A stretch of DNA of 56,864 nucleotides from a virus. The DNA is taken from the IMG/VR virus record IMGVR_UViG_3300045988_073657; one strand, given 5' to 3'. A program made the translations under genes and the position numbers. Below the pieces are notes generated by a model. The model made no database searches, was not told where the DNA came from, and saw nothing but the letters and a program-made list of their open reading frames with translations. Below, one piece after another: positions 1 to 56,864 of this stretch (position 1 is the stretch's first letter; the number at the start of each line of letters is the position of its first letter).

Positions 1-55
1 GGTATCGTAATTAAAAGCCATTTTTAACGTATATTAACATAATGCGTTATATGCC
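1..55. repeat. Terminal overlap, identical to 56810-56864 (circular contig closure)
   Basis: The same 55-nt string ggtatcgtaattaaaagcc...gcgttatatgcc is read at both window ends. Confidence 0.95.
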
Positions 56-132
56 TACAAATACTTATATTTACGGCATTCTGCAATATTTTTACATTAA
101 CGTAATTCTTTATAAATCTATATAAAATAACA

Positions 133-157
133 AAAATTGGTACGTAATTGGTACGTA
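133..157 (+). repeat. 25-bp direct repeat AAAATTGGTACGTAATTGGTACGTA, copy 1 (two tandem AATTGGTACGTA units); candidate integrase arm-type sites
   Basis: Exact match to 56713-56737; about 229 bp apart across the circle junction. Confidence 0.8.
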
Positions 158-253
158 GAAAAGCCTTATGCCAATGAGAAAATTATGAGAAGAAAATGGA
201 AATTTTCTTTTCTTTTTTTATGCCAAAATTTAAGCATAAGGAGGAATGACCTT

Positions 254-442
254 ATGGCAAAATTCAGATTTTCAGATGAAGCACTGGAACGTATTTTTAG
301 TAAAGAACAGATGGGAAGTGTTCCGCTTAAATATCAATCAATCGTAGTCCATGCCACAGAGGAAGTTATAGGAGAACTTGGCAATGCTTATGAATTTCAG
401 TCCGTTGGGACTTTTGAACAAACCGACATATCAGACACTTGA
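254..442 (+). CDS. Hypothetical small protein
   Basis: ORF 137..442 trimmed to ATG 254, preceded by AAGGAGG. Confidence 0.55.
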   Translation: MAKFRFSDEALERIFSKEQMGSVPLKYQSIVVHATEEVIGELGNAYEFQSVGTFEQTDISDT

Positions 443-495
443 TGAAGTGGAAATTGCGAAACAGATAGAATTAATGGAAGAAAAGGAGAATAGCC

Positions 496-972
496 ATGCC
501 ACAGCCTATTATGAATCCGAACTATTTCAATCCGCAGTATAGGACACCTATGTACGGACAGTTTATGCCACAGCAGGAACAATTTCAGTCACAGCAATTT
601 ATGCAACAGCCACAACAAAACGCAGTACAGATGTACGGTCGAATTGTTCCAGCGCAGGAATGCATAGCACCGAATGAGGTTCCTATGGATGGCAATACGG
701 CATTTTTCCCTAAACAGGATATGTCAGAGATCTATGCTAAATCATGGGGAGCAGATGGGAAAATTTATACAAGGCTCTATAAGCCTGTTTTAGATGCAGA
801 CCCTAACAATTTACCGTCAGAAACAGAAAAGACGAAATTTGACCTATCAGACGAAGCCACAGCGGTATTTATGAAGCGTTTTGATGAACTGGAGCAAAAG
901 ATTGAGCAGTTGAAATCTTCGCAATCGCAAAGAAAAACTTCACAGGCACAAAGAAAGGAAGATGCTGAATGA
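496..972 (+). CDS. Gln/Met/Pro-rich low-complexity protein, unknown function
   Basis: 158-aa ORF; RBS aaaggag upstream; N-terminal Q/P/M/F-rich segment. Confidence 0.6.
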   Translation: MPQPIMNPNYFNPQYRTPMYGQFMPQQEQFQSQQFMQQPQQNAVQMYGRIVPAQECIAPNEVPMDGNTAFFPKQDMSEIYAKSWGADGKIYTRLYKPVLDADPNNLPSETEKTKFDLSDEATAVFMKRFDELEQKIEQLKSSQSQRKTSQAQRKEDAE

Positions 973-1208
973 ATATGATGAACCATATGCAGATGCCTAA
1001 AGGGATTGGAAATCCACGGCAAATAATTCAAGGGATTATGGGAAATAGTCAGATGATGCAGAATCCCATGATTAGAAATGTAATGGGAATGGCGCAAAAA
1101 GGTGACATATTAGGTGTTGAAAATTTTGGTAGAAATATTGCCAAGGAACGTGGCATAGATTTTGATTCCGAATTTGAAAAATTCAAGCGTCAGTTTCCTA
1201 TGAAGTAG
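969..1208 (+). CDS. Met/Asn/Gln-rich small protein, unknown function
   Basis: ATGA overlap with the upstream gene; 79 aa. Confidence 0.55.
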   Translation: MNMMNHMQMPKGIGNPRQIIQGIMGNSQMMQNPMIRNVMGMAQKGDILGVENFGRNIAKERGIDFDSEFEKFKRQFPMK

Positions 1209-1262
1209 ATACTAAATTCTTGCAAGATTAAGTATAAAAAATCTTATATGGAGGTAAAAATT

Positions 1263-2042
1263 ATGTTTGAGAGTAACAATACTCCCTTTACCATGCCTGT
1301 TATGCCTGCCAACAGCGGATATGGAAACAACGGTGCATGGGGTGACGATGGAGCATGGTGGATTATTATTTTCGTCCTTTTCTTCGCTTTTGGAGGTTGG
1401 GGCGGTAATGGTTGGGGCGGTAATGGCTCTAATTCCAGTTACTACACCGATTCTGCATTGCAAAGAGGGTTCGACACCCAGTCTATCATCGGTAAACTGG
1501 ACGGAATCAACAACGGTCTGTGTGACGGATTCTACGCTGTAAACAACGGTATGCTTACCGGATTTAATGGCGTAAATACCAACATTTTACAGACTGGCTA
1601 TGGCATCCAACAGGCTATCAATGCCGACACCGTAGCAGGAATGCAGAATGCTAACGCTTTACAGGCACAGTTAGCACAGTGTTGCTGCGATACCCGTGAA
1701 GCTATCCAGGGTGTAAACTACAATATGGCAACGAATACTTGCGCATTGCAGAACACCATGAATAACAACACAAGGGATATCATTGATAATCAGAATGCCG
1801 GCACTAGAGCAATTCTTGATTACTTATGTGCAAAAGAAAATGCGGATTTGAGAGATAAGGTGCAGAAACTTGAACTTTCTGCTTCACAGGATAGACAGAA
1901 TGCACTTCTGACTACTGCAATGACAGCACAGACACAGCAGATTGTCAACTCTGTAAATCCTACAGCTATTCCAGCTTATATTGTTTCTAATCCTAACGCT
2001 TACGCTTATGGCTGCAGTTGCAATACCGGCTGTAATTGCTAA
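1263..2042 (+). CDS. Membrane-anchored Gly/Trp-rich, Gln/Asn-rich protein with Cys-rich C-terminus (CSCNTGCNC)
   Basis: ORF 1248..2042 trimmed to ATG 1263, 8 nt after GGAGG; hydrophobic WWIIIFVLFFAF segment flanked by GGWGGNGWGGNG. Confidence 0.6.
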   Translation: MFESNNTPFTMPVMPANSGYGNNGAWGDDGAWWIIIFVLFFAFGGWGGNGWGGNGSNSSYYTDSALQRGFDTQSIIGKLDGINNGLCDGFYAVNNGMLTGFNGVNTNILQTGYGIQQAINADTVAGMQNANALQAQLAQCCCDTREAIQGVNYNMATNTCALQNTMNNNTRDIIDNQNAGTRAILDYLCAKENADLRDKVQKLELSASQDRQNALLTTAMTAQTQQIVNSVNPTAIPAYIVSNPNAYAYGCSCNTGCNC

Positions 2043-2162
2043 AACTGAATAATTGAGTATCTTAATTGAGTTAACTCGATTATGTCTGCTATGCAGAATT
2101 ACTGACAACATGGGGCAGACTATATGGTTTGCCCCTTTGATTTTGAAAGAGAGGTATTTATT

Positions 2163-2585
2163 ATGGCTGAATATACAGCAGTAGCATTACAGACTGTGGC
2201 AGCAGGAGCAGACGTTGCTTTTACCGAAACTGCCGTAAATGGAAGTGGTTGTATCACTCACAGAGAGGGATCCGGAATTGTGAAGTTAAGAGGTATCACT
2301 AATCAGTGCCGTGCAAGATTCCTTGTAAGTTATTCCGGCAACATTCAGATTCCCACGGGTGGAACTGTTGAGGAAATTTCCCTTGCGCTGGCAGTAGACG
2401 GAGAACCTTTACAGTCCACAAGAATGATTGTAACTCCTGCAGCTGCAGAGAATTTATTTAATGTTTCTGCACAGGCTTACATTGATGTTCCTCGTGGATG
2501 CTGCAGTACGGTAGCCGTTCAGAACACTTCTACGCAAGCTATTGAAGTGCAGAACAGCAATTTGATTGCCGTTCGTGAAGCGTAG
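2163..2585 (+). CDS. BclA-C-terminal / C1q-TNF-like jelly-roll domain protein (tentative)
   Basis: ATG 2163 after agagagg; alternating beta-strand pattern resembles exosporium BclA CTD-type proteins (by eye). Confidence 0.45.
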   Translation: MAEYTAVALQTVAAGADVAFTETAVNGSGCITHREGSGIVKLRGITNQCRARFLVSYSGNIQIPTGGTVEEISLALAVDGEPLQSTRMIVTPAAAENLFNVSAQAYIDVPRGCCSTVAVQNTSTQAIEVQNSNLIAVREA

Positions 2586-2598
2586 GAGGTGAAAAATC

Positions 2599-3231
2599 AT
2601 GGATGTTAAGAGAATGCATGAAATGATTGAAAAACTTTCTGAATGCGCTAAAACGCAGTTTGACAAAGGAATTGACAAAGTAGATACTTGCGAAATGGGG
2701 AAAGTCGTTGATATGATGAAAGACTTATCCGAAGCAATGTACTACCGTGAGCTGACAAAAACCATGCAGGAATATGACCCGGACGAAAACATGGAAATGT
2801 TTGAACGTTACGGTGACGGTGGCAGACGGTACTATGACCATTACCGCTATGCTGACGGCAGATTTGCACCTAAAGGTCGTGGAACCTACCGCAGAGGTTA
2901 TGAAGAGCCACCCTATTACCATATGACCCCGGAAATGTATCACCGTGACATGGACAGAGACATGGGGCGTATGTACTACACGGAAACTTCTTCATCCGGT
3001 ATGCGTGATGCAAGAGAGGGCAGAAGTGGCATGAGCCGCAGAACCTACATGGAAAATAAGGAACTTCATAAGGCAAATACACAGCAGGACAAAGAAGCAA
3101 AAGTCCGTGACCTGAACACCTACATGACCGAACTTGCAAACGACATGACAGAGATCATCAACGATGCAACACCGGAAGAAAAGACTGTACTGCGAAACAA
3201 GCTGTCTGCACTGGTAACAAAAATCGGTTAA
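2599..3231 (+). CDS. Tyr/Arg/Met/Asp-rich low-complexity protein, unknown function
   Basis: 210-aa ORF after GGAGGTG; helical ends flank a YYDHYRY...RGYEEPPYYH region. Confidence 0.6.
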   Translation: MDVKRMHEMIEKLSECAKTQFDKGIDKVDTCEMGKVVDMMKDLSEAMYYRELTKTMQEYDPDENMEMFERYGDGGRRYYDHYRYADGRFAPKGRGTYRRGYEEPPYYHMTPEMYHRDMDRDMGRMYYTETSSSGMRDAREGRSGMSRRTYMENKELHKANTQQDKEAKVRDLNTYMTELANDMTEIINDATPEEKTVLRNKLSALVTKIG

Positions 3232-3278
3232 AACACTTAAGGGGCTTATTTAGCCCCTTTTATGTTGGAGGTGGTAAG

Positions 3279-3599
3279 ATGTTCACAATAAATGGAATCG
3301 TTTGGAATTTAAGGCTTTTAGAGCCACACAGCACTATGTTAATGCGTTCTGATAACACATATACGTTTGGAATGACAGACCGAAATACGCAGTGCATTTA
3401 TATTTCCAACAGAATCAATGGCTCATTCTTTGACCGTGTTCTCTGCCATGAGTTGTGCCATGCGTTTGCATTTTCATACAACCTTACCATGCCGATTGAG
3501 GTAGAAGAGATTGTCGCAGACTTCCTAGCCACTTATGGAAGAAATGTGTTTACACTGGCTGATGAAATTATCAAAAATTACATGAGAATGCTTGCGTAG
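3279..3599 (+). CDS. Small HExxH zinc-metallopeptidase-like protein
   Basis: HELCH motif; RBS ggaggtgg upstream. Confidence 0.5.
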   Translation: MFTINGIVWNLRLLEPHSTMLMRSDNTYTFGMTDRNTQCIYISNRINGSFFDRVLCHELCHAFAFSYNLTMPIEVEEIVADFLATYGRNVFTLADEIIKNYMRMLA

Positions 3600-3777
3600 T
3601 GCTTTTACAAATGCTATAATTATAATTGTTCAGGTTATAATTTAAACCAGCTGAACAGTAGCAATACTTTTCAGCAAAAGCGCATTAAACATGTATTTTT
3701 AAAAAAAGAGTGTCCTTGTCGTGGAGGGCATTCTTTTTTTGCTTAAAATAAGAGCACCCTTGCGGATGCTCTAAAAA

Positions 3778-4746
3778 TTACTCTATATATAATGGCATAA
3801 ATTCACATTTGTTGTAACCTCTCCATGAATTCGTACTGTATCCTATTATTTTTCCATATACAGTTATTTTTTCACCACCGGAATAATCGGTTGCGTTTAA
3901 TCCATAATCATTAGAAAACAGTACATTGATTTGTTCCCCCATATAGCTTTCAGTACCTTCCCTCAAAACACAGCATTTTAAAAAATTCCGCTGTAAATTA
4001 TATTCTCCAAACATTTCTTGAATATAATCATAATACATATCTTTTGCTCTTAATTCATAAAGTTCTGACACAAAAAGATTTAGTTTTACATCTTTTCCCT
4101 CTAAATCATCTTGGGAGAAAAATATATCATCATAGAATAATTCAACACATGATTTTTTATATTCCTCTTCTGATAAATCATCTTCCTGCTCATATTCTAC
4201 ATAATTTTCATTTTCCATTACATTACTTTCTGATTGAGTAGCCGTAGACTCTATTTTAGAATCTGTTTCTTGATTTGTATTTTCTCCTTGATAATCAAGA
4301 TAGTTTTCGACTGATTCATTTGGTACTTCCATAGTTTTACTTTCTGCTTCTGTCAAAGACTCTATACTTACATTATTTGAAACATTTTGGTTTTCCACAT
4401 TTTGACCACCTAAAAAATAAACAAGAATTACAATTACAGAAAAAATAATTGAAAACCATGAACCGCTGTGATTTTTGTTATTTTTATCGCCTTTAACAAT
4501 ATCAATAATGGCTAAAATAATTGCTACTGGAATTGTAAGACCAAGAAGAGTGAACACAACAGATAGTATACTTAATATGCTTTGCTTTTTCTTTTTCTTA
4601 TTTTGTTGTTCCACAATATCAATGTCAAATTTAGACATACAAGCATCACAATAACCTATTCTGTGATATACCGGCAATCCTTTTTCATCCGTAGCAACTT
4701 GTTCCGGAACAACTCTCATTTCTTTACCACATTTGTAGCAATTCAT
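3778..4746 (-). CDS. Membrane protein with N-terminal CxxC...CxxC zinc ribbon, two TM helices, acidic linker and a C-terminal globular domain
   Basis: 322-aa ORF; RBS agaaggggg; opposite strand to its neighbours; hairpin 3751-3772 downstream. Confidence 0.7.
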   Translation of the reverse strand: MNCYKCGKEMRVVPEQVATDEKGLPVYHRIGYCDACMSKFDIDIVEQQNKKKKKQSILSILSVVFTLLGLTIPVAIILAIIDIVKGDKNNKNHSGSWFSIIFSVIVILVYFLGGQNVENQNVSNNVSIESLTEAESKTMEVPNESVENYLDYQGENTNQETDSKIESTATQSESNVMENENYVEYEQEDDLSEEEYKKSCVELFYDDIFFSQDDLEGKDVKLNLFVSELYELRAKDMYYDYIQEMFGEYNLQRNFLKCCVLREGTESYMGEQINVLFSNDYGLNATDYSGGEKITVYGKIIGYSTNSWRGYNKCEFMPLYIE

Positions 4747-4830
4747 AATATTTCCCCCTTCTAGGTTTTATTAAAAATCTCATTATTTGAGACTTTTTTC
4801 GTAAAAAATTTTAATGTGTTTCTTTTGATA

Positions 4831-4882
4831 CCCCGGTGGGTCTACATTTTCATCCGAAAATCTCGTTTTCAGAGGTTTTTGA
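4831..4882 (+). repeat. About 50-bp direct repeat unit 1 (CCCCGG...GAAAAnnnnnGTTTTCAGAG hairpin)
   Basis: Aligns with 4925-4976; shared CGTTTTCAGAG and an internal GAAAA/TTTTC stem. Confidence 0.7.
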
Positions 4883-4924
4883 AAGAAAAATTTTCGACAA
4901 AATATAATGAAAAAATTTTTAATC

Positions 4925-4976
4925 CCCCCGGGGTAGCAATTTTCAAGCTGAAAAATCCGTTTTCAGAGTTTTTTCG
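4925..4976 (+). repeat. About 50-bp direct repeat unit 2
   Basis: Aligns with 4831-4882. Confidence 0.7.
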
Positions 4977-5052
4977 CAGATTTTTTCAGACCGATTCAAG
5001 GTGCGGAACACCTGCGCACTTCTGCGGTGCAAGTCCTGGACCCGTCACACGG

Positions 5053-5247
5053 TCACCGTGTCGCAGCTTTTCCAAGGTCTCCGACTGCCGAAAGCATGGA
5101 ATCATACGCAGAACGCAACAGCTCCGCAGATTCCGGAGACATACCACCGGCGGCGCTCTCCACCCGAATGACGGTTTCCAGCCGTTCCCCGGCATCCGAT
5201 ACGCTCTCCATAATGTCGTATACATGACCGATTCCCAATTTTCGCAT
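5053..5247 (-). CDS. Small protein in GC-rich island, unknown function
   Basis: ORF 5053..5406 trimmed to ATG 5247 (MRKLGIGHVYDI...); RBS aagggg; promoter-like TTGACG-18-TACAAT upstream on the minus strand. Confidence 0.5.
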   Translation of the reverse strand: MRKLGIGHVYDIMESVSDAGERLETVIRVESAAGGMSPESAELLRSAYDSMLSAVGDLGKAATR

Positions 5248-5414
5248 TTTGTATAATCCCCTTGTAATATTTGATTGTACACCAAGACAGCGCAATCCGT
5301 CAATATATCTGGGCGCAGGATCTGACCGGATCCGGTGGAAGAGTAACACAAATAGACCGCCAGACGGCAGCAGATCCAACGGAACACGACAAAAAGACGG
5401 TTGCAAGCCGTCTT

Positions 5415-5531
5415 TTATCTGTTTTCAAGTTCAAAAATTGCCCACCGCAGGGCGGCGGCTGTCTCCGTGTCTTTCTCTCGCTCCACACGTTCTAACAGCT
5501 TTTAAAGTCTTTCAAGGTTCTTTTCTTTCAT
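5415..5531 (-). pseudogene. Small ORF with in-frame TAA at codon 10 (MKEKNLERL*KLLERVEREKDTETAAALRWAIFELENR)
   Basis: GGAGG 8 nt before ATG 5531; TAA at 5502-5504 in frame; hairpin terminator at about 5393-5414. Confidence 0.45.
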
Positions 5532-5619
5532 CTTGGCAACCTCCTATTTTTAATTTTTGGGTAAATTCCACCCATAAAACCGCCGCCGGTAGTGATCCGG
5601 CGGGCATCCTCTGCGGCGG

Positions 5620-5853
5620 CTATGATAACTCAAAAATTGCCGTTTTTTTCGCTTCTCGGTGTAGTTCGCTTGGATGATTTGCAATAGCTCCAAACATGGA
5701 CAACGGCAGGAGATCACAACCGACAGCTATATACAAAGCCTTTTCAACAGATGCCGTGTACACATGGCATTTCTCGCAGTGCTTGCAGTCTCCGCCGCAT
5801 TTTTCTAATTTTTTTAAAGCCGTTTCAAGCTGTTTTCGTTCTTTTTCGTTCAT
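5620..5853 (-). CDS. Cys-rich small protein of the kind seen on Firmicute conjugative elements
   Basis: 77-aa ORF; CGGDCKHCEKC motif; GC-rich hairpins 5573-5612 downstream. Confidence 0.55.
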   Translation of the reverse strand: MNEKERKQLETALKKLEKCGGDCKHCEKCHVYTASVEKALYIAVGCDLLPLSMFGAIANHPSELHREAKKTAIFELS

Positions 5854-5933
5854 TTTTTAGCCCTCCACATTTTCAATTTTTCCCGTTTCCGGGTAAAAGC
5901 AAGCCGGGGCACGATCCCCGGTGTAAGCCTGTC

Positions 5934-6302
5934 TTACTTGCTAAATTTAACAATATGATAAATTATATCAAAAGAATGGCTTAATGCTCTTGCCTGTGTG
6001 TCTAACCATTCCTCGGATCTGTTTGGTTTGTTCTCGCCGCCGCAAACCTTTTTTAACTCAGACGGGCAACAGAGACGTTCGGCAATGTCACAATCATAAA
6101 TCAGAGAGCAGCCGCCCCAACTGTACTGTTTCCAGTCAGCGGCGCCATTAAGTAAAAGGCTTTTTAACTCTGTTTTGTCCTGCGGGATCTCTTCAACTTC
6201 CAGAGATTCTACAAGCTCATAAGCATAGATCTTTACACCTTTATTCCATGCGCTTCTTGCCTTGCTGTTATTGATTGCTTCTAATAATTCATTCTTTCTC
6301 AT
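5934..6302 (-). CDS. Conserved hypothetical protein (conjugative-element/phage type)
   Basis: 122-aa ORF; WGGCSLIYDCDIAERLC motif. Confidence 0.6.
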   Translation of the reverse strand: MRKNELLEAINNSKARSAWNKGVKIYAYELVESLEVEEIPQDKTELKSLLLNGAADWKQYSWGGCSLIYDCDIAERLCCPSELKKVCGGENKPNRSEEWLDTQARALSHSFDIIYHIVKFSK

Positions 6303-6304
6303 AT

Positions 6305-6334
6305 TGCTTTTACCTTTTCACCCGTGTTATAATA
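6305..6334 (+). promoter_or_regulatory. Sigma-A-like promoter TTGCTT-18-TGtTATAAT
   Basis: -35 at 6305-6310; extended -10 at 6326-6334. Confidence 0.45.
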
Positions 6335-6360
6335 TGGGTGCCTTTCTTTTTTTGATTGGT

Positions 6361-6400
6361 GCCGCCCGACTATCTGCCAGGATGCCCGGGCGGCTTTTTT
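6361..6400 (+). terminator. Rho-independent terminator
   Basis: 8-bp GC stem gccgcccg/cgggcggc followed by T6. Confidence 0.75.
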
Positions 6401-6500
6401 ATTTGTTGAGATAACTATATCATGTTATATATCATGTGTCAATACATTTTATATAAAAGTTTATATAAAAATTATATAATATGATATATATACAATTATA

Positions 6501-6529
6501 TTGCATTTATATATAAAGTGTTATATAAT
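6501..6529 (+). promoter_or_regulatory. Promoter TTGCAT-17-TATAAT for the RHH gene, overlapping a 15-bp repeat
   Basis: TTATATAATATGATA occurs at 6472-6486 and 6521-6535. Confidence 0.45.
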
Positions 6530-6563
6530 ATGATAAAACAATTTATATAAGGAGGTTTTACAG

Positions 6564-6941
6564 ATGGCAAGAACAGCAGATTACACACGCAAAGCAATTA
6601 ACAATTACCGTAGTAAATTTGATCTTGTCCAAATCAGATTACCAAAAGGCACAAAGGACAGAGCGGCAGAATCAGACATAAATATAAATGATATAGCTGT
6701 ATCGGCTGTATTGGCTTATTTAGACGCTTTGGATAACAAGTCGGAGAATTTGCCGCAAGAGCAGAAAAATATTGCAGAAAAGGCAAATACAGAGCGCACA
6801 GAGGTAGAAGAGAAAGTTGCATTGATGCAAGCAAATGAAAGATTGCATCAGCTCCAGGAGCAAAGGAGAGCAGAACGGAAAGCATCGGAACAACCGCAAG
6901 TTGTGGACGCTGAGGAATTTTTGAAAAATATCAATAAATAA
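6564..6941 (+). CDS. Ribbon-helix-helix (Arc/CopG-like) DNA-binding protein
   Basis: N-terminal YRSKFDLVQIRLPKGTKD...INDIAVSAVLAYL pattern; AAGGAGG RBS. Confidence 0.6.
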   Translation: MARTADYTRKAINNYRSKFDLVQIRLPKGTKDRAAESDININDIAVSAVLAYLDALDNKSENLPQEQKNIAEKANTERTEVEEKVALMQANERLHQLQEQRRAERKASEQPQVVDAEEFLKNINK

Positions 6942-6954
6942 TTGCAATAATCTA

Positions 6955-6983
6955 TTGACATGTTATATAACATGATATATAAT
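6955..6983 (+). promoter_or_regulatory. Promoter TTGACA-17-TATAAT with an embedded 16-bp perfect palindrome CATGTTATATAACATG (6959-6974)
   Basis: Read directly from the sequence; imperfect copy at 6421-6436. Confidence 0.65.
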
Positions 6984-7015
6984 CAAGATACAAACAAACG
7001 AAAGGAGCGAACGAA

Positions 7016-7378
7016 ATGACAGGAACACCGGAGCAGATCACAGCAAAGAAAGCCGCCCGGATCGTATCGACTTGTAGAGCGTTTTTTCCGTGGTATGAAC
7101 CGCAGATAAAAGACAAATTCGAGCGGCAAGCGTGGGAAGAGTTAAAAGCCAAAGTTATCCCAGAGGTGGAAAGCTACACAGATGCGGCGAAACTGATAGC
7201 GGATCGGCAGAAATTCGCAGACAAAACGTTGCTGCAAAAAATATTTATCAGGGCGTGCTGTCTGCGGTCACGGGATCCAGAATATCACAGAAATTTAGTC
7301 CAAAAAAAGAAGCAATTAGAAGACGAGCGATGGAACCGATTACAAGACAGACGGAAAAGATACGGTGCATATTGTTAA
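7016..7378 (+). CDS. Hypothetical protein
   Basis: 120-aa ORF after aaaggag. Confidence 0.55.
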   Translation: MTGTPEQITAKKAARIVSTCRAFFPWYEPQIKDKFERQAWEELKAKVIPEVESYTDAAKLIADRQKFADKTLLQKIFIRACCLRSRDPEYHRNLVQKKKQLEDERWNRLQDRRKRYGAYC

Positions 7379-7404
7379 AAATGAAAGGTTAAAAGGTGGA
7401 GAGC

Positions 7405-7608
7405 ATGAGAAAAACAGTAGTAAATGAGTATGGAGTAAACATTGATTATGATTTGGCGGTATCTTTTATGGATGACGATTTAAGAGAGCAAATACATGGA
7501 GCATTAGCACCTTGTACAGACCAAGAATTTTTTGACGAGTATGCAAAACGGCATGAGCAAAAATTTAATGAGGTTTGGGAGCTGGCAAAAGAAAACCCTT
7601 GTTATTAA
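7405..7608 (+). CDS. Small conserved hypothetical protein
   Basis: ORF 7396..7608; ATG 7405 after aaggtggag. Confidence 0.55.
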   Translation: MRKTVVNEYGVNIDYDLAVSFMDDDLREQIHGALAPCTDQEFFDEYAKRHEQKFNEVWELAKENPCY

Positions 7609-7614
7609 ATATTC

Positions 7615-7641
7615 AGCGGAGCCGAAAAGCTCCGCTTTTTT
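7615..7641 (+). terminator. Rho-independent terminator
   Basis: agcggagc/gctccgct stem plus T-run. Confidence 0.8.
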
Positions 7642-7657
7642 GCATTGGAGTAAAAAG

Positions 7658-8230
7658 ATGAAAGATAATATACTACCAAGAATCTGCAGAACGTGCGGAA
7701 CCAGCTTTTTAGGTGGCCCAAGGGCGTTTTACTGCCCGGAATGCAGAGAGGAGCGTAAAAAAGATCAAATCAAAAGATATAAAGAGCGCATCAAGCACGG
7801 GTCTACAACTCCGCTTGGGTCTATTATACAGTGCGAGTCTTGCGGATGCGATATAATTAAGCGCAGCGGCTTGCAAAGATTTTGCAAAAAATGTGCTAAA
7901 AAGCATTTAAAAATAATTGACAATAAACAGTCTTTAGTCTGGAATAAAAATAATCAAGTAAAAGTAAAAAAATCAAAAAAATTATACAACGATAAAAAGC
8001 AAGCAAACGGAATACATAAAAATAGCGGCATCCCTGGTGTTAATTGGGACACTGTAAAAAATAAATGGATTGCTTGCGTATCTGTTAATCACAGGCAAAT
8101 TAAAATTGTGACTACGTCAAATATAAATGTCGCAAAATCAGCAAGGGAGGAAGCGCAGAAGGCAAAAGAAACCGGATTATTAACAGATGATTTTATAAAC
8201 AAATTAAAATCAAAATATCGTAATCTATAA
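7658..8230 (+). CDS. Zinc-ribbon plus AP2-like DNA-binding domain protein
   Basis: ORF 7532..8230 trimmed to ATG 7658 after the terminator; several CxxC pairs; GVNWDTVKNKWIACVSVNHRQIKI AP2-like segment. Confidence 0.55.
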   Translation: MKDNILPRICRTCGTSFLGGPRAFYCPECREERKKDQIKRYKERIKHGSTTPLGSIIQCESCGCDIIKRSGLQRFCKKCAKKHLKIIDNKQSLVWNKNNQVKVKKSKKLYNDKKQANGIHKNSGIPGVNWDTVKNKWIACVSVNHRQIKIVTTSNINVAKSAREEAQKAKETGLLTDDFINKLKSKYRNL

Positions 8231-8252
8231 GCAGGTGTAACAGCCTGCTTTT
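8230..8252 (+). terminator. Hairpin terminator
   Basis: gcagg/cctgc stem plus TTTT. Confidence 0.5.
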
Positions 8253-8292
8253 CTTGATCTATTTTCACTGCGACATTTTAACGTGCTAAATT

Positions 8293-8322
8293 TTGTAGAC
8301 AAATTGTAGACATTTTGTAGAC
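8293..8322 (+). repeat. Three TTGTAGAC direct repeats with 11-bp phasing
   Basis: Copies start at 8293, 8304 and 8315. Confidence 0.85.
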
Positions 8323-8339
8323 GCAGATTAAATAAAAGG

Positions 8340-8373
8340 AGATTAGATAAAATAAAGGTTAGATAAAATAAAA
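8340..8373 (+). repeat. Tandem TTAGATAAAATAAA repeats with 18-bp period
   Basis: gattagataaaataaa / ggttagataaaataaa. Confidence 0.8.
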
Positions 8374-8636
8374 GTAAATAAATGCAAAAAGACATTGTAT
8401 AACCAAGTATATATAAATACTAGAGCTGACCATTTGCCACCATATACTCATCTGCAAAAATTACCTGTCTGTCTGTCAAATAACACAATTTATCAAATTT
8501 GACCGGATGATATTTTTTAAGCACATGATTTTTATGTGCTCAAGATCACCGGCAGACATACCACAATAACAAATCGTCAAATGCGTAAAAGGTTGTTGTA
8601 GATTTATAAATAGCACTTATGGTATGATAAAAGCAG

Positions 8637-8770
8637 TTAGGGAGCCGACGTTAATACGGTGTGAGTGACAGCGGTACAAATCCAACCCCCTCTCTGGATA
8701 TGCAGCCGCCTAGATTGCAACCAAGACCACCGGAGCCGACAGACCGGAAACGACAAGAAGTCACTAGCTT
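8637..8770 (+). promoter_or_regulatory. GC-rich structured leader upstream of terS, containing GGAGCCGAC twice
   Basis: TGgTATGAT extended -10 at 8620-8628; GGAGCCGAC at 8641-8649 and 8732-8740; no ORF. Confidence 0.35.
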
Positions 8771-8883
8771 GTTACTTTTGTAAATTTATGTTTTTACATG
8801 ATCTGTGGAGGAGATTAAAAGACATAGGTTTATTGAGTGATGCTTAGTGATTTTTTTATTGCAGATTTTCAGGAGGAGCAGAA

Positions 8884-9555
8884 ATGGAAAAAGTCGAAAA
8901 CACAGAAACATCCCAGGTGTATGAAAATGACATGGAATTATACCTATCCCAGTTCTGCAAGGATCAGAAAATCGAGGATATTAGACAAGAGTCTCAAAGC
9001 GTCTGGAATGCTGCTCTTATGTATATTAAACGCCATGCATTTAATGAGCCTGATTGTCTTAAGTCTAAATCCCTTGTAAATACTACTGGATCATTTACAG
9101 GTGGTGTAAGTAATTATAACGCTTATAACTATGATTTAGTTAACCGTATATGTGATTATTATATATATATATGTATGATGTATGACAAAGAGGTATCAGC
9201 TATAGGGTTTAGCCTATTAACAGGTATAGACAGATATACAATAGCTACTTGGAGGGACGAGGGGACAAAATTAAGTCCATCGTGTTCTGACATCGGCAAA
9301 AAGATTTCAGATTTCCGGGAAGAGTCTTTAAGCGCAAAGTTAGCCACAGCAAAGCGCAACCCTGTAGGGATACTGGCAATACTTAACCGCCATTACGGTT
9401 GGAACCTTCCTGGCGTGTCCAGAGAGCAGCAGAACCACAAGCAAGCCTTAACTGCTTCGGATTTGCCACAGTTAGGCGGTATAAATGGACAAAATACATC
9501 AATGTTGACCGATTCCGGAGCGTATGACGATAGCAACGTAGATGCAAATGAGTAG
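8884..9555 (+). CDS. terS: Terminase small subunit
   Basis: HTH-like GFSLLTGIDRYTIATW and the C-terminal NPVGILAILNRHYGWN motif typical of TerS. Confidence 0.8.
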   Translation: MEKVENTETSQVYENDMELYLSQFCKDQKIEDIRQESQSVWNAALMYIKRHAFNEPDCLKSKSLVNTTGSFTGGVSNYNAYNYDLVNRICDYYIYICMMYDKEVSAIGFSLLTGIDRYTIATWRDEGTKLSPSCSDIGKKISDFREESLSAKLATAKRNPVGILAILNRHYGWNLPGVSREQQNHKQALTASDLPQLGGINGQNTSMLTDSGAYDDSNVDANE

Positions 9556-9755
9556 CAACAACATTGGAAACGTGCAGAAATACTGGATAGTTAAGGATGT
9601 ATCAATAAAGACTGCGCGAAGCGCGAATTTTGCGCATAGTTGAAATATGTTGGTGATGATGGGGGAGGGGGTTTATAGAAATTCGGAAACCAGCCCTACT
9701 AAGTCCAGTAAACTACCCAAAAAATAAAAAGGCTTCGACAGGAGGTGATACTAAC

Positions 9756-10301
9756 ATGGAGTTATCTTACACACAAAACAAATTGCAATTTAACAGACCG
9801 TCATTTAAGGACGAACTTAAAGATAAGCTTGGAACAGTTTGCTGTAACTGTGGAAGTAATTTGGATGTAGAGTATCACCATGTAGTGCCTTTGGCATTGG
9901 GAGGAACAAACAATATAGGGAACATTGTACCTCTTTGCCATGTTTGCCATCAAATTGCACATGGATCATTAAACATAAGGGTCATAAAAAGAGCGGAGAA
10001 AACAGGAAGACCTAAAATGTTGCCGGTATCAAACTATTTAGAAATTTTAGAGGAGTACAAAACTGGAAAGATAGGCAAGAAAGAATGTGAGCAAAAACTA
10101 AACATTTCCGGTGGAAATAAGCTGTCGGACAAGTGGTACTACAAAGAATACCTGAGAGACAATCACATCAAGGTTATAAAAAACCGAGTTGATATGCTTA
10201 GTATTCCAAAGTGCCAGAAAGTGGATCATTCTGCAGAACCGATTGCAAGAGTGATTTATGATGACGGAAGGGAAGAAAAGTTTTACAGAGAATGTGGATG
10301 A
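9756..10301 (+). CDS. HNH endonuclease
   Basis: CxxC...EYHHVVPLALGG...NIVPLCHVCHQIAH. Confidence 0.85.
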   Translation: MELSYTQNKLQFNRPSFKDELKDKLGTVCCNCGSNLDVEYHHVVPLALGGTNNIGNIVPLCHVCHQIAHGSLNIRVIKRAEKTGRPKMLPVSNYLEILEEYKTGKIGKKECEQKLNISGGNKLSDKWYYKEYLRDNHIKVIKNRVDMLSIPKCQKVDHSAEPIARVIYDDGREEKFYRECG

Positions 10302-10421
10302 TTTTCATTTACATAGTTTTAGCATGGATACTGGTTCAATTACATGCTCCTGCATGGGTATATATCCTGTTCATTATCGGAGTATTTTTAAGAGCAGTAG
10401 TCACTGGTAGAGATTAAGCGT

Positions 10422-10823
10422 ATGCAGATATTTGGGAAAGAAATAAAAGACGAATGTTCAAAATGCGGTGAAGTCCTGCAATGCGAATTGTTTCTGCAAG
10501 GCCACGGAATCAAGAGAAACCGTGAGAACGTTACGGAAATGGTTAGCTGTCAGATGAAGCACCAAAAGAGCAGACTTGATAAAGAGCCTAAAGAAGATTT
10601 GCCAGTTAAGGAGAAATGTGAATTGCCGCCGGAGATTAAAGAGATTTACACAGAAGTTTGGAAAATCCATAAAGAGTGCGCTAATCCGAAAACGGATGAT
10701 GACTGGTCGTATCTTATCCGGCAAGGCAATCTGCTGATTAAAATGCACAACAATAGCCAGTTTGCTAAAGCACTGGTAATGGCAATGATTGATGAAATTG
10801 AAGAAAGGAAGAAGAAAAAATGA
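10422..10823 (+). CDS. Hypothetical protein
   Basis: 133-aa ORF. Confidence 0.55.
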   Translation: MQIFGKEIKDECSKCGEVLQCELFLQGHGIKRNRENVTEMVSCQMKHQKSRLDKEPKEDLPVKEKCELPPEIKEIYTEVWKIHKECANPKTDDDWSYLIRQGNLLIKMHNNSQFAKALVMAMIDEIEERKKKK

Positions 10824-11005
10824 AAAAGATAATCAGGAAATTCTTAAAAGTATGTTCTTCAACAGCATTACTTACTATTTGCGGAAGTTGTTTTCAGATT
10901 GCAAGGGATTCTAGTGCAGATACAATTTCGAGAGTGCTGTGCATTGCGTTCGGACTGATATTTATGATTGCAAATTACTTTGTGTGGGAGGTAGAGTTAA
11001 CATGA
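10820..11005 (+). CDS. Small membrane protein
   Basis: ATGA-coupled to the upstream gene; two hydrophobic segments. Confidence 0.55.
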   Translation: MKKIIRKFLKVCSSTALLTICGSCFQIARDSSADTISRVLCIAFGLIFMIANYFVWEVELT

Positions 11006-11166
11006 TTTTATTCATAATTTTGAAAATCGTGACAACCGCAGTAATGGCGTTTTTCGCAATAGCAAGTGCATTTGATGCTCCTAAACAGAAAAAAGCATCA
11101 GACGAAGTTATTTTATTCGCATTTGCAATGTTCCTTGCGTTTGGAATAACTTTTATGTGGGTATAG
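11002..11166 (+). CDS. Small membrane protein
   Basis: ORF 10939..11166 trimmed to ATG 11002 (ATGA overlap); two TM segments. Confidence 0.55.
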   Translation: MILFIILKIVTTAVMAFFAIASAFDAPKQKKASDEVILFAFAMFLAFGITFMWV

Positions 11167-11169
11167 CCT

Positions 11170-11334
11170 ATGTGGTTACCGGAGATTATGCGAATTATCC
11201 CATATCACATCGTTGAATGGGTTAAATTCATAAAGCCATTGTTATTGCCGAATATCCTGTGTTGTGTTGGCATTGGATATGTGTCGGAGAAATCAAGGCA
11301 TCAAGAGTGTATGCAGCCTGTGTGCGGGAAATGA
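11170..11334 (+). CDS. Possible 54-aa ORF (below the ORF-track cutoff)
   Basis: Translated by hand: MWLPEIMRIIPYHIVEWVKF...; weak RBS. Confidence 0.3.
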   Translation: MWLPEIMRIIPYHIVEWVKFIKPLLLPNILCCVGIGYVSEKSRHQECMQPVCGK

Positions 11335-11389
11335 AAAATGAAATAATGCGTTCGACAACACTAAGTTTTTCAAAGTACCGTGCACAGGC

Positions 11390-11418
11390 TTGACAATTTT
11401 TAAATTAAGCAATATAGG
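11390..11418 (+). promoter_or_regulatory. Promoter TTGACA-17-TATAGG ahead of the RNA island
   Basis: Read directly from the sequence. Confidence 0.5.
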
Positions 11419-11467
11419 GTGTTTCACGAAAATAATCCGGGAGCAGATGGTCTCTCTCCCGGAGTTT

Positions 11468-11538
11468 AGGGCTATCGCCAAGCGGTAAGGCACAGCACTT
11501 TGACTGCTGCATCCCAGGTCCGAATCCTGGTAGTCCTG
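11468..11538 (+). tRNA. tRNA-Gln (anticodon UUG)
   Basis: Hand-folded cloverleaf: acceptor agggcta/tagtcct, anticodon loop cTTTGac; T-loop TCCGAAT is atypical (C55). Confidence 0.7.
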
Positions 11539-12048
11539 TTTCGCAGATGTTTTCTTCTTTCGGTCTTTGCCATCTGCGAATTGTCTTCCATACTTTTCCA
11601 TTGGAGACACTCCTTTCACCTCATAGCGGAATGCTGTTAAGAGCCGTCGCAAGGCTCGTGAGGGTTTAACCGGTTTATGATAGACCGGTTTTTGCAGAAT
11701 ACCGTTGTTGGTTTAATCTGCATCTGTTTTGTACCATACAACAGTTTAGAAGAGTATGTGGCTCAACAGAGATACTGCACAGCCCTTGCAGACATAAAAT
11801 GGGTGTATGTGGTGACAGAATAGGTATTGTTAATGTGTAAGGCTTGATAATGGTCGGGCGGTAATACGCTGACAGACGTTCACAGGAATGCAAGCTATGT
11901 GAGGTGCAAATCCTCACTCACATACGCATCCGGTCCGCTACCGGATATAGTGTTGGTGGCAGAATCCCACTTGAATCAAAAAAATGCCGTAAGTGTTGCT
12001 TGGTGTCCGAGCCTTAAATGTCGGCAGACAGCTTGCGGAAATGTATAT
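11539..12048 (+). ncRNA. Large structured non-coding RNA candidate (possibly ROOL/GOLLD-class; class not verified)
   Basis: 510 nt without a credible ORF; GC visibly higher than the flanks; many perfect local stems; flanked by tRNAs. Confidence 0.45.
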
Positions 12049-12121
12049 TGTGACGTAGCGCAAATGGAGAGAGCAACAGTCTTCTAAGCTGTGGGGTATG
12101 GGTTCGAGTCCCTTCGTCACA
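12049..12121 (+). tRNA. tRNA-Arg (anticodon UCU)
   Basis: Acceptor tgtgacg/cgtcaca; anticodon loop cTTCTaa; T-loop TTCGAGT; one mismatch each in the D and T stems. Confidence 0.65.
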
Positions 12122-12242
12122 ATGGGTGTTGTTGCAAGTACACTCCGAGTACGCTTATTACAGAAGCATAGGGGATAAATACACCGGTTAATGTTTATCT
12201 CATGGGAACTTGATGGAGCCGCTTGCGGCTGACTAAAAAATC

Positions 12243-12276
12243 CTTGGGTGGGAGATAACCAAGTAAAAAACCTCCC
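12243..12276 (+). ncRNA. H-type pseudoknot candidate with an A-rich loop 3
   Basis: S1 cttgg(12243-47)/ccaag(12259-63); S2 gggag(12250-54)/ctccc(12272-76); L3 taaaaaac. Confidence 0.35.
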
Positions 12277-12280
12277 GACT

Positions 12281-12363
12281 GCAGATATGGTGTAATGGTA
12301 TCACAGTAGCTTGCTAAGCTATCCAGCAGAAATGCTGTCAAGGTTCAAATCCTTGTATCTGCG
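12281..12363 (+). tRNA. tRNA-Ser (anticodon GCU)
   Basis: Acceptor gcagata/tatctgc; loop tTGCTaa; paired long variable arm cagca-gaaa-tgctg; T-loop TTCAAAT. Confidence 0.8.
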
Positions 12364-12457
12364 TTTATACGAGTGGGAACGCATATTATTTTTCGCAGGG
12401 GGATATGCATAATTGTGAGTTGAGATACCTGTTTTAGCAATTAACCATGCTATATTT

Positions 12458-12541
12458 GCCATGTGTCCGGTTGGTCGAGGGTGCTGTCTTGAAAACAGTC
12501 TGGATGTAAAAGGCTTGCAGGTTCAAATCCTGTGTACGGCG
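12458..12541 (+). tRNA. tRNA-Ser (anticodon UGA)-like, degenerate
   Basis: D region gtgtccggttggtcgaggg and loop cTTGAaa fit tRNA-Ser, but there is an acceptor A-C mismatch and the variable arm does not pair. Confidence 0.4.
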
Positions 12542-12609
12542 TTTATCTTTATTTCCACTTAGCCGGGTACTACTGCAATAGTTCCGGTCGATGGGAGATG
12601 TATGGATAG

Positions 12610-12719
12610 TAGTTGCTCATTATCGGTCAACGAAAAACACTTCTGCGAGTAGAATTTGCAGATTCAAAAGCAGTCGTACATTGTTTGGGTCGGGTGGGTT
12701 CAACTCCCACGGCAACTAT
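12610..12719 (+). ncRNA. tRNA-like element: canonical T-arm plus 7-8 bp acceptor helix, but no canonical anticodon arm
   Basis: gtggg-TTCAACT-cccac; tagttgct pairs with ggcaacta about 100 nt apart. Confidence 0.35.
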
Positions 12720-12877
12720 TCCCTAGCTAAAACGTAAGCCACATATGTTTAGCGAAAACCAAGCCTATGAAGTAGAGAACAGACAAGACTGTGAGATTGT
12801 GGATAGTCAGTGACAAGTAGGCGGTGCACATTTGGTTATGGCAAGCGCAAGCCATAAAAGGTTTTACGGTGCGATTC

Positions 12878-12950
12878 CCATGTATAGCTTCAGTGGTAGA
12901 ACAGCATCCGCATAGGATGTGTGCCGGCGGTTCGATTCCGTCTGCATGGG
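12878..12950 (+). tRNA. tRNA-Met/Ile2-like (anticodon CAU), atypical G33
   Basis: Acceptor ccatgta/tgcatgg; loop cgCATag; T-loop TTCGATT. Confidence 0.55.
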
Positions 12951-12966
12951 TTACGGAGGATATGAT

Positions 12967-13254
12967 ATGAAACATATCAAAGAATGTAGCACTTGCGACA
13001 GGTGCGGAGCAGAGATAGGGAAAATGCCGGATTTTTTAAATTATTTGATTCCGGTAAAAATGCCAGCACATTTTCGTATGGATTATTTCGAAAAGACAGG
13101 TTATATAGCAAATGAACGACTGTTGAGAAACAAAATGCTATCCGCAACCATCGTTGTAATCCATGAACGTAAATCAAAGGAATATGAATTATGCCCTAAG
13201 TGCCGGAAAGAGTTTGAAAGGTGGATGAAAAATGAGCATGGCAGCAGTAATTGA
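12967..13254 (+). CDS. Zinc-ribbon protein (CxxC...CxxC)
   Basis: ORF 12919..13254 trimmed to ATG 12967 after GGAGG; the longer version would overlap the tRNA. Confidence 0.6.
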   Translation: MKHIKECSTCDRCGAEIGKMPDFLNYLIPVKMPAHFRMDYFEKTGYIANERLLRNKMLSATIVVIHERKSKEYELCPKCRKEFERWMKNEHGSSN

Positions 13255-13495
13255 GAGAATAGAGCGTGATGCACTACTAATCAGAGAACACAATCCAGAG
13301 ATCATTGGCAGAATAAAAGATATTCCAGCAGTGATATGTGAACCTGAAAAATATGATATGTACGAACAAATTTTTGATACGGCGTTGGTGGAACATCGTT
13401 GCCAGCACTGCAACCGTCTTTTAGGAAAGTTTTTGGGACAGGCTGAAATCAAATGCCCGAAATGTGGGAAAATCAATAGAATCGGGGTGAAATAA
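13232..13495 (+). CDS. Protein with C-terminal Mu Com-like zinc finger
   Basis: CQHCNRLLGK...EIKCPKCGKIN matches the Com-type pattern. Confidence 0.6.
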   Translation: MSMAAVIERIERDALLIREHNPEIIGRIKDIPAVICEPEKYDMYEQIFDTALVEHRCQHCNRLLGKFLGQAEIKCPKCGKINRIGVK

Positions 13496-13498
13496 TTT

Positions 13499-13669
13499 GT
13501 GAATCAAGTAAAGTTGGTGAAATGGCAATATTGCAAAAACCTTAATGATATAAATCAAGCCATTCTGCAAAACGACCAGAATTGGGAAGAATTAAAGAGT
13601 GCAGAACAAATTATCAGTATAACATTTGACACAAACCATATGTGTTATGTTGTGTTTTGGACTGTTTAG
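13499..13669 (+). CDS. Possible 56-aa ORF (below the track cutoff)
   Basis: Hand translation from GTG 13499: VNQVKLVKWQYCKNLNDINQAILQND... Confidence 0.35.
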   Translation: MNQVKLVKWQYCKNLNDINQAILQNDQNWEELKSAEQIISITFDTNHMCYVVFWTV

Positions 13670-13763
13670 CATAGCAAATAGAATATTTCCAAGAGCACCA
13701 GTCGTAGAGTGCCTACGCAGAGAGCCAAATTTCCAAAATTTTAGGGAAGGAGGCTCTTTTATA

Positions 13764-15503
13764 TTGGCAAGTCAGAGCCTTATATCGGCAGTAAACAGCT
13801 ATGACAATTACATACAGCGCAAGGGAATTGATGAACAGGTCATTGATGCGTACATACAGGCATTATCGGTTGCATTTCGGTCAGAAAATGATGTTAAGTA
13901 CGGATTGCAGCAATCAGCAAAAACAAAGTCACTTATTGCAAAATATGTCAGAGAAAAGACAGGCGGAAGAGTTGCTGATTTGGAAGTATACGCAGGGGAT
14001 AATGATACATCATATAAAATTTTAGATCAATTTTACAATGTTTTAATGTATGAATCAGCGTATCTAGTTGACAGCTTTTTTTATTACATTGAAATTGATG
14101 AAAAGGATCCGTGGAAGAGATTTTATTTTCCAAGAAGAAACGTTTTAAAACAAGTAGTAGGAGCATATCAAGAAATTTACGATGGGAAACTGGATTTTCT
14201 ATCAGTTTCCCAGCCAAAACGTACAGGAAAGACAACCGGAGGATTGAAACTGGCACAAATGATGGGTGGAAGAGATCCAGACGGAAGTATTTTCGGTGTT
14301 GGAAAAGGTGAAGGACTGGTAAAGAGGTTTTACGGTGGTCTTTTACAAGGATTTGAGACTGAAAGTACTTATCAGCGGTTTTTAAGTGTTTTTCCGGAAG
14401 CTACAAAAATAAGCAAAGATGGATACAAGAGTGCAGAGAATTTGTCCATAGACCTTAAAAGCAAGAATATTTTTCCAACATTTACTTGCCGACCTATTGA
14501 CGGTGCAATTGTAGGTTGTACGGAAGCAAATGTGCTTGTCTATATTGATGACTGCGTAAAGAACCATGAGGAAGCAAGAAACAGAGACAGGCTAGAGTTC
14601 CTATGTGAGAAGGTCACAGATGACGTTTTAGGACGTAGATTAGAGGGTACGCCAATTATTATCCAAGGAACAAAATACAGCTTGTATGACCCTATTACAG
14701 CGTTACAGACCAAGGCTGATGAACTGGGATGGAAATGGAGAGAAGTTGCAATTCCGGCACTTGATCCGGTCACGGATGAAAGTAACTGGGAAATTTACCG
14801 AAAGGACAAGCGAGGTCTTAGAAAAATATTCACTACGGACTATTACCGGAAAGAAAGAAAACTTGTTTCCGAAGAAACCTGGGCGGCAGAGTTCCAACAA
14901 GAGCCATACGAAGCAAAGGGAAGAATGTTCTCTGAAAGTGAGTTAAATTATTTTGAGGAACTTCCAGTTGACAGAGAGCCGGATGCAATCATGGCGGCTT
15001 GTGATAGTGCTGACAAGGGAGAAGATAGCTGCGCTATGCCAGTCGGATATGTGTACGGTAACGAGGTATATATCGTTGATGTAGTATTTGATAATGCAGG
15101 AACACAGTTCACAAAGCCTGAATGCGCAAATATGCTTATTAAGCACAATGTTAAAACAGTCACTTTTGAGAGCAACAGTGCCGGGGAATATTTTGGTCGT
15201 GATGTTATGGACATTGTAAAGTCGCAGGGAGGAAGATGTAGCGCAAGGTTTAAGTTTAACTGTTCCAACAAAATTACGAGAATGGAAAATGCAAGGGATA
15301 ATGTAATTCGTGATTATTATTTTCGTGATTTCAAGAAAATGGACAGGCAGAGCCAGTACTACAAATTCATGAAGGAATTAACCACTATGACACGTAGCGG
15401 AAAAGTAAAACACGATGATGCACCGGATAGCATTGCATTGTTTGAAAATGAGATGCGTAGCGGATACATAAAGCCAACAGTAATTTTGCCAAGCCCTATA
15501 TAG
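13764..15503 (+). CDS. terL: Terminase large subunit
   Basis: Walker A-like QPKRTGKTT; VYIDDCV; C-terminal nuclease-like AACDSADKGEDS; start set to TTG 13764, 10 nt after GGAGG (the ORF is open from 13626). Confidence 0.85.
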   Translation: MASQSLISAVNSYDNYIQRKGIDEQVIDAYIQALSVAFRSENDVKYGLQQSAKTKSLIAKYVREKTGGRVADLEVYAGDNDTSYKILDQFYNVLMYESAYLVDSFFYYIEIDEKDPWKRFYFPRRNVLKQVVGAYQEIYDGKLDFLSVSQPKRTGKTTGGLKLAQMMGGRDPDGSIFGVGKGEGLVKRFYGGLLQGFETESTYQRFLSVFPEATKISKDGYKSAENLSIDLKSKNIFPTFTCRPIDGAIVGCTEANVLVYIDDCVKNHEEARNRDRLEFLCEKVTDDVLGRRLEGTPIIIQGTKYSLYDPITALQTKADELGWKWREVAIPALDPVTDESNWEIYRKDKRGLRKIFTTDYYRKERKLVSEETWAAEFQQEPYEAKGRMFSESELNYFEELPVDREPDAIMAACDSADKGEDSCAMPVGYVYGNEVYIVDVVFDNAGTQFTKPECANMLIKHNVKTVTFESNSAGEYFGRDVMDIVKSQGGRCSARFKFNCSNKITRMENARDNVIRDYYFRDFKKMDRQSQYYKFMKELTTMTRSGKVKHDDAPDSIALFENEMRSGYIKPTVILPSPI

Positions 15504-15515
15504 GAGGTAAATCGA

Positions 15516-15950
15516 ATGGTGACCAAAGAGGTTTTATCTCAATACATAGATTTACAGGAAGAAATCAAAGAAGTACAGCAGAAGATTAAAAAACTTGAAT
15601 CGGATATCAGAAAAATTGAATCGGATGGGAATGTTGTTGACAGCGTATCAGGTGGATGCGGCGGCACTGAACATTTTCGTATTGAAGGATTCCCTTATCC
15701 AGAGTACAGCAGGAAACGGACACTGCTTTATTCCAGAAAAGCTACTTTACAGCTTTTAGAGGACGATTTACTGCAAAAAAATAATGAAGTCGAAGAATTT
15801 ATTGCAAGCGTTCATGACAGCCGTATAAGACGGATCATCAACTTACGTTTTATTGAAAAATTATCATGGAACAAGGTTGCTGATAGAATCGGTGGTGGAA
15901 ACACAGAGGATAGCGTAAGAAAAGCATTCGATCGTTATATGGCAAATTAA
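15516..15950 (+). CDS. Sigma-70 region-4-like / phage late transcriptional regulator-like protein
   Basis: C-terminal RIINLRFIEKLSWNKVADRIG HTH; coiled-coil N-terminus. Confidence 0.45.
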   Translation: MVTKEVLSQYIDLQEEIKEVQQKIKKLESDIRKIESDGNVVDSVSGGCGGTEHFRIEGFPYPEYSRKRTLLYSRKATLQLLEDDLLQKNNEVEEFIASVHDSRIRRIINLRFIEKLSWNKVADRIGGGNTEDSVRKAFDRYMAN

Positions 15951-15971
15951 AACAATACGGAGGTATAAACA

Positions 15972-16262
15972 ATGCAAATTATTAAAGAAATAGTGTTAAT
16001 TGTGCTGTGCCATTTAGTGGGAGATTATGTATTACAATGTGACTTTATTGCATCAACGAAAGGGAAAAATTGGTATCATTTATTTGTGCACTGTGCATTA
16101 TACTGCCTTCCTTTTCTAATTGTTTTTGGATGGACATGGCAGTTGCCGATAGTTTTTGCAACACATTTGATTATTGATCCATTAAAAGCGAGATGGAATA
16201 AAATTACGTATGCACAAGACCAAGTTTTACATTATTTGGTTGGATTATTATATTTAATCTGA
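15972..16262 (+). CDS. DUF3307-like membrane protein
   Basis: HLVGDYVLQ motif; multiple TM segments. Confidence 0.55.
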   Translation: MQIIKEIVLIVLCHLVGDYVLQCDFIASTKGKNWYHLFVHCALYCLPFLIVFGWTWQLPIVFATHLIIDPLKARWNKITYAQDQVLHYLVGLLYLI

Positions 16263-16367
16263 ACAAACTTGTCCGATATGTCCGATTTTTCCGTGATACT
16301 ATTAAGATGAAGAAAGATTCCAAGATATTTTTCATTTCCTCCTCAGATCATGTGAAGACTCCAGAAG

Positions 16368-16398
16368 TACCGCTCTTATCAGCAAGGGCGGTATTTTT
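16368..16398 (+). terminator. Rho-independent terminator
   Basis: taccgc/gcggta stem plus T5. Confidence 0.65.
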
Positions 16399-16419
16399 GT
16401 GCGCAGAAAAGAGGTATTT

Positions 16420-16620
16420 ATGATTTTTAACCAAAAAATTAGAGTGTACTGTCCTGGATGCGGACGGTTGGTCGGTGAATGTAGTGCAAAATCACACATT
16501 GACAAGACATATAAGTGCCGGAATTGCAATAAGATGGTTGTTTACCATACAGAGACCGGAGAACGTGAGATTAAGAAACTCCAAAAAAGAGATCAGAGTA
16601 GTGGAATGACATTTATGTAG
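16420..16620 (+). CDS. Com-like zinc-ribbon protein
   Basis: ATG 16420 after aaagagg; CPGCGRLVGE...KCRNCNK. Confidence 0.5.
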   Translation: MIFNQKIRVYCPGCGRLVGECSAKSHIDKTYKCRNCNKMVVYHTETGEREIKKLQKRDQSSGMTFM

Positions 16621-16629
16621 GTGATAAAA

Positions 16630-18210
16630 ATGCAAACTGGAAGAATTGTACTTTATACGGATGTAGAAGAAATTACATACAAAAATGTCATTGATGTTTT
16701 GAGAAATGCCATGACAGACCATAGGGTAAATGCAGCAAGGATTAAATATCTCATGGAGTATGATGAAGGAAATCAACCACTTAAAAGAAAAAAGAAAGTA
16801 AGAACAGAAATTGATTGCCATTGCGTAGATAATGTGGCAAATGAGATAACGGAATTTTGGAGTTCATTCGGCTTCGGGAATCCTATTACGTTGGTTCAGA
16901 CTGGAGATGCAGAAGATAAAGAGATTGCAGAGGGAGTAAAAAACCTTAATAAGCAATACAATCTTGTAAAAATCAAAACAAAAACACAAGAAATTGCAAG
17001 ACCTATGTTAATAGGTGCTATTTGCAATGTTTTAATCGACGTAAATACAGAATGGAAACCAGGGAAAGCATATTTTACATATGATGTACTTAATCCAATG
17101 ACTTCATTTGTTATCAAGTCAAGCTATTACGCAGATCGAAGAACAATGCTTGGAGTAACATTCCGGCATGATAAAAACAGCGGAAGTACATACTACACTT
17201 GTTACAGTAAAGACAGCAGATACGAAATTAGGGATATGAACAAAAACATCAATGGCGATGCTGTTGAAGATGATGCTAATAAATGGAAACACGAAGAAAG
17301 AAGCGGAGAAAAAAATCCTTTAGGAGTTGTCCCTATTGTTGAGTATTTCCGGTCTTATGATCGTATGGGAGTGTGGGAGCGGCAAATTTCCGAAATGGAT
17401 AATTTGAATCTTATGATTTCGGATTTCTCCAATGATGTTGACCAAAATACACAAGCTATATGGCACACAAATGATGTTGATTTTCCTACTGTTGAGGAAA
17501 AAAACGAAGATGGTACAGTTACAGAAAGCGTAAGAAAGCCAAAGTCTGGTGAATGGATGCAAACATATACGGCATCCGATGGAAAAACACCTATTGTAGA
17601 AGCACTTGCTGTTAATTATGACTACGAAGGAATGCTTAACAATATACAGGTACGGAGACAAACAATCTTGCAAAAGTGCAATGTACCGCAAAGAAATGAT
17701 AATTCTGGTGGCAGTACTGGTGTCGCAATGAGTGATGCTACAGGGTGGAGCCATGCAGAAGCAGCGGCATCAAAACAGCAAATGATTATTGATTCGTGCA
17801 AAATGGAAGAGGTTGAGGTTGTGTTAGCAGCTATCAATGCATCTTCCTATGTTCCGCAAGATGATCCAATGAGAAAACTTACAATAGCTGATTTAGAGCC
17901 AAACATCAAGCGACAAAAGACATACGAAATGTCAACAAAGGTGAATGCAATGGCTACTATGCTCAGTCATGGATTTAGTCTTGAAGATACTACTGATTCC
18001 ATCCCGTTTTTCGATGATCCAAGCAAGGTATGCAGCAGAAGTGGGGAAGGAGTTCGCAAATACCAAGAAACTATTTATAAAACAAATAGTCAAAATGCTG
18101 GAGAAGGTGGAGATGGAGAGAAAGAACCAAATTCTGGAAGGACAATGCAAGACTTGTCAGACCAAATTTCTAACAGCCCTTTAATTGATAAGAGCCGTAC
18201 AGACAAATAA
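16630..18210 (+). CDS. Portal protein (SPP1 gp6-like)
   Basis: About 527 aa; position after terL; N-terminal pattern typical of SPP1-type portals. Confidence 0.85.
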   Translation: MQTGRIVLYTDVEEITYKNVIDVLRNAMTDHRVNAARIKYLMEYDEGNQPLKRKKKVRTEIDCHCVDNVANEITEFWSSFGFGNPITLVQTGDAEDKEIAEGVKNLNKQYNLVKIKTKTQEIARPMLIGAICNVLIDVNTEWKPGKAYFTYDVLNPMTSFVIKSSYYADRRTMLGVTFRHDKNSGSTYYTCYSKDSRYEIRDMNKNINGDAVEDDANKWKHEERSGEKNPLGVVPIVEYFRSYDRMGVWERQISEMDNLNLMISDFSNDVDQNTQAIWHTNDVDFPTVEEKNEDGTVTESVRKPKSGEWMQTYTASDGKTPIVEALAVNYDYEGMLNNIQVRRQTILQKCNVPQRNDNSGGSTGVAMSDATGWSHAEAAASKQQMIIDSCKMEEVEVVLAAINASSYVPQDDPMRKLTIADLEPNIKRQKTYEMSTKVNAMATMLSHGFSLEDTTDSIPFFDDPSKVCSRSGEGVRKYQETIYKTNSQNAGEGGDGEKEPNSGRTMQDLSDQISNSPLIDKSRTDK

Positions 18211-18225
18211 ATATCATGATATCAA

Positions 18226-18252
18226 GCCATTGGGTTTTCCCAGTGGCTTTTT
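18226..18252 (+). terminator. Rho-independent terminator after the portal gene
   Basis: gccattggg/cccagtggc stem plus T5. Confidence 0.75.
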
Positions 18253-18340
18253 ATATGCCTTACGTCAGAGAAGACGTTAATCGCAAGAACTTAGAGAAAA
18301 AGTATAAAGAGCAAGATTAAGAAAGAATGAGGTAAAAATC

Positions 18341-18907
18341 ATGGCAGATGTAACCACACAGACAACAGAAACACAAACAACAGAAGTTAGTGGACAACAG
18401 ATTGAAAGCAAACAGCCTACTGTTGAAGAACTCATGGCGCAACTTGCTACAGAAAGAGCTGAAAAAGAGAAGTATAAAAACAGATCTGATAAAGCTAGTT
18501 CGGAAGCAGCAGAGTACAAGAAACAACTTCGATCGAAGCAGACTGCGGAAGAGCAGGAAGCAGAAGCAAAAGCAGAAGCACAAAGAATTGCGGACGAAGA
18601 AAGAGAGTCCATGCGAAAGGAACTTAACCACATTAAGGCAGTAGCTGCCTACAAGGGAGTTTCTGAAAAATCTGTTGAAAAGTTGATTGATGCGGTTTCG
18701 GAATCTGACCATACCGCCATTGCAACTATTATTGAAAACGAAAAAAAAGCGGCAGTAGCAGAAGCACAGGCTGAATGGATGCGCACAAGACCAAGAGTGA
18801 ATATCGGTGGCGGCGAATACTCTGGTATGACCAAAGATCAGATTATGGCAATTCCGGACAGAAATGAGCGCAGACGTGCTATTGCAATGAATCAAGATTT
18901 ATTTTAG
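18341..18907 (+). CDS. Scaffolding protein
   Basis: E/K/A-rich coiled coil between portal and capsid. Confidence 0.75.
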   Translation: MADVTTQTTETQTTEVSGQQIESKQPTVEELMAQLATERAEKEKYKNRSDKASSEAAEYKKQLRSKQTAEEQEAEAKAEAQRIADEERESMRKELNHIKAVAAYKGVSEKSVEKLIDAVSESDHTAIATIIENEKKAAVAEAQAEWMRTRPRVNIGGGEYSGMTKDQIMAIPDRNERRRAIAMNQDLF

Positions 18908-18919
18908 GAGGTATAAACT

Positions 18920-20068
18920 ATGGCAGCAGAAAACAATCTGATTAAGAAAGATGACCTTGCAAGAGCAAGAGAAATTGAATTCGTAAACCTTTTTGGGTAT
19001 TCCATTAAAAAGTTGGTAGAAGCCCTTGGAGTAACCAGAAAAATCCCTAAGGCAGCAGGAACCATGTTGAAGTCCTACAAGGCAGTAGGAACTCTTCAAG
19101 ATGGACTGGTTGCAGAAGGAGATACCATTCCTCTTTCTAAATACAAAACTGTACCCGTCAACTATGAAGAGATTACTTTGAAGAAGTGGAGAAAAGCCAC
19201 TTCCGCAGAAGCCATCATCGAAAAGGGGTACGATCAAGCGGTTGTAATGACTGGCGACGAAATGCTGAAAGATGTGCAGAAGGGAATCCGTAAGAACTTC
19301 TTTGATTTTCTTTCTACTGGCACAGGCTCTGCTTCTGGAAAGACTTTCCAAGCTGCACTTGCACAGGCATGGGGACAGTTACAGGTGCTGTTTGAAGATG
19401 ATGAAATTCAAGCAGTATACTTCATGAATCCGCTGGATGTGGCAGATTATCTGGCAACCGCACAAATCTCTTTACAAAATGCTTTTGGCATGACCTATGT
19501 AGAGAACTTCCTTGGACTTGGCACTGTTATCTTTAACAGTTCTGTACCAAAGGGAAGCATCTATGCAACCGCAAAAGATAATATTGTTCTGTACTACATT
19601 CCTGTAAACGGTGCGGATCTGGATGAAGCGTTCACTTTTACTTCTGATGCAACCGGATATATTGGAATCCATGAAACGCCGGATTATGACAACATGACCT
19701 GTAAGGACACTGTTATTTCTGGCATTGTTCTTTTCGCAGAAAGAATTGACGGCATTGTAGTGTCCACAATTACAGGAGATAACACTCTTGGTACACTGAC
19801 TGTTACCAGTATTGCAAGCGCCACAGATAATGGTAAAACAAAGATTACTGTAAGCCCTAGCAAAGGCGCAGGTAACTCTTATAAGTACAAGATTGGAGAA
19901 TCCGCTCAAACTGTAACTTATGGAAAATCTGTACAGACATGGGCTGCATGGGACGGTAGCGAAGAGATTACCGCAGAAACTGGAAAGATTATCACCGTAG
20001 TAGAATGCGATGGATCTTACAAGGCAGTTAAGGCTGGCAGCAAGGCAGTAGTAGCAAAGGATGAATAA
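18920..20068 (+). CDS. Major capsid protein with C-terminal Ig-like domain
   Basis: 382 aa; position; C-terminal TLTVTSIASATDNGKTKITVSP... Ig-like segment. Confidence 0.85.
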   Translation: MAAENNLIKKDDLARAREIEFVNLFGYSIKKLVEALGVTRKIPKAAGTMLKSYKAVGTLQDGLVAEGDTIPLSKYKTVPVNYEEITLKKWRKATSAEAIIEKGYDQAVVMTGDEMLKDVQKGIRKNFFDFLSTGTGSASGKTFQAALAQAWGQLQVLFEDDEIQAVYFMNPLDVADYLATAQISLQNAFGMTYVENFLGLGTVIFNSSVPKGSIYATAKDNIVLYYIPVNGADLDEAFTFTSDATGYIGIHETPDYDNMTCKDTVISGIVLFAERIDGIVVSTITGDNTLGTLTVTSIASATDNGKTKITVSPSKGAGNSYKYKIGESAQTVTYGKSVQTWAAWDGSEEITAETGKIITVVECDGSYKAVKAGSKAVVAKDE

Positions 20069-20078
20069 GAGGTAGCAC

Positions 20079-20438
20079 ATGGCAGAATATACGACTTTGG
20101 AGCAAGTAAAAATCCGTCTGAAACAATTTCATATTGATTCTGAAAGCTCCGAGGTCGTGTTTGATGAACTTGAAGATAACCCTCTGATTGAGCAACTTAT
20201 CAGTCAAGCGAAAGCTGACATTGTGGCAAAGAGAATGTACCCGGACAGCTACACGGAACAAAAGATTGCAGAGGACTTGAATCGGTTTGAGAGCGTGATT
20301 GTGAACGTGGTTGTGTATGACCATTCACAGGCTGGAGAAAATTTCATGTCAAATTACTCTGAAAACGGTGTGTCGAGAACATGGAGAGACCGTGACAGTC
20401 TGTTTGTAGGTGTATTCCCATTTGCCAAAGTGCTGTAA
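20079..20438 (+). CDS. Head-tail connector (gp6-like)
   Basis: Size, position and sequence pattern. Confidence 0.65.
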   Translation: MAEYTTLEQVKIRLKQFHIDSESSEVVFDELEDNPLIEQLISQAKADIVAKRMYPDSYTEQKIAEDLNRFESVIVNVVVYDHSQAGENFMSNYSENGVSRTWRDRDSLFVGVFPFAKVL

Positions 20439-20545
20439 AAGAAGATTGTGCGTGACCATTTTGCTGATGTCGGCAATATGGTTGCAGGCGGCACACTTTA
20501 AGGGTGGTGGGCGGTGTGCCAACAATAAGTAACAGGAGATATGAA

Positions 20546-20851
20546 ATGAAAGATTTTTTATTACAGACATACACTATTGTATTGCCTATTTTATTAGGAT
20601 ATATTGTCTGGCTCCTTAAACAACAAAAGAAGGACAGAGATGCAAACAGTAAGGGAACAATGCTTCTTTTGCGTGTTCAACTTATTGAGTATCACGATAA
20701 GTACATGAAGTTGGGAGAAATTCCCAGTTATGCGTATGAGAATTTTGTGGAGATGTACAATGCGTATCATGCGTTAGGTGGAAATGGAATGGCTACCAAA
20801 ATGTACGAGGAAATCAAAGAAATCAGATTGAAGAATGGAGGTAAAGAATAA
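20546..20851 (+). CDS. N-terminally membrane-anchored protein (holin-associated?)
   Basis: ATG 20546 after AGGAG; single TM, then a soluble domain; TAATG-coupled to the holin. Confidence 0.5.
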   Translation: MKDFLLQTYTIVLPILLGYIVWLLKQQKKDRDANSKGTMLLLRVQLIEYHDKYMKLGEIPSYAYENFVEMYNAYHALGGNGMATKMYEEIKEIRLKNGGKE

Positions 20852-21120
20852 TGGATTTTTCACAAGTAGGAACTTGCGTTGCAATCGTTGTTATCTGCTA
20901 TCTTGCTGGTATTGGAGCAAAGCTTATTCCGGTTATTAAGGATAATTACATTCCGGTTGTTGTCGGCATTGTCGGTGGCATTCTCGGAGTGGTAGGAATG
21001 TATGTGATTCCCGACTTTCCGGCAAATGATGTTCTGAATGCTATTGCGGTCGGCATTGTTTCCGGTTTGGCAAGCACCGGGGTAAATCAGATTTACAAAC
21101 AGGTGAAGAAAGATGCTTGA
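20851..21120 (+). CDS. Holin-like protein
   Basis: 89 aa; 2-3 TM helices; charged C-terminus; GLASTGVNQIYKQ motif. Confidence 0.6.
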   Translation: MDFSQVGTCVAIVVICYLAGIGAKLIPVIKDNYIPVVVGIVGGILGVVGMYVIPDFPANDVLNAIAVGIVSGLASTGVNQIYKQVKKDA

Positions 21121-21535
21121 AGCAAATAAGCAAAAAATGAAGTATTCCAAACAGGGTGAGAAAGTCACAATCTACGACCGTGACGAAAATGGAAACATTA
21201 AGTACATCGAGGTTGATGGTGAAAAGATTCCAGTAGTTTTGAGAGAAGCTATCGGATTTTCTGACCCTGTTCTTTTTTCTGCCAATATCAGCAACAAACT
21301 GTCGGAAGTACTGGTAAAGGAATTTGGTATTGATGATTCGAGTTCCTATTGTCAGATTGTTACCGATAAGGGATATTTGCCGATTAAGGCAGGAGATATT
21401 GTTTGGAAGAAATCTGATGTGGGGCGAGATAGTGATGGACTGGTTGACGATAAGACAGCGGACTATGTTGTAAAAGGTGTAGCTGATGAAGGACTGACAG
21501 CAGATTTGTTCTTGTTGCAGAAGACGGTGAAGTAG
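21113..21535 (+). CDS. Head-tail joining / head-closure candidate
   Basis: Position only. Confidence 0.4.
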   Translation: MLEANKQKMKYSKQGEKVTIYDRDENGNIKYIEVDGEKIPVVLREAIGFSDPVLFSANISNKLSEVLVKEFGIDDSSSYCQIVTDKGYLPIKAGDIVWKKSDVGRDSDGLVDDKTADYVVKGVADEGLTADLFLLQKTVK

Positions 21536-21545
21536 GTGATTGACT

Positions 21546-21689
21546 ATGGAAGGTGACAAAGAAAAATTAACTATTCCAAAACTGGAAAATGGAATTTTCA
21601 CTGAAAAAGGTGTATGGATTCACGGATGTGACTATTCTAAAGAAATGGTAGGGACATATGGGAAAGACAATCAATATCAACCTGTTTGA
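21546..21689 (+). CDS. Possible 47-aa ORF overlapping the next start
   Basis: AGGTGA RBS; hand translation MEGDKEKLTIPKLENG... Confidence 0.3.
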   Translation: MEGDKEKLTIPKLENGIFTEKGVWIHGCDYSKEMVGTYGKDNQYQPV

Positions 21690-22230
21690 CCAAAAGTCCA
21701 TACAAGCGGCTGTAAAGGCTCTTAAAGACTATGAAAATAGCTTAGAGTATAAATGTAGGATACTGGCTAAAACTTTGGCAGAAAACGGTGTAGAGATTGC
21801 TAGAGTACAGATTGCTGACCTTGATGCTATCTTTAATCAAGAACTTTTACGGAGCATTCATGCAGAGTATGTTGGTTCTGTAAAAGGTGGCGGTGTTTGG
21901 GCGGTGGTTGCAGGTACGGATCATGCTCTGTTTGTGGAGTTTGGCACAGGTCAGATGGGGGCAGAAAACCCTTATCCGTATGATTTGCCGGAAGGTCTTA
22001 CATGGAAATACAACTCCGGTAAAACAATTCGGCAAGCATTACAAGACATTGAAGTGCATGGAAGCACTTATGTGAAAGCCGGAGAATACTACTGGAGTTA
22101 TATCGGAGATGACAGAAAACTTCATATAACAAAAGGAATGCCTTCAAGACCATTTATGTACCTGACTGCAATAGAAATTCGTGAAATTGTATTACAGACA
22201 GCAAAGGTGGTGTTCGGAAATGGCGGTTAA
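21658..22230 (+). CDS. HK97 gp10-like tail/neck protein
   Basis: ALFVEFGTG and PSRPFM motifs. Confidence 0.65.
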   Translation: MGKTININLFDQKSIQAAVKALKDYENSLEYKCRILAKTLAENGVEIARVQIADLDAIFNQELLRSIHAEYVGSVKGGGVWAVVAGTDHALFVEFGTGQMGAENPYPYDLPEGLTWKYNSGKTIRQALQDIEVHGSTYVKAGEYYWSYIGDDRKLHITKGMPSRPFMYLTAIEIREIVLQTAKVVFGNGG

Positions 22231-22627
22231 TGAATATCAATGGGTATCAGATTTCAAAGTCAAGATTGCATCATACTTAAAAATGAAGATACCGCAGAGC
22301 CATCCTAAAGCGTATGTAACGGACAAAAGCAAGGATTTGTCAGAACCCACATTCCCTACGGTTTATTTTCATGCCATGCCGTTCACAGAAACAGGACAAG
22401 ACCTTGAAGCACGTTCTGTTAATGGAATCACAGCATCATACCAGGTGGATGTGATAACAAACAAGAGTCAGGAAGAAGCTGAAGCTATCATGGCTACGGT
22501 TGCAGGACTTTTCAAACGTTTGCGATTTCAGATAACTTCCATGCCGGAGTTTAGCAATACTTCGCAGAACACATTCAGAAGCACAGCACGGTTCAGAAGA
22601 AACGTAGATGCTGATGATATATTGTAA
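22220..22627 (+). CDS. Tail completion / tail terminator-like protein
   Basis: ORF 22181..22627 trimmed to ATG 22220; position. Confidence 0.5.
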   Translation: MAVNEYQWVSDFKVKIASYLKMKIPQSHPKAYVTDKSKDLSEPTFPTVYFHAMPFTETGQDLEARSVNGITASYQVDVITNKSQEEAEAIMATVAGLFKRLRFQITSMPEFSNTSQNTFRSTARFRRNVDADDIL

Positions 22628-22678
22628 CTATTGACAGAGCCTACTGGCTCTATTTTTTATGCAAATTTGGAGGTAAAT

Positions 22679-23176
22679 ATGGCTACTGGTTTAAAATCGA
22701 GAATTGCTTATAAAGAGCCTAATGCTAGTGCCGCAACTGGTGAGTACTGGGCAGGAACTTACAAACTGCTCATGAGAGCAAAAAGTATTCCTTCTCCGTT
22801 CGGAAGTCAGAACATGGTGGATACTTCTACACTGGAAGATTTGGTCGAAACACAGGAAATGGGTCGTAGAGCAGCTAACAGTATGGAAGTGCAAGGAGCA
22901 TTTGAGAAAAAGTACAAGGATGAAATGGTGACAAACGAGGGAAAGAAACTCGATTTCATCATCCTGTATGGAACTGACGGAAAAGGCTCAGAGGGTATTT
23001 GCGCATTTATCGGTCAGGAAAGTTTTGCACCGGACGAAGCAACAGACGATCATTTGACTGGAACTGCTACGATTGCACAGGCTACTGTACCGAAGTGGAT
23101 TGAAGATAATTACACTGTTGCAGTAACAGAGGATGAAAACGGTTATCCCACAGCAATTACACTGACAAAAAAATAG
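22679..23176 (+). CDS. Major tail protein
   Basis: GGAGG then ATG 22679; position before the chaperone and tape measure. Confidence 0.75.
   Translation: MATGLKSRIAYKEPNASAATGEYWAGTYKLLMRAKSIPSPFGSQNMVDTSTLEDLVETQEMGRRAANSMEVQGAFEKKYKDEMVTNEGKKLDFIILYGTDGKGSEGICAFIGQESFAPDEATDDHLTGTATIAQATVPKWIEDNYTVAVTEDENGYPTAITLTKK
23167..23173 (+). promoter_or_regulatory. Candidate -1 slippery heptamer A AAA AAA at the major tail protein stop codon
   Basis: In phase with the MTP frame; the -1 frame stays open for 24 codons to 23247; stem aaagtcag/ctgacttt at 23177-23217. Confidence 0.35.
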
Positions 23177-23254
23177 AAAGTCAGTCAGAAAAAAATAACA
23201 CTGCCGTGGCTGACTTTGATGAAACGGTAGATGAGCTATTGATTTAGCAAAAGA

Positions 23255-23279
23255 GAGCCGTCTTCGGGCGGCTCCTTTC
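23255..23279 (+). terminator. Hairpin (gagccg-tcttcggg-cggctc), weak T tract
   Basis: Read directly from the sequence. Confidence 0.4.
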
Positions 23280-23310
23280 CAACAAAAGGTTGGGGAAAGG
23301 ATATGTTTTT

Positions 23311-23787
23311 ATGAAGAAGATTTTAGTTAATGATGTTGAATATACTTTAGAGTTTGGGTTCGGTGCTGTGGAGTGCAAGGATTTGATTCAAAAGATGTTT
23401 CTTATGCTTTCCGGTGGCTATGTAGCTAAAAAAGCAAAAAATGTACAGAATCCCACACCAGAAGAAATTGTAGATGGTAGCGGATATATGCTTGCAGAAT
23501 TTCCTCATGTATGCAAAACGGCTTTTTATGCAGGACTTCTTGAAAACCATGAAGATATTACACCGGATGAATCCAATGCTTTAATGAAAGAATACATGAA
23601 AGCAAACGGTCTGTCTTTTGTGAAGTTGTATGGAGAACTGACAGACTGTATGAAAGAAGACGGTTTTTTCGAACTGTCGGGTCTGACGGAAATGATGACG
23701 CAGACCAAGGAAGAGATGGAGAAAGAGGACAGCAAGGTAACAAAGATGCCACAGGATCACAAGAAGAAATCGACTGGCACAAAATAA
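23311..23787 (+). CDS. Tail assembly chaperone (gpG-like)
   Basis: Position before the tape measure; acidic C-terminus. Confidence 0.7.
   Translation: MKKILVNDVEYTLEFGFGAVECKDLIQKMFLMLSGGYVAKKAKNVQNPTPEEIVDGSGYMLAEFPHVCKTAFYAGLLENHEDITPDESNALMKEYMKANGLSFVKLYGELTDCMKEDGFFELSGLTEMMTQTKEEMEKEDSKVTKMPQDHKKKSTGTK
23664..23670 (+). promoter_or_regulatory. Candidate -1 slippery heptamer T TTT TTC for a G-T type chaperone fusion
   Basis: In phase; the -1 frame is open from here through 24149; gtctg/cagac stem at 23681-23705. Confidence 0.5.
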
Positions 23788-23819
23788 TATGGGAAGAATA
23801 TTTTCCATTTGCTTTTTCC

Positions 23820-24149
23820 ATGGGAATTTCGATAGAAGAGTTCAAACATCTGAATCCTAAGAAATTAGAGTGGTGTTACAAAGGATATAAACTCAAAAAA
23901 GAGGAAGAAGATAGGAACTCATGGCAACGGTGGGGATATTATGGAATACCTGCATTAATCTTTGCAATAGACCATTGCTTAAACGGAGACAAAGCAAGAA
24001 CCACTTATGTTGAGAAACCTATTTCAGAAAAGATAGCACATGATAATGAACCTAAATATAAGGAATCTAACGAAGAAATTGCAATATGGGAAATGAAACA
24101 AAGAATTAAAGCATTAAGAGAACAAGGATTACCGGAAAGTCCGGATTAA
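23820..24149 (+). CDS. Tail assembly chaperone, frameshift-extension part (gpT-like)
   Basis: Frame -1 relative to 23311..23787 and open upstream across the overlap. Confidence 0.6.
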   Translation: MGISIEEFKHLNPKKLEWCYKGYKLKKEEEDRNSWQRWGYYGIPALIFAIDHCLNGDKARTTYVEKPISEKIAHDNEPKYKESNEEIAIWEMKQRIKALREQGLPESPD

Positions 24150-24161
24150 GGAGAAACAAGC

Positions 24162-25043
24162 ATGAGTTTAACAGGAATTGATGTGTCCGCATACCAGGGG
24201 ACGATTAACTGGTGGGCGGTAAAACAGAACGGTATTGATTTTGCTATTCTGAAAGTCATCCGTAAGGATTTGAACCCGGACAAGAAGTTTGAAGAGAACT
24301 GGAAAGGGTGTAAAGAGCACAATGTCCATGTGCACGGAGTATATGAATACGGATATATTACAACGGTTGCAAAATCACGATCTGATGCAAGAAGAGTGCT
24401 TACTATTCTTAATGGCAGAAAAGTGACAGTATATCTTGATGTTGAAGATGCTGTTATGAAAGGTCTTGGCAAAAATATTATTTCTATTATCAATGCTTAC
24501 GGCAAGGTAATCACCGATGCAGGATTGCAGTTCGGTGTATACACTGGGGAAAGTTTTTATAAGACATACATTAAGCCTTATGGCGGTGTGAGTTATCCTA
24601 TGTGGATCGCACGGTACGGCAAGAATAACGGCAAGTGCGATGTGAAGTATCAACCGCAAGTACCGAACATGGTAGGCTGGCAGTATACTTCTAAAGGGCG
24701 TGTAGGAGGCATTGTAGGAAATGTGGACATGAATGTATGGTACAAGGATTTAGATGCCGTATATGAGGATTCTACAAGCCATAGCAACCCTTATGCAGAG
24801 CCGGAAAGACTTCTGTATTACAAGCGTATGGCAATGATGATGAAGGGAAATGATGTCAAGTGGGCGCAGTACGAACTTGTAAGGAAAGGCTTTATGCCGT
24901 CTGTAAATGCGAAAGGTAAGACGAACATTGACGGATATTTCGGGAAAACTACTTCTGATGCAGTGAAAGCATTCCAAAAAAGTGTCGGTATCAAAGTGGA
25001 CGGAAAAATCGGTGCGGTTACAAAGGCATATCTCAAAAAGTGA
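24162..25043 (+). CDS. Endolysin: GH25 muramidase plus PG_binding_1-like C-terminal domain
   Basis: GIDVSAYQGTINW, GVYEY and C-terminal DGYFGKTTSDAVKAFQKSVGIKVDGKIG. Confidence 0.85.
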   Translation: MSLTGIDVSAYQGTINWWAVKQNGIDFAILKVIRKDLNPDKKFEENWKGCKEHNVHVHGVYEYGYITTVAKSRSDARRVLTILNGRKVTVYLDVEDAVMKGLGKNIISIINAYGKVITDAGLQFGVYTGESFYKTYIKPYGGVSYPMWIARYGKNNGKCDVKYQPQVPNMVGWQYTSKGRVGGIVGNVDMNVWYKDLDAVYEDSTSHSNPYAEPERLLYYKRMAMMMKGNDVKWAQYELVRKGFMPSVNAKGKTNIDGYFGKTTSDAVKAFQKSVGIKVDGKIGAVTKAYLKK

Positions 25044-25049
25044 TTTTAG

Positions 25050-25081
25050 GAGCGGTAGGTGTCACAGCTTACCGCTCTTTT
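25050..25081 (+). terminator. Rho-independent terminator 1
   Basis: gagcggta/taccgctc stem plus TTTT. Confidence 0.75.
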
Positions 25082-25084
25082 CTT

Positions 25085-25111
25085 GGAAGTGGTTGACACT
25101 TCCTTTTTTTT
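25085..25111 (+). terminator. Rho-independent terminator 2
   Basis: ggaagtg/cacttcc stem plus T8. Confidence 0.85.
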
Positions 25112-25133
25112 ATTGCGGTAAAGGCGGTGCGGT

Positions 25134-28100
25134 ATGGCAGATATTGATTCTTTGCAGATTAAAATAAAAGCGGATGCAACTAGCGCAAGTAACGCACTGA
25201 ATAAACTTGCAAATAGCCTTACTAATTTTCAGAAAAGCTTGTCTATTGATACATCCAAACTGACAAGCATTTCCAACAGCATACAGAGTATCGCAAATGC
25301 CGCAAATTCCATGAATACGAGTGGCATTAAGAATATCTCCACACTGACAAATTCTATTAACAGAATGGGGAAAATAGATACAAGCGGATTAAGCAGAATT
25401 TCATCCGCACTGAAGACTTTTTCTGCTGATATGGCAGGAACCAAAGTAGATGGAGTAGGGGATATTGCAAGCATAGCATCGTCAATTTCAAGACTTGGCG
25501 GTGTGGCATCCGGCAGAGCGATTACGAACATTCCTTTACTGGCAAAGAATTTGAAGCAGTTATTCACCACTCTGTCTACCACACCAAACGTAAGCGAGAA
25601 CATTATCCGCATGACAAACGCACTGGCAGGACTGGCATCTACTGGTGCGGCATCAGGTCGGGCTGCAAACTCTTTAGGCAGAAATCTGAACACTTATACG
25701 GCAAGTGCAAAAAGAGCCACGAAGAGCACATTCAGCCTTGCAGCGGCTTTCGGAAAATTCTACGCAACGTATTTCCTTGTTATCCGTGGAATTAAAAGCC
25801 TGTGGAAATCCATAGAGGGAACTACGGACTATATTGAAGCATTTAACTACTACACAGTTGCTTTCAATAAAGTCGGCAAGGAATGGGGCAAAGACTTTGA
25901 AAAATTCGGTTACGACAATGCAGAGGATTATGCGCAGAGTTTCGGAAATCGTGTAAATGAACTGCTTGGTAAAATGTCCGGTCTGAAAGTAGATGTAGAT
26001 GGTGGATTGATTTCTGAAAGCGGAATGAAAAACCTGGGATTAAATTTACAGGAGATTACCCAGTATGCTTCACAGCTTGCATCTATCACCAACTCTTTAG
26101 GGCAGACCGGAGAAGTCACTACGGCAATTTCAAAGTCTATGACAATGCTTGCCGGAGATATTTCTTCTCTGTTCAACGTAGATTTTAGCACGGTTGCAAC
26201 TAACTTGCAGTCGGGCTTAATCGGTCAGTCAAGAGCATTGTATAAGTATGGTATTGATATAACAAATGCCACTTTACAGACTTATGCTTACAAATACGGA
26301 ATTGAAAAAGCTGTCTCCGAAATGTCACAGGCAGAGAAACAGCAGTTGCGCTTGCTGGCAATCTTAGATCAGTCCAAAGTGTCATGGGGAGATTTGGCTA
26401 ACACAATCAATTCACCCAGCAACATGATTCGCCAGTTCACAAACAACGTGAAAGAAGCTGGCATGGTTCTAGGTCAGTTATTTATTCCAGTATTGCAGAA
26501 AGTACTTCCTGTTATCAACGGTGTCGTAATTGCGATTAAGAGACTGCTTGTCAGTGTGGCAAATTTACTGGGAATCAAGATTGACTTTTCGTCATTCGGT
26601 CAAGGTGTATCCGGGTACAATGAGGATTTGGAAGATACGGCAGATGCACTGGATAAAGTGGGAACAAGCGCAAAAAATGCTCAAAGCGGAATCAGAGCAT
26701 TTGATAAATTGAAAGTTATTTCCACACCAAAATCCAGTGGTTCCGGAAGTGGTGCTGGTGGAGCAGGAATTGACCTTACCAAAGAAATCATGGATGCTAC
26801 TGCCGAGTACGAGAAAGTATGGCAAGAAGCATTTGATAAGATGCAGAACACGGCTATGGGTTGGGCTGATAAGATAGAAAAACTTCTTGAACCTGTGAAA
26901 AAGTTGTTCAAGGATTTGTTCAATGGTGATTTTTTTGAAGCAGGACAAGATTTGTCCGGCATTGTAACAGGGATATTTAACTGGATGTCCGATGCTATTG
27001 CATCTGTAGACTGGTACCAAATAGGTCAAAACATAGGACAGTTCCTTGCCGGTATTGATTGGACTTCCGTATTTACATCTGTCGGAAATTTTATAGGACA
27101 AGCAATTACAGCGGCAATCGACCTGTGGAAAGGAAGTTTTGATGCAGCACCGATTGAAACCACGATTCTGACAGCAATAGGTCTTTTGAAATTTACTGGC
27201 TTGGGAGATATACTGTGGAAAGCAATCAAAGATTCCATTGTCTTGTCAATGGGTGGTAAGGCAGGAGCAGGAATCGGAGAAACAATTCTCGGAAATCTAT
27301 TAGGAACTGGAGCAGCGGCAGGAGCAGAGGGAGCGGCAGCAGGAGCAACCGGATTGTTTGGTGGTATAAGTGCAGGGGCAGTAGCGGCAACAGCGGCTAT
27401 CACAGCAGTTGTAGCAGGACTTGCTCTTGTATATGCAACAAATGAGGATGTTAGAAAGAGTTTCAAGGAATCAATTTCAGCCATTGCGGATAATCTCACT
27501 CCTGCAATGGAGTTTTTGACAACAACGGTTATACCAGATTTACAGAATGCATGGACAGGCCTTGTGGATGTCCTAACTCCGATAGGAGAATTTTTGAAGA
27601 CTGCATTCACAAGTATATGGCAGGATATGCTAAATCCAGCACTGAAATATGTCGGTGAAGAAGTGCTTCCGAAATTGCAAAGTGCTTTTGAAAATCTTTG
27701 GAATGGAGTGCTTGTTCCGCTTGGAACATTCCTTGGAAATGTTTTGAATCCTGTGATTCAGATTGTTGCGGACATACTTACAGTGCTTTGGCAAAACGTA
27801 GTAGTGCCTTTAGCAGATGCATTAGGAAGTATTTTGGGAGCGGCTTTTGATGCGATAGTCGATAAAATGAATTTTGTGGTAGAACAAGTGAAACCAGTAA
27901 TAGAAGTATTCACCTTCTTATGGGATAATGTTTTATCTCCCATAGTCACTCATTTGTGGGAAGATTTAAAGCCTGCTTTTGAAACTGTATTTAATGCAAT
28001 AGGAAATATTATCAAAAATCTTGGAACAGCATTAAAAGGATTAATAAATTTTGTTTCTGGTGTGTTCACTGGAAACTGGAGAAAAGCATGGGACGGAATA

Positions 28101-28586
28101 AAAGATATTTTCAAAGGAGTGTTTAATGGACTTGTATCCATAGCAGAAGGATGCGTAAATCTGATTATTGATGGAATAAATGCTTTTATTGATGGTTTTG
28201 GCTTGGTTAGCGGTATATCGGAAGCTATAGGAATAAGCTTCAAGCCAGTACAAATACCTAAAATAAGTATTCCTAGATTTGAAACTGGCGGTTACGTTCC
28301 AAGCCGATACACGATGTTCATGGCAGGAGAGAACGGCGTACCGGAGATTGCCGGGACAGTAGGCGGCAAGACAGCGGTTGCCGGTGGAGTTGAAATCACT
28401 GGAATCAAAGATGCTATTAATTCCACGGCACAACAGGAAATTGCACTTCTAAAACAAAATAATCAGCTACTGCAAGGAATCCTTGAAAAAGAGTTTGGAA
28501 TAACAACAGATCAAATTGGAATTGCCGCAAGACAATACGGTCAAGAGCAATTTAACCAAAAACACAAGAATGTATATGTATTTTAA
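25134..28586 (+). CDS. Tape measure protein
   Basis: 1150 aa; helical repeats; Gly/Ala-rich TM-like core. Confidence 0.9.
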   Translation: MADIDSLQIKIKADATSASNALNKLANSLTNFQKSLSIDTSKLTSISNSIQSIANAANSMNTSGIKNISTLTNSINRMGKIDTSGLSRISSALKTFSADMAGTKVDGVGDIASIASSISRLGGVASGRAITNIPLLAKNLKQLFTTLSTTPNVSENIIRMTNALAGLASTGAASGRAANSLGRNLNTYTASAKRATKSTFSLAAAFGKFYATYFLVIRGIKSLWKSIEGTTDYIEAFNYYTVAFNKVGKEWGKDFEKFGYDNAEDYAQSFGNRVNELLGKMSGLKVDVDGGLISESGMKNLGLNLQEITQYASQLASITNSLGQTGEVTTAISKSMTMLAGDISSLFNVDFSTVATNLQSGLIGQSRALYKYGIDITNATLQTYAYKYGIEKAVSEMSQAEKQQLRLLAILDQSKVSWGDLANTINSPSNMIRQFTNNVKEAGMVLGQLFIPVLQKVLPVINGVVIAIKRLLVSVANLLGIKIDFSSFGQGVSGYNEDLEDTADALDKVGTSAKNAQSGIRAFDKLKVISTPKSSGSGSGAGGAGIDLTKEIMDATAEYEKVWQEAFDKMQNTAMGWADKIEKLLEPVKKLFKDLFNGDFFEAGQDLSGIVTGIFNWMSDAIASVDWYQIGQNIGQFLAGIDWTSVFTSVGNFIGQAITAAIDLWKGSFDAAPIETTILTAIGLLKFTGLGDILWKAIKDSIVLSMGGKAGAGIGETILGNLLGTGAAAGAEGAAAGATGLFGGISAGAVAATAAITAVVAGLALVYATNEDVRKSFKESISAIADNLTPAMEFLTTTVIPDLQNAWTGLVDVLTPIGEFLKTAFTSIWQDMLNPALKYVGEEVLPKLQSAFENLWNGVLVPLGTFLGNVLNPVIQIVADILTVLWQNVVVPLADALGSILGAAFDAIVDKMNFVVEQVKPVIEVFTFLWDNVLSPIVTHLWEDLKPAFETVFNAIGNIIKNLGTALKGLINFVSGVFTGNWRKAWDGIKDIFKGVFNGLVSIAEGCVNLIIDGINAFIDGFGLVSGISEAIGISFKPVQIPKISIPRFETGGYVPSRYTMFMAGENGVPEIAGTVGGKTAVAGGVEITGIKDAINSTAQQEIALLKQNNQLLQGILEKEFGITTDQIGIAARQYGQEQFNQKHKNVYVF

Positions 28587-28590
28587 CACA

Positions 28591-28623
28591 GACAGCACTC
28601 TGGATGGGTGCTGTCTATTTTTA
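28591..28623 (+). terminator. Rho-independent terminator
   Basis: gacagcac/gtgctgtc stem plus T-run. Confidence 0.75.
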
Positions 28624-28643
28624 TGCAATGAGGCGGTGAGCGT

Positions 28644-29066
28644 ATGTCAGCATATCAAGGATGGCTTTTAAAAATTGGAGATTACGTTATTGACCAGTCA
28701 AGATTTATAGCCGCTGAAAGTTATCAGCCAGCTGTAAATATGCAGGATGTAGACCCGTGGACTGATGCAAATGGATACGTACATAGAAATGCTGTGGAGC
28801 TAAAAGCATTAAGTGTTGATTTTTCCACGCCTGCAATGCTGACGGATGACGATTTGCAAGAGTTACTGTCCGGGATACGAAGCAACTTTATTGATGCAAC
28901 GGAACAGGGGTGCAATATCACGGCATACATTCCATTTTTAGGTCAATATGTCACACAATATGGCTATATGGCTGATATAAAGCCTACAATCTACGGAACT
29001 TATGACGGAGAGATTAAATACAATCAGATAGAGTTTTCATTTGTCGGAGGTGTAGCGAATGAGTAA
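28644..29066 (+). CDS. Distal tail protein-like
   Basis: Position after the tape measure; 140 aa. Confidence 0.5.
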   Translation: MSAYQGWLLKIGDYVIDQSRFIAAESYQPAVNMQDVDPWTDANGYVHRNAVELKALSVDFSTPAMLTDDDLQELLSGIRSNFIDATEQGCNITAYIPFLGQYVTQYGYMADIKPTIYGTYDGEIKYNQIEFSFVGGVANE

Positions 29067-30972
29067 CTATACCTATGCGGATTTGTTTGATAAAAGCGCA
29101 TCCAAAAAGGAAATCACGATTGAAACAGAGGACAAGTCTGTAAAAATCACCAACAGCGAAATCCATTTTGAACAGTTTGAATTAAAAGAAATCCTATGTG
29201 ATGATGATTACCTTACATTTGGACAGTGCAATGCATCACAGTTAAAATTCAAAATTTCCAACGTGTTCACAAGCATGATTGGGAAACAGATAAATGTTTC
29301 TGCTGTGATTAATGGACATGCTGACGCACCGTTTATTTTCGGCAAATACCGTGTCATTTCCGATAAACCAACAGATGATAAGCGTTACAGGAATGTGACG
29401 GCATATGACGCCATATACGATATTGGAGAATCAGAAGTATCTTCCTGGTATAACGGATTGAAATTTCCTCTGACCTTAAAGCAGTTCAGAGACAGCTTTT
29501 TTTCATATTTTGGTGTTGAGCAAGTAGCAACCACATTGCCTAATGACAGCATGGAAGTGGCAGAAACCATAAAACCAAGCGAACTTTCTGGCCAGACGGT
29601 CATGGAAGCAATCTGCTCGATAAATGGATGTTTTGGTCACATTAACCATGATGGAAAATTTGAATATGTTTTCCTTAAAGAAATAATATCTGGATTATAT
29701 CCACAAAAAGGATTATATCCACAGAAAGGATTATACCCTAGAAAAGGTTCTGAAAAAGAAAAGGTTACTGGTGGAAAATACAAATCAGTTAAATATGAAG
29801 ATTTTGTCTGCCAAAAAGTTACAAAAGTGCAGATAAGGCAATCAGAAAATGATATTGGTGCAGTTTACCCAGATACAGAGATTACCGACAACGACAACAG
29901 TTATATTTTGCAAGATAATTTCCTTGTTTATGGAATGGGTGCAGATGCACTGGAAACGGTTGCAAGAAATCTGTATGAGGTTATTAAAGTTGTAAAATAT
30001 AGACCTTATAACTGTGAAAAAATAGGAAATCCTTGTTTGAGCCTTGGAGAAGCAGTCAATGTATATACGGCTAAAGAAATCATAGAAAGCTATGTGTTGA
30101 GTAGAACATACAAAGGAATCCAACAACCGATAGACACCATATCTGCCACCGGAAAAGCACCAAAATACAGTGAACAGGTAAATGGAATTAACAAAAGTAT
30201 AATTCAACTCCGTGGAAAGACTAATGAACTAGAACGGAATGTAGAAGAGACCCGGTCTGAGATCAAGGATGTAGAGAGCGGATTGGATACGAAAATTACG
30301 CAAAATGCAGGAAAAATTGAAGCAGAAGCGAAAAGGGCAACAGATACAGAAGTAGAATTGGCAGCGGCAATATCTTTGCAGGCAGACCAAATCAAATTAA
30401 AAGTATCAAAAGGTGATGTCAGTTCTCAGTTAAGTGTTGAAAGTGGACAGGTAAGTATTTCTGGAAACCGTTTTGTATTGGAAGCAGATAACTGTAGCAT
30501 ATCAGCAGATGGAACTATAACAGCTAAAAACGCAGTAATGACTGGTAGTTTTAAGTCTATAGGGGAAGACGGAAGTTACACAGAAGTATCATCAGGTGAA
30601 ATTAAATTTTATAACGAACTATTGCAAAGCACAGGATCTATAAAAGGATTGGGACAATATCTTACTATTGATGCTTCAATGGTAAGTGTAAGCGGAATTT
30701 TAGTGGTAGGAAATGGAGCAACATATAATTCACAATATGTAAAAAACATATCAACAACTTCTCAAATATTAGGCAGTAAGACAGTACTGACAAGTGCCAC
30801 ATTAAGTGTCACAAAAAATTATATAAATGGAACCGTATCAGATGTATCTTTGGTAACACAAACAGCCAATGTTGCTGATTATCCTGGACATAATGTTAAT
30901 TTTATTACAGGAGTTTCATCACTTGGAGGTTTGCTCACTGCAACATCTGGAATTGTCACACTTATGACGTAG
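29059..30972 (+). CDS. Tail-associated (Tal-like) minor structural protein
   Basis: 637 aa; position; coiled coil near residue 400. Confidence 0.7.
   Translation: MSNYTYADLFDKSASKKEITIETEDKSVKITNSEIHFEQFELKEILCDDDYLTFGQCNASQLKFKISNVFTSMIGKQINVSAVINGHADAPFIFGKYRVISDKPTDDKRYRNVTAYDAIYDIGESEVSSWYNGLKFPLTLKQFRDSFFSYFGVEQVATTLPNDSMEVAETIKPSELSGQTVMEAICSINGCFGHINHDGKFEYVFLKEIISGLYPQKGLYPQKGLYPRKGSEKEKVTGGKYKSVKYEDFVCQKVTKVQIRQSENDIGAVYPDTEITDNDNSYILQDNFLVYGMGADALETVARNLYEVIKVVKYRPYNCEKIGNPCLSLGEAVNVYTAKEIIESYVLSRTYKGIQQPIDTISATGKAPKYSEQVNGINKSIIQLRGKTNELERNVEETRSEIKDVESGLDTKITQNAGKIEAEAKRATDTEVELAAAISLQADQIKLKVSKGDVSSQLSVESGQVSISGNRFVLEADNCSISADGTITAKNAVMTGSFKSIGEDGSYTEVSSGEIKFYNELLQSTGSIKGLGQYLTIDASMVSVSGILVVGNGATYNSQYVKNISTTSQILGSKTVLTSATLSVTKNYINGTVSDVSLVTQTANVADYPGHNVNFITGVSSLGGLLTATSGIVTLMT
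29702..29755 (+). repeat. 3 x 18-bp tandem repeat encoding GLYPQK GLYPQK GLYPRK
   Basis: ggattatatccacaaaaa / ggattatatccacagaaa / ggattataccctagaaaa. Confidence 0.9.
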
Positions 30973-30982
30973 GAGATTTATT

Positions 30983-31285
30983 ATGGTAAAAAAAATATTT
31001 ATTCTTCAAACGATTATTGGAAAAACAATGAAAGAAGTAATGGAAGAAAGGCAAGAAATTCAGCAATATATAGCTTTTACCATTGGAATTTCCACGTTTA
31101 CGGAAATCAATGCAACATTGTTTAGCACGGAAGATGGCGATGGTTTTGAAGAGTTTATGAAGCAACTTATTGACATGTCGGATACAGTGGTTGCACAGAG
31201 CGGATATGAGGTATCTGAACTGTGCAAAAATCTGTATGCGTATGCAGAAGAGCAAGGAAAAGAAATCTATGTAAGGGAGAATTGA
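30983..31285 (+). CDS. Hypothetical protein
   Basis: 100-aa ORF. Confidence 0.5.
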   Translation: MVKKIFILQTIIGKTMKEVMEERQEIQQYIAFTIGISTFTEINATLFSTEDGDGFEEFMKQLIDMSDTVVAQSGYEVSELCKNLYAYAEEQGKEIYVREN

Positions 31286-31286
31286 T

Positions 31287-31469
31287 ATGGCAGCAAATTT
31301 TGAGATTAAGAAATTAAAAAGCAACCTTGTGACAGTATTAAATCAAACACCGTTGCCTATCGAGGTGAAAAGGCTTGTACTGTATGAAGTATATTCGGAG
31401 ACTAAACAGTTATCAGATATGCAGATTATGAAAGAGGAAAACGAGGTAACTACAGATGGCAATGAATAA
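31287..31469 (+). CDS. Hypothetical small protein
   Basis: 60-aa ORF, tightly packed. Confidence 0.5.
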   Translation: MAANFEIKKLKSNLVTVLNQTPLPIEVKRLVLYEVYSETKQLSDMQIMKEENEVTTDGNE

Positions 31470-32772
31470 GGTTTATACCAGAATTAACTGGGAAGATTAC
31501 CCCAGTGAAAACACGGATTTAGATGCATACAATCTTAATCAGATGGATTCTGCTATTGATGCGTTAGACAACCGTATCGTATCACAGGATGCCTTAAAAG
31601 TAGACAAGTCTGCAATAAACGGAAACATTGCTGATTGGACTATGGATGAAACAACCGGTGTTATTACTATTACAAAATACAACGGTGAAAAAGTAATTTT
31701 TGACCTTAATATTGAAAAAATACCTGTCGAATTTTTTATGTCTGATGATGGAATCATTACCATGACTACAGAAGATGGAACACAGTTTACAGCTGATATT
31801 GGTTCTATGATTCCGGTGTTGACATTTGAAGATTCTGCAACCATAGCTGTATCCGTGACTGGTACTGGAAAGAATAAGACTTATTCTTTTTCAATCAAAA
31901 CAGGATCAGTAACAGATGCTATGCTACAGCCTAATTATTTAGCAGATATTAGAGTAGAATCCGCAAATGCATCTGCTTATGCGCAATCCGCAAATGCAAA
32001 ATCTGTATTGGCTGAATCTTATGCCATAGGTGGAACCGGAACAAGAGAAGGAGAAGATACTGATAACGCAAAGTATTATATGGAGCAGGCAAAACAGCAA
32101 ACAGGAGGTATACCTACAAAGGTTAGTGAATTAGAGAATGACGCTGGATATATTAAAAAAGATGTTGATAATCTTGTGAATTACTACGACAAGACCACTA
32201 CCGACCAAAAATTAGCCAACATTGACTTGACTGATTATCTCAAAAAGACAGGTGATGCTTCCAACACAACCGTAGCATTCACTGAGCCAGCCGACCTTGC
32301 ACAGCCGACCACAGGCGAAAAACTCAGCGGAATTATCGGCAAGGTTAGCCTTGCGATAAAGAACATCAAAACATTAATTTCTCTAATAGGAAATACTGAT
32401 ATTTCATCAATCGGAAACGGCACTGTTACGGGGGCAATTAGTGATGTAAATGGCAAGTTAAACCAAGATGCCGATTTGACTTTAGTAAATTGTGTATCGT
32501 GGAGTTCCGATAATAGCATTTCCAAAATTGGTAACAGGGTATTTGTCACAATAGGCGTACAAATTACATCTGAGCAGTCTAGCGGATCATTAATCATTAC
32601 CAATATTGCAAAGACATATTACCCTAAAAATGCGTATGTTAGAGCAAATGCAACAGGTGGTACAAGCGGCAACAATCATAATATTTATATTAATAAATCT
32701 AGTGGTACGATAATATTAAACCCATCAACGGAACGGTATTATTCTGCCAGTTTCTCATATTTGTCAGATTGA
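31456..32772 (+). CDS. Tail fibre / receptor-binding protein
   Basis: N-terminal TRINWEDYPSENTDLDAYNLNQMDSAIDALDNRI typical of phage fibre N-termini. Confidence 0.75.
   Translation: MAMNKVYTRINWEDYPSENTDLDAYNLNQMDSAIDALDNRIVSQDALKVDKSAINGNIADWTMDETTGVITITKYNGEKVIFDLNIEKIPVEFFMSDDGIITMTTEDGTQFTADIGSMIPVLTFEDSATIAVSVTGTGKNKTYSFSIKTGSVTDAMLQPNYLADIRVESANASAYAQSANAKSVLAESYAIGGTGTREGEDTDNAKYYMEQAKQQTGGIPTKVSELENDAGYIKKDVDNLVNYYDKTTTDQKLANIDLTDYLKKTGDASNTTVAFTEPADLAQPTTGEKLSGIIGKVSLAIKNIKTLISLIGNTDISSIGNGTVTGAISDVNGKLNQDADLTLVNCVSWSSDNSISKIGNRVFVTIGVQITSEQSSGSLIITNIAKTYYPKNAYVRANATGGTSGNNHNIYINKSSGTIILNPSTERYYSASFSYLSD
32445..32462 (+). repeat. Inverted-repeat arm L, TGTAAATGGCAAgTTAAA, inside the fibre gene
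   Basis: 17/18 match to the reverse complement of 33058-33075. Confidence 0.8.
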
Positions 32773-32813
32773 GATTTATTTGAAGAAGCAGCCCAATACC
32801 TTGGATTAATTAA

Positions 32814-33119
32814 TTATTTATATGCCACAACAAAATTTAATATAAATGTTGCATCATTGCTAACATTTGCAATTTGATATGCATAAAACTTGCTATTACT
32901 TGCAAATCTTACATTAACTGCCCAATCACAATTTGCAAACACCCCAAATACATTTGCATTGTTTGGCAATCCAAAGTCAGACAAGGAGCCTAAAAAGGAC
33001 TGTTTATTCGCCGCTAATAGAGTAACAGATGTTGATATTGATGCAAATTTCAAACCATTTAAATTGCCATTTACAGAAGTAATGATAACTGATGTATGCA
33101 GATTAGTAATAAAAATAAA
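32814..33119 (-). other. Start-less alternative tail-fibre C-terminal cassette in inverted orientation
   Basis: Open frame without RBS or ATG; begins ...ITSVNGNLNG, homologous to ISDVNGKLNQ of the fibre gene, then diverges. Confidence 0.55.
33058..33075 (-). repeat. Inverted-repeat arm R (TGTAAATGGCAAtTTAAA on the minus strand)
   Basis: See 32445-32462. Confidence 0.8.
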
Positions 33120-33125
33120 TCAATC

Positions 33126-33160
33126 AAAAAGAGCATGGTGTAGAAGCCATGCTCTTAATT
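33126..33160. terminator. Bidirectional terminator
   Basis: 9-bp stem agagcatgg/ccatgctct flanked by A5 and T-run. Confidence 0.75.
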
Positions 33161-33161
33161 T

Positions 33162-33953
33162 TTATCTGATTCCCCAGTCACCATCATTATTTACAAAACC
33201 AACCACATATCCTATCATGTCATCAATTATGTGTCCCGGAAGTATACTGTTCGGAGACATAAGCGGAACATATCTCCATTTTCTTGCGCCATCTTCAATT
33301 ATATGGGTTTTCACGACAATATATATCCCACCATTACTGGTCACAATACATCGTTCACCGTCTTGTGGTTCACGATCTGCGGAAAGGAGAATAATTTCCC
33401 CTGGAAGATAAAACGGCATATAGTAGTCACAGGGAATTTTCAAACCGATATAAGTCTTTGATTTTATGTTTTCAGGCAAATTGTCTATGCACATTGGTTC
33501 CACAGCATTTGTGGTTGCGATAATTCCATTCATAAGTTGTGGATTAAGGACAGAAATATACTTGTGTGATTTTTCAAGACTGGAATAGATTTTATCTTGG
33601 TGACGGATGAAGTAGCGGATAAGGTACAGAGAGTGTTCTGGCAGACTGCGGCATATCTTGACAGATTCCAACATCTTATCTTCCATAGTGCCACAACCTA
33701 CCAGTTCATCTACGCTGATTCCAAAGGCTCTAGCAAGCGCAACAGCGGTAGATAGCTTTGTGTCGTTAGAATTACCGTACAGTAGTGAATTAAGCGTAGA
33801 ATAAGGCAAATTAGCTTCATCAGCAAGCTTGTACACTGTCATGTCCGGTTCATTGAGAAATTCGTGGAGATTACCACGAAAACTTAACATATAATTTGCA
33901 CGGTTGACTGATAGATGTGTCGATATTTCTTTGATTCGGTCTTTTTCCATCAT
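33162..33953 (-). CDS. CI-like repressor: XRE HTH plus LexA/S24-like C-terminal domain
   Basis: ORF trimmed to ATG 33953 after gaaaggggg; YKLADEANLPYSTLNSLLYG HTH. Confidence 0.7.
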   Translation of the reverse strand: MMEKDRIKEISTHLSVNRANYMLSFRGNLHEFLNEPDMTVYKLADEANLPYSTLNSLLYGNSNDTKLSTAVALARAFGISVDELVGCGTMEDKMLESVKICRSLPEHSLYLIRYFIRHQDKIYSSLEKSHKYISVLNPQLMNGIIATTNAVEPMCIDNLPENIKSKTYIGLKIPCDYYMPFYLPGEIILLSADREPQDGERCIVTSNGGIYIVVKTHIIEDGARKWRYVPLMSPNSILPGHIIDDMIGYVVGFVNNDGDWGIR

Positions 33954-34100
33954 GTTTTTTGTCCCCCTTTCACATGATACACTTGTAACATCCCTTGAAA
34001 CGAGGGACATCAAGTTCTGGCGAGGGCGGTGTTTATTGGCGTTTTCACCGTCCTCTTTTTGTTGATATTTTACAACAATAAAAAACGTGCGTCAAATATA

Positions 34101-34129
34101 TTGATTGTTTAGAACGTATGTTCTATAAT
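34101..34129 (+). promoter_or_regulatory. Promoter TTGATT-17-TATAAT with an embedded Cheo-type SOS box AGAACGTATGTTCT (34111-34124)
   Basis: GAAC-N4-GTTC palindrome overlapping the -10. Confidence 0.65.
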
Positions 34130-34172
34130 TTAGGTATCGCTACCGAGTGCGGAAAGATTAGGGGGGTGTACT

Positions 34173-34280
34173 ATGGGGAAAGAAGATTACAAAGAGGAAA
34201 TCACAAAGCTAATCAATGCTTGTGATAATTTACATTGGTTAGAGTGCATTTATGCCTATGTTAAAAAACTACTTAAATAA
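34173..34280 (+). CDS. 35-aa ORF downstream of the SOS-box promoter (antirepressor candidate)
   Basis: Hand translation MGKEDYKEEITKLINACDNLHWLECIYAYVKKLLK; RBS agggggg. Confidence 0.45.
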   Translation: MGKEDYKEEITKLINACDNLHWLECIYAYVKKLLK

Positions 34281-34284
34281 AGGG

Positions 34285-34321
34285 AAAAAGCCAAGGACTT
34301 GCGCATTGCCCTTGGCTTTTT
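34285..34321. terminator. Bidirectional terminator
   Basis: gccaagg/ccttggc stem flanked by A5 and T5. Confidence 0.75.
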
Positions 34322-34322
34322 A

Positions 34323-34691
34323 TTATTCGTTCTTTTTTGCGATTGAATCAATCAACTTTTCCAAAGCGTTCCATCCATCTTCGTCCAAGTTGGCCAGTGC
34401 GGATACAAGACGGTGCTTAAATGTATCTTCACCGGACTTTTGAATTTCTCCGAGCATTTCCGAGATTTGTTCGTCCTTTGATTTCTGAACAAACATTTCA
34501 CCAGTTCCATTTCGGAGCCATTCTTCGTTTACATCAAACTCTCTGCAAATTAGCGCAATCGCTGAATCGCTTGGAATACTTCTCCCCATTTCATATGTGG
34601 CAACAGTGTTTCTTTTTATTTTTATTTTGTCTGCAAATTCCTGTTGCGTCAAATTAAGGGCATTTCTTACGTCTTTAATTCTCTTATTCAC
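34323..34691 (-). CDS. XRE-family HTH repressor
   Basis: ORF trimmed to GTG 34691 after GGAGGTG; LTQQEFADKIKIKRNTVATYEMG. Confidence 0.75.
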   Translation of the reverse strand: MNKRIKDVRNALNLTQQEFADKIKIKRNTVATYEMGRSIPSDSAIALICREFDVNEEWLRNGTGEMFVQKSKDEQISEMLGEIQKSGEDTFKHRLVSALANLDEDGWNALEKLIDSIAKKNE

Positions 34692-34756
34692 TTTATCACC
34701 TCCTAACTTCAAAGATATAGTAACACATAAAGTTGAAAAAATCAACAAAAATGTAT

Positions 34757-34785
34757 TGACATATGTTTTGTAATGACGTATAGTT
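34757..34785 (+). promoter_or_regulatory. Early promoter TTGACA-17-TATAGT
   Basis: Read directly from the sequence; divergent from the XRE gene. Confidence 0.55.
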
Positions 34786-34815
34786 GTTTTATAATCAACA
34801 AAGCGAGGTGAGAAT

Positions 34816-34998
34816 ATGAAAAAGCCATATGGATTTGAAATTGATGGTACTAGCATGACTTTGTCCGACAGCGTAGAGTGCATGGCACTTATTATTGCAG
34901 AAGAATATTGTAAAGATGAGAAGAGAATCGAAGAAATACAGCAACGGTGTAAAATCCTCGATTCTCTCTCAATGGCACTACTGGCAGTTAAAAAATAG
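34816..34998 (+). CDS. Small early protein (Cro position)
   Basis: 60-aa ORF after gaggtga. Confidence 0.5.
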   Translation: MKKPYGFEIDGTSMTLSDSVECMALIIAEEYCKDEKRIEEIQQRCKILDSLSMALLAVKK

Positions 34999-35182
34999 TT
35001 CTTATATTTCGCATTGGATTGATAGCTGCTTCACATTTTGCCTGATCCGGTTTTTCTTCCGGCAAAGAATTGACGATTTCTGAATAGTATTGGTCGTACA
35101 GGTTCTTAAAATCATCAAAACTTCCGGTATATCCACAGATTTTAGCAATAGCGTAAGCGGATGCGTATTCTTTAGAATCCAA
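34988..35182 (-). CDS. Small protein, TTG start
   Basis: GGAGGTG RBS on the minus strand. Confidence 0.45.
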   Translation of the reverse strand: MDSKEYASAYAIAKICGYTGSFDDFKNLYDQYYSEIVNSLPEEKPDQAKCEAAINPMRNIRTIF

Positions 35183-35243
35183 ATTATTTCACCTCCTTAT
35201 TAAAAAGATAAGGAGAGTATATCACAAAAAGGAAGTGAATTGA

Positions 35244-35396
35244 ATGAGTGAAAAAGAGAAAAAAATCGTTGAGAAGTTAAAGAGAGCCATTCCGAATATG
35301 TCCGATTTCGACAAGGGATATATTCTCGGCAAGACAGAGAAGATGGCAGAGGAATCAGCCGAGAGAGGTGAGAAGAGTGAAAGCATCAAAAATTGA
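35244..35396 (+). CDS. 50-aa ORF (below the track cutoff)
   Basis: Hand translation MSEKEKKIVEKLKRAIPNMSDFDKGYILGK... Confidence 0.45.
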   Translation: MSEKEKKIVEKLKRAIPNMSDFDKGYILGKTEKMAEESAERGEKSESIKN

Positions 35397-35622
35397 AATT
35401 CGTCAGTGTGACGGTGAAGAGGGGATTTTTACAGAAGTCCTCATTGATGGTCACAAAATCAACGGTGTGAGAAGCTTCACACTAAAGCAAGGGGTTGGGG
35501 ATGATATTCCTACTCTGACACTTGACCTTAATGCACTTAATCTTGCAACGGATATGAAAGTGTTGCGGATTATGCAGGAGGGGTTAGGAGAAATCGAAAG
35601 TATTACATTTAAAAAAGAATAG
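35368..35622 (+). CDS. Hypothetical protein
   Basis: 84-aa ORF; alternative GTG start at 35377. Confidence 0.5.
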   Translation: MRRVKASKIEIRQCDGEEGIFTEVLIDGHKINGVRSFTLKQGVGDDIPTLTLDLNALNLATDMKVLRIMQEGLGEIESITFKKE

Positions 35623-35649
35623 GCTCCCATATTTCAGAGAGCCATTCCA

Positions 35650-35841
35650 TCACTTGTTGATATTTTGAAGTATGGAGCATTGCCTTGGGTTGTTGCAGCA
35701 ACCAGTGAGACCGGCATATTTGCAGTCTAATCTTCCATTTTCAAATTTGGGTTTAATATCTTCCAAAGAGCCAACAGATATTTGCCTAAAATCAACAGAG
35801 TACATTTTGTTTTGCTTATCGCAAAAACCATTGTATACCAA
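35650..35841 (-). CDS. Small Cys-rich protein, TTG start
   Basis: GGAGGTG RBS on the minus strand. Confidence 0.45.
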   Translation of the reverse strand: MVYNGFCDKQNKMYSVDFRQISVGSLEDIKPKFENGRLDCKYAGLTGCCNNPRQCSILQNINK

Positions 35842-35885
35842 ATTATCACCTCCTTATAGGAGAGTATACCACAGAAAGGAGAACA

Positions 35886-36611
35886 ATGAACGAATTACAA
35901 ATTTTTAATAATGAAGAATTTGGAACAATCAGAACAGCAGAAATCAACGGTAAGCCTTACTTTGTGGCTTCTGATGTTGCAACAGCACTTGGATATGCAA
36001 ACCCCAGAAAGGCAGTCATAGACCACTGTAAGGGAGTAACGAAACGTGACACCCCTACATCTGGTGGTAAACAAGAGTTGTCATACATAAATGAGGGTGA
36101 CGTTTACCGCCTTATTATGAGATCGAAGTTGCCATCAGCGGAGAAATTTGAATCGTGGGTTGTGGATGAAGTGATCCCGTCCATCAGAAAGAATGGTGGG
36201 TACATAGCAAACCAAGAAAATTTGACACCGGAGCAGATTGTAGCGAATGCACTTATCGTAGCACAGAACATTATTTCGCAGAAAGATAAGCAAATCGAAG
36301 AAATGCGACCGAAAGCAGATTTCTTTGATGCAGTTGCAGACAGTAAGACTGCAATTTCCATGAATGAGGTTTCAAAGGTATTGGGAATCAAAGGACTCGG
36401 ACGTAACAACCTATTTGAATTTCTTCGTGATAATGCAATCCTGGATAGATGGAATGTGCCATATCAGAAATACATTGATTGCGGATGGTTTCGTGTAATA
36501 GAGCAGAAATACACCAAGAATGGAGAGGAGCATATATCTATAAAAACACTTGTTTATCAAAAAGGTGTTGATGCAATCAGAAGAAAAATAGAAGCACAGC
36601 GAAGTGCTTAA
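35886..36611 (+). CDS. Antirepressor (BRO-N plus ANT/KilAC-like)
   Basis: FGTIRTAEINGKPYFVASDVATALGY...DVYRLIMRSKLPSAEKF. Confidence 0.85.
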   Translation: MNELQIFNNEEFGTIRTAEINGKPYFVASDVATALGYANPRKAVIDHCKGVTKRDTPTSGGKQELSYINEGDVYRLIMRSKLPSAEKFESWVVDEVIPSIRKNGGYIANQENLTPEQIVANALIVAQNIISQKDKQIEEMRPKADFFDAVADSKTAISMNEVSKVLGIKGLGRNNLFEFLRDNAILDRWNVPYQKYIDCGWFRVIEQKYTKNGEEHISIKTLVYQKGVDAIRRKIEAQRSA

Positions 36612-37100
36612 ATGAAAGGAGATATTTCAGTGAATAGCGGAATCTGTAAAAATGTAAGAAAAGCAAATTATGATAGAGGACTTAAATATGGCAACAAAGT
36701 ACTTCATGGTAGTGATTTAAGGGATTTGGTAGGGCTTACTGTTTCGGATGTAAATTCCAACGCTGATGATGCAGAAGTCGTTGTATGGTTTGAAAGCAAT
36801 GAACGAAATGTTGCTGTTTACTTAAGGGATGATTGTTTAGATGGACAACACATTGCAATCATTGACCATGCAAATGAAGAGGAAGAATCAAAGCTTCTTC
36901 TCAGACCTGTTACGGAAAATGACATAAAAGAATTTTCTTCAATGGTTTTGTATTATACAGATGATGTTTTTGGAGAAAACGATGAAAAAACCGGAGCACA
37001 CTATGTATACTGTAATGATTTGGAATTAGAAGAATCAGAATTTTTTAAAGTAAAAAGTCTGTATGTCTTCCAAGATGGAAGAATTTTAACAGAAAGGTAA
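36612..37100 (+). CDS. Hypothetical protein
   Basis: 162-aa ORF. Confidence 0.55.
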   Translation: MKGDISVNSGICKNVRKANYDRGLKYGNKVLHGSDLRDLVGLTVSDVNSNADDAEVVVWFESNERNVAVYLRDDCLDGQHIAIIDHANEEEESKLLLRPVTENDIKEFSSMVLYYTDDVFGENDEKTGAHYVYCNDLELEESEFFKVKSLYVFQDGRILTER

Positions 37101-37108
37101 GCAGTGAT

Positions 37109-37582
37109 ATGAGAACAACAATAAAACTGTTTCTTCCTATTATAATAGCACTCTCCATCACATTTACTTCCACGGCACAGCCTAAAGGCTCATTTATTTC
37201 GGAAGAAGCACAGAAGATATGTGTCAAGTACGGTGAGGAATACGGCGTCTGCCCGGAATTACTCATGGCAATGATCGAGAAAGAATCGTCTGGCAGACCG
37301 GATGTGGAAAGCGGTGGTTGCAAAGGACTGATGCAGATTTCTGAAAGATGGCATAAAGACCGCATGGAGCGTTTGGGAGTGACGGACATCTACTCCGTAG
37401 ACGGTAATGTCCATGTGGGAGCCGACTATTTGGCAGAATTGTTTGAAAAGTACTGTGATGTAGGAATTGTACTCATGGTTTATCACGGAGAGAAGAACGC
37501 AGCTACAAAGACAGAATTAAGTGATTACGCAGACTGGATATTAAACAGGAGCGCAGAACTGGAAAGGATGAATGGAAAATGA
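37109..37582 (+). CDS. Secreted lytic transglycosylase (SLT domain)
   Basis: Signal-like N-terminus; MIEKESSG...GLMQI...GADYL. Confidence 0.75.
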   Translation: MRTTIKLFLPIIIALSITFTSTAQPKGSFISEEAQKICVKYGEEYGVCPELLMAMIEKESSGRPDVESGGCKGLMQISERWHKDRMERLGVTDIYSVDGNVHVGADYLAELFEKYCDVGIVLMVYHGEKNAATKTELSDYADWILNRSAELERMNGK

Positions 37583-37971
37583 CGAACAGAGAGAAGTATG
37601 CGGAACAGATTATTGATATGGCTGTTAATGACATTAAAATAACTGTTGATAAGGAAGGAAGATTGAGAGATTGCATTGCTATTAATTGCAATGATTGCGC
37701 ATGGAGCAGTTGCAACGCATGCAGAAAAAAATTTAGGGCATGGTTAGAACAGGAATATGTAGAGCCTGTGGTTGATTGGTCGAAAGTGCCTGTTGATACA
37801 AAGATTCTTGTGAGAGATTCGGAAAATAAAGAGTGGATAAAAAGATACTTCGCAAGATACGAAAATAATATTGTTTTTGCATGGTACAATGGTTGCACAT
37901 CTTATTCTGCTGACGGATGCGATAATGTTGCAGATTGGAAGTATGCCAAACTTGCGGAGGAAGGAGAATGA
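37579..37971 (+). CDS. Hypothetical protein
   Basis: 130-aa ORF. Confidence 0.55.
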   Translation: MTNREKYAEQIIDMAVNDIKITVDKEGRLRDCIAINCNDCAWSSCNACRKKFRAWLEQEYVEPVVDWSKVPVDTKILVRDSENKEWIKRYFARYENNIVFAWYNGCTSYSADGCDNVADWKYAKLAEEGE

Positions 37972-38162
37972 GCACCAAAAGGCGGTTCACAGTCAAAGGA
38001 GTAATCGGAAGATTATTCTTTAATCCTAAAGAGTGGGAAATCGACCGTGAAACATCATTTTACTACCGACTGGTGAACCGTGAGACAGGAATGAAAAAAT
38101 GGATAAGAAAGGAGTATTTCCATGTTGAAGAAAGAAATTATCCCTATCGTCCGTGCGAATGA
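37968..38162 (+). CDS. Hypothetical small protein
   Basis: ORF 37935..38162 trimmed to the ATGA-coupled ATG 37968. Confidence 0.45.
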   Translation: MSTKRRFTVKGVIGRLFFNPKEWEIDRETSFYYRLVNRETGMKKWIRKEYFHVEERNYPYRPCE

Positions 38163-38241
38163 GATTCTGATTGCAGGACTGTTAGATGCAGGAATCTTGT
38201 ATATCGGAGATGACAACATGATTCACGCAACAGAAGACTGA
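38122..38241 (+). CDS. Possible 39-aa ORF
   Basis: AAGGAG 7 nt upstream; hand translation MLKKEIIPIVRANEILIAGLLDAG... Confidence 0.3.
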   Translation: MLKKEIIPIVRANEILIAGLLDAGILYIGDDNMIHATED

Positions 38242-38260
38242 AAGCCGGAGGAATGAGGAA

Positions 38261-38581
38261 ATGGAAAGGAAAATCAGAAAAATCTTGGTAGAACTTGGGA
38301 TGAAACAGTACTTGCCTGGATTCCAGTACATCATCGAGGTTGAAATGTTGATGTTTGAAAATAGAAACAGAAGACTTTCTGAAATCTACCGAATTATCGG
38401 GGAGGAACACAGCACAAAAGAAAAAAGTGTGTATCAGGCTATTAAGTGGGTAGTTGGCAATATTAACACAACAACAGAGTTGTACAAGAAAATCAACGAG
38501 ACAGACAAGCCGGTATCAATCTATATGTTTGTAAATTCATTGTATTTGTATCTTTGGGAGGATAGGAAAAATGAGGATTAA
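38261..38581 (+). CDS. Spo0A C-terminal (DNA-binding) domain-like protein
   Basis: ILVELGMKQYLPGFQYIIEVE...STKEKSVYQAIKWVV resembles the Spo0A_C pattern. Confidence 0.5.
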   Translation: MERKIRKILVELGMKQYLPGFQYIIEVEMLMFENRNRRLSEIYRIIGEEHSTKEKSVYQAIKWVVGNINTTTELYKKINETDKPVSIYMFVNSLYLYLWEDRKNED

Positions 38582-40523
38582 GCACATCTTTTTGCAGAAT
38601 TTCTGTAAATTCTATGACTATAACACACTGGACACAGATATTTACGACCGGACAGAGATTTCCGGAGCGAATGAAACTGGAAAGTCCACAATCAAGAGAG
38701 CAATCCAGCATATTTTTGGCTGCCGTGACGAGAACGGCAAAGAGATTAGCGGAATCAGATCGCATGACAAAGACGGTAACGACCTTGACGGTGACATTAC
38801 CGAAATGGTTACGGTGGAAGTAGACGGAGAAGAAAAGGTCCTGAAAAAGGTTTGTCGGAAGAATTACAACAAAAAAGGTGAGTTCACCGGCAATGTCACG
38901 GATTACTATGTGAATGATATTCCAAAAAAGGCAGCAGATTTTGAAGCATTTTTGGAAGAGAGTGTATGCGGAAAAGATAAGTTTTCACTTTGCATCAATG
39001 CCATGACACTTCTGCTGAAAGGTGGCACGGATCAGAGAGCAATTCTTGCTGATATGTTTGGTCAGCACAGTAATGATGACATTTGCAATCAATTTCCGGA
39101 GTTTGAAGCATTAAGGACTGTTCTGCAGGACGGCACAGTTGATGAACTGAAAAAGCGTTGCAATACGCAGTTGTACGGCACAAGGGGAAGAAATGGAACC
39201 AAGGGTTTGCAGGATCTGCTAGATGAAATTCCTAGCCGCATTGACGAGGTTAGCCGTCAGAGAGTGGATATTGACCTTGCTGATCTGGAACTGAAAAAGA
39301 AAGCTTTACAGGATAAGCTGTCAGAGAACATTAAGCAGCAGACAGATACGCAGAACAGCATGAAGTCCTACGATAAGCTGTCTGATGGAATCATTGAGTT
39401 AAAAGGTCAGTTGAGTGTATTACAGCAGAAAGCAAATGAAAAACTGGATGCGGACAGAAGAGAGAAGCGCACAACACTGAATCAGATTCAGAATGAGCAT
39501 CAGAAAGAGTTGCTTAAGGCAGATACCATTCGTGAAGAGATCACTGCACTGGAAAAGCGCATTTCACAGTATGAACAGAAGAGACAGGACTTGAAGAAGA
39601 GTTGGGATTTGAATAAAAGCCTTAAATTTGATGAAAACTCTCTGATTTGCTCCTACTGTGGACAGGAATATCCGGAAGATAAGAAAGAGCAGTTAAGAAC
39701 GGAGTTTGATACGCATAAGGCACATGAATTGGAACTGATTACCAAAGAGGGTTCTTCCTGCGCTGACCATATCAAAGCGGATCAGACAGAATTGGAACAT
39801 AAGCGTGAGGAACTGAAAAAGACCGAGGATGAAGTGGAACGGTTGGAAAAAGAGATTGCCATTGCTGATAATGCCTTAAATTCCATTCCGGCAAGCGTGG
39901 ATATTTCCAACACAGAAGAATACAAAGCTTTCCAGTCACAGATTGCAGAGAAAGAAGCTTCCATGAACAAATTCACTGACATGAATCTTCTTAGAATCCA
40001 GTTAAAAGGTGATGAAGAGCAGATCCGCAATGATATTTCTGTGGTTGATAAGTCTTTGGCGAGTGTAAGCATTAACGAGAGTGTGGATAAGCGTATCACA
40101 GAACTGAAACAGGAGCGCAAGAACATTGCACAGAAGATTACAGATGTGCAGGCACAGCTTGACCTGTTAAAGAAATTTAGCCGGAAGAAGAATGAACTGT
40201 TGGAATCTGATGTGAACGAGTATTTGGAGTTCTGCCACGTAAAGATGTTCAGACCGCTTGTGAACGGTGATACCGAGGAATGCTGCGACTTTATCTACAA
40301 GGGAGAGCCTTACAGCCGAAACATGAACCACGGAGCAAGGATTCTGACGGAGATTGACATTTGCAATGCGTTTCAGAAGCGGTGCGGGGTGGAATTGCCT
40401 ATTATGGTTGATGATACCGAGAGCCTTGATCCTTGGAAGATTCCTGATGTTGACAGTCAGTTGATTATGTTTCGCAGAAGTGATGATGCGAGTTTGAGAG
40501 TGGAGGAAGTGAAGAATGAGTAA
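38571..40523 (+). CDS. SbcC/Rad50-like AAA ATPase
   Basis: N-terminal GANETGKST P-loop; long coiled coil with CSYCGQ hook; C-terminal PIMVDDTESLD. Confidence 0.75.
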   Translation: MRIKHIFLQNFCKFYDYNTLDTDIYDRTEISGANETGKSTIKRAIQHIFGCRDENGKEISGIRSHDKDGNDLDGDITEMVTVEVDGEEKVLKKVCRKNYNKKGEFTGNVTDYYVNDIPKKAADFEAFLEESVCGKDKFSLCINAMTLLLKGGTDQRAILADMFGQHSNDDICNQFPEFEALRTVLQDGTVDELKKRCNTQLYGTRGRNGTKGLQDLLDEIPSRIDEVSRQRVDIDLADLELKKKALQDKLSENIKQQTDTQNSMKSYDKLSDGIIELKGQLSVLQQKANEKLDADRREKRTTLNQIQNEHQKELLKADTIREEITALEKRISQYEQKRQDLKKSWDLNKSLKFDENSLICSYCGQEYPEDKKEQLRTEFDTHKAHELELITKEGSSCADHIKADQTELEHKREELKKTEDEVERLEKEIAIADNALNSIPASVDISNTEEYKAFQSQIAEKEASMNKFTDMNLLRIQLKGDEEQIRNDISVVDKSLASVSINESVDKRITELKQERKNIAQKITDVQAQLDLLKKFSRKKNELLESDVNEYLEFCHVKMFRPLVNGDTEECCDFIYKGEPYSRNMNHGARILTEIDICNAFQKRCGVELPIMVDDTESLDPWKIPDVDSQLIMFRRSDDASLRVEEVKNE

Positions 40524-41077
40524 TGAAGCAGAGAAACGCTACATTGTCGAGCGTGAGTTTGAACACGTAGGGTATAAATGCGTTGTGATATTTGGAAATA
40601 TGGCTCACAGGTGCGGATATGTTGGCATTCCAAAGAATCATACGTTATACGGAAAAAAATTATGATTACCATCTTGAAATTAAAAAATCAAATATTTGGG
40701 GCAGAGAAGTAAGTGGCATTTTCCCTTTGCTTGGTGCTTACATGGATGAAGATGAAAGAATCCGCATTGAAGCATATTTCCAGTGCCACGGTGGTATTAC
40801 ATACGCAGGCGGTGGAAAAAATTCAAATTATCCTATCAAAAGTGATTTATGGTGGTTTGGGTTCGATTGCGGTCACGCTGGAGATAAGGCGGATTTTGAT
40901 TATGCAATACAGAAATTCCCAAGCCGTAAAGAAATTTATCAGATGCAAAAAATGATAGAAAGTAAATTTCCTGTTGGTGTCGATGTCGTTCGTTCAGAAG
41001 AATATGTTGCTGATGAATGTAAGAAGTTGGCGGAGCAATTGAAAGAGTTTGAAAGGAATGAAGAGAATGCAAATTAA
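40516..41077 (+). pseudogene. Conserved phage protein split by a frameshift at an A7 tract (40653-40659)
   Basis: MSNEAEKRYIVERE...TLYGKK stops at 40665; the sense continues in the +1 frame as NYDYHLEIKK...; removing one A restores a single ORF. Confidence 0.6.
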
Positions 41078-41348
41078 GAAAGAAACAGTCATTTCCGTTT
41101 TGACAACGAGCGGAGAAACAATCAATGTCGGTGACACCGTGGTTTTTAATGCAGAGGGCAAGTGCTACACGGGGGTTTACATGGGTCTGACAGACCGTGG
41201 AACCTTGAAATTTAAAGGCAAGATTTCCGGCACTGATGTCACATGGAACGTGATGCCTAAGAGCATTAAGGAAATTTGCAAGGCTGATGTAAAAGTGAAA
41301 AATGATGAATTTGGCAAGTTTATGAACGAGCCGGAAAGTGAGGAATAA
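41067..41348 (+). CDS. Hypothetical protein
   Basis: ORF 41049..41348; start uncertain. Confidence 0.5.
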   Translation: MQIKKETVISVLTTSGETINVGDTVVFNAEGKCYTGVYMGLTDRGTLKFKGKISGTDVTWNVMPKSIKEICKADVKVKNDEFGKFMNEPESEE

Positions 41349-41352
41349 AGAT

Positions 41353-41499
41353 ATGAAAAAATATTTTATTGTTGCAAAAAGAGGGGTAGAGGTAACTTTG
41401 GAGAAGAACGGTGGTTTTTACTCTGTGTATGTTGACGGAAGATTGTACAAGAGAACTGCTAACGAGTTGTTTGCAGTGCAGGCATTTAACGAAATTTAG
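41353..41499 (+). CDS. 48-aa ORF (below the track cutoff)
   Basis: Hand translation MKKYFIVAKRGVEVTLEKNGGFYSVYVDGRLYKR... Confidence 0.4.
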   Translation: MKKYFIVAKRGVEVTLEKNGGFYSVYVDGRLYKRTANELFAVQAFNEI

Positions 41500-41517
41500 G
41501 AAAGGCGGGAATGAATC

Positions 41518-42372
41518 ATGAGAAAATTTAAGGTTGGAGATGTGGTTAAACCAAACAAAAAAGCAGATGAAAATTATACCATAACTACCACATCTGTTGT
41601 AAGAGAAGCCATTGTTACAGAATTAAGAGACTATACGATGGATATAAAAATCATAAAAGGGTCATGCAGTGTTGGGGAAGTATTTACGGTTGAAGAAAAA
41701 TATTTTGATTTGGTAAGAAAAGCAAAACAGGAAACCATTGTCATCTACCGCAACGACAACAAAGTAGTTGCACTGGACAAGACCACTGGAGAGAAAGCAG
41801 AAGCAAAATGCAACCCGGCTGATGAATTTGATTTCCGGACTGGTGCTAAGTTGGCTTTTAATCGGCTGATGGGCGAAGATGCAAAGCCTGATGATGGTGA
41901 GGTGAAAAGAAAAGCTAAAATTGGTGAGTACGTCAAAGTTGTTAATGCGAAACCTGCTATTCCTTCTTATAAAAACGGAGATATTTTCAAAGTAACTTAT
42001 GTTACGACATCAGGATGTATTTGCAAAAATTCTGACGGAGATACTGGATTATGGCACGAAGAGTACGTTGTCCTCGAAAACTACAAGCCGGAGAAGAAAG
42101 ACGAAATCTGCGTGGGAGATACCGTAAAGGTCACAGATTCTGGTAAGCAGTACAGAACATACGGTAAATGGAGCGGTCTTAATGGATACAAACAGAATTT
42201 TATCTATGGTTCAGCCGTTAGCACAGAAGATAACTACAAGGTTTTGAGAATTGAAAAGCACGACGATTGTTACAGAAATATTCACGACAAAACACTTGCA
42301 TTGATTCAGAATCCCAAGACAACACAGGTATTCATCATTAACATTAAAGGACTTAAGAAAGTAGAAAGGTAG
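41518..42372 (+). CDS. Hypothetical protein with repeated SH3-like segments
   Basis: 284-aa ORF; recurrent VGD-V-V motifs. Confidence 0.6.
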   Translation: MRKFKVGDVVKPNKKADENYTITTTSVVREAIVTELRDYTMDIKIIKGSCSVGEVFTVEEKYFDLVRKAKQETIVIYRNDNKVVALDKTTGEKAEAKCNPADEFDFRTGAKLAFNRLMGEDAKPDDGEVKRKAKIGEYVKVVNAKPAIPSYKNGDIFKVTYVTTSGCICKNSDGDTGLWHEEYVVLENYKPEKKDEICVGDTVKVTDSGKQYRTYGKWSGLNGYKQNFIYGSAVSTEDNYKVLRIEKHDDCYRNIHDKTLALIQNPKTTQVFIINIKGLKKVER

Positions 42373-42380
42373 GTAGAAAC

Positions 42381-43133
42381 ATGGCAGACGAAAAGAAGCA
42401 GGAAAACACAGGAATTGTGGAATATGAATCAAATGGGGAAATTGTAAAAATTTCCCCAACAACGGTAAGAAAGTACCTTGTAAGCGGTGGTGGAAACGTA
42501 TCGGATCAGGAAGTAATGATGTTTATGTCTCTTTGCAGATATCAGCATCTTAATCCTTTTTTGAAAGAAGCATACCTCATTAAGTTTGGAAACAATGATC
42601 CTGCTACGATTGTTACCGGAAAAGATGTTTTTACAAAAAGAGCCGATGCAAATCCGAATTATGCAGGAAAAAAAGCAGGAATTATTGTTCAGAAGAAAGA
42701 TGGTTCCGTTGAAGAAAGAGAAGGCTCTTTTGTCCTTAAAGACGAAACCATTGTAGGCGGTTGGGCGAAAGTGTTTATAAAAGGAAGAGAAACACCGGAG
42801 TACCAGTCAGTATCTTTCGATGAATATGTTGGAAGAAAAAAAGATGGAACAATCAACGGTCAATGGTCTAAAAAGCCTGCAACAATGATAAGAAAAGTTG
42901 CTGTTGTACAGGCATTAAGAGAAGCTTTTCCGGATAAATTCCAAGGTTTGTATGTGCAGGAAGAATTTCCTGATGTTTCAGATGTGAAACTTGATGTAGA
43001 AAAAGTTGCGTCAGAGGAAATTCAGGCAAACGCAAATTCTGTTGATTTTCCCGATGCAACTTTTGAGGAAGTCACAACGGACAGCACGGAACAGACCATT
43101 GCCAGCGCAGAGACGCCGGATTGCTTTAAGTAG
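42381..43133 (+). CDS. recT: RecT-family single-strand annealing protein
   Basis: LNPFLKEAYLIKFG...WSKKPATMIRKVAVVQALREAFP. Confidence 0.85.
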   Translation: MADEKKQENTGIVEYESNGEIVKISPTTVRKYLVSGGGNVSDQEVMMFMSLCRYQHLNPFLKEAYLIKFGNNDPATIVTGKDVFTKRADANPNYAGKKAGIIVQKKDGSVEEREGSFVLKDETIVGGWAKVFIKGRETPEYQSVSFDEYVGRKKDGTINGQWSKKPATMIRKVAVVQALREAFPDKFQGLYVQEEFPDVSDVKLDVEKVASEEIQANANSVDFPDATFEEVTTDSTEQTIASAETPDCFK

Positions 43134-43147
43134 GAGGGATTGCATAA

Positions 43148-43723
43148 ATGTATGAAAACATGAGTGACATTTTGCATGAGCGCAAAGTCGGTGACTATTC
43201 GTTGGAAAAATTCACGATCGGTCAAAAAGATTTGTATGCTATGGTTCATGGCATATTGCCTGGAAATTATATTCGCCTTACACACCGTAGAGAAGTCGTT
43301 ATGTCTGATACATATATGGAAAAGCGAACAAATGCAAACTTTGTGAAAAACGCACATGGGAATGTACTTATTGGTGGTCTTGGCATAGGAATGATTTTAC
43401 TGGCGATTCAAGACAAAATTGATGTTGATAAAATCGTTGTGGTGGAGAAATCAGAAGAAGTTATTGAGCTGGTAAAAGACCAACTTCCACTTAACAATAA
43501 GGTTGAGATTGTAAATGCTGATGTTTGGGAATATGTACCAGCATTCAAATTTAACACAATCTATATGGACATTTGGAACTATATCAATACTGATGTATAC
43601 AAAGAATCCATGAAACCGCTTATTTCAAGATACAGAAAGTTTCTTGTGACAAAAAAGGAAGATTCCAATAGATATATTGATTGTTGGTGCAGAAATGAAG
43701 CCAAGAACGGAGACAGGATATGA
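43148..43723 (+). CDS. Class I SAM-dependent methyltransferase-like protein
   Basis: VLIGGLGIGM (GxGxG); VVVEKS; NADV; IYMDIW. Confidence 0.45.
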   Translation: MYENMSDILHERKVGDYSLEKFTIGQKDLYAMVHGILPGNYIRLTHRREVVMSDTYMEKRTNANFVKNAHGNVLIGGLGIGMILLAIQDKIDVDKIVVVEKSEEVIELVKDQLPLNNKVEIVNADVWEYVPAFKFNTIYMDIWNYINTDVYKESMKPLISRYRKFLVTKKEDSNRYIDCWCRNEAKNGDRI

Positions 43724-44448
43724 AACTGAAATGTTTAGGCTCCGGTTCTTCCGGTAACTGCTATCTTCTGACGGCAGATAACGGTGAAACGCTTTTACTG
43801 GATGCAGGACTTCCTATCATGGACATAAAACGTGGTCTTGGTTGGAATGTAAAAAATGTGGTGGGTGCAGTAGTAACCCACCACCACAAGGATCATTCTC
43901 AATCGGTAGTGGATTTGGAAGTCATGGGAATACCAGTGTTCAAACCGTATGAAAGTCTTGAACCTATTGCAATCGGAAAATGTGAGTGGAGAATACAGGG
44001 ATTTGACCTGACAACACTGGACGGCAAATGGACGCACACGAATGCAGACGGTACGGAATGTCCTTGTTATGGATTCCTGATAACACATCCGGAAATGGGG
44101 AAACTTCTGTACATTACCGACACGGAGTTTTGCAAGTGGAGATTTACAGATGTGAACCACATTTTAATCTCATGTAACTATCAGAAAAAGTACATTGATG
44201 ATGAAAATGTTGCGAAAAGGAATCACGTTTTTTGTGGTCACATGGAACTTGGAACTGTGAAAGATTTTGTGATGGCTAACAAAACAGATAGCTTGCAAAA
44301 CGTCATATTGTGCCATTTAAGCCGAGATAATGCAGTACCCAGTGAATGTGTCGCAGAGGTCAAAAAGATTGCTCCTATGGCTCATGTGGACGTTGCACAG
44401 GGCGGTAAGGAATGGATTTTGAGGAATGGAAAGGAGTGTCCGTTTTGA
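43720..44448 (+). CDS. MBL-fold metallo-hydrolase (probable nuclease partner of RecT)
   Basis: THHHKDH motif. Confidence 0.75.
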   Translation: MKLKCLGSGSSGNCYLLTADNGETLLLDAGLPIMDIKRGLGWNVKNVVGAVVTHHHKDHSQSVVDLEVMGIPVFKPYESLEPIAIGKCEWRIQGFDLTTLDGKWTHTNADGTECPCYGFLITHPEMGKLLYITDTEFCKWRFTDVNHILISCNYQKKYIDDENVAKRNHVFCGHMELGTVKDFVMANKTDSLQNVILCHLSRDNAVPSECVAEVKKIAPMAHVDVAQGGKEWILRNGKECPF

Positions 44449-44747
44449 GTGGTGGAAGTTTTGGTTATTTGTGCTACAAAGATGTGCCGGAACTGATGAA
44501 TAGTTCAAGCATTGCGAACCTTGAAAAAATGGTTCAGCACTTACAGTCGTATGGTTACGAGGACATAGCACGAGATACACAGCGGTTGATTGAGTATATC
44601 CAGTCGGCAAGTATCAGAATTGAGGTTTTGAGTGAGAATCTTAACGATGTTTTTCATGCGGTAGAGTGGCATGAGAGCGGAGATATTTGCAGAGAGACCA
44701 TGATTGCAGAACTGGAAAAGTACAGAAATGGTGGTGCGAATGGCTGA
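44445..44747 (+). CDS. Hypothetical protein
   Basis: TTG start coupled to the upstream stop. Confidence 0.45.
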   Translation: MSGGSFGYLCYKDVPELMNSSSIANLEKMVQHLQSYGYEDIARDTQRLIEYIQSASIRIEVLSENLNDVFHAVEWHESGDICRETMIAELEKYRNGGANG

Positions 44748-44937
44748 CACATTTTATAGACCACTTACACCACAATTAAGAAGTGAAATAATGCAGAGCA
44801 TTGATTCAAACATATCCGAACTGAATACCTGTCAAAACAATTCTTTAGTCAATATGCAAAAGACAGGATATGGGGCATTGAGAAATATTATAAATGCTTT
44901 GCCGGACGGATATTTGATTCCATTTGAAAGGCGGTGA
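44740..44937 (+). CDS. Hypothetical small protein
   Basis: ATG 44740 after ggtggtg. Confidence 0.45.
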   Translation: MADTFYRPLTPQLRSEIMQSIDSNISELNTCQNNSLVNMQKTGYGALRNIINALPDGYLIPFERR

Positions 44938-45545
44938 AGTGGTTGGCTGATTGGAAGAACGTAGCAAAGGCAAAAGCCATTGAGAAAAAGAACCGTGAGC
45001 GCATACTGACTGTTAATCCTTATGTGGACGAAAAAAGCGGAATCTATTTTCTGACAAGGACAGACGAGGACGGTTTTCGATATGCCTATATCGGGCAAGC
45101 GGTCAATCTGCTTTCAAGGCTTGCCGGACACCTTAAAGGCTATCAGCACATAGACCTGTCAATCAAAAGTCATGGTCTGTATTCTACGGACAACATCTAC
45201 GGTTGGAAAATAGGCTTTATGCACTATTCGGCTGAAGAGTTAGATAAGTGGGAGCAATACTGGATAAAGAAATATGCTGAAGGTGGTTATCAGCTTCGCA
45301 ACAAGACAGCCGGTGGTCAAGGTGATGGAAAGAAGCAGATCGCAGAGTACAGACCGGGAAAAGGTTACCGTGATGGACTGACACAGGGAAGAATCAACCT
45401 TGCAAGGGAACTGGCGAACATTGCAGACAAGCATCTAGTCATCAGTTTGAAGCCTGAGAAGCAGAACAATTCCGTGTCGCAGAAGCAATTTGCGAAGTTT
45501 ATGGAACTTTTGCATGGAGAAAAGGAAGGTGGCAGTGATGAATAA
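44934..45545 (+). CDS. GIY-YIG nuclease
   Basis: SGIYFL...YIGQAVNLLSRLAGH...EQYWIKKY. Confidence 0.7.
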   Translation: MKWLADWKNVAKAKAIEKKNRERILTVNPYVDEKSGIYFLTRTDEDGFRYAYIGQAVNLLSRLAGHLKGYQHIDLSIKSHGLYSTDNIYGWKIGFMHYSAEELDKWEQYWIKKYAEGGYQLRNKTAGGQGDGKKQIAEYRPGKGYRDGLTQGRINLARELANIADKHLVISLKPEKQNNSVSQKQFAKFMELLHGEKEGGSDE

Positions 45546-45735
45546 AACAGACTATGAAGTACTTTTACAATACGTTGAAGAAACTGACAAGGAGTTTTAT
45601 GAATCTCTTTCTACTCAAAAACAAATTATGTATCTTTGCTATCAATATGGAACTGAATCTTTTAAAAAGTACTTGTTTAAGTATAGATTTCAGCAAGTCT
45701 GCAATAAATTAAAGGAGTTTTTCAGAAAATGGTGA
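45538..45735 (+). CDS. Hypothetical small protein
   Basis: ORF 45490..45735 trimmed to ATG 45538. Confidence 0.45.
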   Translation: MNKTDYEVLLQYVEETDKEFYESLSTQKQIMYLCYQYGTESFKKYLFKYRFQQVCNKLKEFFRKW

Positions 45736-45923
45736 AATACGAAGGTGAATGCTGCGGATGTGCAACGGAAGCTTATCCATGTCTCGGCAATAGGTGCCCG
45801 AACATAAATGTGAAACATTTGTATTGCGATGATTGTAAGGAAGAGGTAGAGGAACTTTACGATTTTGACGGTGTCCAGTTGTGTGAGAAATGCCTACTAA
45901 AAAAGTTTGAGAAGATTACATGA
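45729..45923 (+). CDS. Cys-rich small protein
   Basis: 64-aa ORF with several CxxC pairs. Confidence 0.5.
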   Translation: MVKYEGECCGCATEAYPCLGNRCPNINVKHLYCDDCKEEVEELYDFDGVQLCEKCLLKKFEKIT

Positions 45924-45937
45924 TTTGAGGAATGTGT

Positions 45938-46711
45938 ATGCTTGATTTTGGATTTTATAACATGGATTGCTTAGAGGGAATGAAGCTGCTAGATGATAAA
46001 TCGGTAGATATGATTTTTACAGATTTGCCATACGGAACAACACAATGCTCATGGGATACGGTTATTCCGTTTGATTCACTTTGGGAACAATACTGTAGGG
46101 TAATTAAGGATAACGGTGCAATTTTATTATTTGGCGCAGAACCATTCTCTAGTTATTTAAGGCTTAGCAATATAAGTATGTACAAATATGATTGGATATG
46201 GCATAAATCACATCCGAGAGGTCATTTGAACGCAAAAAAGCAGCCGATGAGAGCACATGAGATAATCAGTGTTTTTTACAAAAAACAGCCTACATACAAT
46301 CCTCAGATAACACACGGACACTGCAGAAAGATTTCAAAAAGTGATTTTATCAAGGAATCGAACGGTGATAGTTGTTACGGCCGTGAAGTACGAAAAACCA
46401 GTTATGACAGCACAGACAGATACCCTATTGATGTGCAAACCTTCAGTAGCGGAAGTCAACAAGGAAAAATCCATCCGACGCAAAAGCCGGTATCTTTATG
46501 CGAATACATGATACTAACATATACGAATAATGGAGATCTGGTATTAGATAGTTGCGCTGGTTCATGTACAACAGGTGTTGCTTGCCATAATACTGGAAGA
46601 AATTTTATAGGCTTTGAAAAAGATAAAAGCATATATGAAAGAGGGCTGAACAGATATAAAGAAGAAACAGAACAATTAAATATATTCGATTTGCAAAACA
46701 TCAGAACTTGA
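45938..46711 (+). CDS. DNA N6-adenine/N4-cytosine methyltransferase (beta class)
   Basis: TDLPYG (DPPY-like) N-terminal; DSCAGSCTTGVA...GFEKD C-terminal. Confidence 0.8.
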   Translation: MLDFGFYNMDCLEGMKLLDDKSVDMIFTDLPYGTTQCSWDTVIPFDSLWEQYCRVIKDNGAILLFGAEPFSSYLRLSNISMYKYDWIWHKSHPRGHLNAKKQPMRAHEIISVFYKKQPTYNPQITHGHCRKISKSDFIKESNGDSCYGREVRKTSYDSTDRYPIDVQTFSSGSQQGKIHPTQKPVSLCEYMILTYTNNGDLVLDSCAGSCTTGVACHNTGRNFIGFEKDKSIYERGLNRYKEETEQLNIFDLQNIRT

Positions 46712-46728
46712 AAAGAGGTGACATAAAA

Positions 46729-47292
46729 ATGCCAAAACATTATGACAACCCACAAGCCATACTTCGTCTGAGACGTGAGACAGAACTTTTGAGACAATCA
46801 GCCGAAAGAAGTCCATTCACCGGAATACTGACACTGTTCTGTTATACCTTGTGGAAAGACTACAAGTACTCACAGACGAAACTTTCCGACTTCTGCGGTA
46901 AATTTACCGAGTACAACGAAAAGTACGAGAATGAGCCTTTTACGGAGTTGCAGAGCAGACTTAACGATTTTGCAGACTGGACGATTGAGTACAAGGAATT
47001 TACAGAAGCTGATTATCCACATTACAAGTCGGTTGTAGCGCAGAAATGCATCCGGGAACAGGTCAGATGCAACAACAGAATCAATGATTTGTCCACAAGG
47101 TACATCCTATATGGAATGGTGATTCTTATGGAAGATGGTTTTGGTAAAAAGAAACTTACGAATTTCAAGGATAAGTTTTCTGACCATATGGACAAAGCCG
47201 GAGACAAGTGCAACGGAAAAGATTTCATGGACTTGTGGAAAGAACTGGTGGAAAACACCGGAATCTATATAGAGAAGCCTATTTTTGAGTAA
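46729..47292 (+). CDS. Hypothetical protein
   Basis: ATG 46729 after agaggtga. Confidence 0.55.
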   Translation: MPKHYDNPQAILRLRRETELLRQSAERSPFTGILTLFCYTLWKDYKYSQTKLSDFCGKFTEYNEKYENEPFTELQSRLNDFADWTIEYKEFTEADYPHYKSVVAQKCIREQVRCNNRINDLSTRYILYGMVILMEDGFGKKKLTNFKDKFSDHMDKAGDKCNGKDFMDLWKELVENTGIYIEKPIFE

Positions 47293-47302
47293 GGAGTTCT
47301 AA

Positions 47303-47725
47303 ATGGCAGAAAAAAGAATGTTCAGCGCAAAAATAATTGAGAGTGATGCTTTTTTGGATATTCCTGCTACGGCTCAAATGCTTTATTTCCATATCTGCAT
47401 GAACGCTGACGATGACGGATTTGTGAACAACCAACGGAAAATTATAAGGATGTGCGGTGCTTCTGATGATGATTTGAAATCATTGATAGACAATAGATTC
47501 CTTTTATCTTTCGATAGTGGTGTTATGCTTGTAAAACACTGGCGCATTCACAACTACATTCCACCGGATCGTTACAAGCCATCGTGCTACGTGGATGAAA
47601 AAAGCAAAATAGGTGTAAAACTAAACGGAGCATACACCACAGACCCTAAAAAGATGATTTCTCCCGTAGAGGGAAATCCAAAGAAGCGTTGTTACGACAA
47701 CGAAATCAAACTTGATAAGAGGTGA
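47303..47725 (+). CDS. Replisome organizer N-terminal domain protein
   Basis: KRMFSAKIIESDAFLDIPATAQMLYFHICMNADDDGFV...HWRIHNYI. Confidence 0.75.
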   Translation: MAEKRMFSAKIIESDAFLDIPATAQMLYFHICMNADDDGFVNNQRKIIRMCGASDDDLKSLIDNRFLLSFDSGVMLVKHWRIHNYIPPDRYKPSCYVDEKSKIGVKLNGAYTTDPKKMISPVEGNPKKRCYDNEIKLDKR

Positions 47726-47730
47726 TATAA

Positions 47731-48033
47731 ATGCAGATGACAGGTTATGAATTGTTGGAAAATTATGAAAAAGCGGAGGATAAGGACAAACAGATTCAGA
47801 TTCTTGCGGATTTGAACCACATTCCGTTTGATATGGTGAGTTTTGTGATTGATAACAGTGAGAAATTCGATGCTTCAGAGACACCGTTATCCACAGAAGA
47901 ATTTGCAAAGTGGTGTGAGACTGAACTTGACCGTGTGGATGCTCATATCCATGCACAGGAAAAATATTATAGAGAAATTTGCAATGTATACAGAATTGCA
48001 AGTACATACGGGAAAAGGAGTGCAAAATCGTGA
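47731..48033 (+). CDS. Hypothetical protein
   Basis: 100-aa ORF. Confidence 0.5.
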   Translation: MQMTGYELLENYEKAEDKDKQIQILADLNHIPFDMVSFVIDNSEKFDASETPLSTEEFAKWCETELDRVDAHIHAQEKYYREICNVYRIASTYGKRSAKS

Positions 48034-48181
48034 GCAGAGGATTTCATAGCGAGAATGAATTATATAGTATGCAAAACAGCATTACAGTAGGGCATTTTGA
48101 CCACTGGAATCATATACCGTATGACTGCAGCTATCCTCAATTTGCAGATAGACCGAGGATTGCGGTGGAAAGGAGTGAATC

Positions 48182-48421
48182 ATGGAAAGATTGACATACG
48201 TCACAGAAAAAGGTGAAGTTTTATTTCATCCGGAAGATTTGCCGGATGATGAAGGTATGACCATTACGCAACTTGCTAAAGATGGCAGATTCAAAGCGTT
48301 GGAAATAATAGCTGAAAGACTTGCAAATTATGAGCAAGTAGAGGAACTTGGCAGATACGGCAAGTGGATTGCGGAAAGGAACAAAGATGGAGAGACTGAC
48401 GAAAAGAGAAAGAAATTCTAA
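48182..48421 (+). CDS. Hypothetical protein (MERLT... family)
   Basis: 79-aa ORF. Confidence 0.5.
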   Translation: MERLTYVTEKGEVLFHPEDLPDDEGMTITQLAKDGRFKALEIIAERLANYEQVEELGRYGKWIAERNKDGETDEKRKKF

Positions 48422-48794
48422 TGGCACTGCTATAAGCAAAAAGTCAATGATAGACAGAGAAGGATATCCTGGGGTAAGTGATTATGCATCAAAAGTACTT
48501 ACAAAATTAGCATCCTATGAGGATGACGAGGAACAGGGATTGCTACTGCGGTTGCCGTGCAAGGTGGGAGATACATTATATTGTATAACTCCATATGTAA
48601 AAGAACCGATTATTACAGCACATGTTTTACAAATGAATATCAAGCAGTTTTACAATAAAAGAATCATTGTAAGAATTGATGTCATGAATAAAATGGGTGA
48701 AAGCTGTTATTTCTTAGATGATATAGGTAAAAAAATATTTTTATCCAGAGAGGAAGCCGAAGGCAAGCTTGCAGAAATGGAGGGTGCGGAATGA
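48387..48794 (+). CDS. Hypothetical protein (MERLT... paralogue)
   Basis: ORF 48348..48794 trimmed to ATG 48387. Confidence 0.5.
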   Translation: MERLTKRERNSNGTAISKKSMIDREGYPGVSDYASKVLTKLASYEDDEEQGLLLRLPCKVGDTLYCITPYVKEPIITAHVLQMNIKQFYNKRIIVRIDVMNKMGESCYFLDDIGKKIFLSREEAEGKLAEMEGAE

Positions 48795-49126
48795 AGAGAG
48801 AAGAAGCTATTAAAGCAATAGAAGACAACAGACCGAGAAGCGGTTACATTATTTTGAATGAGGCATTGGACATGGCAATCACAGCATTGCAGAATCAGCC
48901 GGTGTGGATTCCGGTTAGCGAGAGACTGCCGGAAGAAGGTAACGGATACTATCCGATAAATATGGTTACTCTTGATACTGGGGAAGTGTGTATTGGAGTT
49001 TACCGACATGACAGCAAAGAATGGTGGACGAGAATGAACGAAGGCGAAACTTTATACAGTACAGATCATGTGGTTTTAGCTTGGATGCCACTGCCGGAGC
49101 CGTACCGGGAAAGTGAGGGAAAATGA
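48791..49126 (+). CDS. DUF551-like protein
   Basis: WIPVSERLPEE...VLAWMPLPEPY. Confidence 0.6.
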   Translation: MKREEAIKAIEDNRPRSGYIILNEALDMAITALQNQPVWIPVSERLPEEGNGYYPINMVTLDTGEVCIGVYRHDSKEWWTRMNEGETLYSTDHVVLAWMPLPEPYRESEGK

Positions 49127-49419
49127 TGGCAAAGTGTAAGAATTGCAAACATCTGCATACCATGTACGACTGTAGAGATGAATCATTTAAGTGGTGTGCA
49201 TATATAAATGACAATCCGCATGAGGATATAGAAAGAGACTGCGAGCACTACGTACCTATGATCAACGCAGACCGGATCAGGAGAATGACGGACGAAGAAC
49301 TGGCGATGGCGCTATTATGTGTCCTGCGGAATTTATTAAAAAGTGACAAGGTATGCGATTTTAGCCATGATTGTAAGGATTGTACGATGACATGGTTACA
49401 GAAAGAAAGCGAGGAGTAG
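49123..49419 (+). CDS. Hypothetical Cys-rich protein
   Basis: 98-aa ORF. Confidence 0.5.
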   Translation: MMAKCKNCKHLHTMYDCRDESFKWCAYINDNPHEDIERDCEHYVPMINADRIRRMTDEELAMALLCVLRNLLKSDKVCDFSHDCKDCTMTWLQKESEE

Positions 49420-49421
49420 CC

Positions 49422-49775
49422 ATGACGGAGAATGAAGCAATCAAAGAACTTGAGACATCTATTGATTTAGCCAAAATGTGTACACAAAATTACGAGAGAA
49501 AAAACGAAATCCAAGGTTACGAGATGGCAATCAAGGCACTGGAAGAGGTGCAGCAGTACCGCCAGATCGGCACGGTGGAGGAATGCCGTGAAGCTGTGGA
49601 AAAGCAGACAGCAAAGAAACCAACACTTATTGATTATAAAAAATATACAAATTTCGTAGATAATGCAGATTTTCTTCAAGATGCATATTGGTGTCCTAAT
49701 TGCAAACGAGTTGTAAGAAGCGGTTCTTTTTGTAGAGATTGTGGACAGCACATTGATTGGAGTGATGAAGAATGA
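49422..49775 (+). CDS. Hypothetical protein with C-terminal zinc ribbon
   Basis: ATG 49422; CPNC...CRDC. Confidence 0.5.
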   Translation: MTENEAIKELETSIDLAKMCTQNYERKNEIQGYEMAIKALEEVQQYRQIGTVEECREAVEKQTAKKPTLIDYKKYTNFVDNADFLQDAYWCPNCKRVVRSGSFCRDCGQHIDWSDEE

Positions 49776-49942
49776 GAGAAGAACTTAAACCGTGTCCATC
49801 ATGTAAGAAAAAAAGTGCTATCTTATGCGAATTTTACGTAAAATGCATGAATTGTGGAAGAATGATGATGTTGAAAGAAGATTACAATGAAGAAAAGCTG
49901 ATTGAAGCATGGAACAGGAGGGCGAACGATGAGACTGATTGA
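49772..49942 (+). CDS. Lar-like restriction alleviation protein
   Basis: Hand translation MREELKPCPSCKKK...CMNCG...LIEAWNRRA. Confidence 0.55.
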   Translation: MREELKPCPSCKKKSAILCEFYVKCMNCGRMMMLKEDYNEEKLIEAWNRRANDETD

Positions 49943-50258
49943 TGCGAGCGAATTGAAGGATTTTTTCTTTTCAGAGACAAGTGGTACAGAAGAAATCATT
50001 CACGATTTAATGCAAAAACATGGGTTAAATTATGCCAATGGCGTAAACGAAGATACAGTTATGTATTTTGCAATAGATTTTCTGGAAAGAGTGCAGAATG
50101 TCATTGATACACAGCCGACCGCCTACGATCCGGACAAGGTTGTAGATCAGTTAAACGACAAGTTCAGAGTCGTGCGAACTGATGAAGACTTGGAATGGAA
50201 CAGGGCAATGGATGAAGCAATTACAATCGTGAACGGAGGTGGAGTAGATGGCAATTAA
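49929..50258 (+). CDS. Hypothetical protein
   Basis: ATG 49929. Confidence 0.5.
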   Translation: MRLIDASELKDFFFSETSGTEEIIHDLMQKHGLNYANGVNEDTVMYFAIDFLERVQNVIDTQPTAYDPDKVVDQLNDKFRVVRTDEDLEWNRAMDEAITIVNGGGVDGN

Positions 50259-50943
50259 ACCGATTTTATTCAATACAGAAATGGTTAGGGCAAATCTGGA
50301 CGGGAGAAAGAGCTGCACCAGACGGATTGTGAAACCACAGCCGCAAGGCAGACTGTGCTATACATTCGCAGGGGGTGATTGCGGTACTTGGGGATATCCA
50401 AGCAAAACAGCATATGAAAACTGGGGAGATGAATACAAACTTCCAGAGGATATCACGGATGAAGAACTAAAAAGAAGGTGGAATCCACCATATCATACAG
50501 ATGATATCCTTTATGTCCGAGAAACATGGGAACATTTTGAATGTTGTTGTTGTGAGGGAGACGAACATGGAAATTGTTACCGAGAACCACAACAGAGCGT
50601 CTTGAATAAAAGCTGTGGCTGTTATATGTACCGGGCAACAGATGAAATATATGGAGATGCAAGGTGGCACCCCTCCATCCACATGCCGAAAGAAGCCGCA
50701 CGTATCTGGCTTAAGGTTACGGATGTGAGGGTGGAGCGGTTACAGGATATGTGGGCGAGCGATGTATCAAAAGAAGGGATACGGTTTAATAAACCAACAG
50801 CAGCCGATGAAATGTTAAAAGCATTTGCCAAGTTGTGGGATTCCACCATCAAAAAAACTGTTCTTGACCGCTACGGATGGGATGCGAATCCGTGGGTATG
50901 GGTTATCGAATTTGAGCGGTGCGAGAAACCGGAAGGAGTGTGA
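50248..50943 (+). CDS. ASCH/PUA-like domain protein (tentative)
   Basis: KPILFNTEMVRANLDGRKSCTRRIVKPQP N-terminus. Confidence 0.35.
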   Translation: MAIKPILFNTEMVRANLDGRKSCTRRIVKPQPQGRLCYTFAGGDCGTWGYPSKTAYENWGDEYKLPEDITDEELKRRWNPPYHTDDILYVRETWEHFECCCCEGDEHGNCYREPQQSVLNKSCGCYMYRATDEIYGDARWHPSIHMPKEAARIWLKVTDVRVERLQDMWASDVSKEGIRFNKPTAADEMLKAFAKLWDSTIKKTVLDRYGWDANPWVWVIEFERCEKPEGV

Positions 50944-50946
50944 GAT

Positions 50947-51273
50947 ATGGCTAAAGCAGTATTGGTAATGGATATGCCGGAAACCTGTGAAAATTGCGCT
51001 TGCAAATATCCCAGTTATAAAGATGATGCTCTTTACGACTGCGCAATTACAGGGAAGACGATTCCAATAAATGGTGGGCGCTACAAAAATAGACCTAAAT
51101 GGTGTCCGCTCCGTGAACTGCCGGAGAAAATGGATTGCTTTGCGGAAGCAATTAAGAACGATTGTTACGATGGAACGGAATACGAGCATGAGTATTTAGA
51201 TGGAAAGAGTGATGGCTGGAATTCCTGCTTGGATGAAATCTTAAAGGAGTGTGATGCAGATGAAAACTATTGA
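50947..51273 (+). CDS. Hypothetical Cys-rich protein
   Basis: 108-aa ORF. Confidence 0.5.
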   Translation: MAKAVLVMDMPETCENCACKYPSYKDDALYDCAITGKTIPINGGRYKNRPKWCPLRELPEKMDCFAEAIKNDCYDGTEYEHEYLDGKSDGWNSCLDEILKECDADENY

Positions 51274-51430
51274 TTACACCGCCCTGTACGAGCAGAATGA
51301 GGACTTCAAGAGGTACGTTGACCGATACTGCACCAAGCACAGAATCAGATTTGCAGAAGCCTTACAGCATTACCTGGTGCAGATGGCGGGGAAGATGTAC
51401 AAGGAGCAGATGGATAACAAGGTAGAATAG
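51260..51430 (+). CDS. 56-aa ORF (below the track cutoff)
   Basis: Hand translation MKTIDYTALYEQNEDFKRYVDRYCTKH... Confidence 0.4.
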   Translation: MKTIDYTALYEQNEDFKRYVDRYCTKHRIRFAEALQHYLVQMAGKMYKEQMDNKVE

Positions 51431-51490
51431 ATCAGAAAGGAGTAAGAGGTTTGCTGGCCAGCGTGAAAGACGTCTTTACTTCGATTAAAA

Positions 51491-52522
51491 ATGAGTGATT
51501 TATCAGTTTTTAACTATGATTGCCAAAATCAGTTAAGCATTTTTGATTTTGTACGACAACCAATCAGCATTGAAAAACCTATCCGTCTTATTGAATTATT
51601 CGCCGGGTACGGTTCACAGGCAATGGCACTGAAACGTATCGGTGCGAAATTTGAGCATTACAGAGTTGTGGAGTTTGATAAGTATGCCATAGCAAGTTAT
51701 AACGCTGTGCATGGCACTGATTTTCCAACAATGGATATAACACAGGTTCATGCAGATGATTTGAATATCTGCGATACGGAAGCCTTCACTTACTTACTTA
51801 CTTACTCATTTCCATGCACCGATTTATCGGTTGCCGGAAAGCAAATGGGAATGAGCAAAGGTAGTGGAACAAGAAGCGGTTTACTGTGGGAAGTGGAACG
51901 GATTCTGACGGAAATACATGAAAGTGGTGGTGAATTACCGCAGATTCTGTTCATGGAAAATGTTCCGCAAGTCCACGGAAAAGCAAATATGCCGGACTTT
52001 CAGAAATGGATCGATTTTCTTTCAAGTCTTGGATATGTAAGTTACTGGCAGGACTTAAATGCAAAGAACTACGGAGTTGCACAGAATCGTGAAAGATGTT
52101 TTATGTTTTCATTTTTGGGAGAGTACAATTACCATTTCCCCGAACCGGTTCCATTAAAAAAGAAACTGAAAGACTACTTAGAGGAAAATGTGGAAGAAAA
52201 GTATTACATCAACAATGAAAAGGCACAAAAGCTAATAAAACAGCTTATTGAAAACGGAACGCTGCCAAAGAACAATCATGAGAGCAGACTTGCATTGACG
52301 GAACAATCTGCAATCCACATCAGAGAGACATTGCAAACTGCATCACTGCAAGATATGACTGCGGAATCTCAAACCAACAGCAAGTCGGAAACATGGTTGC
52401 AGAAAATCTGTATTGATACAAGCATGAGTGGGTTAGAAAATGGTGCAATTAGAATATATAAATCAGTTGCACCGTCAATTACAGCAAGAGAATATAAAGA
52501 GCCAAGAATGATATTGGAGTGA
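51491..52522 (+). CDS. DNA cytosine-5 methyltransferase, N-terminal part (motifs I-VIII plus TRD-like region)
   Basis: ELFAGYGS, FPCTDLS, ENV, QNRER. Confidence 0.85.
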   Translation: MSDLSVFNYDCQNQLSIFDFVRQPISIEKPIRLIELFAGYGSQAMALKRIGAKFEHYRVVEFDKYAIASYNAVHGTDFPTMDITQVHADDLNICDTEAFTYLLTYSFPCTDLSVAGKQMGMSKGSGTRSGLLWEVERILTEIHESGGELPQILFMENVPQVHGKANMPDFQKWIDFLSSLGYVSYWQDLNAKNYGVAQNRERCFMFSFLGEYNYHFPEPVPLKKKLKDYLEENVEEKYYINNEKAQKLIKQLIENGTLPKNNHESRLALTEQSAIHIRETLQTASLQDMTAESQTNSKSETWLQKICIDTSMSGLENGAIRIYKSVAPSITAREYKEPRMILE

Positions 52523-52526
52523 TTGA

Positions 52527-53100
52527 ATGGAAGTAATGGGCAGTATATACACAGGAGTAACAGCAGATTTTCAGCGAGGTGTGTATCCGATTGCAAGGTG
52601 TGTGAAAGCTGAACAGCATGATTTAGGAGTAGTTATGCGAGATGTAAATATTTTAGGCTCTCTTGAAGCAAAATTTGAGAGTACCAATAGAATTTATGAT
52701 GTGGGGGGGGTGTAGTCCAACATTGAGTACAATGCAAGGTGGCAATCAAGAACCAAAAATTCTTGAAAGTCAGATAGTTGCCATGCGTGGCAGAAACCAG
52801 GATAATCCGTCTGACAGGACCAGTGGAATTCCGACAGAACAGAGGTTAGAACCGAATATGAGTGGAACGAGTAATTGCCTGACAAGTGTGCAGAAAGATA
52901 ATCTCGTACTTGAACCAAAATACAGGATTAGGAAGTTGACTCCGAGAGAATGCGGTAGGCTCATGGGAGTATCAGACGAGGATATATCCAAAATGGCAGC
53001 ATTGAACAGCAACACGCAGCTTTACAAACAATTTGGAAATAGCATTGTGGTAGATGTCATGTGCGCAATGTTCCGCAATCTGAATATCAATCAAAAGTAA
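52527..53100 (+). pseudogene. DNA cytosine-5 methyltransferase, C-terminal part (TRD plus motifs IX-X), frameshifted at a G8 tract (52703-52710)
   Basis: ORFs 52527..52715 and 52663..53100; ...RIYDVGG | CSPTL... is restored by deleting one G; RKLTPRECGRLMG and GNSIVV. Confidence 0.75.
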
Positions 53101-53280
53101 GGTACACACAAATGAACAAAATACAGCACATATCAGTAGGAAACATCATCAAGAACGAGGAAACAGCCTATGATGGATTTGGCTTAAAGGACAAAATCAC
53201 AAGGGACTAAAATTAGGAACTAAAAAGTGAAATTGAGATTTGAGTTGTTATTTTAGTTACTTAGAATTTAGGAGGTAGAG

Positions 53281-53766
53281 ATGAGCAAACGACCGGAAAT
53301 TACAAAGGAACTATCCATGTCATTGGAAAAATACATAAATCCTAAAAATGACACAAGAATTTATATGGCTAAAGAGGTCACATTTGATTATGCGACAACA
53401 CATGCAATCAGAGTGGACTATATGAAATTTAAGCCTGTTAATAACACAGTTTCCGGAATTGAAAAAGGGGATTTCTATTGTTATGAAGTAAAATCTTCTA
53501 TTGAAGACTTCAATTCAGGACACGGCTTGAACTTTATAGGCGATTACAATTATCTTGTGATGCCAGAAGAAGTTTATGCGGCGGTTTCAAATAAAATTCC
53601 TTACTTTGTAGGGGTACTTGTTCCAACAGAAAGCAGTTGGCGTAATAACTGGAGAGAATTGACAGTAATTAAGAAGGCAAAACGCAGAGACAGAGAAAAA
53701 CCATTATCGGAAATGCTTTTTATGATGTTTCGTTCTGCAGCAAGAGACAGATATAAAATTCATTAA
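53281..53766 (+). CDS. PD-(D/E)XK nuclease-like (MmcB-like) protein
   Basis: RVDYM...YCYEVKSSIEDF...DYNYLVMP. Confidence 0.5.
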   Translation: MSKRPEITKELSMSLEKYINPKNDTRIYMAKEVTFDYATTHAIRVDYMKFKPVNNTVSGIEKGDFYCYEVKSSIEDFNSGHGLNFIGDYNYLVMPEEVYAAVSNKIPYFVGVLVPTESSWRNNWRELTVIKKAKRRDREKPLSEMLFMMFRSAARDRYKIH

Positions 53767-53797
53767 ACTGAAATATTAGAATTTAGCGGAGGAAATC

Positions 53798-54151
53798 ATG
53801 GTGCTTGATTACAGAGAAATATCAAAGGCATGGGATGAACAGAAGCCAATCGGAGGAAGAAGCGGTGGAAAATCATTTTGGCTTGCTATCAAAATAGCTA
53901 TCGAAAAGCAGATACCACAGAAGCCGAGAATTGAAACCACAAAAGAAGTACCTAAAACCCACAATCTTGGACGATTATTATATTTCTACTGCCCAAGATG
54001 CGGAAAGTTTATTGTTGGGTCATATGAAACAGATAAAAAGCGTGGTGGCGGAATTTCCCAGAAGCTAAATGGATGCTCTAACTGCCTTCAATCTATAGAT
54101 TTTTCAGAATGGCAAAAGAAAGAATCAGATGATTTGGTATTAGAAGATTAA
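53798..54151 (+). CDS. Zinc-ribbon protein
   Basis: CPRC...CSNC. Confidence 0.5.
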   Translation: MVLDYREISKAWDEQKPIGGRSGGKSFWLAIKIAIEKQIPQKPRIETTKEVPKTHNLGRLLYFYCPRCGKFIVGSYETDKKRGGGISQKLNGCSNCLQSIDFSEWQKKESDDLVLED

Positions 54152-54174
54152 ATAACGATATCGGAGGTGTAGAA

Positions 54175-54612
54175 ATGGCAATTTTGAATTATACAACCAC
54201 AGTGGATTCATTTAAGACAGTATCAGAGATTGAGTACATTCTGATGAAGCATAAAGCAAAAAGTATCATGAAGAATTATGACGGAGAGTCAATAACAGGT
54301 CTTTCCTTCCTGATTGATACCGGTTTTAAGCAGATACCAGTGAGGTTGCCGGTAAAGGTGGATGAATGTCTGGAAGTGTTAAAAAAGGAGAAAAAGAACA
54401 GTCCGAGAAGCAGCATCAAGGCTACCAGGGAACAGGCAGAGCGTGTAGCATGGCGCATTTTGAAGGACTGGGTAGAAGCGCAGATGGCGCTGCTGGATAT
54501 TCAGATGGTGCGATTTGAAGAAATATTTCTGCCGTACATAGAAACCGGAAATGGACAGACCATTTATGAGAGACTGGAAGAAAAACAGTTCCTTCTTGAA
54601 GCGGTAAACTGA
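54175..54612 (+). CDS. Conserved hypothetical phage protein
   Basis: 145-aa ORF. Confidence 0.55.
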   Translation: MAILNYTTTVDSFKTVSEIEYILMKHKAKSIMKNYDGESITGLSFLIDTGFKQIPVRLPVKVDECLEVLKKEKKNSPRSSIKATREQAERVAWRILKDWVEAQMALLDIQMVRFEEIFLPYIETGNGQTIYERLEEKQFLLEAVN

Positions 54613-54650
54613 AATATCGGAAAAATTGTGTAACGAAAGGAGAGATAGGC

Positions 54651-54887
54651 ATGTTAAGTAAAATGAACGATCTGATGGGCGGATATACCGTTATAGTTAC
54701 CACAAAGCAGGTCCAACGGCGCAGGAACAAAAAGAAGCGCATCAATAAAAAGTGGATTAAGCGGTATGGATACATCACCAAAGATTGGCAAAAACGTGGA
54801 GAAACGGTTGTAGATCAGGTACATATGACTATGTATATGAATCAGGCAACATATAATGATCTGATTATTGCCCTGAAGAATAGGTAA
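54651..54887 (+). CDS. Hypothetical basic protein
   Basis: 78-aa ORF. Confidence 0.5.
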   Translation: MLSKMNDLMGGYTVIVTTKQVQRRRNKKKRINKKWIKRYGYITKDWQKRGETVVDQVHMTMYMNQATYNDLIIALKNR

Positions 54888-54903
54888 AAGAAAGGAGATA
54901 GGA

Positions 54904-55062
54904 ATGGCGAGACCGAAGAAAGAGGACGGTAAGAAGAACATCCGGAAAGACATCAGCATGGATCCGGAGCAATACGAGAGATTAATTGATTACTGCCGGC
55001 AGCAGGACAGACCTATCTCCTGGGTGATCCGGCAGGCACTGGACAATTATTTACCTGTGTAA
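54904..55062 (+). CDS. Ribbon-helix-helix (CopG-like) protein, 52 aa
   Basis: Hand translation MARPKKEDGKKNIRKDISMDPEQYERLIDYCRQQDRPISWVIRQALDNYL. Confidence 0.55.
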   Translation: MARPKKEDGKKNIRKDISMDPEQYERLIDYCRQQDRPISWVIRQALDNYLPV

Positions 55063-55064
55063 TT

Positions 55065-55082
55065 ATGTGTAACGTTACACAT
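55065..55082. promoter_or_regulatory. 18-bp perfect palindrome ATGTGTAACGTTACACAT (operator candidate)
   Basis: Read directly from the sequence; extra TGTGTAA half-sites at 55056 and 54627. Confidence 0.7.
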
Positions 55083-55114
55083 TAAAACTGAAATTTAGCG
55101 AAGGAGACTGGCTT

Positions 55115-55510
55115 ATGAAGTTGTCAAAACTGACTAAGCCGGAACTTGATGAAATCTTCCGGAACGCCAATTTTACGGAAGAGGAAGAGCAAGTGTTCAG
55201 CCTGTTATGCCGTGGTAAAAGCCTTGAGCAAATATCGGCTGTCACTTTCTTGCCAATATCAACATTGAGCAGACGAATTAAAGAAATCAAAAAGAAAGTA
55301 GGTGAAATAGACGTGGGAAAAACAGTTCCTATTTGGGAAAAAGTCACATTAACACTTGAAGAAGCTGCGGAGTACAGCAACATCGGCATTAACAAAATAA
55401 GAGAACTTTCAAACAACCCCAGATGTACCTTTGTTGTCTATGTAGGAAGAAGAAGACTGATTAAGAGAAAAGAGTTTGAAAAATTTATAACAGAGAATGT
55501 TGAATTGTAG
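55115..55510 (+). CDS. Sigma-70 region-4/LuxR-like HTH fused to an excisionase-family HTH domain
   Basis: EQVFSLLCRGKSLEQISAVTFLPISTLSRRIKEIK, then LTLEEAAEYSNIGINKIRELS...IKRKEFEKFI. Confidence 0.6.
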   Translation: MKLSKLTKPELDEIFRNANFTEEEEQVFSLLCRGKSLEQISAVTFLPISTLSRRIKEIKKKVGEIDVGKTVPIWEKVTLTLEEAAEYSNIGINKIRELSNNPRCTFVVYVGRRRLIKRKEFEKFITENVEL

Positions 55511-55583
55511 ACTTATAAAGCCTTATGTGATAAAATGTGAAATTGCATAAGGCTTTTCTCATAATGGAAAGGAGTGTAAAACA

Positions 55584-56714
55584 GTGGGAAAAGACCTAAA
55601 AGGAAAGGAACTGGGCTCTGGAATAAGCCAGCGCAAAGATGGTTTGTATGTTGGAAGATACACAAACAGAATAGGAAAACGTATTCAAAAAGTTTTCCCC
55701 AAATTGCAAGAGTGTAGGAAATGGTTGTCTGATTCTCAATACGAGGACGAACACACAAACCTTGATTTTCCAAAAGATATGCTTGTGGATGCATGGTACG
55801 ACTACTGGATTAAAATAAAAGAAAAGACCGTAAGATATAATACCTGTAGAAACTACAGAGAAAGATATGATAGGAATATATCACCTGTGATAGGAAAGAA
55901 AATTCTTAAAGATGTCACAACTATTGACTGTCAAAGGATTATGAACAAAATGTCTGATGAAGGATATAGGACAACGACAATCTATCAGGCAAGGATAGCA
56001 CTTTACAATATGCTTGACTATGCATATCAGAATGATGTTATATTGAAGAATCCATGCAATAAGACTGTAAAACACAATATTGGGAAATGTTCTACTAAAA
56101 AAGAAGCATTAACAATAGAACAACAGAAAATATTCTGCAATTCAATTACTGGGAGTTCTTATGAATATCAGTACAGATTTATATTGCAGACAGGACTTCG
56201 TACTGGTGAATTAGTCGGATTAAAATGGAGTGATGTTGATTTTAAGAATAAGACAATATCAATTCAAAGAGCAACGGAATATAGACATTCCAACAAAGAA
56301 TGGAAAACAGGAGAGCCAAAAAGTAAAGCCGGATACCGTACAATTCCTCTGACTGATGAAGCTGTAAATATTTTGAGATTGCAGAAGAAAAAGAACCAGT
56401 CATTTCAAATGATTGAAATGGAATGGAAAGATCAGGTTTTTCTGTGCAAAAAAGGAACACCAGTTAAAAACAGCACGTATGACACGGCACTTTTTAAAAT
56501 TTGCGAAAAATGTAATCTTCCTAAGTTTTCTATGCACGTTTTGAGACATACTTTTGCTACTAGATGTATTGAAGCCGGAATGATTCCTAAGACACTTCAA
56601 ACAATTTTGGGGCATTCAAATATATCTATTACAATGAATTTATATGTGCATACAACAGAAGATCAGAAGAGCAAAGAAATGGAAAAAGTGGCGTGTGCGC
56701 TTAAAGTAGTCTAA
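55584..56714 (+). CDS. int: Tyrosine integrase
   Basis: GTG start; C-terminal HVLRHTFATRCIEAG...LGHSNISITMNLYVH. Confidence 0.9.
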   Translation: MGKDLKGKELGSGISQRKDGLYVGRYTNRIGKRIQKVFPKLQECRKWLSDSQYEDEHTNLDFPKDMLVDAWYDYWIKIKEKTVRYNTCRNYRERYDRNISPVIGKKILKDVTTIDCQRIMNKMSDEGYRTTTIYQARIALYNMLDYAYQNDVILKNPCNKTVKHNIGKCSTKKEALTIEQQKIFCNSITGSSYEYQYRFILQTGLRTGELVGLKWSDVDFKNKTISIQRATEYRHSNKEWKTGEPKSKAGYRTIPLTDEAVNILRLQKKKNQSFQMIEMEWKDQVFLCKKGTPVKNSTYDTALFKICEKCNLPKFSMHVLRHTFATRCIEAGMIPKTLQTILGHSNISITMNLYVHTTEDQKSKEMEKVACALKVV

Positions 56715-56737
56715 AATTGGTACGTAATTGGTACGTA
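56713..56737 (+). repeat. 25-bp direct repeat, copy 2, starting at the last base of the integrase stop codon
   Basis: Exact match to 133-157. Confidence 0.8.
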
Positions 56738-56800
56738 AACAGTATATTAAAACTAAGAAATGCTGATAAATACTATGTTTTTAAGGAGGTAAAATTAAAA

Positions 56801-56836
56801 ATGAAATTAGGTATCGTAATTAAAAGCCATTTTTAA
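56801..56836 (+). CDS. 11-codon mini-ORF (MKLGIVIKSHF) with a strong SD
   Basis: AAGGAGGT at 56783-56790, 10 nt before the ATG. Confidence 0.25.
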   Translation: MKLGIVIKSHF

Positions 56837-56864
56837 CGTATATTAACATAATGCGTTATATGCC
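56810..56864. repeat. Terminal overlap, identical to 1-55
   Basis: Direct comparison of the two window ends. Confidence 0.95.

Follow-up and report, generated by a model that had tools for sequence, protein, structure and literature searches.

The tRNA cluster of phage T4 also encodes 'species 1 and 2' (rnaC/rnaD), small stable RNAs that are not tRNAs, that are transcribed together with the phage tRNAs and that are matured by the tRNA-processing enzymes. In other systems an acceptor/T minihelix recruits RNase P and RNase Z and sets RNA ends, as in the tRNA-like domain of tmRNA, mascRNA/MALAT1, the TMERs of MHV68 and the punctuation of mitochondrial transcripts by tRNAs. A position in a phage or prophage next to tRNA genes is not a discriminating feature for the ROOL and GOLLD RNAs.

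ROOL and GOLLD are non-coding and are found in phages and prophages of Gram-positive bacteria beside tRNA genes, features shared by the interval described here (PMC12286853, PMC5737381). The YrlA RNA of M. smegmatis is a tRNA mimic with a 7-bp acceptor-like stem, which is cut by RNase P and has CCA added; its parts are arranged as T-arm, closed acceptor stem-loop and D-arm, and it ends in a Ro60-binding stem (PMC4201824). Staphylococcal tRNAGly species acting outside the ribosome have TGC, not TTC, in the T-loop (PMC7826273). The canonical tRNA acceptor/T stack is 7/5, making 12 bp (PMC5389517).

The window, the whole stretch of viral DNA that was analysed (56,864 nt; IMG/VR record IMGVR_UViG_3300045988_073657), contains a tRNA array upstream of TerL. 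The portal and integrase are also in the window.

Composition and inheritance of the interval

The interval is bounded by tRNA-Gln(UUG) at 11467-11539 and tRNA-Arg(UCU) at 12048-12123, both on the + strand and both identified by ARAGORN and by the Rfam tRNA model (57.5 and 57.0 bits, respectively), which agrees with the flanking tRNAs of the earlier note. They are separated by 508 nt, read in that note as a single 510-nt RNA of the ROOL/GOLLD class or an unclassified analogue. Each of its six listed helices is present and perfect. The GC content is 0.44-0.48 compared with 0.35-0.40 in the coding flanks, bearing out the description of the segment as GC-richer; since it is raised to the same degree over the entire tRNA array (11400-13000), the 510 nt are not distinctive in this respect. 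The + strand has an MFE of -165.3, compared with -143.3 +/- 6.9 for shuffled sequences (z = -3.2), and 1 of 100 shuffles was as good. The z-score for the - strand, -2.95, is close to this value. Both strands therefore fold similarly well, and the strand is not assignable from folding energy alone.

The earlier note had also reported no ORF of 60 aa or more. This is literally incorrect, with ORFs of 62 aa (+ strand, 11899-12087), 80 aa (- strand, 11675-11917), 60 aa (- strand, 11938-12120) and 119 aa (- strand, 11293-11652) overlapping the interval. These mechanical ORFs cross tRNA genes or non-conserved modules, and a Pfam and PHROG search of seven ORFs found no family match. The underlying conclusion that there is no credible gene in the interval holds. 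A hidden small protein gene, either a 40-aa + strand ORF at 11547-11669 or a - strand ORF with an ATG at about 11602, is extremely improbable. Such ORFs are present, the conserved CUCCUUUC has a complement that makes a good ribosome-binding site at 8 nt from the ATG, and a strong Shine-Dalgarno-like GAAAGGAG precedes the ATG at about 11602 of the - strand ORF. However, the L002-type variant has TAG immediately after the same ATG, the - strand ORF crosses tRNA-Gln in antisense, neither Pfam nor PHROG gives a match, and the substitutions track base pairing, not codons.

The sequence TTGACA-17-TATAGG, proposed as a promoter in the earlier note, is present on the + strand at 11390-11418. Its function as a promoter is doubtful. 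It was not called by a consensus promoter scan, and neither its -35 (GTGACA, GAGACA or GTTAAA in close relatives) nor its spacer (9-19 nt) is conserved. In the other clade tRNA-Gln is directly after a stop codon. From 10800 to 13390 no + strand terminator was predicted. The ORF that follows tRNA-Met begins 15 nt 3' of it. The interval is probably a piece of one long + strand tRNA-array transcript that continues into the packaging genes.

Comparison with 80 related phages shows the interval to be a mosaic, with modules swapped, deleted or having tRNA genes in their place. The only segments common to most relatives are 11540-11667/11718 and 11980-12047. Among the relatives, 11719-11979 is complete in L004 only, and the alternatives span 147-683 nt. 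The modules, 20 to 120 nt in size, are inherited independently and most have covariation support. The interval is a chain of small shuffled RNA modules, not one giant RNA, and two of these, a 45-nt three-way junction and a 120-nt tRNA-like element (TL), are autonomous structured RNAs.

That the 510 nt form one large ornate RNA, whether ROOL, GOLLD or an analogue, is already largely refuted and scarcely credible. It would suit the phage setting beside tRNAs, the ORF-poor and hairpin-rich sequence and the folding z-score of -3.2. However, modules are inherited independently, tRNA-Tyr or other sequence replaces 11668-11979 in most relatives, no conserved long-range pairing was found in the interval, and the - strand folds almost equally. 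An Rfam 15 covariance-model scan, as proposed in the earlier note, identified no ROOL, GOLLD or other family in the interval, either at the gathering score for the window or at E<=10 for 11100-13100. The arrays of 10 related phages likewise gave no match for the interval, to ROOL, to GOLLD or to any other family. The interval also differs from ROOL in not being one several-hundred-nt unit. A blastn search of the whole array against 50,697 GenBank phages matched the tRNAs only. The earlier interpretation is therefore partly supported: unclassified structured RNAs that covary are present, but these are small (45 nt, 120 nt and the tRNA leader and trailer hairpins) rather than giant. Compensatory changes in related phages, which it had suggested looking for, are found in most modules and are absent from the invariant hairpins H1, H3 and H5-H8.

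Hairpins of the tRNAs and the three-way junction

A leader hairpin (TCCGGGAG/CTCCCGGA), read from the sequence at 11436-11463 on the + strand, ends 3 nt 5' of tRNA-Gln. It is kept in the near clade, and in L023 it is CCGGTAG/CTACCGG, with both sides changed. On the 3' side of the tRNA, and likewise on the + strand, is the trailer hairpin H1 (11540-11580), with a predicted 10-bp stem and a 21-nt loop, which is nearly invariant across 10 variants; hairpins of unrelated sequence are found at its position in other clades. It is followed by H2 (11583-11608), in which all 7 pairs are paired in an alifold of 9 variants and 3 are changed on both sides. The tRNA-Arg leader structure (11987-12038, + strand) has an outer stem (11987-94/12031-38), an inner hairpin (11998-12012) and a further hairpin (12019-12030). 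It is 98.1% paired in 24 variants, with changes to both partners in 6 pairs, of which the inner hairpin has 4.

Between these are further + strand hairpins. H3 (11668-11690; AACCGGT/ACCGGTT followed by a U-rich tail) was not called as a terminator; it is invariant and thus uninformative on structure. H4 (11693-11722; UGCAGA/UCUGCA, with an inner ACC/GGU) has 2 pairs changed on both sides in 17 variants. H5 (11723-11772) and H6 (11775-11791; CUGCA/UGCAG) are predicted, and the segment containing them (11723-11791) has just 5 near-identical whole copies. In L001-type relatives H6 is CCGCA/UGCGG. H7 (11928-11946), the predicted trailer hairpin directly 3' of the tRNA-like element, is invariant in 6 copies, and analogous trailer hairpins are found 3' of tRNA-Tyr in relatives. 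H8 (11955-11971) is predicted and has no variation; it is followed by an A-rich linker (11975-11986). For H1, H3 and H5-H8 there is no variation among the copies compared, and their helices are predictions.

The 45-nt three-way junction is at 11619-11663 on the + strand and is made up of P1 (11619-23/11659-63), P2 (11625-27/11633-35) and P3 (11641-45/11653-57), the last with the loop GUCGCAA. In 20 variants selected by core sequence only, 99.2% of cells are paired, and in P1 this is 100%; none of 500 shuffles reached the score of the motif. The core is nearly invariant, while the outer stem P1 occurs in five covarying versions, with 3 of its 5 pairs changed on both sides. There was no match to Rfam at E<=10. 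Pairing of the conserved CUCCUUUC with the junction's GGAAW loop, as a pseudoknot, was considered and dropped, having no covariation.

TL1 and the TL family

The 120-nt element, TL1, is at 11806-11925 on the + strand, within a non-coding gap 1.7 kb upstream of TerL (13626-15503) and on the gene strand. Its tRNA-like parts are a 7-bp acceptor stem (11806-12/11918-24), U8-G9 (11813-14), a D-arm carrying GG (11815-30), a T-arm (11899-11917) with a 6-bp T-stem and the 7-nt loop UGCAAAU, and C as discriminator (11925). The acceptor, the D-arm with GG and the 7-nt T-loop are features of tRNA (RF00005). The anticodon arm (5-bp stem, 7-nt loop, U33) is absent. In place of this and the variable arm is a branched 65-nt domain, in which an 11-12-nt stub after the D-arm leads to a long branched helix with P1 (11841-46/11891-96), P2 (11853-55/11875-77) and an inner helix (11858-60/11867-69); 3 of the 6 pairs of P1 are changed on both sides. 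TL1 was not called as a tRNA by Rfam (E<=10) or by default ARAGORN, and ARAGORN with introns, relaxed thresholds, or tmRNA or mitochondrial modes gave poor or spurious calls only. The best explanation is that TL1 keeps exactly those tRNA parts that are read by the maturation enzymes, these being the acceptor, U8, the D-loop GG, the T-arm and the elbow.

It is highly improbable that TL1 is instead a decoding Leu- or Tyr-like tRNA with a small spliced intron. TL1 has a type II tRNA D-arm (UGGCGGAAUAGGUAGACGC), with which blastn also matches annotated tRNA-Leu genes, and relaxed ARAGORN gives a poor tRNA-Tyr(AUA) at 11827-11925. However, that model has a mismatched acceptor stem, and the insert is not flanked by anticodon stem halves: the stub after the D-arm is followed by a long helix ending 2-3 nt before the T-stem. 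At 60-150 nt the inserts fall below the length of group I introns, and no Rfam intron family was matched. UAAG after the D-arm was considered as a UAA anticodon and rejected, as position 33 is not U in most members.

TL1 is one member of a family. A covariance model (R1) made from 44 TL elements, all in unrelated phages, matches TL1 over model positions 1-119 of 119 (59.6 bits, E 4e-13). The rest of the window has one non-significant match, to a T-arm fragment at 47805-47821 (8.7 bits, E 2.7). In 80 related loci the model found 38 full-length copies, all on the gene strand, and matched no ordinary tRNA; the SPP1 element, at 6647-6756 of NC_004166, scores 82.7 bits. TL1 fits the pattern Acceptor(7)-UG-D-arm ... 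AUG-T-stem(6)-UGCAAAU-T-stem-acceptor(7)-N. Its D-stem is ACAG/UUGU, compared with GCG/CGC in the family.

In 110 unique TL members, for which D-arm, T-loop and spacing were the sole selection criteria, pairing at the 13 frame positions is 94.1% Watson-Crick. All four pair types are found at each of acceptor positions 1-6, and position 7 is a nearly invariant G-C. G-U is present in 36 cells and A-C/C-A in 11, as expected for an RNA from the gene strand. The T-loop is TGCAAAT in 92 of the 110. The discriminator is variable, with A in 57%. CCA is not encoded. The base at -1 is T in 45% and the base immediately 3' of the discriminator (+1) in 50%, an enrichment in both cases; TL1 has G at the two positions, against the family preference. 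Only about 10% have a T-run 3' of the element.

Members are present in SPP1, phi3T/SPbeta hybrids and phages and prophages of Listeria, Enterococcus, Lactobacillaceae and Paenibacillus, the family being found mainly in phages of Bacillota. TL nearly always lies where the packaging operon begins. In unrelated phages it is on the gene strand and between genes. It follows a late transcriptional activator, of a class described in PMC3753634, in 5 of the 7 tested, and in 6 of the 7 is 1-2.5 kb upstream of the large terminase. An attP or integration-site reading was rejected: TL is beside an integrase only in vB_BauS_KLEB27-1 and near terminase genes elsewhere, and G-U exceeds A-C. No TL member is annotated as an RNA; each is either unannotated or under a doubtful ORF, such as SPP1 'gene 10'. 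Rfam has no family for TL at 5 loci with canonical members, a full-text literature search, in which GGTGCAAATCC and GGCGGAATAGGTAGACGC were also used as literal motifs, gave no description of it, and the SPP1 re-annotation paper does not mention it. We could not find an Rfam family or paper describing this element, which is widespread in phages of Gram-positive bacteria.

The inserts differ completely across the family and are 60-150 nt in nearly all members. A pattern scan for the window-type insert gave mostly chance matches and, once filtered, 8 unique sequences in 3 groups. Within subclasses the inserts covary, in P1 and P2 of the window type and, by eye, in the L003 type, and L038 and L077 have the same insert type with different frames. 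TL1 itself is present in a minority of the closest relatives (WIN, L003, L004 and L014 among L001-L032), and is therefore dispensable. L023 has a shrunken TL copy with almost no insert, which could mean decay.

It is very unlikely that the interval is merely debris, a functionless mix of decayed tRNA genes and scars left by recombination. The array is highly recombinogenic: a chimeric broken tRNA at 12457-12541 and T-arm direct repeats reveal recombination at work, truncated TL 5' strands are found in L001-type spacers in addition to the shrunken copy in L023, and the middle of the interval is missing from most close relatives. However, the TL frames stay 94% Watson-Crick, with full covariation, in about 190 diverse members from many phage groups, none of which was seen to be an intact ancestor able to decode. 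The leader hairpins also covary, as does the outer stem of the junction around its nearly invariant core.

Relationship to described RNAs and proposed maturation

TL resembles the type II tRNAs (Leu, Tyr, Ser) in its 7-bp acceptor, U8, D-arm GCGGAAUAGGUAGACGC with G18-G19, T-arm, long arm ending just 5' of the T-stem and lack of an encoded CCA. It differs from them in that the anticodon arm is absent, the T-stem is 6 bp, giving a 7/6 rather than a 7/5 stack (PMC5389517), T-loop position 55 is G and not U, and the arm is enlarged to 60-150 nt. The acceptor and T stack is thus 13 bp, which might impair some tRNA enzymes.

Like YrlA, which is also carried by phages, TL mimics a tRNA without decoding and has arms resembling the D- and T-arms as well as an acceptor-like stem. 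In contrast to YrlA, the D-arm comes before the T-arm, the ends are open at the acceptor stem, and there is no Rfam YrlA match. None of the approximately 38 ORFs of the window scanned against Pfam is a TROVE/Ro60-like gene. A Ro60/Y RNA link is doubtful, a DUF2828/vWA protein labelled 'RNA-binding' in PHROG being beside TL only in L093 and L152, 2 of about 228 loci. TL shares with the non-proteogenic tRNAGly the TGC in the T-loop, and with it the absence of pseudouridine 55 (PMC7826273), but those are complete tRNAs with anticodons and known GlyRS charging, while the TL discriminator is variable. The likeness to T4 species 1 and 2 is an analogy from their description only, T4 having E. coli as its host and TL being mainly in phages of Bacillota. 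Unlike tmRNA and the other processing modules, TL has a full D-arm and elbow and a hypervariable internal domain, without an mRNA-like frame or pseudoknots. No tmRNA was found in the window by ARAGORN or Rfam, with spurious permuted calls at a relaxed threshold only.

The array is probably one precursor, from which RNase P and RNase Z would excise TL as a stable tRNA mimic that does not decode. The interval is probably a string of independently folding cassettes, comprising the tRNA-flanking hairpins, the 45-nt junction and the 120-nt TL1. RNase P would cleave at the TL 5' end, and RNase Z or exonucleases would trim the 3' end, after which CCA would be added. The released TL would be a stable L-shaped RNA, unable to decode. 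Its excision would also sever the polycistronic transcript.

It could be argued that this severing is the entire purpose, with TL and the flanking hairpins acting in cis as cleavage and stability signals by which the late polycistronic RNA is divided, the TL so released being functionless and its insert filler. The typical place, with the late activator gene on one side and the terminase genes on the other, is consistent with this, as are the mini version in L023 and the fact that conservation across the family is limited to features read by RNase P and RNase Z, the inserts differing completely. On balance this is unlikely. The insert is retained in nearly all members rather than being shrunk, inserts are structured and covary inside subclasses, the same type occurs on different frames, and the D-loop and T-loop tertiary nucleotides are retained beyond what a cleavage site needs.

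For a TL that acts after release, the variable branch, which differs between phages, would be its specific part, and a decoy, a sponge and a non-ribosomal aminoacyl carrier are candidate roles in trans. It is possible, and is suggested here tentatively, that TL is an unrecognised and widespread class of phage tRNA mimic, with the acceptor/D/T core of a type II tRNA, a lost anticodon arm and a hypervariable arm, which is expressed late, matured like a tRNA and acts in trans on tRNA-binding host factors. If so, TL may provide decoys for defence toxins or nucleases that target the acceptor end, competitors of RNase P or of synthetases, or aminoacyl carriers outside the ribosome, and the 45-nt junction motif and a second element, TL2 (12611-12719), may represent additional new classes of RNA encoded by these arrays. 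A tRNA body without its anticodon arm, in which the elbow and acceptor are under strong selection, suggests that the tRNA shape is used for something other than decoding. The tractability of SPP1 and B. subtilis makes TL processing, charging, partners and phenotype directly testable.

Recombination between conserved segments of tRNAs probably accounts for the gain and loss of cassettes, and the results illustrate how recombination between T-arms assembles and disrupts tRNA cassettes. Annotation of phage tRNA arrays usually goes by gene and passes over the spacers. The spacers here contain at least three covariation-supported RNA families that are absent from Rfam 15.

The interval between tRNA-Gln and tRNA-Arg

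The window comes from a temperate phage of siphovirus type, encoding TerL, an SPP1-type portal, RecT, an antirepressor, methylases and an integrase. In its tRNA array, ARAGORN and Rfam agree on tRNA-Gln(UUG) at 11467-11539, tRNA-Arg(UCU) at 12048-12123 and tRNA-Ser(GCU) at 12280-12364; tRNA-Met at 12877-12951 is called by ARAGORN only. No plus-strand terminator is predicted between the array and the next ORF, into which the array continues. The earlier note saw in the 508 nt between tRNA-Gln and tRNA-Arg a candidate hairpin-dense giant RNA of the ROOL/GOLLD class, or an analogue, an observation that is confirmed in part. The two bracketing tRNAs are borne out, and all six helices listed are perfect. 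The plus strand folds beyond its shuffles (-165.3 kcal/mol against -143.3 +/- 6.9; z -3.2), but the z of the minus strand is so close (-2.95) that folding energy alone cannot tell the strand. GC content exceeds that of the coding flanks (0.44-0.48 against 0.35-0.40), but this is not particular to the interval, the whole of 11400-13000 being equally raised. Mechanical ORFs of 60-119 aa do overlap the interval, coursing through tRNA genes or non-conserved modules, but none matches a Pfam or PHROG family, and to that extent the claim that no ORF of 60 aa or more is credible stands. The proposed promoter sequence, TTGACA-17-TATAGG at 11390-11418, is present but was not called by the scan, and its -35 and spacer length differ among relatives. 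A strong plus-strand hairpin, TCCGGGAG/CTCCCGGA at 11436-11463, ends 3 nt short of the 5' end of tRNA-Gln. The near clade retains it, L023 with a compensatory variant (L-numbers denote loci used for comparison), and it is possibly a processing or insulation element.

The ROOL/GOLLD identity is not supported. With cmscan against all 4227 families of Rfam 15, only tRNAs reach the gathering score in the window, and nothing credible matches 11540-12047 at E<=10. Neither ROOL nor GOLLD is found in 10 related loci, where the matches are tRNAs and one int-alpA. A TerL search of IMG/VR gave 80 related loci at 89-99% identity. By blastn of the array, 11540-11667/11718 and 11980-12047 are common to most close relatives, whereas 11719-11979 is whole only in L004 and partial in L003, L014, L023 and L032. 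In relatives, between 147 and 683 nt separate tRNA-Gln from the tRNA that follows it, frequent layouts being Gln<263-272>Tyr<121>Arg and Gln<364>Ile/Arg. Read side by side, the relatives consist of discrete modules exchanged with sharp breakpoints, and a single folded RNA of 510 nt is therefore not the inherited unit. The giant-RNA reading was dropped on this mosaic and the lack of a ROOL/GOLLD match. Readings as debris, an intron-containing tRNA, a small protein, attP or a Y RNA were also rejected.

From sequence comparison, T-arm/T-arm recombination is visible in the array. The direct repeats at 12341-12368 and 12519-12546, which are T-arms, form deletion junctions in relatives and are recombination substrates. 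At 12457-12541 (plus strand) lies a chimeric tRNA whose 5' two thirds are tRNA-Ser(UGA), identical to that of L004. Another cassette supplied its T-arm and the 3' strand of the acceptor, which leaves the acceptor stem with mismatches, and the Trp cassette is missing. ARAGORN makes no call at the chimera, the Rfam tRNA-Sec model scores it at 28 bits, and it is probably dead.

A tRNA-like RNA without an anticodon arm

The interval holds a new member of a widespread, apparently undescribed family of tRNA mimics, here called TL, together with a second small motif. The starting clue was a T-arm-like hairpin at 11899-11917, within the window copy, TL1 (11806-11925). The TL frame opens with a 7-nt acceptor strand, UG directly after it, a type II-like D-arm and an insert of 50-150 nt; it closes with AUG, a T-stem of 6 bp capped by the loop U(G/U)CAAAU, then the 7 nt complementary to the first acceptor strand, and a final base. 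Frames were first detected by scanning for T-arms with a matching acceptor strand, and the strong covariation found there came from a scan in which pairing was a selection criterion. An unbiased pattern, TGGCGGAATRGGTARACGC-N55-85-GGTKCRAATCC, which does not demand acceptor or T-stem pairing, matched at least 120 IMG/VR stretches; among the matches listed, the 7-bp acceptor stem and the 6-bp T-stem are both perfect in 94 of 120. The 110 unique elements give 1430 frame cells, of which 1346 hold Watson-Crick pairs, 36 G-U and 11 A-C or C-A. All four pair types occur at each of acceptor positions 1-6, position 7 is almost always G-C, and the T-loop is TGCAAAT in 92 of the 110.

A covariance model of the family (R1), annotated with acceptor, D and T pairs only, was built from 44 elements, none from the window's phage group or with its type of insert. 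R1 finds TL1 at full length (59.6 bits, E 4e-13) as the sole significant match in the window, the one other being a T-arm fragment (8.7 bits, E 2.7). Run on the 80 related loci, the model recovers 38 full-length copies, every one of them on the gene strand, without matching any ordinary tRNA. The family is absent from Rfam 15, where canonical members have no match even at E<=1. No description was found in the full-text literature, literal motif strings included, many subscription papers lying outside the scope of that search, and the SPP1 re-annotation paper does not mention it. tRNA mimics are a known kind of RNA, and TL is not categorically new.

Constrained folding of 192 members gave a recurrent topology, in which the D-arm is followed by an 11-12-nt stub, often a 3-5-bp mini-hairpin, and then by a long, often branched helix whose 3' strand stops 2-3 nt before the T-stem. 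In effect, the anticodon arm is reduced to a stub and the variable arm enormously enlarged. The window-type insert has homologues in unrelated contigs (L086; the group L131, L199, L290 and L292; L276 and L291). Its P1 helix (11841-46/11891-96) occurs as GGCUUG/CAAGCY, GAACUG/CGGUUC and GAGCUG/CAGUUC, with both sides changed in 3 of 6 pairs. The inner P2 helix occurs as GCG/CGC, GAC/GUC and GUAC/GUAC, read by eye without a formal count owing to register shifts. In the L023:3830-3895 region there is a shrunken copy, with acceptor, D-like stub, T-arm GUAGGG-UGCAACU-CCCUAC and acceptor strand, the insert being almost gone; in relatives of L001 type, all that is left is the 5' acceptor strand, GTAGGTGG, joined to a tRNA trailer. 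Both are deletion derivatives of TL cassettes.

Distribution and probable processing of TL

In 39 loci with enough flank, TL is intergenic and on the gene strand, and members are often solitary, at a locus without tRNA. A late transcriptional activator (phrog_248, 36 or 2198; a class described in PMC3753634) is the neighbour on the upstream side in five of seven tested, and the first large ORF downstream is the large terminase in six of seven. Among GenBank phages, blastn found both frame ends in SPP1, phi3T and SPbeta hybrids, Listeria LP-101, and Enterococcus, Brochothrix and Paenibacillus phages, and a 95%-identical copy in Bacillus phage vB_BauS_KLEB27-1; existing annotation at these sites is 'none' or 'hypothetical protein'. 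The SPP1 copy (NC_004166 6647-6756; 82.7 bits with R1) lies between genes 9 and 11, beneath the doubtful antisense 'gene 10'. A scan of species-representative genomes gave 108 matches, mostly in Bacillota (Paenibacillus, Listeria, Lactobacillaceae, Bacillus and relatives, Clostridia MAGs) but including a few other MAGs.

Lacking an anticodon arm, TL is unable to decode. RNase P, RNase Z and the CCA-adding enzyme recognise the acceptor stem, U8, D-loop GG, T-arm and elbow. Since these are the conserved parts of TL, it would probably be cut out of the array transcript like the neighbouring tRNAs. The elements do not encode CCA; T is over-represented at -1 and directly after the discriminator, and T-run terminators after TL are rare. 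Parallels support such excision: in M. smegmatis, RNase P cleaves YrlA, another kind of tRNA mimic, to which CCA is also added (PMC4201824), and the staphylococcal tRNAGly species set aside for cell-wall synthesis are marked by TGC instead of TTC in the T-loop (PMC7826273). The acceptor/T stack of TL is 7/6, in contrast to the canonical 7/5 (PMC5389517). The released RNA may act in trans, or TL could serve as a 'punctuation' site only; a functional product is the more likely, because the inserts are retained, structured and exchanged as units.

Directly after TL in SPP1 there is a mini acceptor/T-arm hairpin, ACGGAC...CGGG-UUCAAUU-CCCG...GUCCGU (L425:2624-2666; NC_004166 about 6774-6816), a possible second tRNA-like minihelix. 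A 498-aa DUF2828 + DUF7788 (vWA-like) protein, 'RNA-binding protein' in PHROGs (phrog_850), is encoded 0.6 kb downstream of TL at L093:2620-4113. It has homologues at a TL locus (L152:3243-3647) and a junction-motif locus (L432:1649-2551), and could be a partner in a minority of phages.

Smaller modules and other RNAs of the array

Alignment of related phages resolves the interval into a mosaic, not a single RNA, with covariation in hairpin modules H2 and H4, the junction motif and the tRNA-Arg leader. The tRNA-Gln trailer hairpin, H1 (11540-11580), does not vary within the near clade, and other clades have unrelated hairpins in its place. Both sides are changed in three pairs of H2 (11583-11608), two of H4 (11693-11722) and six of the tRNA-Arg leader (11987-12038), four of the last in its inner hairpin (11998-12012). 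H3 (11668-11690) is invariant, and H5-H8 (11723-11791, 11928-11971) have too few variants for covariation. The junction motif, a 45-nt three-way junction at 11619-11663, is represented by 20 variants picked by their invariant core alone. Across these, 99.2% of cells are paired, and 100% in the covarying outer stem, which occurs as CCUCA/UGAGG, CCCAC/GUGGG, CCUAU/AUAGG, CCCCA/UGGGG and CCAUC/GAUGG; the covariation score was equalled by none of 500 shuffles. Its P3 loop, GUCRCAA, has the 7-nt anticodon-loop form. The motif matches no Rfam family and is present in at least 120 IMG/VR contigs, chiefly gut phage genomes of 50-65 kb. Usually just upstream is a pyrimidine tract, CUCCUUUC / CCUCCUUUC (window 11609-11618; homologues in L430, L437, L442 and others), with the same sequence as the anti-Shine-Dalgarno end of 16S rRNA. 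On the minus strand it reads as a strong ribosome-binding site, with no conserved ORF after it.

A second tRNA-like structured RNA, TL2, of a family other than TL, lies at 12611-12719 (plus strand). Its acceptor is AGUUGCU/GGCAACU and its T-arm GUGGG-UUCAACU-CCCAC; it lacks a canonical D-arm and has a conserved loop of 23 nt, GAGUAGAAUUUGCAGAUUCAAAA. In 35 unique homologues, the 29 alifold pairs are 99.3% paired and 13 have both sides changed; no Rfam family matches.

Suppressor-type tRNAs occur in relatives of the window phage, seven loci having a UUA anticodon and one CUA (L003:3684-3769, L036:3420-3491, L037:2558-2643, L052:2263-2348, L054:1691-1762, L065:3040-3113, L074:2269-2340 and L031:4235-4309). 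The UUA tRNA of L003 differs by one base from the tRNA-Tyr(GUA) of its relatives. These tRNAs make stop-codon read-through or recoding conceivable for the group. In the compared loci, the Rfam gathering score is also exceeded by an int-alpA RNA directly 3' of the suppressor tRNA in L074 (2344-2412, plus strand; 44.8 bits) and a Twister-sister ribozyme at L119:2892-2961 (minus strand; 44.7 bits).

Follow-up and report, generated by a model that had tools for sequence, protein, structure and literature searches.

The distal end of the tail fibre gene described here is most probably a working two-cassette tip switch that operates by conservative site-specific inversion, with the enzyme being provided in trans. 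In the mechanism that we propose, the constant N-terminal part of the fibre (about 329-335 residues) ends at a 16-bp site encoding VNGKL, a second, inverted copy of this site lies about 0.6 kb downstream, and the interval contains two convergent tip cassettes of 80-115 codons in back-to-back order. Conservative site-specific recombination at this pair of sites, with the strand exchange inside the tetranucleotide GCAA, would invert the segment and join the other tip in frame to the constant part. The displaced tip would be silenced, lacking a promoter and a start codon and being shielded by a terminator. No recombinase gene lies beside the switch, and the enzyme is most likely not encoded by the phage at all. 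Instead, it may act in trans, coming either from the lysogenised host or from a prophage that resides in the same cell, and it is probably a XerD-like tyrosine recombinase of the kind that adjoins the equivalent switch in sister lineages.

The window, by which we mean the whole stretch of DNA that was analysed (IMGVR_UViG_3300045988_073657; 56,864 nt), is a complete circle with a terminal overlap of 55 bp. It belongs to a temperate siphophage that infects human-gut Lachnospiraceae (Simiaoa/Waltera), the host having been called via the flanking genes YchF, Lgt and RsmH, which lead to Simiaoa sunii / Waltera / Clostridium sp. CAG:91. A DNA search of INPHARED returned no close relatives, and the protein search of the same collection identified Roseburia phage Jekyll, which is without the switch, as the sole relative. 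Moreover, a scan of species-representative genomes revealed two distant relatives, both of them without the switch. The tail genes run from the tape measure gene (25134-28586) through a DUF6711 Dit-like gene and the gene for a 637-aa Tal-like protein to the fibre gene, which is the last tail gene; Jekyll carries a fibre homolog in the equivalent position, followed by a holin and an endolysin. The fibre gene and its surroundings contain the following features:

31456-32772, plus strand: open reading frame of the tail-fibre / receptor-binding protein, 438 aa
31456-32444, plus strand: constant part of the fibre, codons 1-329, with the conserved shaft motif ...IGNGTVTGAIS at its end
32437-32462, plus strand: left recombination site, an inverted-repeat arm; its core T-GTAAATGGCAAGTTA spans 32445-32460 and encodes (D)VNGKL
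32457-32772, plus strand: expressed tip cassette A, about 105 codons and a stop; the G at 32457 moves with the cassette
32773-32813, no strand: spacer of 41 nt between the convergent stop codons, which measures 0-5 nt ('taatta') in many relatives
32814-33063, minus strand: silent tip cassette B, promoterless and start-less, 80 codons after VNG and a stop; the T at 33063 (A on the plus strand) moves with the cassette
33058-33083, minus strand: right recombination site, an inverted-repeat arm with its core at 33060-33075
33075-33087, minus strand: non-coding outer arm of the right site, reading TATCATTACTTCT on the minus strand
33129-33156, no strand: bidirectional intrinsic terminator, which closes the fibre operon and keeps transcription that runs leftward from the CI-like repressor gene out of the silent cassette
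33162-34013, minus strand: CI-like repressor gene, by annotation

A sequence-only reading of this DNA had described the fibre gene followed by an opposed, start-less frame at 32814-33119, and this arrangement is borne out. The frame is open on the minus strand from 33119 to its stop at 32814-32816 and reads ...ITSVNGNLNG followed by LKFAS...VAYK; it contains no ATG, the sole candidate start being an in-frame TTG at 33053 without an obvious RBS. The same reading had claimed that ITSVNGNLNG is homologous to a stretch inside the fibre and coincides with an 18-bp inverted repeat, that the two C-termini diverge completely thereafter, and that a flip would give an in-frame alternative fibre. Indeed, the repeat finder detected arms at 32437-32462 and 33058-33083 (26 nt, 85% complementary) that enclose the 18-mer with 17/18 matches, and the sequences of tips A and B are unrelated (BLASTP E=1.2). 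Simulated inversion between the cores yielded an in-frame fibre of 416 aa, and an exact copy of this predicted protein is present in public data (P0011). The loci that express tip B include L001, L004, L020 and L041, and a silent, inverted tip A is present in L001, L020, L041, L043, L050, L054, L055 and L080. The N-terminal 185-230 aa of the fibre are common to 3385 cluster representatives, whose C-termini are diverse. Searches of Pfam and the PDB with the fibre gave no matches, and the structure model, which was built from a shallow alignment, had a mean pLDDT of 34.8, which is too low to be of use. As judged from the gene position and the family architecture, the tip is presumably the receptor-binding part of the fibre that sets the host range.

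The repeat alone, viewed within one window, is not compelling evidence for a switch. The 18-mer has no further copy in the window when up to 3 mismatches are allowed, the same 3.5 kb contain other imperfect inverted repeats of 25-29 nt, and at least two loose repeat matches were obtained in 8 of 100 shuffled sequences. The significance of the repeat derives from the comparison with relatives, in which inverted cassettes are located at the same core and the segment is found in both orientations. In 76 related loci, an inverted cassette is delimited by the same 15-nt core, and the cores on both sides are identical in 43 of these. The flipped arrangement that the sequence-only reading had suggested looking for in related phages does exist, and the relatives keep the inverted repeat. 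For instance, the region 32437-33083 is reversed between collinear flanks in L001 (98.6% identity over 647 nt), and the segment is also reversed in L020, a different phage backbone, with 99.2% identity.

The related loci number about 85 in all, and 64 loci gave 38 tip types and 24 cassette pairings. Eight pairings occur in at least three loci, and both orientations have been seen for six of them. The inverted segments are 99-100% identical, as compared to 93-98.8% for their flanks (e.g. L023 versus L055). The segments range from 322 to 827 bp in length, and in most of the loci 0-63 nt separate the convergent stop codons. With the exception of the single-cassette variant of the L063 type, the silent cassette is intact in every complete locus, and the cassettes that are seen both active and silent show pN/pS values of 0.18-0.25, which is purifying selection. 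On the sequences of these natural variants, we consider the inversion to be demonstrated, and the alternative that the cassette is a recombination relic can be rejected because the silent cassettes are intact and the cassettes are under purifying selection. Furthermore, 7 of 80 metagenome contigs end 41 nt from the site, a constant offset of k-mer-like size. These contig breaks are the sole hint of switching within one clone or sample, and the rate at which the segment would switch is a matter of inference. The 41-nt distance is 2 nt off the expectation for K=55.

All junctions are located inside the 16-nt core TGTAAATGGCAAGTTA. The synonymous positions of the core are invariant in 85 loci and the adjoining coding flank is variable; moreover, the core of both sides is identical across dozens of unrelated tips. 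Within the core, the flank-linked variants C5 and A7 together with the cassette-linked variant T12 confine the exchange to the window G8-C9-A10-A11 (GCAA), which corresponds to 32453-32456 and 33064-33067. Variant C5 is present at left sites only, in 9 loci with 8 different tips that include both orientations of one pair (L040, L057). Variant A7 is present at the left sites of 10 loci, among them L078 and L067 with the two orientations of pair 9/20, and at right sites it is found in L091 and L115 only, both sites of each of these loci having A7. Variant T12 moves with its cassette in every case. In L080, the stretch that the two sites share between mismatches is TGGCAA only. The site is asymmetric, with a conserved core and a conserved outer arm and with an inner arm consisting of variable tip-coding sequence. 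The right outer arm has the consensus TAT[CG]A[CT]TNCTTCT, which is kept in four right-flank families that are otherwise unrelated. Each locus possesses exactly two sites; a third 12-nt copy of the core in L123 is probably due to chance.

This exchange map bears on the idea that the segment is inverted by homology, that is, by the phage RecT, the host RecA or replication template switching on the short repeat. The phage does possess an annealing protein of the RecT family, with a nuclease-like protein as its partner, the junctions necessarily fall inside shared sequence, and the repeat sequences differ between lineages at the same protein position. However, the shared sequence comprises just 12-18 bp, or 6 bp between mismatches in L080, and C5, A7 and T12 limit the exchange to 4 bp despite longer identity in most loci. 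Moreover, the non-coding outer arm is conserved past the shared core, and in sister lineages a dedicated recombinase is retained next to the repeat. Homology-driven inversion is therefore quite improbable. It is still less probable that the switch no longer flips and that the orientations are old fixed states, which have been spread by horizontal transfer of ready-made modules. Such a history would be compatible with orientation differences that are seen between samples only, with a module that is mobile between backbones and with segments that are closer to each other than their flanks are. Against it stand the six independent pairs whose two orientations share their backbone and their classes of flank alleles, the variants C5 and A7 that remain on the flank through flips, the intact silent cassettes under purifying selection and the contig breaks at the site. 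In addition, moving a pre-inverted segment would itself require exchange at both 16-bp cores.

The preferred reading of a switch that is still inverted by site-specific recombination calls for an enzyme, and the following features are relevant to its source:

30173-33083, plus strand: mobile tail-tip module, 97-99% identical to an unrelated phage backbone
55115-55510: Tn916-Xis-like gene near the integrase gene
55584-56714, plus strand: lambda-type tyrosine integrase (Int), the genome's sole site-specific recombinase; a candidate enzyme only, without site-level support

A dedicated recombinase is absent from the complete circular genome. In agreement with the earlier statement that no invertase of the Gin/Hin/Cin type is recognisable, Pfam and PHROG scans of 84 ORFs identified none, and a six-frame phmmer/tblastn search of the complete genome revealed no serine recombinase. 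As a positive control, the same six-frame queries detected serine recombinases in related loci with E values of about 1e-6 to 1e-7. Int was the only recombinase that was found by the scans and the six-frame search. The ORF 3778-4746 was ruled out as an integrase, because it encodes a membrane protein. A diversity-generating retroelement was rejected as well, given that the RT family is absent among the Pfam matches and that the two tips are unrelated. Furthermore, no XerD-like recombinase was detected in about 190 loci of this site type, and the segment carries no chaperone gene, for which the convergent stops leave no room.

As the only site-specific recombinase of the complete genome, Int could double as the fibre invertase, the more so as the sister switches use tyrosine recombinases and the core can be read as imperfect 6-bp dyad arms with a 6-bp spacer (TGTAAA-TGGCAA-GTTAAA). 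However, we consider this unlikely. The att core AATTA-GGTATCG-TAATT, with the crossover homology GGTATCGTA, is unrelated to the fibre core. The att core and the arm sites TTGGTACGTAA are present at attP only, apart from one arm copy with 1 mismatch at 28292 in the tape-measure gene, and no integrase sites were found near the fibre gene. An ungapped likeness of attP to the left site at 14/22 positions was set aside because its register disagrees with the mapped crossover and because other left-flank alleles lack it. Moreover, Int is distant from the family of switch-adjacent recombinases (E=3e-6; BLASTP not significant), and the identical switch flips in a backbone with a large serine integrase, in which no tyrosine recombinase is encoded within 10 kb on either side.

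The latter backbone (L020-type), whose integrase is a large serine recombinase, is the second one that carries the mobile tail-tip module. The module comprises the Tal-like gene in its 3' third, two genes for products of 100 aa and 60 aa, the fibre gene and the invertible segment, and it contains no recombinase gene. The comparison of the two backbones also concerns the proposal that an unannotated ORF of the phage encodes an unrecognised recombinase. Several ORFs of 150-320 aa are indeed without a family match (e.g. 1248-2042, 2599-3231 and 3778-4746). However, the genes in common with the second backbone, of which 21 kb were examined, are those of the tail module, a GIY-YIG nuclease, DUF551 and small early proteins, and none of them resembles a conservative recombinase. 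A hidden recombinase common to both backbones was rejected on these grounds, and the module that moves between backbones has no candidate gene at all, which makes a phage-borne enzyme of this kind very improbable.

Sister fibre lineages provide a lead to the enzyme that would act in trans in the preferred reading. The loci L127, L152 and L153 have an equivalent architecture at the homologous junction ...TGAIS(A/T)LNSN, and in these loci a 333-aa XerD-like recombinase with the domains PF13495 and PF00589 begins about 50-120 nt past the right repeat. The sites of these lineages (CACTAAACTCAAAC...) match the fibre core at only 8 of 15 positions, and so it cannot simply be assumed that the sister enzymes act on this core. 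Among more distant relatives of the fibre, L130 and L131 have the recombinase and lack the inverted cassette, and L128 and L129 are likewise without any switch. For the overlap of a tyrosine recombinase, the exchange window of 4 bp, which would grow to 6 bp with tolerance of the A7 heterology, is short, and it would suit a serine recombinase equally well or better. In particular, it is compatible with the 2-bp crossover of gix/hix-type sites. The outer half-site matches the gix half-site at 8 of 12 positions, which we take as a lead only. Likeness of TTCTGTAAAT to dif and its XerD arm was rejected because it would place the crossover in the outer flank, against the exchange mapping.

It is about an even call whether the switch belongs to an enzyme-less cassette module that moves between unrelated backbones and is flipped by a recombinase of the host or of a prophage, the resulting bet-hedging being tied to the recombinase repertoire of the lysogenised cell. 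The outcome of the analysis is a stripped-down fibre switch of 0.6 kb in very common gut Lachnospiraceae phages, with at least 38 interchangeable tips and without an invertase gene. Should the cell or another prophage be the source of the enzyme, host-range switching would depend on the context, host predictions that are made for viromes from one assembled orientation would be incomplete, and the 16-bp site and its enzyme would make a new, compact tool for inversion. A direct experimental handle on the enzyme class is offered by the sister lineages, in which a XerD-like recombinase adjoins the switch. Finally, sites of this kind may interrupt assemblies, with consequences for the recovery of phages from metagenomes.

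To our knowledge, tail-fibre inversion is a textbook host-range hedge whose details come almost entirely from Gram-negative myophages with a serine invertase of their own. The Mu G/Gin, P1 C/Cin, e14 P/Pin and p15B Min systems are fibre switches of the serine-invertase type. The sequence-only reading had assigned the locus to the architecture of Mu G, P1 C and the shufflons; the logic is indeed shared, but it is the Rin shufflon and an orphan inversion of bifidophages, not Mu and P1, that come closest. Like the fibre switch, the systems of the Mu/P1 type combine a constant N-terminal fibre part with invertible alternative C-termini, and the crossover takes place within the coding sequence. However, they belong to Gram-negative myophages, their segments, of at least about 3 kb, also carry genes for chaperones (U/U'), and they rely on an adjacent gene for a small serine invertase, on 26-bp gix/cix sites and on a Fis-dependent enhancer. 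In contrast, the fibre switch has no serine recombinase, no room for a chaperone and a segment of only about 0.6 kb.

Tyrosine recombinases also switch adhesins. The shufflon of R64 resembles the fibre switch in that the C-terminus of an adhesin is switched by such an enzyme, Rci, and in the asymmetry of its sites. The R64 sfx sites contain a conserved core and one conserved arm, the other arm being variable, which is thought to restrict recombination to inversion (PMC11852207). However, the R64 system acts on a plasmid-encoded pilus adhesin, and it has seven sites, four segments and an adjacent rci gene. Mpi of Bacteroides fragilis and RecV of Clostridioides difficile are distant recombinases that serve several invertons, and they are further precedents for invertases acting in trans (PMC5903667). 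They have in common with the fibre switch that the invertible DNA is without a neighbouring recombinase gene, but they act on chromosomal switches, mostly of promoters. The repeat of the RecV flagellar switch, AAGTT(A/G)CTAT(A/T)TTACAAAAAA (PMC5386303), was rejected as a match, because it fits the core only with a 1-nt gap and in the opposite polarity.

The Rin shufflon is a tyrosine-recombinase system of prophages of Bifidobacterium breve and B. longum (Mavrich et al. 2018, PMC6109161). In both cases, a temperate siphophage of a Gram-positive gut bacterium joins alternative C-terminal cassettes, about 95-100 residues long in Rin, by inversion to the constant N-terminus of a receptor-binding protein. 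Both systems also have short asymmetric crossover sites at the starts of the cassettes, according to the published description of Rin, and segments without chaperone genes. As in Rin by its description, an armless XerD-like tyrosine recombinase directly adjoins the cassettes in L127, L152 and L153. However, Rin comprises 3-5 cassettes, several rix sites and multiple inversions, whereas the fibre switch has two sites and two cassettes. Moreover, the rin gene flanks the Rin locus and the genome of the fibre switch is without any such gene, and the site sequences are unrelated (Rin TTCCCTAACCC versus fibre TGTAAATGGCAAGTTA).

The other close precedent has been described for the bifidophages 689b-1 and Bb423phi2, which are integrated at tRNA-Met and in which a segment of about 500 bp is inverted at an 8 bp repeat (PMC6109161). 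This segment covers the 3' end of a gene in the tail region and a small opposed gene, it has no flanking recombinase gene, and the authors proposed an invertase that acts in trans (PMC6109161). In that case, the inversion was seen in two genomes and affects genes of unknown function. In comparison, the fibre switch is placed in the distal fibre, about 190 loci were covered and six pairs are seen in both orientations, and it comes with a 4-bp exchange map, a complete genome and sister lineages that carry an enzyme in cis.

The fibre gene and the terminator that closes its neighbourhood are located as follows.

31456-32772, fibre open reading frame (438 aa)
33129-33156, bidirectional terminator between the silent cassette and the repressor gene

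The fibre gene is preceded by genes for the tape measure (1150 aa), a DUF6711 Dit-like protein, a 637-aa Tal-like protein and proteins of 100 and 60 aa, and it is followed by a CI-like repressor gene on the opposite strand. In Roseburia phage Jekyll, the homolog (42% identity, residues 3-335) is encoded by the final tail gene, after which holin and endolysin genes follow. A full-library search revealed that the N-terminal 185-230 residues are common to 3385 cluster representatives with differing C-terminal parts; total lengths range from 130 to 1235 aa among the 150 matches listed. A shared N-terminus joined to varied C-terminal parts is the pattern that a receptor-binding fibre would show. 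A 293-aa lysin gene (GH25 and PG_binding_1; 24162-25043) precedes the tape-measure gene and is not part of a lysis module following the tail genes.

The sequence-only reading had described a start-less frame opposed to the fibre gene, an 18-bp inverted repeat with 17/18 matches and completely diverging C-termini. All of these features were recovered. The opposite-strand frame lacks an ATG, is open from 33119 to the stop at 32814-32816 and encodes ...ITSVNGNLNG and then a tail of 80 residues. The 18-mer, of which no further copies exist elsewhere in the window, is included in 26-nt arms (32437-32462 and 33058-33083; 85%) detected by a repeat finder, and the two fibre C-termini are mutually unrelated. 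Within the single window sequence, the repeat is not statistically striking, as other imperfect repeats of comparable size occur in this region. Thus, the case for a switch rests on the comparison with relatives.

Contigs encoding the exact upstream 637-aa protein carry fibres of 416, 420 and 441 aa. On the related contig L001, the stretch corresponding to 32437-33083 is aligned in reverse with 98.6% identity and the flanks are collinear. It had been proposed that a flip would fuse the fibre N-terminus in frame to the other tip; indeed, flipping the window in silico yielded a 416-aa protein whose exact sequence is on public record (P0011). This protein is encoded on L020, which belongs to another phage; the integrase of L020 is a large serine recombinase, and L020 has only 30173-33083 in common with the window phage (97-99% identity) and carries the segment inverted. 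A scan of viral contigs uncovered 80 additional loci, and nearly all complete loci have one expressed and one silent inverted tip, each beginning at VNGKL. The flipped arrangement, for which the earlier reading had suggested looking in related phages, is present there: 64 loci cluster into 38 tip types and 24 pairings, and both orientations were seen for six of the eight pairings with at least three occurrences. Between loci of opposite orientation, the segments are 99-100% identical, as against 93-98.8% for the flanks, and the convergent stop codons frequently abut directly. Cassettes found both active and silent have a pN/pS of 0.18-0.25, and the silent copies are therefore maintained as coding sequence. 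From these comparisons, inversion of the segment is well supported. A single-cassette variant with a 322-bp segment occurs in L044, L063, L064, L066, L070 and L091; one orientation gives a 101-residue tip and the other would give a fibre truncated 15 residues past VNG. The full-length state is present in all six loci.

Seven of 80 metagenome contigs (L157, L165, L191, L197, L204, L215 and L226), from independent samples and with seven different tips, stop exactly 41 nt beyond the right-site pattern, an offset that differs by 2 nt from the expectation for K=55. Only three other contig ends lie within 150 nt of the pattern. The ends at 41 nt resemble a junction of the assembly graph located at the site, which suggests assembly breaks due to mixed orientations.

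The core of the site was numbered G1 T2 A3 A4 A5 T6 G7 G8 C9 A10 A11 G12 T13 T14 A15, with G1 at 32446 (left) and 33074 (right). In 43 of 76 loci, the left and right sites agree at T(-1) and throughout the 15-nt core, and the remainder differ at 1-3 positions. Synonymous positions of the core codons are invariant and 30 nt of the upstream coding flank vary. The outer flank of the right site is never translated, yet TAT[CG]A[CT]TNCTTCT is retained in four otherwise unrelated flank families. The variant C5 is confined to left sites (9 loci, 8 tips), among them those of L040 and L057, which carry one cassette pair in its two orientations. Ten loci have A7 at the left site, among them L078 and L067, with another pair in its two orientations; at right sites, A7 is found only in L091 and L115, where it is present on both sides. 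T12 is always cassette-linked. This distribution of C5 and A7, with T12 staying with the cassette, places the exchange in GCAA, the four bases separating positions 7 and 12. In the window itself, the G/T difference (32457/33063) is segment-linked and the GTGA/CTTC difference is flank-linked. The core can also be read as TGTAAA-TGGCAA-GTTAAA, imperfect dyad arms with a 6-bp spacer, and loci with A7 on both sides then look like heteroduplex repair. The 4-bp exchange interval fits a 2-bp serine-type crossover at least as well as the 6-bp-spacer reading. Site specificity is well supported.

The mosaic boundaries at 30173 (within the 637-aa gene) and ~33110 are sharp relative to an unrelated backbone with a large serine integrase; the tail-tip module moves as a unit, with the invertible segment in it. 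This second backbone accounts for 10 of ~85 loci, and the distance between its large serine recombinase and the switch is ~1.3 kb. Over the 21 kb of this backbone that were examined, the genes outside the tail module that are common to both phages encode a GIY-YIG nuclease, DUF551 and small early proteins. The GIY-YIG nuclease (203 aa, 44934-45545) is the best-conserved among the non-tail proteins common to both backbones (56-66% identity), and its gene may be mobile. In one phage of the serine-integrase backbone, the 12-nt TGTAAATGGCAA is present exactly for a third time, at L123:3345-3356, where a 635-aa early gene has its 3' end; this copy is probably due to chance.

No Gin/Hin/Cin-type invertase had been recognised in the genome, and database searches agree. 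Pfam and PHROG scans of 84 window ORFs yielded one tyrosine integrase (55584-56714) with a Tn916-Xis-like partner, RecT, methyltransferases and HNH and GIY-YIG nucleases, and neither a resolvase/invertase nor a transposase. Six-frame searches of the window with a genuine serine recombinase, Hin/Gin/gamma-delta sequences and the window Int detected nothing besides Int; the same queries do pick up serine recombinases in other loci. Two features linked to integration lie at the window ends.

56780-56864 and 1-20, phage-borne RBS and ATGAAATTAGGTATCGTA, replacing the ychF start
137-158 and 56717-56738, tandem TTGGTACGTAA copies, two per side of the attP core

With five matches to TTGGTACGTAA against 0.7 expected, the tandem copies are probably integrase arm-type sites; neither these nor the att core occur in the window outside attP. 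The first 55 bases of the window equal the last 55, which marks a circular assembly. The integrase gene is also present on circular contigs of ~56.6-57.0 kb and in integrated form adjoining host ychF-lgt-mraZ-rsmH-PBP genes. Insertion takes place at the 5' end of ychF, whose RBS and first codons the phage replaces with its own; GGTATCGTA forms the att homology, within the dyad AATTA-GGTATCG-TAATT. The flanking YchF, Lgt and RsmH proteins have exact matches in the human-gut Lachnospiraceae Simiaoa sunii, Waltera sp. and Clostridium sp. CAG:91. A 67-aa ORF (~7405-7608) has a counterpart with a precomputed Pfam AcrIC5 (anti-CRISPR) match in locus L018, whose contig equals the window in length (56864 bp).

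More distant fibres (~50% identity) retain the shaft end ...IGDGTVTGAIS(A/T)LNSN... At this junction, L127, L152 and L153 have an inverted repeat of 17-23 nt (GTGCACTAAACTCAAAC... in L127 and L152, ..CGCTAAACTCGAAT.. in L153) and a silent inverted cassette. In these three loci, a XerD-like recombinase gene (333 aa, PF13495 and PF00589; truncated to 203 aa in L127) begins ~50-120 nt past the right repeat; the tail of L153 is of another kind and matches BppU_N weakly. The family comprises 460 members at E<=1e-10, many from very short contigs. In L130 and L131, the gene lies between fibre and endolysin with no switch there. In L133-L144 (~4911-5651 each), the fibre-adjacent gene is in fragments and there is no inverted cassette, which suggests that the enzyme decayed after loss of the switch. 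The window has no family member, only Int matching (E=3e-6), and the family is absent from every VNGKL-type locus, including 107 further metagenome loci (outer flank of at least 3 kb in 41). This absence makes the VNGKL-type switch an orphan relative of switches with their own tyrosine invertase.

The invertible fibre switch is a real finding, and the interpretation given in the sequence-only reading holds; a host-range effect of the tips is a proposal. No published description of the VNGKL-type switch was found in the literature. Its sites are asymmetric, with a conserved core and outer arm and a variable inner arm, and in this they resemble the R64 shufflon sfx sites, whose asymmetry is thought to limit the reaction to inversion (PMC11852207). 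The closest published work is the Rin shufflon of Bifidobacterium prophages, in which a XerD-like tyrosine invertase acts on RBP cassettes of ~100 residues with asymmetric 11-bp sites (Mavrich et al. 2018; PMC6109161). The same study reported a second inversion of ~500 bp with an 8-bp repeat and without flanking recombinase, for which a trans-acting invertase was proposed. In surveys of programmed inversions, tail fibres appear among the targets and tyrosine recombinases among the neighbours (PMC9881135), and for chromosomal switches there are known distant master invertases, Mpi and RecV (PMC5903667). Among fibre-tip inversion switches, the present one is a compact, widespread orphan variant.
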